A stretch of 40,019 nt of DNA, from the NCBI GenBank assembly GCA_002269645.1, contig NIVC01004636.1, positions 1-40,019 of the forward strand, read 5' to 3'. How positions within the stretch are numbered: position 1 is the stretch's first letter; each line of letters starts with the position of its first letter. Shown here in pieces: positions 1 to 40,019 of the stretch. Source of the stretch: Macrostomum lignano. Taxonomy: Eukaryota. A program made the translations under genes and the position numbers. The notes beneath the pieces are model-generated. The model did no database searches, was not told the DNA's origin, and saw nothing but the letters and a program-made list of their open reading frames with translations.

Positions 1-544
1 TTATTGATTAAAGTAAATATATCGCGCATTTTGTTGTAATGATTTAATTATTTTTTATCGGATTTTTGTAATTTGAGGATTGTGATATTGCCGACTTATG
101 TTCAAGCAGTCTTCTAATTTTCGAATAATATGATATCTGATGACTAGCTATTATTTCGAACTCAATGCTCAACATATCGCATAAGAAAGTTAATCCAACT
201 GTTTTAGCAATTAAATAGACGCACCAATTTTTGCAGCATCAATTTTAATATTTTTCTGATTCAACGTTCAAACACTCCAAACAAAAATTTTTAGAATCAA
301 TCACACCATACCTTACTTTAATTATTTTTCTTTTAACTTGTAAACCTCAAATACAAAATAGAGGCGCAAACTCTAGTACTCTATAACAAACCTATATATT
401 ACAAGTGCATAGACTAGAATGAGTAAAATTAAAGTACACACGGGAATACATGTACATGCACATGTATAACAGTAGTAAATTATATAGGATTCGTCATTAT
501 CACATTTTTAACTGAAGGATGCACTGAAGGGTATATTATTAAAT

Positions 545-548
545 GAAA
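545..548. other. Target-site duplication, left copy (GAAA)
   Basis: GAAA directly before the LTR start matches GAAA at 13484-13487. Confidence 0.85.
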
Positions 549-2533
549 TGATGGGTTTCGACCTTCGACTCCTTGTTAGGGAAGCCTTCGGGCCTCAGGC
601 TCAGAAATAAATCAATTAGAGACCTGGCCCCCCACTCCTGTCAGATGGTCAGCCCCATGGTAGCTTGATCGTGTGGCGAGCAGTCTAGGTCCTATAGCTA
701 AGAGAGGGACAGCGAGAGACGAGCAGGGAGAATTTTGAAAGTAGAAATTAGCTAATCCGCAGATCAACTAACTTGCTGCCACCAGCCCGTACGCCCTGGC
801 TCACCACACCGGGACTCTCGAAATCGGGCTTCCGACTAGAAGGGGCTTTGCACTTACCTGCCAACTAGTGTCTTTTTGCTGTCAATCTCGAAGTCATAGC
901 CGATGTTAAGGGACACTGCTGGGACTAGATCGCGTTGGCCATGCAGGTACAGAGGGGACTTGTGCAGGGGATTCTTGCGGTGGCGAGTCTATGGGGTAGC
1001 TACCTGTACTATTACATTGCTAAATACGAAGATATGTACTTTTGGCCTTCAACGCGCCAACTAGCCTCTCATAGCGCTGATGATAGACTGACTCGAACTT
1101 CAGAGACCGCATGATTCATTTACCCGAGCCGCTTGGCTACCCTAGAGTGCACAAAGTACATCTCTGGCGCCGATCCTGCACTTCTGGCAGTTTTGCTCAC
1201 TGATTTGATAGATTGGTCGACTGAGAACTGCCTTGCCATTGGTCCACTGTGACCGGCGCCTACTAGCCTAGCTACTCATCTGAGCCATCGGCGAACAAAG
1301 AAATAAAACCGACAAAAATAACTGTTAGATTTAACCTTCTCCTTAGTTCACTTCACACCTCGGATTGAATTGGAGTCTTAGACTACTAGCAGTATTATTG
1401 AATGATTCCTGCCTCAGCAACAGCACTACTGAACAAAATGAGCAAAAGTGTGCGCCTAATTCAGCTACTGCAACAGGGGACAGATAAGGGATCACCCAAT
1501 CAAGCAAGTCTAGGTAGCCTCTCACCCAACCAATCAGAAACTCAACAGCCGGAGACCAGGTAATCCACAGTGACCGAATCGGCTCGATGCTCTGCAGCTG
1601 TAGACTCGGAATGATGCTGTCACACTCTTCGCTGTTAGCTAGCAGGTGATGCTCTTAACTTGATGTTCGCTGCTGTCGACCGGGGGACTCGTCCTTGATG
1701 ATGATGGGGGAAGTCGCAATCCGGGGATCAAGAAACGACGGTCGTGCTCTGGGAACCAGAAGTTGCGCGCTGGGCCCGAGCCAAAGTTGAGTCCGAGCGG
1801 GCCAAAAACTCCGGTTTAAATAGCCGCCAACTGGACCGCAGTTTGTTATAATGGAACACGTCGATTCTGATTGGCTGAGCCGTTTTGTTAAAATGAGCGC
1901 CGAATTTTCTGATTGGCTAAGCTTGTTGCTACCCAGAATCACGTGACCGAGAGATCCTATCAGTTCCCACAGGGTCGTAAAAAGATGACAGGTGCGGCCA
2001 TAAATCACTCAAAATCGCAACAAAATGATTTATGACTTTTCGCGTAGGATTGACAGAAATTAATGAAAAAATATACATTAGAAAGCTCTTATTAAATAGA
2101 AAGTGAAGATAATGAAGAGAAATCGCTAATCGCTAATCCCAAGGTACTTTTAGGGGTAAAACGCATAGCTGTCAAAGCTGTCACACGCTTGAGTGAACCG
2201 AACAATAGGCTCTGACCTCGTAAATCTTGATGGCCTGTCAAGATAATGAGAAAAAAGCTACCGCCCGCATCCTCTCAGACCATCTGGCGCCCGCTTCAAC
2301 ACTGAGTGAGGCGCAGGTGGCTGTCAGACCAACTTTGAAAGCGATGATTTATGACCCAAAAAGCTGCGCCTATGTTATTATGACTACTAGTATGACCAGA
2401 CATTATATCTAGTATAGTTTCTATGAAAATTCGCAGAAAAAGGATAAAAATGCCCATTGCCCACTGTTAGTAGGCAAGTAAGTTTAGAGCCCATGTGCTA
2501 GCGCGGGATTTGGGAAAAAGTGCGTCCTCATCA
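549..2533 (-). repeat. 3' LTR (1985 bp)
   Basis: By eye it differs from 11498-13483 only by three 1-nt indels (near 566, 1268, 2198). The ORF track gives identical peptides in both copies. Confidence 0.97.
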
Positions 2534-2536
2534 TAT

Positions 2537-2549
2537 GCCCCCCCTATTT
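2537..2549 (-). other. Polypurine tract
   Basis: Minus strand AAATAGGGGGGGC, 3 nt before the TGATG start of the 3' LTR. Confidence 0.8.
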
Positions 2550-4469
2550 GTGAGTTGATCGCAGATTAACTCAAAAACAAAGAAGAAAAATGAGCGCAGT
2601 TTTGTACAAAATCGCAGCTAGCGCATCGAAAAGAGTAGTAAAAATAAAACTAGTTACTCACAAATAGGTATTAAAAATATTACACTAATACGCATCCCAA
2701 GAATGGAAATCCCAAAAGAGAAAGAAATTGGGGAAAGGGAAGGATTTGAAGAAAGAAAGGGATCAAGAGAAAGGTGCTTCAACTAAATATTGCATTGCAA
2801 ATACAGTATCAAGTGCGAGATACACGTAAGGGGATAATAGACAGATAAATTATTGCCACGCGAGAAGACAAAATTCAAAATGTGCGAAATGGAATAAACA
2901 GCGCATGTTCGATGAGACTAAGCTTCATTGTTCGCGTTCGAGTCAGTCTCGATTCTACCTGTTAAGCCTCTTGATGGCTTATTTCCTTCGCCGCGCGGCC
3001 GACCCGAGCCAGGATGGGCGAGGAGCTTGGGAAATGCGTTGCACATTCTCCCCTCCCGCCTGTGGAGTCCACGTGCCTGGGGTTGCCGTGCTCATCTGGC
3101 GGCAGCCGACGAATGGCGACCCTCAGAGGATTAAGGGACCCTCGAGTCATCCTTGCTGACTGGCTGAGACGCTGCTGGGGGAGAATGATCTCAACCACCT
3201 CGAGTTCGCAGGGAGATAAAAGCGACTGACCACTCAGGTCATCCACAAATTATGATTTTCATCTTCAAATCCTGCGTCAGCCTCCGATTTGCCAGCCAGC
3301 GCTTCGCCACCACCACCTTTGCTGATTTTGCACCAAGCCAGGCCAGCCACTGCAGACCTCCGATCTTCAACTGGTAAGTCTCATCTCAGCTCTGTGATTC
3401 TCTACTGTACACGTTACTCAATCGGATAATCCCAGACCCATCCCACAGTCTCAGCAGCCTTCAGGGTACACTCCCTCCTACTCACTTGCCCATTCAGTGC
3501 TGTGCAGATAGGTACTTTAAGATGTATTATTAATAGAGTTTCAGATAAGAGGCAGAATAATTTTGAGCACTAGTGTTAAATTTTAAAAGTTCTTTCAAAG
3601 ATTTTTGTCTTCAAGACTCCGCTTCAATGGCATTCACTTTCAAATTTAATTCACACAATCCTATTTTGTTTTACACTCAGTATTACTACATATCAGTAGT
3701 ATCGCACGGCCGCGAAATTCAGCTTAAATTTATCACTCCTAATTTGGTTTAGCAATTCGTATTAATTCAGGTGGACCATTCGTACCTTATTTAAGACTTT
3801 TATTAGTTTAATTATGCCTAGTATTCTTCTATATTAATGACCTAATTCGCTCATCGTTGATCTCTTTCTTCGCCTTGGCTCAGTGAGTTTAGTAACACGA
3901 GAAGTCCTAAATTTCAGTTTCAAACTTAACTCAAACCAAGGTTCAATTTCACATTTAATTTCAAAAGCACTCACGACAAATTAAGCACAATAAGCAAGCA
4001 GTCACATTCACGCACACAACATATTGTTTCCGCCACCATTTGATGAACCTTTTACGCAAAAAAATGAGCAAAGAAGAAATTAGGCAAGACAAAATAAGCA
4101 ATGACACAACAGAGAGAGAAATACGCGGAGATAAATAGTGGCACAACATTGAGTATAAATATAAAAAACGCATTCTCAAAGCACCGGGGGGTATTTACAG
4201 GGGAATCGGGGGTGCAAAAGACAGTATGAGCAAGCAATAGTTCACGCAATAAGGGGATATATTTACAAGGGGCATAGCAGCACAAAAAAAGAAAAATAGG
4301 GGGTTCGAAATTTGCTCCGGCATGACAATAACTTGGTTAAAAGTTGAACATGTAAATATAGGTACTATTCGTTAACTAATCACTTGAGCCGAACGACTTA
4401 ATCGAAAGATTACGTAAAATATTTTCCCTAATTAAAAGATTGTTTACATCAGTCCCTCCCTTGGTCTTC

Positions 4470-5636
4470 TCACTCTTGGTTGGCATTCTGGCTTCGCTGA
4501 TGCCTCACCGCCAGGCTCAACTCCCAAATCTTCTGGGCGGCTTCAAGAGCAGCAGACCTCTTGAGGACCGAACGCGGGGGGTCCTCGCCGCGGTGGAAAA
4601 CGTCGTTGAGCAGGTCGTAAGCGAGCCTCAAACGGGGGTACCCGGCCCCGCGCACCAACTCATTGTAAAGCTGGTTTCGCTCGAGCTGCTCGGGCGAAAG
4701 CAGCCAAAACCGCTCGTTAGCCGGGACCACAATCAGACGCTCGCGCAGGCGCTGGGGGCAGGGCTGCAGGAGCGGCAGGCCGCCCCAGTTCTCGGGGGCC
4801 TCGCCGACTGCCAGTATCAGCACCGTCGAGTCCAGACAGTCTTGCAGTGCCAGCTGTGCGGCCCATTCGCCCGCTTGGTGAGGCGCGTAGATGAGCAGCG
4901 CTGGCGTGAGGTCGGTAGCCAGCGCAAACAGACCATCATGGAAGACGATAGTATCGGCGCCGCGTAAGCCTAGCACTAGTCGGGCGTACATGACCATCTG
5001 TAGAGCCGTCAGATGGACTTCGTGCCGGCTCAACATGGAGATGATGTTCGCCGCTGCAGCCGGAGTCAGGCCACGATCGACCGCCGCCGGATAGGGGAAG
5101 GCGAGCAGCTGGGCCAGGTACATGACCGCCCGCCCCGGGTTGTTCAGCTGTAGCGGGGCCAGCCGCTGGATTAGATTTGGCCACCTCGTCGCTGTCGGCC
5201 ATGGGCCCGCACTTTCAACCTCGCGGAAGTGTCGGCTCAGCGCGTCGTAGGCCTCGCCGATGATCACGCGCCATAGGCTGTTGTCGACGTCGGCCCAGGA
5301 GTAGGCCAGCTCCGTGCCCATCAATGTTGCCGCTCGAGCGTGGGCAGCTCTTAAGGAGTGTCTCTCATCGATAGCTTGCTGGGCAGCGGGTAGCAGGGTG
5401 TAGTGCAAGGGACCCTCTCCATGAAGGCGGGTGCCCAGCTGTCCCAGCACTCGCTCCTTCGCATTTTGCTCAAGCTGTTCGTGTCTCTCTTCGCCTTCCA
5501 GGTGCCGTAGACCACTCAGGATGGCCGGACGCTCTCCCGTGCTCCCCAGCCCGCCTCGGCTGTGCGGACTGGTCGCGCCGGACGACAGCGGTGAGTGCAC
5601 TTCTTCTTTGATAGCGCTAACCAAGAAGGCTTCCAT
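4470..5636 (-). CDS. Unknown intact ORF3 of the LTR element (388 aa from the first ATG)
   Basis: Long, GC-rich, stop-free ORF with normal protein composition, where pol/env would lie. No signal peptide, TM segment, YXDD, DDE or zinc motif recognised. Confidence 0.7.
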   Translation of the reverse strand: MEAFLVSAIKEEVHSPLSSGATSPHSRGGLGSTGERPAILSGLRHLEGEERHEQLEQNAKERVLGQLGTRLHGEGPLHYTLLPAAQQAIDERHSLRAAHARAATLMGTELAYSWADVDNSLWRVIIGEAYDALSRHFREVESAGPWPTATRWPNLIQRLAPLQLNNPGRAVMYLAQLLAFPYPAAVDRGLTPAAAANIISMLSRHEVHLTALQMVMYARLVLGLRGADTIVFHDGLFALATDLTPALLIYAPHQAGEWAAQLALQDCLDSTVLILAVGEAPENWGGLPLLQPCPQRLRERLIVVPANERFWLLSPEQLERNQLYNELVRGAGYPRLRLAYDLLNDVFHRGEDPPRSVLKRSAALEAAQKIWELSLAVRHQRSQNANQE

Positions 5637-6134
5637 GTCTTCGCAGATGCACAAAGCTCTCACTTATAAACAGAGGATCACAGCTAGCAGAATGCTTTTA
5701 GCTCGCAGAAAGTCAAATTGAATTACAGTCAAAGTTTTCCTTTTTGTATTCGGAAAAAATCAGATAACAGTAAACAGAGGGTGGGGCGACTCCACGTCAG
5801 AGTCACCCTCAGATTGATACAAATCATTTGGGGCGCATAGTAGAAAAAACTCATTATGAGGGCCAATAAAACATTTGAGCTCAACAGACCGTCAATTTTT
5901 TGCAAGAGGAACAAAAAACGAGGGTTACAATGGGGGTCGAAATGTGCATGGGGTGCATGGGGGGGGGGAAGGAGAACGGGAGCGGGGACCAGAGGAGGGA
6001 AGAGATGAGGGATCCCTGCAGACTAGCTGGGGGACTAAAAATAGCTACGGCGGATTTCCCCAAGTGAAGAATTGGCTCCTCAAAGTTATGTTAATTGGAC
6101 TATGAACTCAAAGCGATTCAGAATTTCAAGCTAA

Positions 6135-6731
6135 TCCCAATCCTGGCAGCTTCAATCCCTCTCTACCCCTAACCTGCGTCTACCTTTCCACCTCACACCC
6201 GCAGAGGGCGCGCTAATTCTACAACAGAGCCTTATCCTGGGCAAGAGGCTCATTCATGGCGCATTCTCAGTCCTGCCAACAGAGGTGATAGCCCATGGAG
6301 ACGGCCAGCTGACACTCCGGCCCCGAGCCGGGACTGCTGCTCCGCCTCTAATAGAGGCCACCTTTGCTGACCGCGGCGTGGCTGGACCCGCCCGGAGTGG
6401 AGGAGGTCGCAGCAGCGGTCGCAGTCGGGGTCGGGGCACGCCCAGTAGCAGCGGCACCCGCCCAACTACCGCGGGCACCTCTACCCCCATCGGACACTAC
6501 AGTGCTAGCACACCGGAGGCCTCATCAATTTCCGCCTTGGACTCCATTCAAGAGGAGCCCTCAGGTGCGCCTTCCGGTGCTCAACCTGCGGCACCCGCAA
6601 CAGCTGACCTCTCGGTGCGGCTGCAGCAACACGCTAGCGCCTTGCAGGCCTCTGACCATGGCTGCCCTGAACACGACCGCACCGTCGAGTTGTTAATGCA
6701 GGCGGCCGCCCAGCTCAGCGGTGCCAACTAA
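6135..6731 (+). CDS. Antisense open frame in the element (198 codons; S/G/R/P/A-rich with a helical C-terminus); start uncertain
   Basis: Stop-free 6135-6731. Candidate acceptor cccgcag at 6204; in-frame ATG at 6102 is cut by TAA at 6132. Followed by an AT-rich 3' region and AATAAA at 7031. Confidence 0.4.
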   Translation, partial: SQSWQLQSLSTPNLRLPFHLTPAEGALILQQSLILGKRLIHGAFSVLPTEVIAHGDGQLTLRPRAGTAAPPLIEATFADRGVAGPARSGGGRSSGRSRGRGTPSSSGTRPTTAGTSTPIGHYSASTPEASSISALDSIQEEPSGAPSGAQPAAPATADLSVRLQQHASALQASDHGCPEHDRTVELLMQAAAQLSGAN

Positions 6732-7106
6732 TTCTCTATTCATGTGCCTAAGGGTTTCTGCCCTTTACCACACCACTTTCACCTTTCATTTGTCCATAAA
6801 ATCATTATCGTATTAATTGCTTTTAGATAACTTCCTAATGCCTTTCTTAATTATATAAAACGCTGCACCAGTCTATAGTATCTGTTCCTACCATTAATTC
6901 TATTAGCTATTTTAAATATACCATTTCAGCGTTAACTGCTTCATTTATAATTTGTTCTAAGAGCTTCCAATTGTTCTAAGAGCTTCATCTATTTCCTCTA
7001 TACGTCCAACCTGTCATAATACTTTCACGAAATAAACCGGATCTAGCAGAGGATAAGCAAGGGGAAAAGCGAATCGGGCCCCCGACCTTCAGAGTTCTTC
7101 AGGAAG

Positions 7107-7612
7107 TCAACAAAATGGGAGCATTTGCCCCAATACTAATAGATTTCTAGTGTGGTAATCCAACACAGCAGGTGCTGCTGCGAGGAAAGAGTTGCCCAAC
7201 AGAGGCCTCGTGCCGGGGTCACTGGCAATCAGGAACATGACAGGCATGGTCTCACTGCCTAAGATGACTGTCAGCTTAGATTGACCCACAATCTCCAGTC
7301 TATGCCCGCTATAGGAATAGATAGAAACTGTAGGGGCCTCCAACCTGTCCATATCATCGTTAGTGGCCGCCACAAAGTCTTTGAAGGGTAAGATGGAAAC
7401 TGCCGACCCAGAATCGATTAAGATTCGGACTGGCAATCTCTCTACTTGAACTTTTACATAAACATCAGCTCGAGAGCTTCTAAATGATACAGACTTCCTA
7501 GGGACAATGAAATCGGGTACAAGATTCATTTTCCTTTTGCCACTGTTTACTAAATTTGCCCTTGAAAGTACAGAAGAGGGGTGAGTGTGGGCGCCACCCA
7601 TCCCTACTCTCA
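7107..7612 (-). CDS. Retroviral-type aspartic protease, in the -1 frame relative to gag, ending in a clean stop
   Basis: ILIDSGSAVSIL active site and a C-terminal LLGNSFL...VLDY motif. The -1 frame is open across the gag stop. An in-frame ATG also exists at 7601. Confidence 0.88.
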
Positions 7613-7619
7613 GTTTTCC
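7577..7619 (-). promoter_or_regulatory. Putative -1 programmed ribosomal frameshift signal
   Basis: G_GAA_AAC immediately before the gag TGA, then a 7-nt spacer, then hairpin AGGGAUGGGUG-(GCGCCCA)-CACUCACCCCU (11 bp with one A-C mismatch and one G-U pair). Confidence 0.7.
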
Positions 7620-8779
7620 GAACCGGCTGGCCCAGACGGAAGATATAAAGAGGGCCGCTGTCTCTGCGTTCCAGGCGCCGGGGTTGGCGGGGGGCTCCAG
7701 CTCTCTTCTCCTACTCTGCTCTCTCCCTGGGTAGGAACACGCAAGGGAGGCGGGCGCGCGCGTGCACTGTTGCGCAACTGCGGGGGCCGGTAAATCTCAG
7801 TTTTTTCAATCTGCTTGGCCGGGTCACCATAAATCGCATTCTGCCTCTGTAGCACGGGCTTCTCTGACAGATTTTGAGATGAGGGGGGCGGAGACTTGCC
7901 CTCAGGCGGTTGGCTAGCTCGCTCAGTATCTTCTACCACTGTGAGGTCTCCCTCCCAATGATCTGAGTGGCTTATCATGGCCCGATCGATCTTCTCCGCT
8001 ACCTGACTCATAGCGCCGTAAATCTTGCCGACGGTTTCATCAAGGCTGTTTTGGCGCTGCTGTAAATCTGTCAATGCCTCTTCTACTTCCCTTCCTTCCT
8101 CTGACTCCAGCATGCGGACCCACCTGCGCTGATATTCTCTGTCGCTGGGGCGATTTTGATCTCTGTTTCTCTCGTCCCTACGCTGATCATATCTGGGCTG
8201 GTCTCGCGCTAAGCGCCGGGAAATCTCATCTGCCTCTTGGAGATTCTGCTGAGCTGCCAGCACTTCATCAATGCTGCGAAACTGTTGCCCTAGCAGCGAC
8301 TTGCGCACATCTGGGGCAATATCAGCCGTTTCCAAGTAGGCGAAGATCACCTCCGACTCTAACTGTCTAGGACTCATGTCGGGGTAAGCAGAAGCTATCA
8401 CACTACGCACCATGGCCGAGTAGGCGTGGTGATTCTGGCCTGCTTTCTGTTTCAAATTCCGGACTTTGTTCCTCTTCGCTAATTCTGAACTGGCCTCTCC
8501 TACCTGGCGACCTAACCTTTCTATGAATTCTTCGAAGTCAAGGCCGGGATGGAGGGCAATAGCAAGACTCTGCAGATCTGGGGGGAGGAGCGAGATTACT
8601 GTGCTCTTCTTCTGCTCTCTGTCCCTAATCTCTTCAGATCTGAGTTTGAATTTGACTCTGTCAACCCACTGTGGGAAGCAGGATTCTGCTGGGTTGAATT
8701 TCTCAACGCTAATCTTGACACTCTGTGTCTCTCTGCCCAATCCAATAGCTGCAAGGGCTTGCGCTAATTGGGCTGCCAT
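7610..8779 (-). CDS. gag: Gag-like capsid protein (389 aa)
   Basis: Intact ORF first after the PBS and leader; ATG in gacATGG context. Retrotransposon Gag-type N-terminal region (VEKFNP...QWVDRVKFKL...VISLLP), R/D-rich and coiled-coil segments, no CCHC knuckle. Confidence 0.8.
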   Translation of the reverse strand: MAAQLAQALAAIGLGRETQSVKISVEKFNPAESCFPQWVDRVKFKLRSEEIRDREQKKSTVISLLPPDLQSLAIALHPGLDFEEFIERLGRQVGEASSELAKRNKVRNLKQKAGQNHHAYSAMVRSVIASAYPDMSPRQLESEVIFAYLETADIAPDVRKSLLGQQFRSIDEVLAAQQNLQEADEISRRLARDQPRYDQRRDERNRDQNRPSDREYQRRWVRMLESEEGREVEEALTDLQQRQNSLDETVGKIYGAMSQVAEKIDRAMISHSDHWEGDLTVVEDTERASQPPEGKSPPPSSQNLSEKPVLQRQNAIYGDPAKQIEKTEIYRPPQLRNSARARPPPLRVPTQGESRVGEESWSPPPTPAPGTQRQRPSLYLPSGPAGSEN

Positions 8780-11477
8780 GTCGGCGGCTTGGGGTTGAGG
8801 TGGGGCTCTCTGCGGTGATGATCCGCACTCTGATCGCTCGGGGAGCCTGAGCCCTGGGACGAAAAATCGCAGGCGGCTGCGGCGGCGGCTGCTGATCCGT
8901 TCCTATTCCCTCTACCTCTTCTCCCTCTACCTCCTGACTTACTGGTACTGGAATTACATGTTTCCATAGTTCGGGCACAACACCAGTTGCCGGGACAGAA
9001 CTAAAGGATGAAAATCTGAACCGGGGCGGAAAGAATGAATGCAATTGGCTACTAGCCGAAATTGGGTGTCTGCTTCAAAGCAAGACAATGGCAATGAATC
9101 GAATCGAATGGGGGAAGGGGGGGGAGATTGTGCAAAAAGCCTAACTGGGGTAGGGTTTTGACACAAGTAAGCAATGGGGGGTTGAGCGCCGCGAGTTGGG
9201 GAGCTCAAAGCAAAAACAATAAATTACAAGCAAAAATAAGCAAAGTGCATAAAACACGCAAATAAGCAAAAGATACGCGATCTATATACAAAAAGCGTAC
9301 AATACGAGCGCGGGGCTTGCGATAATGATCGCAAACACAGCACAAAAAATGAAAAAATACGCAAAAACCAACGAAGCGGAAACTTCACTTATTCCACTCA
9401 CACCGCAGTCACACTTGACTCAAATTTTTCACACCTAAAATCCTTCTGTCTCTGCCTTGAATCCGATCTCGGATTTTCTCGAATCGCTGCTTTTAAACTC
9501 ACTGGTTCTCAACTGGGCTAAGGCCACAGCTTTCCGCAGGCTACTACAGTCTCAGTCTCTCTTTCTCTCTGAGCGGCTCTTTTTGCTTCCGAATAATTTT
9601 GATGGGCTAGTAAATCATGGAGGGTCTCATCAGCTCTCATTAGTCTAAATTGCAGGCGCCAATATGTGGGCACCTCATGTGTATCAGAGCTCTCCTGCGT
9701 GGTATCGCCACTAGGAAACCGTCCGGGTGCTGCTACGGCTAGACAGATTCACAATCCCCATCAAGGCTGATCTTTTAGCGGAACTTGGACGTCTGACCCA
9801 GCGCGCCCAGTGGCCCCTCTGTGTAGCTTTCGTCAGCATTGACCGGTGAGGGCGGATTACACCTAATAAACGATACTCGCGAACAGACAGATAATACACA
9901 AGGAGTTAAGCAGGTCCGTAGTGTAGTGTTCACTCCGCAACAAAACCTTATGGCACGGTCCCTAAGAATTTTGATCATAGAAAAAGCTACGGGCAGCAGG
10001 AAAGTTTGTCAAATATTATGACCCTACGTTATCGGGTCGGGTATTTTTATAGCGGCGAACCACAGAAGACATCTGTGTCTTGAGTCGGTAGAGTCTGTCC
10101 AGACAAAGCTGCGCTCCCCTCCTCTTGCTATCATAAAAATGAATAGCCACGGCGTTTTCTGCTCTCTGCAGAATCGTTAACCAGAGCGGTAGCTGGAATT
10201 CGCACATACTACCATGGCACCGTGTGGGTAATTCTCTCCGCTTTCCTTACTGTATTTACATTAGATACCCCTCCGATTCTAAGAAAGAACCGAAAGGGCA
10301 AAAGCAAACTTCCAAACCCTAAATTCCGCAACCAGGAAATTTACTTGTGCACTGGCAAACTGTACTACTGAAAGTAATACCTACACACTTCCCAGACTCC
10401 TAGGCTAAGCAGATGGTAAATGTACGAACTTAAAGTAACTTCAGACCTCACAATTCTGTACCCAAACCCAAAGTAGCGTGGCTGTTCTCGCGTTCCGGTA
10501 GCCATCAACCCCAGACATATTTTTCAGGACATGGATGTCTGACCCAGCGCATCCAGAGGCCCAACGGCACAGCACTTGCCATTGTTAGCCGGAATACCGA
10601 GAATTGCAGTGGGAATTTGAGCTCTCCGTTGCCACTTAAAGCGATTTATACCACCAAAGCCCGAAAAGCGGACAACAATTCGTGAGAAGCACTCAGATAG
10701 AACACCCCGATTTAAATCGAAATGATACTATAATCACACAGTACGCTAATCCGACTGTCCCGTACTAATCTGCTCCAGAGTATAACCTTTGAACCCAAAA
10801 CCCGTGAGGCCCTGCGTATGAAACCAAGGCTTCGCACATCCAAAAAGCTGCCTGATTCTAAATTTTGCAAACAAGACAAAAACTACGAGCGCTGTCAGCA
10901 TTCTATAATGAACGTTTTGGCCGAGGAAGCATCATCATTCGGATAATGGCCTCTTGTCTACACGACAAAAATTAATAGCTTAATTTCGAGTGATCAGTTC
11001 GAAACTTTTCTGTTTAGCAAAAGTACAAGAACTATCCTAAGTCTCTATTTTCCGCATAATTAGCTGGCTGAAATCAAAACTGGGGGAACTAAGCAGAGAG
11101 CCTAGATAACTGATCAAGCTGAGAGAGTTGTCTGTGCGGGGTTGATTTTTTTTATATGCTCTGGCTTTTTGAATTTTTATAATTTTTTTTTTTGGTTGAT
11201 TTTTTGAATAGGCATGCATTTAATGATAAGCAATTCATACTAGTAATTTTTTTGGTTCCAGTAGCATAAATTTTTTGTGCATTTTTGGACTCTCATAATT
11301 CAGACTTGAAAAGCTATCGCAGCTGACTACTTACAGTAATCTAATAAGAAACCTAAATTCCCAATTTTGAAATCTAAACGGCGCAACTCGATTTTATTAT
11401 TCTGTCACAATTTGCCATTTACCAGCCATCACTACCGGTGAGCACTTTACCACTTCCTACCGGCTAGTGTTTACCAT

Positions 11478-11495
11478 ATCCCACCGCTGCCACCA
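11478..11495 (-). other. Primer-binding site complementary to tRNA-Leu (AAG/UAG-type)
   Basis: Minus strand TGGTGGCAGCGGTGGGAT, 2 nt from the LTR. The plus strand ATCCCACCGCTGCCACCA matches the remembered 3' end (with CCA) of metazoan tRNA-Leu. Confidence 0.9.
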
Positions 11496-11497
11496 TT

Positions 11498-13483
11498 TGA
11501 TGGGTTTCGACCTTCGGACTCCTTGTTAGGGAAGCCTTCGGGCCTCAGGCTCAGAAATAAATCAATTAGAGACCTGGCCCCCCACTCCTGTCAGATGGTC
11601 AGCCCCATGGTAGCTTGATCGTGTGGCGAGCAGTCTAGGTCCTATAGCTAAGAGAGGGACAGCGAGAGACGAGCAGGGAGAATTTTGAAAGTAGAAATTA
11701 GCTAATCCGCAGATCAACTAACTTGCTGCCACCAGCCCGTACGCCCTGGCTCACCACACCGGGACTCTCGAAATCGGGCTTCCGACTAGAAGGGGCTTTG
11801 CACTTACCTGCCAACTAGTGTCTTTTTGCTGTCAATCTCGAAGTCATAGCCGATGTTAAGGGACACTGCTGGGACTAGATCGCGTTGGCCATGCAGGTAC
11901 AGAGGGGACTTGTGCAGGGGATTCTTGCGGTGGCGAGTCTATGGGGTAGCTACCTGTACTATTACATTGCTAAATACGAAGATATGTACTTTTGGCCTTC
12001 AACGCGCCAACTAGCCTCTCATAGCGCTGATGATAGACTGACTCGAACTTCAGAGACCGCATGATTCATTTACCCGAGCCGCTTGGCTACCCTAGAGTGC
12101 ACAAAGTACATCTCTGGCGCCGATCCTGCACTTCTGGCAGTTTTGCTCACTGATTTGATAGATTGGTCGACTGAGAACTGCCTTGCCATTGGTCCACTGT
12201 GACCGGCGCCTACTAGCTAGCTACTCATCTGAGCCATCGGCGAACAAAGAAATAAAACCGACAAAAATAACTGTTAGATTTAACCTTCTCCTTAGTTCAC
12301 TTCACACCTCGGATTGAATTGGAGTCTTAGACTACTAGCAGTATTATTGAATGATTCCTGCCTCAGCAACAGCACTACTGAACAAAATGAGCAAAAGTGT
12401 GCGCCTAATTCAGCTACTGCAACAGGGGACAGATAAGGGATCACCCAATCAAGCAAGTCTAGGTAGCCTCTCACCCAACCAATCAGAAACTCAACAGCCG
12501 GAGACCAGGTAATCCACAGTGACCGAATCGGCTCGATGCTCTGCAGCTGTAGACTCGGAATGATGCTGTCACACTCTTCGCTGTTAGCTAGCAGGTGATG
12601 CTCTTAACTTGATGTTCGCTGCTGTCGACCGGGGGACTCGTCCTTGATGATGATGGGGGAAGTCGCAATCCGGGGATCAAGAAACGACGGTCGTGCTCTG
12701 GGAACCAGAAGTTGCGCGCTGGGCCCGAGCCAAAGTTGAGTCCGAGCGGGCCAAAAACTCCGGTTTAAATAGCCGCCAACTGGACCGCAGTTTGTTATAA
12801 TGGAACACGTCGATTCTGATTGGCTGAGCCGTTTTGTTAAAATGAGCGCCGAATTTTCTGATTGGCTAAGCTTGTTGCTACCCAGAATCACGTGACCGAG
12901 AGATCCTATCAGTTCCCACAGGGTCGTAAAAAGATGACAGGTGCGGCCATAAATCACTCAAAATCGCAACAAAATGATTTATGACTTTTCGCGTAGGATT
13001 GACAGAAATTAATGAAAAAATATACATTAGAAAGCTCTTATTAAATAGAAAGTGAAGATAATGAAGAGAAATCGCTAATCGCTAATCCCAAGGTACTTTT
13101 AGGGGTAAAACGCATAGCTGTCAAAGCTGTCACACGCTTGAGTGAACACGAACAATAGGCTCTGACCTCGTAAATCTTGATGGCCTGTCAAGATAATGAG
13201 AAAAAAGCTACCGCCCGCATCCTCTCAGACCATCTGGCGCCCGCTTCAACACTGAGTGAGGCGCAGGTGGCTGTCAGACCAACTTTGAAAGCGATGATTT
13301 ATGACCCAAAAAGCTGCGCCTATGTTATTATGACTACTAGTATGACCAGACATTATATCTAGTATAGTTTCTATGAAAATTCGCAGAAAAAGGATAAAAA
13401 TGCCCATTGCCCACTGTTAGTAGGCAAGTAAGTTTAGAGCCCATGTGCTAGCGCGGGATTTGGGAAAAAGTGCGTCCTCATCA
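11498..13483 (-). repeat. 5' LTR (1986 bp)
   Basis: Second copy of the LTR; on the minus strand it is followed by AA and then the PBS. Confidence 0.97.
12816..12895 (-). promoter_or_regulatory. LTR U3 promoter motifs: two AGCCAATCAG CCAAT boxes and a TCACGTGA E-box
   Basis: ctgattggct at 12816 and 12858, tcacgtga at 12888; the same cluster is at 1867-1946 in the other LTR. The position fits U3 of a minus-strand element. Confidence 0.55.
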
Positions 13484-13487
13484 GAAA
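13484..13487. other. Target-site duplication, right copy (GAAA)
   Basis: Directly after the terminal TCA; matches 545-548. Confidence 0.85.
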
Positions 13488-14240
13488 TATGGGTTCACCA
13501 AAAGTATATGCAATATAATATATATTGTTGTATTGTGCCTAAGGGTACACTAAAATTATAACATCTCTACACGATGTACATATCATACTGTGCCTTACAT
13601 GTATTGTATATACATGTAGATACATTTTAATATTGATACATGTATGTCTTTTAGACAAGTTGCATGTGCATCGATGCACGTTTGTATATATGTCTAATTG
13701 ATTTGTGTAAGCAGTTTTTAAACTTTGAGAAAGCATCCAGAGCAGTATAGTACTGTATTTGTTTATACGTATAGCATTCGTACACTGCACATGCAACAGT
13801 GTTGGCCATAGGGACTTTAATAATCAATATACATGCAATGTACCATGGCCAGCTTCTTCAATTCAGCTTCAGAATTCTGAATGCGCGGAAATAACATGCA
13901 TACTCTCGTGCATTTAATAAATGTAATGAATATTCGCGAGATCGGGAGTTCATGAATCACGCATCAGGTTGCATTACTTTCGCAGATGTGAAAGCATAAA
14001 ACGTACAGTAGGAGAAAACCTAATGTTAGGCCATAAATTCCACTTATAGTAGTATAAGGACATATATGCACTTCAAAACTGGTCTTGAATTTAAACAAAT
14101 ATGAGCTACATATGCATTGAAGGTCTACATTTTTTTCAAAATGTACATGCGTATTATAGTCGCCCGCCTGCACTACTTCCCGTAAATGCCCAGTGACTAA
14201 AGCTCAAAACAGCATCCCAGAAAAGGAAAACTGATATTTT

Positions 14241-21147
<6,907 letters not shown>

Positions 21148-21649
21148 AACTTCAGCAGATTAACAACTAGAAGGAAAAAGAGCTGGCCGTTTTAACCAGG
21201 CGAAAAATGTGAGTGGCTATTTTTTGCGCACTTGCACCCTTCTTAACATTGATAAGGAAGGCTGGGCATTAAGAAATAGCTTTCACCATGGCTATATGAA
21301 TATCTGCCGGCCAATTCCAGCTAGAAATTTCTATTTTATCTGCCTGTGCCTGTACCTCCCCTTATTCGTGGCGTACACCGTGCTGGGTACAGTGAAAGGG
21401 TTGCATTGACTGTATCACCGCTTTCCGCTCTTCTGCTGGGCTAGCTCTGGAGCATATAGGCTAGTACCAGCTTCCCTATGCTAGCTCGGGTTTCTATCGG
21501 GGTGGGAAGTGGTTGGACTGGATTGGTGCATGGCCTTCGAGAGCGACTGCCGAACACCGATTGGGCTGTTTGGGAGGCTGTAGAGGGACAGGGAGAAAGG
21601 GAGAGTGAAAGGGAATGCTGTAGAGGGACAGCGGAAGAGATGGAGGGAC

Positions 21650-22690
21650 GAGAGGAGAAAAGGAATAGGAGAAATCGGAGGAGAGAGAAGAGAGGGACAA
21701 GGAGAGGGAGAGAGGAGAGGGAGAGAGGAGAGGGAGAGAGGAGAGGGAGAGGAGAGGGAGAGAGGAGAGGGAGAGGATGAGGGGGAGAGGAGAGGGAGAG
21801 AGGAGAGGGAGAGGATGAGGGGGAGAGGAGAGGGAGAGAGGAGAGGGAGAGGATGAGGGGGAGAGGAGAGGGAGAGGATGAGGGGGAGAGACAGGAGAGG
21901 GAGAGGATGAGGGGGAGAGGAGAGGGAGAGAGGAGAGGAGAGGAGAGGAGAGAGGAGAGGAGAGGAGAGGAGAGGAGAGGAGAGGAGAGGAGAGGAGAGG
22001 AGAGGAGAGGATAGGAGAGGAGAGGGAGAGGATGAGGGGGAGAGGAGAGGGAGAGGATGAGGGGGAGAGACAGGAGAGAGGAGAGGAGAGGGAGAGGATG
22101 AGGGGGAGAGGAGAGGGAGAGGATGAGGGGAGAGACAGGAGAGAGGAGAGGAGAGGGAGAGGATGAGGGGGAGAGGAGAGGGAGAGGATGAGGGGGAGAG
22201 GAGAGGGAGAGGATGAGGGGGAGAGACAGGAGAGAGGAGAGGAGAGGGAGAGGATGAGGGGGAGAGGAGAGGGAGAGGATGAGGGGGAGAGACAGGAGAG
22301 AGGAGAGGAGAGGGAGAGGATGAGGGGGAGAGGAGAGGGAGAGGATGAGGGGGAGAGGAGAGGGAGAGGATGAGGGGGAGAGACAGGAGAGAGGAGAGGA
22401 GAGGGAGAGGATGAGGGGGAGAGGAGAGGGAGAGAGGAGAGGGAGAGAGGAGAGGGAGAGGATGAGGGGGAGAGGAGAGGGAGAGGATGAGGGGGAGAGA
22501 CAGGAGAGGGAGAGGATGAGGGGAGAGGAGAGGGAGAGGATGAGGGGAGAGACAGGAGGGGGAGAGGAGAGGGAGAGAGGAGAGGGAGAGGATGAGGGGG
22601 AGAGACAGGAGAGGGAGAGGATGAGAGGGAGAGGAGAGAGGAGAAAGAGGAGGAAGAGGGACAGACAGTGGTAGAGGAGCAGGGAGGAGA
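21650..22690. repeat. ~1-kb GA-rich polypurine tract, including a (GGAGA)n block
   Basis: Almost purely G/A on the plus strand. Confidence 0.95.
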
Positions 22691-23356
22691 GGGAGAGCAC
22701 ACAGAGAGACACATCCTGTGGGAAGGTGTGCTGAAGAAGCTGAAGGAACAGCACAGTTGACTAACTAAGTCACTTTTCAACTTCCGCCCCTCCCCGAGAG
22801 AATGTCAACCTAAATTCAGATTACACCAAAATCAATAAAAATACCGCAGAGCGCTATAGAAATTCTAAGTTTGCACTTAATTCAGCGTTGGTCTTGGCAG
22901 TCAGCGGTCGCACTTTGTTGTGAATTTGTATAGTCTACGGCATCGATTAGCCGCTGGAGAAGTTCGATAAAGATAAGACAGCAAAGGGCGCAAGTAGGAT
23001 CTAAATTATATATTTATATTATTATACATGTCGCTTAATTATCAGACTTAGTGTGAGATGTGATCTTAAAGTACTTCACATATTTGGTAGGCAATACGCA
23101 ATTTTTAGCGGTTAGTTGCACTTATTTGAACCTTTTAACATACCTCCTGTCAGCGCATTTTTTATGTATCCACCAACTTTCGCGTTGATGACCAAGCTAA
23201 CTTATCCAAGTATGGTCCTTGTAAGTGCACCTTCTTCCCAAACCTTTATAAGCTGTTTACGTCATTATGGGATTCCTATGTGCAAATTTCATATAGAACT
23301 TCCGTGAGGAGTTCTGTTAAAATAAAGGAGACTGAGACAGGGAGAGATATTGGAAT

Positions 23357-23690
23357 GAGAGGGAGACTAGGGTGAGATGGCGTAGTGGGGTGAGAGGGAG
23401 ACTGGGGTGAGATGGCGAGTGGGGTGAGAGGGAGACTGGGTGAGATGGCGTAGTGGGGTGAGAGGGAGACTAGGGTGAGATGGCGTAGTGGGGTGAGAGG
23501 GAGACTAGGGTGAGATGGCGTAGTGGGGTGAGAGGGAGACTGGGGTGAGATGGCGAGTGGGGTGAGAGGGAGACTGGGTGAGATGGCGTAGTGGGGTGAG
23601 AGGGAGACTGGGGAGAGATGGCGAGTGGGGTGAGAGGGAGACTGGGGAGAGAGGGAGACTGTGGTGAGAGGGTAACTGGGGAGGGCGGAG
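23357..23690. repeat. ~35-bp minisatellite GGGGTGAGATGGCGTAGTGGGGTGAGAGGGAGACT
   Basis: About 8 units seen. Confidence 0.92.
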
Positions 23691-24233
23691 ACTGAGAGAT
23701 ATAAAGTGACTCTAATTTAAATAAACATAGAGAAAAGTGACAAGTAGGGTGAACGACAATGAACTCGAGAGAGCACAGTTTAAAAGGATCTGGTGCATGT
23801 ATGGTAAATAATTGGTTGGCAGACTTGATTACAGCTTATTTTATTAGGACAAATAAAGTAAGAAGACGCAAAGATACCACATGGACACTCGAAGACAGAC
23901 ACAATATGGACGCTCCACACCAAGTAAAAACACAAAAACAAACACGGCATATTAACAAATTTGCGCCATTACATTAATCTCCACAAAAAAATGGGACCCA
24001 GAACCGCTTTAGTACTTTTATTAACTTGAAATCTAATTTTAATTTTTAATATTAAAACTTGCAAGCGGCTGTTTTTTATAAAATAAAAGTACAAGCACAG
24101 GCTTGGGTGTCTACAAGCCGGCATTAGGCTGGCTAGAGTGCCACCCCATAGACAACAGTTAGCAAGAAGAAGAGGGAACAGTCAACCGCGCACCCCTAGA
24201 CAAAGCTCGCTGGGCCTGTATCTTTTTCAGCAG

Positions 24234-24240
24234 TATATAA
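24234..24240 (+). promoter_or_regulatory. TATA box of the Cys-rich gene; non-coding exon to 24439, intron 24440-24867
   Basis: TATATAA, then a gtaagt donor at 24440 and a ttgacag acceptor 15 nt before ATG 24883. Confidence 0.55.
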
Positions 24241-24464
24241 GCGAGAGCGCAGGAGCGCCTGCAGAGCTAACCCAATATTTTGCTTACCAACCGAGTGCAT
24301 CATCAACATACAAACTCGAGTCCTAGAACAGCAGCAACTCAGCAACTGAGGTCGAGTACACTTTCAGGAGCAACCGAGTGGAGTCCACACTTAGAAAAAA
24401 CTGCATCCCGAGTCCATCTGTGCCCGGTAGACGGAGATAGTAAGTCCGCTTGTCTTTGTCTCTC

Positions 24465-24705
24465 CATTCTCCTCTCTTCCCCTCTACTCTCTCTTGTCTC
24501 CCTCTTTCCCCTCCCTCTCCTCTCCTCCCGCTCACTCTTCACTCTTCTTTAACCCTCCCCTTCTCTTCTCCCTCTCCCCTCCTCACTTCTTACTCTCCCT
24601 CTCCTCTCTCTCTCCCTTTTTTCGCTCTTCTCTCAATTCCTCTCCTCTCCGTCTCCCCTCTCTCGCCTTCCAATCCACTCTCCATAGCCCTTCGCCTTCT
24701 CCACT
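24465..24705. repeat. CT-rich low-complexity tract in the 5'-UTR intron of the Cys-rich gene
   Basis: Direct reading. Confidence 0.85.
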
Positions 24706-24882
24706 CTCTCCACGTTTGTCGCTCAAATATGTAAAAAATATTTCAAATTGTATAGCGCATATTTCTCACTATTTCTACTTTATATACCCATCCTATATTA
24801 CATCATAATATTGTCTCGTGGTTCCTTCTCACCTCTGCCTCTGTGTAATTTTTTTTCAAATTGACAGCATTGCGTCGACGCT

Positions 24883-25755
24883 ATGGACAACGCTTTTGTA
24901 CTGCAACTGTGCCTGGCCATTGCGCTGTTTCAACTGCCTGTGTGCAGTGCAGTAACTAAGTGCATTGTTGGTGCTTTCTCAGGGACAAATTATTCTACTG
25001 CCGCGTTTGACGCATTAAAGAGTGCAAAATCTAAAACGTGTCCCACAACGAGTAACGATAAATGCCATACAGTCTACACTTCCGCCAGCGGTCAGTTGGT
25101 AAGTGCAGACTAATAAACCAATATTGTATTAAATAGTCCGCTTGGCCATACATTTAACCTAATTTTTTCAGAAAGCATTAGAATTCAAATGTGGCGCAAC
25201 TGCCTGTGGTAATCCAACAAAAACAGACTGCGATAGTTGCGACGTTGATGATTGCAACACTGTAAATGATGTATTTAATAAATTCTCATCATGCCCGTAT
25301 TACGACGGCATAAATCAAACGACGATAACCACGGTTGAAATCTACTGTGTGAAAACACCTCAGAGCTGTAAACGACTAGATTATAAAGATGGAGTGAGTA
25401 ATAGGCTGGTATTCTTTTTTCAATTAAAAACTATTTTACCGTTTGAAAAATACGCTGAATTTTTATCTTTCAGACTGACGCCAAAGTCTATATTGGCTGC
25501 GAATCCGACTGTACGGCTAAGGAAACTGCTGCCACTCCGGCTAATGTGGTTAAAGGATGCACGTCTTGCAAAGGATATGATTGCGCGCCCACCACCGCGC
25601 CTGCTGTTACGACACCAAATAAAAGTAAAAAAAAAACAGACGATGTCAAAGACTCAAAAGACGATGAAAAGAAGTCGCAGGACCAGCTGCAGCCGGGACA
25701 GCCGATCTTCCTAGCTCTACTAGTGGCTTTTTCACTGTGCTTGGCTCTACTCTAA
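24883..25755 (+). CDS. Secreted/GPI-anchored protein with two 8-Cys domains, Ly6/uPAR- or ET-module-like (239 aa). Exons 24883-25098, 25172-25393, 25474-25755
   Basis: Signal peptide; domains ending CDSCDVDDCN and CTSCKGYDCA; T/K/D-rich stalk; hydrophobic C-terminus without a cytoplasmic tail. All introns are phase 0 GT-AG; AATAAA at 25943. Confidence 0.85.
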
Positions 25756-26357
25756 TGGCTGCTCGTCTAAAAAGTTTGAGTTTAAATCCGCGCATAAAAA
25801 TAGCGCGAGATAACAAAAAATTTATGTTTTAACTAAAGTGACTATGCTTTCTCGACCCCTGTTAAAATATTTTTCAGAAAACCTACAATGCGTATAACTA
25901 CATTCATTCACCGGCTCTTGTTCTGAAAGTGTGCCGATTACAAATAAACATGAAAGGATTTAATTCCTCAAAATACTGTACACTCAAAAATAAAAGAATT
26001 TAAGTCTATCTAATTTTTTCTAAAATGATAAATAGCTTAAGCTTAAGGGACTCGTTCCCTTCACAAATTCAAAAATAAATGGATCGCGTTTACCATAGAC
26101 AATTTTCAAACGATCAATAGAAGCTATAAGCTAGCCGATTCATCCCCTGATGTGTAAAGGCCTGCATAATGGAAATTAAATCCGGCAATTAGTTAAGAGA
26201 TCTGACTAAGAGTTAAGAGAATCGCTTTAATGTCGTACTTCTCTTCTAACCACAAACAGTCGATGACGAATTAGTCAAAGAATATGCATAAAATAAAGCG
26301 ATAAAACGAGGGTTTTAGGAGGGCTAGCATGTAGCTCACTGAAATAAATTCAAGAAT

Positions 26358-27210
26358 TCCCCTCCATCCACCCTCTTCCCTCTATCCATACTCTCTCCCC
26401 TCTATCCACCCTCTCCCCTCTATCCACGGCCTCTCCCCTCTATCCACGGCCTCTCCCCTTTATCCAACCTCTTCCCTTTATCCACCCTCTCTCCTATCCA
26501 CGGCCTCTCCCCTCTATCCACCCTCTCCCCTCTATCCACCCTCTCCCCTCTATCCACGGCCTCTCCCCTCTATCCACCCACTCCCCTCTATCCACCCTCT
26601 TCCCTCTATCCACCCTCTCTCCTATCCACGGCCTCTCCCCTCTATCCACCCTCTCCCCTCTATCCACCCTCTCCCCTCTATCCACCCACTCCCCTCTATC
26701 CACCCTCTCCCCTCTATCCACGGCCTCTCCCCTTTATCCACCCTCTTCCCTCTATCCACCCTCTCCTATCCACGGCCTCTCCCCTCTATCCACCCTCTCC
26801 CCTCTATCCACGGCCTCTCCCCTTTATCCACCCTCCCACGGTCTCACCTCTATCCACCCTCCCACGGTCTCACCTCTATCCACCCTCCCACGGTCTCACC
26901 TCTATCCACCCTACCACGGTCTCACCTCTATCCACCCTAACACGGTCTCACCTCTATCCACCCTACCACGGTCTCACCTCTATCCACCCTCCCACGGTCT
27001 CACCTCTATCCACCCTACCACGGTCTCACCTCTATCCACCCTCCCACGGTCTCACCTCTATCCACCCTCCCACGGTCTCACCTCTATCCACCCTACCACG
27101 GTCTCACCTCTATCCACCCTCCCACGGTCTCACCTCTATCCACCCTCCCACGGTCTCACCTCTATCCACCCTCCCACGGTCTCACCTCTATCCACCCTCC
27201 CACGGTCTCA
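26358..27210. repeat. Compound array: ~18-bp CCCTCTATCCACCCTCTC changing at ~26830 into 26-bp CACGGTCTCACCTCTATCCACCCTCC
   Basis: Shared CCTCTATCCAC core; direct reading. Confidence 0.95.
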
Positions 27211-27779
27211 GTGCACTTACTTTTTCTCTAGCAATAATCGAACCTAGGCCTCGCATCGATTTGCTCTACGCTCGTACTGTTAGTATAGCGTGCGTTGAGT
27301 ATTTTCCCGAATTTTCCATTCCCGAATGCACATGAATCTTTATTTATCTTAGAGTTTGAAAGCACCGATATTACATGTCCGTCTGGGAGTGGCTTTTTAA
27401 GGCATCAAGCATTTTAGGAAGAAAATAATGTCATCGTGGTGATTCATCATTCGGTTTATGATGGCATTATCTGCACATAGGTTTCTCTTCAACCTCTTGA
27501 CTGGCTGACGACATTTCATATAAATGAAAAAAACTGCAGCCCTAAAAGTCGACAATGTTAGCTTGTACATAAAATTTTACGAGTACATATAATTTCAAGG
27601 CAAACTCAACCAGTGTATTTATGCTCTGTGCATTATGCAAAAGATGAGCAGATATTGGACCTATGGGCCTGCCCCCCTATTTAGTTAACAACAAAATAGA
27701 CAGAACCGCGAAGACGGCTTTCAAGGCAATATAAGAGGAGAAACTTTGGATTCGATTCGGTGCATACAGACATACTGTA

Positions 27780-27835
27780 ACTGCATACAGACATACAGAC
27801 TGACCGACAGACAGACAGCCAGCCAGCCAGTCAGC

Positions 27836-27873
<38 letters not shown>

Positions 27874-27892
27874 CACAGACAGACAGACAGAG
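27780..27892. repeat. (ACAG)n microsatellite
   Basis: Direct reading. Confidence 0.9.
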
Positions 27893-28094
27893 CAGAAGCA
27901 GCTGGCCAGTCAGAGAAGCCGTAGTGCACACCTATGCATGTACATGTAAGACTATTTGAAATAATCGCTTCCTATTTCTCTAAGTTTGGTTTACACGCAG
28001 AAGATATCAGCTTGTACCCGTGGTAGCATGCATTGTACATCGGGCAGTACAATTCAACCAATTGAGAACACTACACGCGAGCAGCACGGTGCGG

Positions 28095-31000
28095 TTAATT
28101 TCCCTGTTGGCCATGTTGATTTCCGGTATGGCGCCATTTATGACTTTGGTTGCCATGGCTACTATGATGACTTCGGTTGCCATGGCTACTATGATGACTT
28201 CGGTTGCCATGGCTACTATGATGACGGTGGTTGCCATGGCTACCATGATGACTTTGGTTGCCATGGCTACCGTGACGACTTTGGTTGCCATGGCTACTAT
28301 GATGACTTTGGTTGCCATGGCTACCGTGACGACTTTGGTTGCCATGGCTACCATGATGAGTTTGGTTGCCATGGCTACCATGATGACTTTGACCCTGGTA
28401 ATTGGGGCCAAAATAGTTGCCATACGAATCGTAATAACCAAAATTGTATTGAACACCATAGGGTTGATAGCCATTGTAACCATGGAAACCAGTGATTGCC
28501 TTCCGGCGGGACGCGGGATGATCGTACGGTTTTGGACGACTTTGCTTCTGATTCTGCCAACTGCCATCGTGGCTGTTGGCGCTCTGCACTGCAGCCCCAC
28601 CCGCTTCTGCAGCAACTGCGGCTGGCGGGTCGATCGTTGCTCGGGCCTTGGACTGCTGCTGCGACGCCTGCGTTGAGGTATGGTCGGTTGCCATGGTTAC
28701 CACTGTTACTATTCTTTATCCTTACTTTTCTCTCTAGCTAGTCTAGCAACTCTGTTGCCTAGCAGGTAAACAAAGAAAAAAATCTTATGCATATCAAATA
28801 AAATCGGTTGCTATGGTTACCTAAGAAAACTGGTTGCTATGGATAACTGAGAGAATCGGCTGCTATGGTTACCTAAGAAAATTGGTTGCTATGGATAACT
28901 GAGAGAATCGGCTGCTATGGTTACCTAAGAAAATTGGTTGCTATGGATAACTCAAAAAATCGGTTGCTATGGACAACTAATAAAATCGGTTGCTATGGTT
29001 ACCTAAGAAAATTGGTTACTAAGGTACCTAAAGAATGGTTGCTACGGTGCCTCAGTAAAATCGGTTGCCACGGGTATCCAAGAGAATTGGTTGCCTAGGG
29101 TTACACCAGGGACAATGTTGCAATGGCTACCAAATGACGCGATTACTTTATTATCACATCATTACCCAAAAAAGCCTCCCCATCAACGCCCAGCTTTTAC
29201 CGCAACGGCACGCAGGTCGGCCAGATAATTCTCCCGCTCAATAGGGAAGCCGCGGGCCTCAGCAAACGCGGCGATGGCTTTCTCGGCCGGCCAGCCGTCG
29301 ACGTCGATCAGGTAGCGGCAGATCATGTAGCCGGTGCGGTTCACCCCGTGGGTGCAGTGCACAGCTACCACCGAGTCTGGGGGGGGGGGTGATTGCAAAC
29401 TCAGGAATTCCACTCGCGAAATCAATTGCTTTTGAGGAAATTGGCTCGGATGTGGATTCCGTTAAGATTTTTTTTGCAATAGATTTGGGATTTCCGCTGA
29501 GATTCTCTGGGATTTGGGACTTAATCTGAGATTCTCTTTGGGATTTAGGTCTTCCGCTGACATTTTCATAAGGGTTTGGGATTTCCGTTGAGATTCTCTT
29601 AGGAATTTGGGATTTCCGTTGAGATTCTCTTAGGGATTTGGGATTCCTGTTGGGATTCTCTTAGGGATTTGGGATTTCCGTTGAGATTCTCTTAGGAATT
29701 TGGGATTTCCGTTGAGATTCTCTTAGGGATATGGGATTCCTGTTGGGATTCTCTTAGGGATTTGGGATTTTCGTTGAGATTCTCTTAGGGATATGGGATT
29801 CCTGTTGGGATTCTCTTAGGGATTTGGGATTTCCGTTGAGATTCTTTTAGGGATTTGGGATTCCTGTTGGGATTCTCTTAGGGATTTGGGATTCCTGTTG
29901 GGATTCTCTTAGGGATTTGGGATTTCCGTTGAGATTCTCTCAGGGATTTGGGATTTCCGTTGAGATTCTCTTAGGGATTTCTCAACGGATTCCCGTTGGC
30001 ATTTTATGGAGCATGGATTTGCTAAGATACTCGTAGATAACACGGAAAATTACGAGTTTAACCCTATAGGAGATATGATTAACAGGAATGGCTTTTACAC
30101 CGAAACAAAGACCGGTGTATTTTACACGCGAACAAAGACTCACCAGGAGATTCCTGTCTGAACTGGTTGACCACGGCTTCGAATCTGGAAGAGGATTATT
30201 TTTAAGCAGAGAGGCGGCGTGGAGAAGATGACAAAACGGCGTTCATACGTTGTAGCTTTGATTTATTCACCTGCTTATGCACTTTTGGTCAGGGATGTTG
30301 TGGCCTTCAACAAAGATTTTCTCGTATTTCACTCCCTGGCTGGTGAATTCCTAGAATTCGAAAATTTATTTTTTTTGCCAGCCATTGAAACTTCAAACCT
30401 CTTAAAATGTTTACAACTACCTCAATCATATGAAAATCCAAAATTTAATCCCCAAAAATCAGATTCATAAAAATCCCCCATAAAAATCCCCAAAAATAAG
30501 ATTCATAAAAATCCCCAAAAAATCAGATTCATAAAAATCCCCTAAAAATCAGATCCATAAAAATCCCCAAAAAATCAGATCCATAAAAATCCCCTAAAAA
30601 TCAGATCCATAAAAATCCCCTAAAAAATCAGATCCATAAAGATCCCCTAAAAAATCAGATCCATAAAAATCCCCTAAAAATCAGATCCATAAAAATCCCC
30701 TAAAAAATCAGATCCATAAAAATCCCCTAAAAATCAGATCCATAAAAATCCCCTAAAAATCAGATCCATAAAAATCCCCTAAAAAATCAGATCCATAAAA
30801 ATCCCCCCAAAAAGCAGATCCATAAAAATCCCCTAAAAAATCAGATCCATAAAAATTCCCCAAAAATCAGATCCATAAAAATCCCCTAAAAAATCAGATC
30901 CATAAAAATCCCCCCAAAAAGCAGATCCATAAAAATCCCCTAAAAAATCAGATCCATAAAAATTCCCCAAAAATCAGATCCATAAAAATCCCCTAAAAAA

Positions 31001-32288
31001 TCAGATCCATAAAAATCCCCCCAAAAATCAGATCCATAAAAATCCCCCAAAAATCAGATCCATAAAAATTCCCCAAAAATCAGATCCATAAAAATCCCCT
31101 TAAGGCAGGTTTACCTGAGGGTTGTAGTACCGAGTAGTGAAAGTGAGATCCACCACCAGTCCCAGTGGCAGCTTCATCTGTTTGCACCTGTTCATCAGCT
31201 CGGACGGGGTGAACTGCTCATGAGCTGGCATTGAGGCAACGTAGCACTGCGAATGCAATACAAAATAGTTTTTTTATACAAAGCAATCATTGTGGCTGAG
31301 TCAATGTGTTCACCTCATTTTTATTGCTTTTTCAAATATGATAAAGCATAATTGCAACAAAATAACTTATTAACTCACCTGTTTGAGTGGCACTTTAACC
31401 GCTAGAAAATGTGTGTCAGAGATAATCTCCTTAAACGGGTTATAGGCTTCCCATCTGGAAATTGGAATTCCGCGGGGGTATTCTTTAAGGGAATTCAAGG
31501 AGAATTCTTTAGGGAATTCGGGGGGAGAGATTCATAAGGGGAATTCGGGGGAGAGATTCTTAAGGGGAATTCGGGGGAGAGATTCTTAAGGGGATTCTGG
31601 GGGGAGAGATTCATAAGGGGAATTCGGGGGAGAGATTCTTAAGGGGAATTTGGGGGGAGAGATTCTTAAGGGGATTCTGGGGGGAGAGATTCTTAAGGGG
31701 ATTCTGGGGGAGAGATTCTTAAGGGGACTCTGGGGGGAGAGATTCTTAAGGGGAATTCGGGGGGAGAGATTCTTAAGGGGAATTCGGGGGGAGAGATTCT
31801 TAAGGGGATTCTGGGGGGAGAGATTCTTAAGGGGATTCTGGGGAGAGAGATTCTTAAGGGGAATTCGGGGGGAGAGATTCTTAAGGGGAATTCGGGGGGA
31901 GAGATTCTTAAGGGGAATTCGGGGGGAGAGATTTATAAGGGGAATTCGGGGGAGAGATTCTTAAGGGGAATTCGGGGGGAGAGATTCATAAGGGGAATTC
32001 GGGGGGAGAGATTTATAAGGGGATTCTGGGGGAGAGATTCTTAAGGGGATTCTGGGAGGAGAGATTCTTAAGGGGAATTCGGGGGAGATTCTTAAGGGGA
32101 ATTCGGGGGGGGAGAGATTCTTAAGGGGAATTCGGGGGGAGAGAGAGATTCTTAAGGGGAATTCGGGGGAGAGGGGGAATTCGGGGGGAGAGATTCTTAA
32201 GGGGAATTCGGGCAGATTGGTATAGAGAAGGCAGGTGTAAGTTATCAATAGCGCTACGCACTTACCGATCTGGTATGCCCCCAGGCAT
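28095..32288 (-). CDS. DUSP11: DUSP11/PIR1 RNA 5'-phosphatase. Exons 32288-32266, 31454-31379, 31246-31115, 30350-30271, 30184-30144, 29376-29201, 28667-28095 (366 aa); read-through of the last donor stops at 29183 (181 aa)
   Basis: Phase-consistent exons give IPDRW...FLAVKVPL...LGLVVDLTFTTRYY...KIFVEGH.IP...VAVHCTHGVNRTGYMICRYL...IERENYLADL. No guanylyltransferase domain follows, so this is not RNGTT. The last exon is less certain than the catalytic exons. Confidence 0.9.
28139..28390 (-). repeat. 27-bp coding repeat x9 (QSHHGSHGN) in the DUSP11 terminal exon
   Basis: GATGACTTTGGTTGCCATGGCTACCAT units; the unit length is a multiple of 3. Confidence 0.9.
28801..29135. repeat. 52-bp (2 x 26) repeat with a GTTGCTATGG core (DUSP11 intron 6)
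   Basis: Direct reading; decays toward 29135. Confidence 0.88.
29484..29990. repeat. 31-bp minisatellite GGGATTTCCGTTGAGATTCTCTTAGGGATTT (DUSP11 intron 5)
   Basis: Direct reading. Confidence 0.95.
30452..31100. repeat. 25-26-bp minisatellite AAAATCAGATCCATAAAAATCCCCT (DUSP11 intron 3)
   Basis: Direct reading. Confidence 0.96.
31483..32212. repeat. 25-26-bp minisatellite GGGGGAGAGATTCTTAAGGGGAATTC (DUSP11 intron 1)
   Basis: Direct reading. Confidence 0.96.
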
Positions 32289-32623
32289 TGTGCAGCGCTG
32301 AACACTGAAAGGCAAATTTTTAATTGTTGAATTTGATGGACACGATGGATAGATATCTATGCAGTGGCCTCATAAATATATCTACGATCGTATATTAAGT
32401 CCTGAATGCAAATCAATTTTAAATAAAAGTCGAAGAAAGGAAGTCAAGTTTTAAATAAATAAATCAAAGTACCTTTTATTTAGCGTTCCGCATACATCAT
32501 TGCTAGAGACCTCAATGGTAGTTAAAATAGCAGTGCATAGAGAGATAGAGAAGTGAGAACTAACTATTAACCTGTGTTCCGGGATGCATCGAAAATATAC
32601 TTCAAAGTTAGTTTATTTATATG

Positions 32624-33060
32624 CCATTCTACTACCAGTATAAAAATGGAATATTGTGTCCGTAATTTGTTCAGTATTAAAAGACTGTTGATACTTTTGA
32701 TACATATCGCCAAAACGTTGAGAAAACAGTTCCAATAAAAAGTCTATCCAGAAAATCACCCTATTCTACTAACAGTATAAGAATGGAATATTTTAGCAAC
32801 AATAATGAAATGTACAGTATTGAAAAAATGTGTACTTTCGATACATATCGCCTAAACTTTGAGAAAACATTGTATTTTTTTCTAATAATCTATCAGAAAA
32901 TCTGGTAAAAAGTGAATAAAAATGTATCCATAGAAATGAAACTATTCTACAAACAATAATAAAATGGAATAATTTAGCGAAATTTTAATTTAACGAAAAT
33001 ACAGTACTTTCGATACATATCGCCTAAAAGTTGAGATAACATTTCTATAATTATTTTCAC
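32624..33060. repeat. Three diverged AT-rich ~140-170-bp repeats with a conserved TACTTT(C/T)GATACATATCGCC core
   Basis: Cores at ~32692, 32833 and 33005; shared ATTCTAC...AATGGAATA starts. Confidence 0.75.
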
Positions 33061-33277
33061 TAATTTATCTAACATATTTTGTAATCTATGAATAAAATAT
33101 CACTATCTAGAAAAATCTGGCATAGAATAACGGAAACAGAATACGGAATTAGTATAGGCCTACTAAAAGTAGTCAGTCATAGTTATAAATGTAGAATAAA
33201 ATATAATCCAGCCGACATGTATAGAAAATTGAATATTTTAAATAGAATCACAATTACAGCAAATCAGTTTATTAAGA

Positions 33278-34930
33278 TTAAATCGGCCTAATGCCAACCA
33301 GTTTTCTAAGCTGCTCAAAAATCATAAAAGTGATAACAGTGTGCGGCCCGATCCGCATCCAGTTCGGCACGAATCCTTTATAGAGGCCGGTCAGACCTTC
33401 GGTCCTGATGGCGGCAGCGGCGCAAGAGAACGCATTGGAATAGGCGGCTCCACGAAGGCCCACCGTGTCCTGGTTCATCACCCGGGTCTTCACTACATCC
33501 AATGGTGAGGTTGTGATGGCGCACATCAGCCCGGCGAACATGCTGGCTAGAAAGTGCAAAGGCAGGCCCTCTTTGAGCAGGCCTCTGCTCAGCATGGTGT
33601 GCTTGAAGTGATCGTAGGATGGCACCTGCATTGATGAGGGATCTTGTGTCTTAATGTGGAGTGCTGACCTGACTCTGACTCTGACATCCTCAAAAACACC
33701 AAATCTGAATAAAACATACAATTGACCCATATAAGACACAAAATCTGACTGATAAACACACTAAATTTTACCTATAAACACAGCATATGACTAATAATAA
33801 ACACAAAATCTGACCCATAAACACAAAATCTGACCTATAAACACAAAAACTGACCCATAAACACAAAAATGACCTATAAACACAAATAACGTGACTGATA
33901 ATAAATACACTAAACCTAACCCATAAATACACTAAATCCGTCTCATAAAAAACACACTTAACCTGTCCCATAAACACACTAAATCTGTCCCATAAACACA
34001 CTAAAACGGACCCATAAACACACTAAAACTGACCCATAAACACACTAAAACTGACCCATAAACACACTAAAACTGTCCCATAAACACACTAAAACGGACC
34101 CATAAACACACTAAAACTGACCCATAAACACACTAAATCCGTCCCATAATAAACACACTAAATCTGACCCATAGACACACTAAATCTGTACTATAAACAC
34201 TAAAACTGAACCATAATAAATAAACACTAAATCTGTCCCATAATAAACACACTTAACCTGTCCCATAAACACACTAAACCTGTCCCACAAACACACTAAG
34301 TCTGACCGATAAACACACCAATCTGACCCATAAACACCCTAAATCTGACCCAGCCTAACCCAAACCAAGCAGCAGACTGACCTGAGTAGCGGTGACAACA
34401 GCGGCCCGAGCTACAGTAGGCCCGATGCCTTTGTACAGCGCAGGCACGCCGCCCTCCGCATAGATACTAACAAAAGCGTGCCAGGTGCCGCGGTACCTGG
34501 CCCCGGACTCGAACGCCTGCATTCGAACTTTCACTAAATCCGTAGGCGTAGCCACAGCGCTACCCAGCACGCCGGTGACAGCGCCCGAACAGATTTTCTT
34601 CCACAACGAGAAGTTGGCCGGATCGGTCTCCCCGAACAGCCGCTTGACAGGCTCGTACAGGCCCACCCGGATGGCCCCGTAGCCGCCATCGCGCATCATC
34701 GACGGCACGACGCCTTTGTACAGACCGCGAAGGCCTTCGTTGCGGACCACGGTGGCCAGGCCGCGAATGAAACCGGCGTAGCGAGCGCTGCTCGTCCGGT
34801 TGGCTGCTTCGCCTTGGATCTGCAGGCGAATCTTCACCACGTCTACAGGATTGGTGACCACCGCCGCCGTCAGGTTGGAGCAGCCGGCCAGGCCCACCCG
34901 GACCCAGTCGCTTTCCGGCTGCTGCTGCTG
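33278..34930 (-). CDS. Mitochondrial carrier (SLC25), uncoupling-protein/ucpB-like. Exons 34930-34382 and 33625-33278; start exon not found
   Basis: Three PX[DE]XX[KR] signatures (PVDVVK, PTDLVK, PLDVVK); ATQ|VPSYDHFK junction is phase 0 GT-AG; GFVPNWMRIGPHTVITF; AATAAA just after the stop. Confidence 0.9.
33715..34352. repeat. ~22-bp minisatellite AAACACACTAAAACTGACCCAT (carrier intron)
   Basis: Direct reading. Confidence 0.93.
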
Positions 34931-34959
34931 CTGCGGGTTCACGATAATAGCAGCACCGT

Positions 34960-35720
34960 ATCAATCTATCAGCCTAGCCGTCTACTAAATATCAACTTAT
35001 CAATCTATCAGCCTAGCCGTCTACTAAATATCAACTTATCAATCTATCAGCCTAGCCGTCTACTAAATATCAACTTATCAATCTATCAGCCTAGCCGTCT
35101 ACTAAATATCAACTTATCAATCTATCAACCTAGCCGTCTACTAAATATCAACTTATCAATCTATCAACCTAGCCGTCTACTAAATATCAACTTATCAATC
35201 TATCAACCTAGCCGTCTACTAAATATCAACTTATCAATCTATCAACCTAGCCGTCTACTAAATATCAACTTATCAATCTATCAGCCTAGCCGTCTACTAA
35301 ATATCAACTTATCAATCTATCAGCCTAGCCGTCTACTAAATATCAACTTATCAATCTATCAGCCTAGCCGTCTACTAAATATCAACTTATCAATCTATCA
35401 ACCTAGCCGTCTACTAAATATCAACTTATCAATCTATCAACCTAGCCGTCTACTAAATATCAACTTATCAATCTATTAACCTAGCCGTCTACTAAATATC
35501 AACTTATCAATCTATCAACCTAGCCGTCTACTAAATATCAACTTATCAATCTATCAGCCTAGCCGTCTACTAAATATCAACTTATCAATCTATTAACCTA
35601 GCCGTCTACTAAATATCAACTTATCAATCTATCAGCCTAGCCGTCTACTAAATATCAACTAATCAATCTATCAAAATAGACATTTACTAAATATCAACTT
35701 ATCAATCTCAACTTATCAAT
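34960..35720. repeat. 39-bp array ATCAATCTATCAGCCTAGCCGTCTACTAAATATCAACTT, ~19 copies
   Basis: Direct reading. Confidence 0.97.
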
Positions 35721-36063
35721 GTATCAAATGCTAACTTATTAATATATCAACTCAGTTCATCAATATTAAAAAGTTAAGACCAGTCAGAGTAACTGATTGG
35801 TAAAGAAATATTATAAATATAGTTTATATTTTAACAGATTAGAATTAAAAACTCTAGTGATCATCTCGTTTTCATTGAATTAGGCTTCTTTACGAGTAAA
35901 TGCCAAAACAAATGTATGAAATATCCAGAAATAAAATTAGCATTAAAACACGCAGTGAGACAGTAGTTCTTATGCGCTAATTAATAGTTAATTTGTAAAA
36001 TTATAAATTTTTTACTTGCAAAATTAACCACCTTCCAACGTACAAAACAATGGCAGTTCCCAT

Positions 36064-36479
36064 CAACCAATCAAAAAATCGCTGCAGTTCTCTCTATTCT
36101 CCCAACCAATCAGAGAATCGCTGCAGTTCTCTCTATTCTCCCAACCAATCAGAGAATCGCTGCAGTTCTCTCTATTCTCCCAACCAATCAGAGAATCGCT
36201 GCAGTTCTCTCTATTCTCCCAACCAATCAGAGAATCGCTGCAGTTCTCTCTATTCTCCCAACCAATCAGAGAATCGCTGCAGTTCTCTCAATTCCCCAAC
36301 CAATCAGAGAATCGCTGCAGTTCTCTCTATTCTCCCAACCAAACAGAGAATCGCTGCAGTTCTCTCTATTCTCCCAACCAATCAGAGAATCGCTGCAGTT
36401 CTCTCTATTCCCCAACTAATCAGAGAATCGCTGCAGTTTTCTTGATTCTACCAACCAATCAGAGAATCGCTGCAGTTTT
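36064..36479. repeat. 39-bp array AACCAATCAGAGAATCGCTGCAGTTCTCTCTATTCTCCC, 11 copies
   Basis: Direct reading; 8 units carry a perfect AACCAATCAG. Confidence 0.96.
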
Positions 36480-36508
36480 CTCATACCGCTTTGAATTTCC
36501 AGCTCTAA

Positions 36509-38334
36509 CTAACAGTTCCCATCCTGCTCAGTGAGCCGCAGCCACTCCAGTAGGGCCATCTTGGTCCCGGTACTAACCCGGTTCTTGGCGTCAGGCCTGC
36601 AGCTGAGCAATTGTGAAACCTGTACCGGAACCTCGGACCTATCCAGAGACCAGCTGGGTACCGTTTCCTCATCTGGAGTTTCTTCTCTGCTATTCTGAAA
36701 ATTGGAGGGGATTGCGCTGTTGGTGTGTTGCTTTATTACTGTCTCTTACACTTCCAGATCTCCGACTCTTCGTGACTTTCTGTCACTCTTCATGACGTTC
36801 TGTCACTCTTTGTGACTTTCTGTCACTCTTTATGACTTTCTGTCACTCTTTATGACGTTCTCTCTTCATGACGTTCTGTCACTCTTCATGACTTTCTGTC
36901 ACTCTTTATGACGTTCTGTCACTCTTCATGACGTTCTGTCACTCTTCATGACGTTCTGTCACTCTTCATGACGTTCTATCACTCTTCATGACGTTCTGTC
37001 ACTCTTCATGACGTTCTGTCACTCTTCATGACGTTCTGTCACTCTTCATGACGTTCTGTCACTCTTCATGACGTCCTGTCACTCTTCAGCATGACCTTCA
37101 CTAATTTACACTCTCGCTGTCTCAGCAGACAAGCCCTAGTCGCAGAAGTGCAGCACAGCTAACCTGACGATCGCCATCATTGGCTAGGCCGTCGCTTTCT
37201 TCAAGCAGCAAAGTGCCGCCGATCCGCCTGGCCAGCCGGCGGTCAATCCAAACCAGCCGGTCCACCTCGCGCGGCTCCGGCTTGGCGGCCGAGGTCAGGC
37301 TAGCCGAAGACTCCGACAGTCTGGCGTGGAAGTACAGCACCAGATGGTGCCTAGCAGGCCAGCCAATGTCCAGACTGGCCGGGAACACGGACTCCCAGGC
37401 CGACCTCCTCTGCCAGCTCTCTGGCCGCTGCCTGTGCGGCGGTCTCGCCGAGATCCAGATGACCGCCTGGCGGCACCCACACCTCCGGGAAGGCGGACAT
37501 GCCGGCCGGGCGCCTGGTGAGCAGCAGGCGACCGTCGCCAGATTCCAGCAGTATAGCGGCTGCGGCCGCTACGCGAGTAAAACGACGGCGGGTGTCAGCA
37601 GCGTCGGGCTGGCAAGGGGGAGCATTCAGCAGGGGTGGACTGTGGTGATCACTCCTCTCTGTCTCCCTATTGTTAAACTCCCCGCCAAGTATCTGATAAA
37701 CACCTTTTGCTTAATTGTTAAACTCCCCGTGTCATAATTAAACACCCCCTCTCTCTCTCCATTTTTAAACTGCCCTAGAAAGCTTAAACACACGACACCA
37801 ATAAACTACCTAAGAGGCTTAAATCCTCATTGTTAAACACCCTAGCCCAATAGGCTTAAACACACCACACTGCTAAACTACCCTAACTCAATAGGCTTAA
37901 ACACAGCACACTGCTAAACTACCTAAGAGGCTTAAACACAGCACACTGCTAAACTAAGAGGCTTAAACATCCCTTGTTAACCCTCCCACTCACACTCCCC
38001 CTAGCCACCAGACCCCTGGTTGCAGCCGCACCTGAGCGGGAGGCTGCAAACCGACACCTTCGGCAATCTTGGCCACCGGGCAGTCGGCAGGCCGGTGCAG
38101 CTCTGTGTGATGCGTTGACGTCGCCGAACTGTCAAGCAGTCCAGCGTCGATAGATTCGCAAGTCCGAGCACGAAGCGGCGACAGGCAGACGCGATCCGGC
38201 AGCAGGTCGATGGTCACCTGAGCTGAGCGGCCGGGCCTTCGGGCTCCAGGCGGAGCGCCAAGCCGGCGCACGCAGCCCAGCAGTGATTCAGCAAAGCCCG
38301 GGTAGCGGTTCTCGGCCGGGCAGTACACGAACAT
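36509..38334 (-). CDS. NUDT17: NUDT17-like Nudix hydrolase, frameshifted at 37397/37398 in this sequence. Exons 38334-38032 (or -37994), 37608 (or 37639)-37164, 36694-36509
   Basis: LHRPADCP, LLLTRR...VWVPPGGHLDLGETAAQAAARELAEEVG (complete Nudix box), then WESVFP...RHHLVLYF in another frame, and terminal RVSTGTKMALLEWL. All resemble remembered NUDT17 motifs. Confidence 0.85.
36772..37090. repeat. 20-bp minisatellite TGACGTTCTGTCACTCTTCA (NUDT17 last intron)
   Basis: Direct reading. Confidence 0.95.
37670..37985. repeat. Degenerate repeat with GGCTTAAACAC / TGTTAAAC units (NUDT17 intron)
   Basis: Recurrent motifs with irregular spacing. Confidence 0.7.
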
Positions 38335-38389
38335 GGGGACTCTGCGTAGGCGGAGCCACAGCAACCGGGTTTTAGCGGCAGGTCGGTGG

Positions 38390-38876
38390 GGTTAGAGTGC
38401 AGCCGATGGGTGTTTAAAGGGGTTAGGGCTGCAGCTGATGGGGTGTTTAAAGGGCTTAGGGGTGCAGCTGATGGGGTGTTTAAAGGGGTTAGGGCTGCAG
38501 CTGATGGGGTGTTTAAAGGGGTTAGGGCTGCACCCGATGGGGTGTTTAAAGGGTTAGGGCTGCAGCTGATGGGGTGTTTAAAGGGCTTAGGGGTGCAGCT
38601 GATGGGGTGTTTAAAGGGGTTAGGGCTGCCGCTGATGGGGTGTTTAAAGGGGTTAGGGCTGCAGCTGATGGGGTGTTTAAAGGGGTTAGAGGTGCAGCTG
38701 ATGGGGTGTTTAAAGGGGTTAGGGCTGCAGCTGATGGGGTGTTTAAAGGGGTTAGAGGTGCAGCTGATGGGGTGTTTAAAGGGGTTAGGGCTGCAGCTGA
38801 TGGGGTGTTTAAAGGGGTTAGGGCTGCCGCTGATGGGGTGTTTAAAGGGGTTAGGACTGCAGCTGATGGGGTGTTG
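38390..38876. repeat. 33-bp minisatellite GCTGCAGCTGATGGGGTGTTTAAAGGGGTTAGG
   Basis: About 14 units; probably in a 5'-UTR intron of NUDT17 (acceptor at 38342). Confidence 0.95.
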
Positions 38877-39569
38877 AGGCGTGTGGGTTCAACCAACGAT
38901 ATATAGAAAGAAAAAGGAATGTTTATTTTCGTAAAAATGTATTAAAATGTTGATTTCATACTTTTTCTGCAGATTTTAAATTTACGTTTTAAATTTTAAG
39001 CAAAAATAAAACAAACAAACATACAACACTACTCATAGTGGCAAACAGAAACGAAGACAAATCACTTGCTACAATTAATAAAGTCTATATCGATTTTAAT
39101 AGCCTTATTTCAGAGTCCTTATACAACAGTTCAGAGTCCTATACAACAGTGAATATATAGACTATATATATTTCTATAATAGCAGAATGTTGACAGAAAG
39201 AGTGTAAAACTGGATTTTAAAAAGAAACACAAAGACGCACGCAAAACTGCAATGTTTAACAGCAGGAAATTAATAAAAGGTCAACGCTGAAGTCACAATA
39301 CGGAAACATTTAGATCTAAAGGATAATAGACACACAGATTGAGTGAAAATTTGCAAATATAATCCTTATAACAGTTGCGTAAGTAGTTTAGTTAGGGCAA
39401 AATATGGCCAGCACGAGAAGCCCGTCAATCAATAGGTCGAGACGGTTCCTAATTCAGCTATTACATGGTCTAAAAGGACACGTTCACGTGTATTATTATA
39501 AATATGCTTATGTCTCTAACCATAATACAACTTTTTGTTCTTATCTGAATACTATTAGTGAGTTAATAG

Positions 39570-39885
39570 TTGCGATTAACTGACCTAAGATTGGGACACT
39601 CAACCTAGGATATTCAGACTCCATTCTAATGTTGTGATTCCCCTTGATAAAATTAGGATTCCCCGCACCAAGATTGGGATTCCCCGTTCTAATATGGGTA
39701 TGCCCGTCCTAAGATTGGGATTCCCCGTCCTAAGATTGGAATTCCCCGTCCTAAGATTGTGATTCCCGTTCCAATATTAGGATGTCCGTCCTAAGATTGG
39801 ATTCCCATCCTAATATTGGGATTCCCCGTCCTAAGATTGGGATTCCCGTCCTAATATTGGGATTCCCGTCCTAGATTGGGGTTCC
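39570..39885. repeat. ~21-bp minisatellite CTAAGATTGGGATTCCCCGTC
   Basis: Direct reading. Confidence 0.9.
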
Positions 39886-40019
39886 CGGGTTCTGTGCGGT
39901 GAAAATAGGATTTTGGCTTAGAGCTAAAGCCTATCAGTGACTAAAAAAGCTTAGTGAATCTTTAAAAAAACAAAAGCAACAATCGAGTAGGTCTATGGTC
40001 CAATAAAAACGTAGGAATA

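What the first reader, a model, noticed from the sequence alone, without database searches (positions are those of the whole stretch)
549..13483. Very young 12.9-kb LTR element with Gag and protease only, carrying unknown cargo ORFs where RT/RH/IN should be
Seen: all cis signals are intact (LTRs apparently differing by three 1-nt indels, TSD, 18-nt tRNA-Leu PBS, PPT). Gag and protease are intact, and the protease frame stops right at the end of the domain rather than trailing into decayed pol. No RT/IN-sized ORF exists in the 9-kb interior. Known: RT and IN are required for transposition, and Gag plus a -1-frameshifted protease is the architecture of domesticated PEG10. Inference: a recently mobile satellite element that builds and matures its own capsid, borrows RT/IN from a helper, and uses the freed space for its own genes. 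This is the best candidate for an undescribed system in the window.
Basis: partly seen in the sequence, partly recalled or inferred. Interest (0 to 1): 0.88.

Follow-up and report, generated by a model that had tools for sequence, protein, structure and literature searches.

The report
Gag-protease-only LTR retrotransposon with orphan ORF
This is a very recently inserted 12.9-kb LTR retrotransposon that keeps only its capsid (Gag) and protease genes, has no trace of reverse transcriptase or integrase, and carries one 397-codon gene of unknown origin. Helper-dependent elements of this kind are already described, so it is a good example rather than a new system.

Summary
Two 1,985/1,986-bp LTRs (549-2533, 11498-13483) differ by three 1-nt indels and no substitutions. 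They end TG…CA and are flanked by a 4-bp duplication (GAAA). The element lies on the minus strand. It has an 18-nt primer-binding site identical to the tRNA-Leu(AAG) 3' end, a short G-run polypurine tract, an intact 389-aa Gag with a capsid-like fold, and an intact aspartyl protease in the -1 frame. Profile and tblastn searches of all six frames find no RT, RNase H or integrase.

The element must rely on a helper for RT and IN, but no helper or second copy could be sought. Only one "cargo" ORF is credible: 397 aa, strong codon periodicity, host-like codon use, and no homologue among 1.84 billion representative proteins. Its function is unknown.

The architecture is not undescribed. GAG/PROT-only non-autonomous LTR retrotransposons (TR-GAG-like), gene-capturing elements such as Bs1, and LTR elements with extra ORFs are published.

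One divergent relative, a 1.4-kb Logan contig, shares Gag, the -1-frame protease and nearly the same protease stop position.

Verdict: a new member of a known kind, of moderate interest.

The parts
545..548 (.). Target-site duplication, left copy (GAAA)
   Evidence: the flank ends ...AAATGAAA immediately before the LTR.
549..2533 (-). 3' LTR in element sense, 1,985 bp, TG...CA ends
   Evidence: 0 substitutions and three 1-nt indels against the other LTR.
2538..2545 (-). PPT-like purine run AGGGGGGG, 4 nt upstream of the 3' LTR
   Evidence: the flank reads TATGCCCCCCCTATT on the + strand. It is short and not abutting the LTR, so it is a weak PPT.
4470..5663 (-). ORF397: a 397-codon orphan ORF (first ATG at codon 10) in the same sense as gag; the only credible 'cargo'
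   Evidence: one search lists the ORF.: GC1/2/3 are 0.70/0.46/0.73, and the longest ORF in 500 Markov simulations was 258 aa.: its codon use fits the host gene better than gag/PR.: no homologue and no family match.
6285..6731 (+). 148-codon ORF on the opposite strand inside a 68% GC island; probably not a gene
   Evidence: no codon periodicity (GC1/2/3 0.69/0.68/0.64). The predicted protein is low-complexity, rich in A, G, S, P and T.: no family match.
7107..7796 (-). Protease reading frame, -1 relative to gag; Pfam domain about 7457-7179; motifs DSG and LLGNSFL; stops at the end of the domain
   Evidence: gag-asp_proteas E=6e-4.: 25 protease hits, the best being P0001 at 43% identity, E=9e-23.: tblastn E down to 1.6e-31.
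7613..7619 (-). Heptamer GGAAAAC just before the gag stop; candidate -1 slip site, non-canonical
   Evidence: the same heptamer lies in the short gag/PR overlap of the relative L001 (836-842).
7688..7694 (-). C_CCC_CCG, the only canonical X_XXY_YYZ heptamer in frame within the gag/PR overlap
7610..8779 (-). gag, 389 aa: capsid-like N-terminal half, Arg/Pro/Gln-rich C-terminal half, no CCHC zinc knuckle
   Evidence: PNMA E=0.029, below threshold.: P0016 (Retrotrans_gag + zf-CCHC) E=2e-4.: 35% identity to the L001 Gag, E=2e-31.: an AF2 model with pLDDT 74 whose 50 listed Foldseek PDB hits are all Arc, PNMA2 or HIV-1 capsid/Gag-lattice entries.
8780..11477 (-). About 2.7-kb non-coding leader between the PBS and the gag ATG; the 2,718 nt from the 5' LTR edge to the gag ATG hold 36 upstream ATGs
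   Evidence: the 36 ATGs were counted over 8780-11497; no repeats were found.
11478..11495 (-). Primer-binding site TGGTGGCAGCGGTGGGAT, complementary to the 3' end of tRNA-Leu(AAG) including CCA
   Evidence: one search gives the sequence.: it is identical to the first 18 nt of the tRNA-Leu(AAG) probe in PMC7997516.
11498..13483 (-). 5' LTR in element sense, 1,986 bp
13484..13487 (.). Target-site duplication, right copy (GAAA)

Best explanation
This is a non-autonomous LTR retrotransposon related to Ty3/gypsy elements, of the 'GAG/PROT-only' type. That means TR-GAG-like coding content at LARD-like size. It integrated very recently.

Shown:
- Intact cis signals: near-identical LTRs, a 4-bp TSD, a tRNA-Leu(AAG) PBS and a short PPT.
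- An intact capsid-fold Gag and an intact retropepsin in the -1 frame.
- Complete absence of RT, RNase H and integrase.

Inferred mechanism:
- Its RNA is transcribed from the 5' LTR.
- Gag and, by -1 frameshifting, Gag-PR are translated.
- The RNA is packaged into particles that also contain the Gag-Pol of a related autonomous element in the same genome.
- That element's RT, primed by tRNA-Leu, and its IN copy and insert the satellite RNA and produce the 4-bp duplication.

The 4.6 kb that replaces pol is a compositional mosaic of GC-rich islands in AT-rich sequence. It holds one real-looking 397-codon ORF with host-like codon usage. This ORF is most likely sequence acquired by template switching or transduction, or a lineage-specific accessory ORF. 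It rides along as a passenger, and there is no evidence that it serves transposition.
For: - Structure: LTRs, TSD, termini; PBS matches the tRNA-Leu(AAG) 3' end.
- Coding: (gag, and PR in the -1 frame with DSG); the Gag model has pLDDT 74, and its 50 listed PDB matches are all Arc, PNMA2 or HIV-1 capsid/Gag-lattice entries.
- Lineage: one search hits, placed. The Gag relative P0016 and the PR relative P0005 sit next to RT-RH-IN ORFs with H2C2 integrase, which is the Ty3/gypsy-type order.
- Non-autonomy: (six-frame Pfam finds only PR). (tblastn with three Pol-bearing proteins: no match at E<2 outside gag/PR). (no Pol anywhere in the window).
- Older lineage. Contig L001 has Gag at 35% and PR at 43% identity, PR again in the -1 frame, and a PR stop within 3 codons of the same position.
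- ORF397: (length beyond 500 simulations, GC3 0.73 against 0.56 for gag, codon use nearer the host carrier gene). (compositional mosaic).
- Precedent: (28 sugar-beet families keep only GAG/PROT). (Bs1 transduction). (captured ORF3s in rotifer LTR elements).
Against: - Only one copy is visible, so family status, a helper and mobility in trans are all untested.
- The roughly 2.7-kb leader (36 upstream ATGs in the 2,718 nt from the 5' LTR edge to the gag ATG) makes ordinary scanning translation of gag doubtful.
- The PPT is short and 4 nt away from the LTR.
- No canonical TATA or AATAAA occurs in the LTR on the element strand.
- No parental gene for ORF397 was found, so 'acquired from the host' rests on composition only, and the codon-usage controls were noisy.
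- Assignment to Ty3/gypsy rests on weak Gag and PR similarity, because RT, the defining marker, is missing.
Confidence: 0.72

Rival explanations
1. A true satellite retroelement family with dedicated cargo. Gag+PR+ORF397 would be a conserved, selected gene set. ORF397 would have a function for the element, such as helper exploitation, host interaction or silencing evasion, and the family would be repeatedly mobilised by a specific helper.
For: - ORF397 is long and intact, shows codon periodicity, and has the same sense as gag.
- The Gag/-1 PR/PR-stop arrangement recurs in a relative that is only 35-43% identical.
- The insertion is very young, so the lineage is or recently was active.
Against: - ORF397 has no homologue anywhere, so conservation cannot be shown.
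- The L001 contig ends 43 nt after the PR stop, so its downstream content is unknown. It may belong to an autonomous element with pol in a third frame.
- In an insertion this young, intactness says nothing about selection.
- The host-like codon use of ORF397 fits recent capture better than long co-evolution with gag/PR.
Confidence: 0.13
2. A one-off defective product. A single aberrant reverse-transcription event, by template switching or deletion inside a particle of an autonomous element, replaced pol with unrelated RNA-derived sequence. The product integrated once and is not a propagating family.
For: - Only one copy is seen.
- The interior is a mosaic of unrelated-looking GC-rich and AT-rich blocks.
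- Pol has been removed cleanly with no remnants.
- The long, ATG-rich leader suggests extra inserted sequence that might cripple expression.
Against: - The PR stop lies at nearly the same place in a highly divergent relative. This suggests the gag-PR module with a terminated PR frame predates this copy.
- All cis signals needed for further rounds of transposition are intact.
- This rival differs from the best explanation only in copy number and history, which cannot be tested here.
Confidence: 0.12
3. An assembly artefact: a collapsed or chimeric join between two LTR-containing loci creates a false 'element'.
For: The window is extremely rich in minisatellites, a setting where assemblies can err. 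The three LTR indels could be consensus errors.
Against: - The TSDs match.
- The PBS and PPT sit correctly at the inner LTR edges on the same strand as gag/PR.
- No repeats lie at internal junctions.
Confidence: 0.03

Closest known systems
TR-GAG / 'GAG-PROT-only' non-autonomous LTR retrotransposons of plants (Coffea, Arabidopsis, Triticeae; 28 families in sugar beet, PMC13570524)
   Same: LTRs, PBS and PPT are kept. gag, and in many families the protease, is kept. RT, RH and IN are absent. They are regarded as semi-autonomous and dependent on a partner.
   Different: - At 12.9 kb with 2-kb LTRs, this element is far above the size first proposed for TR-GAG.
- It has a 2.7-kb leader.
- It has an extra 397-codon orphan ORF.
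- The host looks non-plant: its PBS is identical to the mouse tRNA-Leu(AAG) 3' end. The host was not identified.
- Family status is untested.
LARDs (large retrotransposon derivatives)
   Same: Long (>4 kb) non-autonomous LTR elements with a large interior unrelated to pol, mobilised in trans.
   Different: LARD interiors are non-coding. This element encodes an intact Gag and protease and a further long ORF.
Bs1 of maize, and replication-defective transducing retroviruses (the latter from general knowledge)
   Same: An LTR retroelement that lacks its own RT and carries foreign, host-derived coding sequence in place of pol, so it needs a helper.
   Different: In Bs1 the captured pieces are traceable to three host genes. 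Here no parental gene was found, and host origin is suggested only by codon usage.
LTR retrotransposons with additional ORFs (bdelloid rotifer ORF3s, PMC5408684; plant aORFs, PMC7264820)
   Same: An extra ORF lies downstream of the core genes, is often of foreign origin, and often has unknown function.
   Different: Those elements keep pol and are autonomous. Here the extra ORF sits where pol should be.
PEG10 / PNMA / Arc (domesticated Ty3/gypsy Gag genes)
   Same: A capsid-fold Gag: one search lists Arc CTD and PNMA2 capsid as top hits, and one search gives a weak PNMA Pfam hit. PEG10 also has a -1 frameshift into a protease (general knowledge).
   Different: Those are LTR-less, fixed host genes. 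This element has near-identical LTRs, a TSD, a PBS and a PPT, so it is a mobile element and not a domesticated gene. It also lacks a CCHC knuckle.

Membership tests
LTR retrotransposon (structural definition) | Two direct long terminal repeats ending TG...CA | tested here: met
   1,985/1,986 bp, 0 substitutions, termini TGATG...CATCA.
LTR retrotransposon (structural definition) | Target-site duplication of 4-6 bp | tested here: met
   GAAA on both sides. It is only 4 bp, so the chance of a random match is 1/256.
LTR retrotransposon (structural definition) | PBS complementary to a tRNA 3' end next to the 5' LTR | tested here: met
   18/18 nt match to the tRNA-Leu(AAG) 3' end, with a 2-nt spacer.
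LTR retrotransposon (structural definition) | Polypurine tract abutting the 3' LTR | tested here: inconclusive
   an 8-nt run, AGGGGGGG, 4 nt from the LTR. It is short and not abutting.
Ty3/gypsy (Metaviridae) | RT phylogeny and PR-RT-RH-IN domain order | tested here: inconclusive
   RT, RH and IN are absent, so the defining marker cannot be placed. The Gag and PR relatives lie in elements with RT-RH-H2C2 integrase.
TR-GAG / GAG-PROT-only non-autonomous LTR retrotransposon | Intact gag (with or without protease) and no RT, RH or IN | tested here: met
TR-GAG / GAG-PROT-only non-autonomous LTR retrotransposon | Small size, as originally proposed for TR-GAG | tested here: not met
   The element is 12,935 bp. 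notes that sugar-beet GAG/PROT families also exceed the proposed size range.
TR-GAG / GAG-PROT-only non-autonomous LTR retrotransposon | Multi-copy family mobilised by an autonomous partner | not testable with these tools
   The source genome is not searchable. There is no second copy or Pol in the window. Exact-protein look-ups found nothing.
LARD | Larger than 4 kb with a non-coding interior | tested here: not met
   The size criterion is met, but the interior encodes Gag, PR and ORF397.
Gene-transducing LTR retroelement (Bs1-like) | Interior sequence traceable to host genes | tested here: inconclusive
   No homologue of ORF397 was found. Only its codon usage and GC3 resemble the host gene in the window.
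Domesticated Gag gene (PEG10/PNMA/Arc type) | Loss of LTRs and of mobility signals | tested here: not met
   Near-identical LTRs, TSD and PBS are present.
Retrozyme | Hammerhead ribozymes in the terminal repeats | tested here: not met
   no Rfam family reached its gathering score anywhere in the window.

The most novel reading that the evidence does not exclude
The element represents a conserved family of eukaryotic 'capsid-and-protease satellites'. In this reading the family has permanently given up RT and IN and builds and matures its own particles. It parasitises a helper's polymerase and integrase, and it uses the vacated space for a lineage-specific gene (ORF397) that is under selection. 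This would be a retroelement analogue of the capsid-encoding satellites of phages.
Probability: 0.1. Interest if true: 0.7.

Novelty: new member of a known kind. Interest (0 to 1): 0.35.

Why it matters
If copies and a helper exist, this would be a clean and very young example, outside plants, of a semi-autonomous LTR retrotransposon that keeps both capsid and protease. Such a case is useful for asking three things:
- why satellites retain Gag and PR;
- how they co-assemble with a helper's Gag-Pol;
- how LTR elements pick up and spread new coding sequence.

On present evidence it extends a known category. It does not open a new one.

Tried and rejected
Searches that found nothing:
- Word-index homology searches with Gag, ORF397 and a Gag+PR alignment gave zero hits.
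- Metagenome and viral contig scans with Gag+PR and ORF397 found nothing.
- Exact-protein look-ups of Gag, PR and ORF397 found nothing on record, so copy number could not be measured.
- NCBIfam, PHROGs and PDB sequence searches gave no match at all for ORF397 and only sub-threshold, presumably chance matches (E >= 0.024) for Gag.
- Rfam found no family, so no hammerhead ribozyme and no retrozyme.
- A paper search for the run accession of L001 found nothing, so neither the host of the window nor the source of L001 is identified.

Structure prediction of ORF397:
- The single-sequence AF2 model had pLDDT 42 and is unusable.
- Its Foldseek hits are scattered. Several nuclease-fold hits were considered, but ORF397 has no (D/E)xK motif, so that lead was dropped.
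- ORF397 as Env was rejected: there is no signal peptide and no hydrophobic segment (maximum Kyte-Doolittle value 1.37).

Other ideas rejected:
- A nested insertion splitting pol: there are no pol fragments on either side and no internal repeats.
- The PR stop at the domain end as proof of a designed truncation: weakened, because the PR of a related autonomous element (L004) is also called as a separate ORF ahead of RT-RH-IN. That ORF runs 46 aa further than the window's PR, and the contig may carry indel errors.
- A TATA-like TTTATAAG sequence upstream of the ORF397 ATG lies too close to the ATG to argue for an internal promoter.
Full report
**Observation.** A direct-repeat search and a local alignment show two LTRs at 549-2533 (1,985 bp) and 11498-13483 (1,986 bp). 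They have no substitutions and three single-base indels, none in a long homopolymer. The LTRs start TGATG and end CATCA. The four bases GAAA flank the element on both sides (545-548 and 13484-13487). With no substitution in about 2 kb, the insertion is very young. I infer roughly under 10^5-10^6 years at ordinary neutral rates. The element is absent from the rest of the window.

**Orientation and cis signals.** All coding and priming signals are on the minus strand. Two bases inside the 5' LTR lies TGGTGGCAGCGGTGGGAT (11495..11478). This equals the first 18 nt of the antisense probe published for mouse tRNA-Leu(AAG), so it is complementary to that tRNA's 3' end including CCA. Its complement is also listed as an 18-nt tRNA-derived fragment (tRF) in a published compilation. 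At the other inner edge there is only a short purine run, AGGGGGGG (2545..2538), 4 nt from the 3' LTR. The LTR has no canonical TATA or AATAAA on the element strand.

**Genes that are present.**
- gag (8779..7613, 389 aa) has a sub-threshold PNMA match.
- In a full HMMER search of 1.84 billion representative proteins, gag has one distant relative, P0016 (Retrotrans_gag + zinc knuckle).
- An AlphaFold model of Gag residues 1-220 reached pLDDT 74. All 50 of its listed Foldseek PDB matches are Arc, PNMA2 or HIV-1 capsid/Gag-lattice entries, although the E-values are weak at 0.04-0.3. Viral-library matches are weaker but include several retroviral Gag and caulimovirid coat proteins among the top hits.
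- Gag has one cysteine and no CCHC knuckle. Its C-terminal half is rich in Arg, Gln and Pro.
- The protease frame is open from 7796 to 7110, in the -1 frame relative to gag, with a 62-codon overlap. It carries DSG and LLGNSFL motifs and stops just after the domain.
- Twenty-five of the 26 hits in the large search fall on the protease.
- The only canonical slippery heptamer in the overlap is C_CCC_CCG at 7694. A non-canonical GGAAAAC sits directly before the gag stop.

**What is absent.** Pfam scans of all three minus-strand frames and all three plus-strand frames of the 8,964-bp interior, at E<=1, return only the protease. tblastn was run with three Ty3/gypsy-type Pol-bearing proteins:
- the Pol ORF (RT-RH-IN) next to the Gag relative P0016 (L002);
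- the Pol ORF (RT-RH-IN) next to a protease relative (L004);
- the long protein P0002.

It found no match at E<2 outside gag/PR, within the element or anywhere in the window. The element therefore cannot reverse-transcribe or integrate by itself. Pol has left no decayed remnant.

**The 'cargo'.** The interior downstream of the protease is a mosaic of GC-rich islands (3000-3300, 4500-5700, 6300-6600) in AT-rich sequence.
- Only one ORF stands out: 5663..4473, 397 codons, in the same sense as gag.
- It exceeds the longest ORF in 500 composition-matched simulations (258 aa).
- Its GC1/2/3 values are 0.70/0.46/0.73, a clear coding signature. Its GC3 resembles the host mitochondrial-carrier exon in the window (0.75) more than gag (0.56).
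- A synonymous-codon likelihood test also favours the host model, by 34.7 log-likelihood units, but the controls were noisy.
- The 175-aa plus-strand ORF is its exact antisense shadow.
- The 148-aa plus-strand ORF lacks periodicity and is low-complexity.
- ORF397 has no match in Pfam, NCBIfam, PHROGs or PDB sequences, in the 5.8-billion-cluster index, in the 1.84-billion representative set, or in metagenome and viral contigs.
- It is predicted to be soluble, without hydrophobic segments. Its structure model is unusable.
- Its function is unknown. I rate 'acquired passenger sequence' as the likeliest status.

**Relatives.** The closest protease hit, P0001 (43% identity), lies on a 1,426-bp Logan contig, L001.
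- L001 also encodes a partial Gag 35% identical to the window's Gag (E=2e-31), followed by the protease in the -1 frame.
- Its protease ORF stops within three codons of the window's stop, and the same GGAAAAC lies in its short gag/PR overlap.
- The gag/-1 PR module with a terminated PR frame is therefore older than this copy.
- The contig ends 43 nt after the stop, so whether L001 has pol is unknown.
- Its catalytic motif reads DGG, not DSG.
- More distant Gag and PR relatives sit in ordinary Ty3/gypsy-type elements with RT-RH-IN. This places the element near that superfamily without RT-based proof.

**Mechanism (inferred).** The element supplies its own capsid protein and maturation protease, together with the cis signals. 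A related autonomous element would supply RT/RH and IN, presumably as Gag-Pol co-assembled into the same particles. tRNA-Leu(AAG) primes minus-strand synthesis. One weak point is the roughly 2.7-kb leader: the 2,718 nt between the 5' LTR and the gag ATG hold 36 upstream ATGs. This leader would need splicing or internal initiation for gag to be expressed.

**Comparison with known systems.** A 2026 survey of sugar beet reports 28 non-autonomous families that retain only GAG/PROT domains. It likens them to TR-GAG elements and notes that such families exceed the original size limits. Maize Bs1 is an LTR retroelement carrying transduced host gene segments. Bdelloid rotifer LTR elements capture diverse third ORFs. 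The architecture is therefore a combination of described features. The resemblance to PEG10, PNMA and Arc is one of fold and gene layout only, since those genes have lost their LTRs.

**Verdict.** The finding is best filed as a new member of the known class of semi-autonomous Gag/protease-only LTR retrotransposons that also carries an orphan ORF. The decisive tests are copy number, a helper, the origin of and selection on ORF397, and transcripts. All of them need the source genome and expression data, which were not available here.

Noticed in passing
window 33281-34942, minus strand: A host mitochondrial-carrier (SLC25-type) gene. Two large exons give Mito_carr hits at E=5e-44 and 6e-24. They are joined by canonical GT...AG splice sites across an intron of about 750 nt that contains a 22-bp minisatellite. 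The start-codon exon was not found.
   Followed up: partly
window 14981-39887: The flanking 26 kb is packed with minisatellite arrays. TRF reports 39 rows, for example 14 bp x77 at 15868-16943, 23 bp x79 at 17173-18902 and 26 bp x43 at 20004-21089. These arrays create many long spurious ORFs.
   Followed up: no
window 8780-11497, minus strand: The 2,718 nt between the 5' LTR and the gag ATG hold 36 upstream ATGs and no ORF of note. This leader is unusually long for an LTR retrotransposon, and it is unexplained how gag would be translated.
   Followed up: partly
window 7613-7619 and L001 836-842: The heptamer GGAAAAC is conserved at the end of gag, inside the gag/PR overlap, in two elements whose Gag proteins are only 35% identical. 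It is a possible non-canonical -1 frameshift site.
   Followed up: partly
L001 1060-1080: The protease of the closest relative reads LVDGGSA where the window has LIDSGSA. The residue after the catalytic Asp is Gly instead of Ser/Thr, so that protease may be impaired.
   Followed up: no
window 11478-11495: The + strand here reads ATCCCACCGCTGCCACCA, the complement of the PBS. That 18-nt sequence is listed as a tRNA-derived fragment in a published compilation (PMC12025293). In a host with the same tRNA, the element could be a target of tRF-based control.
   Followed up: no
window 1655-2008 and 12604-12957, minus strand: A 117-codon ORF lies inside each LTR. It has no Pfam match and no codon periodicity (GC1/2/3 0.52/0.53/0.51), so it is probably not a gene.
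   Followed up: partly
L004 7154-11613: A 12.9-kb ENA metagenome contig carries a Ty3/gypsy-type element whose protease (34% identical to the window's) is called as a separate ORF ahead of a 965-aa RT-RH-IN ORF. The frame breaks may be real or may be long-read indel errors.
   Followed up: partly

Follow-up and report, generated by a model that had tools for sequence, protein, structure and literature searches.

The open reading frame ORF3 (4470..5636, minus strand), which encodes 388 amino acids, is a functional accessory gene under purifying selection. It resides in a gypsy-type LTR element that spans positions 549-13483 on the minus strand of the window, i.e., of the whole stretch of 40,019 nucleotides analysed here. 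This element carries gag and an aspartic protease, and neither RT nor integrase was found within it by Pfam searches or by reading of the sequence. Related elements carry RT, RNase H and integrase and lack the protease, and the same two layouts recur in a second family, named family B here, the window element being a member of family A. We consider it likely that these elements form a split two-element architecture, with a gag-protease half and a protease-less pol half. For the whole explanation, in which the halves are interdependent and ORF3 would serve in trans as a helper with a catalytically dead SGNH fold, we see the balance as even.

The accessory gene and the element around it

ORF3 starts with ATG and is free of stop codons, so that the uninterrupted ORF described in the original prediction is borne out. 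The stop-free frame comprises 397 codons, compared to a median of 146 and a maximum of 320 codons for the longest such frame in each of 200 shuffled versions of the element's interior. The four motifs named earlier (TIVFHD, LLIYAP, VLILAVG and RLIVVP) are all found in the protein. The earlier assignment to the pol/env slot is right in terms of position, as ORF3 lies downstream of gag and protease, with an antisense exon between protease and ORF3. It was also correct to set the protein apart from Env: the highest hydropathy of any 19-residue window is 1.37, and neither a signal peptide nor a transmembrane anchor of the Env type is observed. No Pfam family matches ORF3, in agreement with the statement that its family is not recognisable, and no known retroelement domain was matched by sequence. 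With a pI of 6.2 and 4 lysines the protein is not basic.

The original prediction proposed a comparison of dN/dS among copies, which we carried out by the method of Nei-Gojobori and which demonstrates purifying selection. Against the copy on contig G000:C2406, ORF3 yields a dN/dS of 0.096 (388 codons, dS 0.75, p 1e-50), and six further pairs of diverged copies range from 0.09 to 0.19. Two near-identical copies give 0.25-0.28, and the ratio is undefined for one identical copy. The low value holds uniformly along the gene, with 0.08-0.12 in each of four segments. For the pair with G000:C2406, gag and protease both show a dN/dS of 0.19 and the antisense frame, likewise under selection, 0.21; the ORF3 of family B shows 0.10.

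The ORF3 of family A matches 16 contigs in G000, 13 of which hold the gene body and three the tail only. Three of the 13 body loci are whole and unbroken, three have one frame break, and seven are cut or deleted. Internal deletion has removed ORF3 from 6 of the 16 gag copies in family A, and the gene is, therefore, dispensable in cis. The family B homologue has 449 residues, occupies the same position in its element and is 24-25% identical to ORF3 of family A. The alignment scores of 105 and 110 exceed shuffle maxima of 66 and 59, respectively, such that none of 500 shuffles reaches either score. It matches 35 contigs, 21 of them unbroken over the 348-residue query.

Between subfamilies, the cassette of ORF3 and antisense frame (window 4100-6990) is approximately 78% identical and its flanks are 91-94% identical. 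In the pair with G000:C2406, ORF3 has a dS of 0.75 versus 0.17 for gag. The cassette is thus much older than its flanks, which points to an exchange of two old alleles of it among younger backbones.

The element is bounded by a 3' LTR (549..2533, minus strand), which begins with TG and ends with CA, and a 5' LTR (11498..13483, minus strand). The LTRs of 1985 bases agree in 1984 of 1984 aligned bases and differ by three single-base indels; the 5' LTR is 96-97% identical to the LTRs of the pol element on G000:C3095. The flanking sequence holds a 4-bp target-site duplication, GAAA, at 545..548 and again at 13484-13487. The primer-binding site (11478..11497, minus strand), which we take to be of the tRNA-Leu type, has the same motif in family B, and a polypurine tract is located at 2534..2548 (minus strand). 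The gag gene, with its capsid domain (7610..8779, minus strand), is 42% identical to gag of family B and related to the gags of complete elements. It matches Pfam PNMA with E 0.035, and no zinc knuckle was seen in it. The conserved upstream start of gag (8967) is out of frame in the window copy and in frame in most other copies. The aspartic protease with its DSG motif (7107..7630, minus strand; Pfam gag-asp_proteas, E 6e-4) lies in the -1 frame relative to gag and is terminated by a stop codon, and a candidate slip heptamer is present at 7613-7619.

With paired TG..CA LTRs, target-site duplication, primer-binding site, polypurine tract, gag and aspartic protease, the element bears these marks of Ty3/gypsy. 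The order PR-RT-RH-IN is not found within a single element, as the window element lacks RT and integrase and its partner has RT-RH-IN in gypsy order without PR. A gag-protease element without RT and integrase corresponds to the semi-autonomous Sabrina_SA type. Two parts are held in common with the protease-less pol partner by sequence comparison: the 5' leader with the first codons (8930..11497, minus strand), which is 98% identical to L075/L076, and a 3' block (2534..4583, minus strand) that includes the last 39 codons of ORF3.

An open frame in antisense orientation (6135..6731, plus strand) is likely a 3' exon, with a pyrimidine tract and CAG ending near 6204. It has no early ATG, and the splice-acceptor-like site is kept in both subfamilies. 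This frame lies head to head with ORF3, the two are deleted together, and family B has a candidate counterpart of it. A block of 80 bases (window 5815-5895) in the spacer that separates ORF3 from the antisense exon is near-invariant between subfamilies and includes CCAAT and AATAAA. In family B, CCAAT and TATA-like boxes are located just upstream of ORF3; in family A, TATAAG or an acceptor-like site is found about 30 bases upstream. In contigs from four sequencing runs aligned to 2534-13483, no splice-type junction into ORF3 was seen, a result that does not bear on expression.

Several observations concern copy number and surroundings. The LTR (549-2533) is far more common than the interior, with 1251 candidates, 14 sampled ends with unrelated flanks, and a contig depth about 100-fold or more above that of the interior. 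The excess probably consists of many solo LTRs. A second motif resembling a primer site plus LTR end occurs at window 4030-4050 inside the 3' block, near the deletion breakpoint of one copy, and is possibly a relic junction. One element copy, in L028 (G000:C2406 past the leader), is interrupted by frames that are presumably DNA polymerase B-like and packaging-ATPase-like, a pattern that resembles a Polinton-type insertion. Outside the element, host exons occur amid many minisatellite arrays at window 15465-15860 and 33278-34960 (both minus strand), which we take to be a PH-domain-like exon and a mitochondrial-carrier-like gene, respectively.

Pol elements without protease

When the leader-LTR junction was used as query, G000:C3095 and C1757 emerged as pol partners of family A. 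LTR, leader and first codons (8930-11497) as well as the 3' block (2534-4583) are 96-98% identical to those of the window element. The partners encode a capsid-like domain, which is 25% identical to the gag of the window, followed by a linker, RT, RNase H and integrase. No protease was detected in them, either by Pfam or by tblastn with the window protease, a query that does match a complete element. In family B, the gag-protease-ORF3 and pol elements share 99% of LTR, leader and 3' block, and the pol element again has no protease. The motif D[STG]G[AS] ahead of YxDD is absent from both pols (A and B) and present in seven of seven outgroups; likewise, one outgroup pol matches four Pfam protease families and the pols of A and B match none. 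The LTRs of the two families cannot be aligned except for the primer site.

A search with RT returned 12 loci at 72% identity or more (2 in family A, 10 in family B) and the next at 49%, with 148 out of 4387 candidates scored. Eight of the 12 loci were read, one of them truncated at a contig end so that its 5' part is missing, and the other four show the same contiguous capsid-linker match. Protease loci number 15 in family A and 55 in family B. The frames that contain them do not exceed 229 codons, no such locus coincides with any of the 12 pol loci, and no RT follows behind them. Among the approximately 150 candidates scored per genome search, no copy of this clade combines protease with RT; the searches give lower bounds and may have overlooked a complete master. 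A frame break, genuine or due to assembly, occurs in each of the two near-complete pol copies that we found in family A, and three copies from family B have open frames 1503-1553 codons long.

The pols of families A and B are sisters in the tree (100/100), with RT 72% identical to each other and 49% to the next. Their capsid-like domains group together as well (99), apart from both gags. This argues for a split older than the divergence of A and B. The LTR pairs of gag-protease and pol halves are 99.4-100% identical, and hence both halves moved recently.

As nearest outgroups we find complete elements that have a protease as well as a third ORF encoding a J-domain. This third ORF with a DnaJ domain is seen at L111:7724-8599 and L128:8094-9059 (Pfam E 2e-17 and 1e-12, respectively), and also in G000:C245, C27, C1760 and C3819. 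One J-domain gypsy lineage presumably adds a chromodomain-like stretch. In further complete gypsy families, integrase is followed by distinct third ORFs, unrelated and of low complexity (L060:7272-8318, L062:1572-2810, L039:2044-2967). By phmmer, the third ORFs of complete gypsy elements in the genome, J-domain proteins and others, are not homologues of ORF3.

Proposed mechanism and its rivals

In the mechanism that we propose, segment 1, the gag-protease element, would produce Gag as well as Gag-protease, the latter likely through a -1 frameshift. The product of segment 2 would be the capsid-like domain fused to Pol, which may co-assemble with Gag and be cleaved by the segment 1 protease. Both RNAs would be copied, because LTR, primer site, leader and polypurine tract are shared, and template switching in shared particles could keep LTR and leader identical within each family. 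ORF3 is likely translated from its own subgenomic message and would assist the particle in trans by binding RNA or membranes. By analogy with known proteins we tentatively favour such a binding role, with RNA rather than lipid as the ligand, although the pI and the few lysines of ORF3 do not favour RNA binding. The most far-reaching version is an obligately two-part Ty3/gypsy lineage without any complete member, with recombining LTR and leader, in which a dead-SGNH ORF3 joins either the two RNAs or the two polyproteins in one particle. In this full form we deem it unlikely.

The main rival to a trans-acting binding helper keeps the split element and differs in the role of ORF3. The protein would be a counter-defence or host-modulating factor of any fold, e.g., an inhibitor of small-RNA silencing, and not a component of the particle. 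This is in accordance with the dispensability of ORF3 in cis, with the swapped alleles of a cassette much older than its flanks, and with the CCAAT and TATA-like boxes of family B, which suggest separate timing; sister gypsy lineages, moreover, carry J-domain proteins in the same slot. The uniformly low dN/dS along the gene, however, gives no sign of an arms race, and we regard counter-defence as a rather doubtful, if serious, reading.

A second rival denies the split. The window element would be an ordinary non- or semi-autonomous parasite and the pol elements a second parasite, both being served by a complete master that is missing from the assembly or by the protease of unrelated gypsy families. 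The genome does contain many complete gypsy families with protease, the RT search scored 148 out of 4387 candidates and thus gives a lower bound, and the two near-complete pol copies of family A are frame-broken. Against this stands the identical split in two families with unrelated LTRs. In addition, the capsid-like domains of the pols and the gags of segment 1 diverged before the families did, and RT follows none of the protease loci (15 in family A, 55 in family B). Two parasites of this kind are, in our estimation, quite unlikely, and the split architecture remains the preferred reading.

Elements with gag and protease that are semi-autonomous, as well as cooperative partnerships in wheat with one complete partner, are already described in the available parts of the literature. 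The wheat elements RLG_Sabrina_SA, RLG_WHAM and RLG_Wilma form a cooperative complex according to the accessible part of PMC9744471. As in our case, Sabrina_SA is there a gag-protease element without RT and integrase that co-evolves with a partner, and variants with extra ORFs of unknown nature exist. Wilma, in contrast, is described in the same part as fully autonomous and has only short motifs in common with its dependants. Here, the partner with RT and integrase lacks a protease, whole LTRs and leader are shared at 96-99%, the host is an animal and presumably a flatworm, and no complete copy was found. RLG_Cereba and RLG_Quinta of einkorn likewise share LTR ends and primer site, with Quinta consisting of gag and an unknown domain (PMC11302176, as far as accessible). 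The same holds for BARE1 and BARE2, of which BARE2 borrows Gag (as reported in the part of PMC9744471 available). Since Cereba and BARE1 are complete in these accounts, dependence is one-way there (PMC11302176, PMC9744471), unlike in the elements studied here.

What appears to be new is an orphan, probably dead-SGNH accessory gene inside a likely bipartite gypsy lineage, the lineage being the more surprising part. Neither a pol partner devoid of protease nor an obligately bipartite LTR element turned up in our literature search, which covered subscription papers thinly; an earlier description is possible. The main text of a preprint on flatworm LTR elements (10.1101/2024.12.18.629116), as far as accessible, is silent on non-autonomous lineages, and its supplement may list these families. 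Many RNA viruses have segmented genomes, whereas the partnerships of LTR retroelements reported in the sources at hand have one complete member. If the split is true, it would represent a natural obligate mutualism between mobile elements, kept through a divergence of A and B that left RT at 72%, gag at 42% and ORF3 at 24% identity and the LTRs unalignable. Such a split makes co-packaging and the control of the Gag:Pol ratio observable. It also points to a blind spot of annotation, where RT-based methods would call the pol half defective and overlook the half with gag, protease and ORF3.

Fold of the ORF3 protein

Two structure models of ORF3 were obtained, one from the single sequence (pLDDT 40.7) and one from an 11-row alignment (pLDDT 42.8, pTM 0.37). 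At low confidence, both agree with the original prediction of a helical N-half and a C-half of strands and helices. The helical region comprises approximately residues 36-223 (4968..5531, minus strand) and has a dN/dS of 0.08-0.10. For the C-terminal alpha/beta domain (approximately residues 226-385; 4482..4961, minus strand), structural matches, residues invariant across families and the low-confidence model point to a putative catalytically dead SGNH fold.

Residues 232-380 of the alignment-based model match EstA 3hp4 with Z 6.1 (rmsd 3.9, 141/183 aligned), followed by OatA with Z 5.2 and 5.0, 3bzw with 4.9 and 1yzf with 4.7. In a second structural comparison, 9otv (Z 5.8) and TesA 5tie (Z 5.7, rmsd 4.0, 142/181) take the top two positions. 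We take the matched entries to be SGNH proteins. Structural Z values below 8, as all of these are, may reflect merely a common arrangement, and helical structures tie with the top SGNH match (5ica, Z 6.0). The residues invariant between families A and B are DG 234-235, YxP 250-252, WAA, and AxG 276-278. Judged by eye, they presumably follow the strand ends that carry blocks I-III in SGNH proteins. On this evidence from models, we slightly favour an SGNH-like fold for the C-half.

If ORF3 is so folded, the domain is catalytically dead, as Ser, Asn and His are apparently gone from the sequence. With the register set by eye and the block definitions taken partly from PMC5408684, block I reads HDG in both families instead of the GDS serine. 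Block III reads AVGEAP in family A and ALGDVE in family B, without a shared GxND, and no DxxH of block V is common to both, since DVFH at 345-348 of family A is unmatched in B. A profile comparison of ORF3 with one host SGNH protein, used as the sole sequence, gave a probability of 0.4% and was out of register, and an OSK profile found nothing in the host genome.

The single-sequence model yields weak and mixed matches, some of them to PD-(D/E)xK nucleases, which suggests as another reading a degenerate nuclease fold used for binding of nucleic acids. EcoO109I (E 0.014), other restriction-type folds, EcoT38I (Z 5.5) and a PDDEXK_3 match in Atlas at 0.77 speak in its favour. All these matches are below significance, however, and mostly vanish in the alignment-based model, which favours SGNH over a longer span; furthermore, a D..(D/E)xK motif is not conserved, and both families have YAP at the matching strand end. 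We judge the nuclease reading improbable. The D5/SF3 helicase-like P-loop of the original prediction, inactive in that account, is the least credible fold: alternating strands and helices as well as septin Cdc11 (Z 3.1) and rows of GIMAP and Rho (E 0.7) in low-confidence models are consistent with it, but [AG]x4GK[ST] has no match in ORF3, in line with the absence of the Walker A lysine noted before, no residue invariant across families fits Walker A or B, and the best whole-domain matches are SGNH esterases, with P-loop proteins far below. Of the inactive accessory factor with NTPase fold suggested originally, the accessory gene stands by its purifying selection and the inactive enzyme fold probably holds in spirit, whereas the NTPase fold is not supported.

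Sequence searches place ORF3 apart from other proteins. Neither the single sequence nor the alignment found a homologue outside the host genome in a collection of 5.8 billion proteins, and 1.84 billion representatives gave one weak, repeat-like match (E 7e-4 over 39 residues). The best value in Atlas was 0.82, which is under Atlas's own threshold, and the C-half of family B found nothing there. PHROGs returned a single row (E 0.45), the PDB nothing usable by sequence, and metagenome and viral contigs nothing. At a threshold of E 0.001, Foldseek matched the models to nothing in the PDB or in viral libraries. The N-terminal region of the family B pol likewise matched no protein at E 1e-5, and hence the collections searched probably lack the whole element clade.

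SGNH domains in retroelements are known from other animals. Vesta LTR retrotransposons of bdelloid rotifers carry a GDSL/SGNH ORF3, and catalytically dead derivatives occur in Athena-L (accessible part of PMC5408684). As in Vesta, we observe a third ORF that is not Env, a probable SGNH fold, an invertebrate gypsy-like element and no transmembrane segment; the ORF3s of Vesta, as described in that part, retain the catalytic residues and belong to complete elements (PMC5408684). Our ORF3, in contrast, apparently lacks these residues, has a helical N-half of 220 residues and shows no detectable sequence link to Vesta. The ORF1p esterase of CR1/L2/RTEX elements (ZfL2-1), with a proposed role in RNP assembly and membrane targeting, also has its SGNH domain behind a helical self-association region (PMC3905857, in the part available). 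According to the same source, it differs in being active, with an intact triad and a basic pI of 10.8, and in belonging to non-LTR elements (PMC3905857). If the assignment to SGNH is true, ORF3 would add a dead-enzyme protein of this fold to the accessory genes captured by retroelements. A model for its possible action is offered by the OSK domain of Oskar, a host germ-plasm protein, which has an SGNH-like fold without catalytic residues and binds RNA, as stated in the accessible part of PMC5785220.
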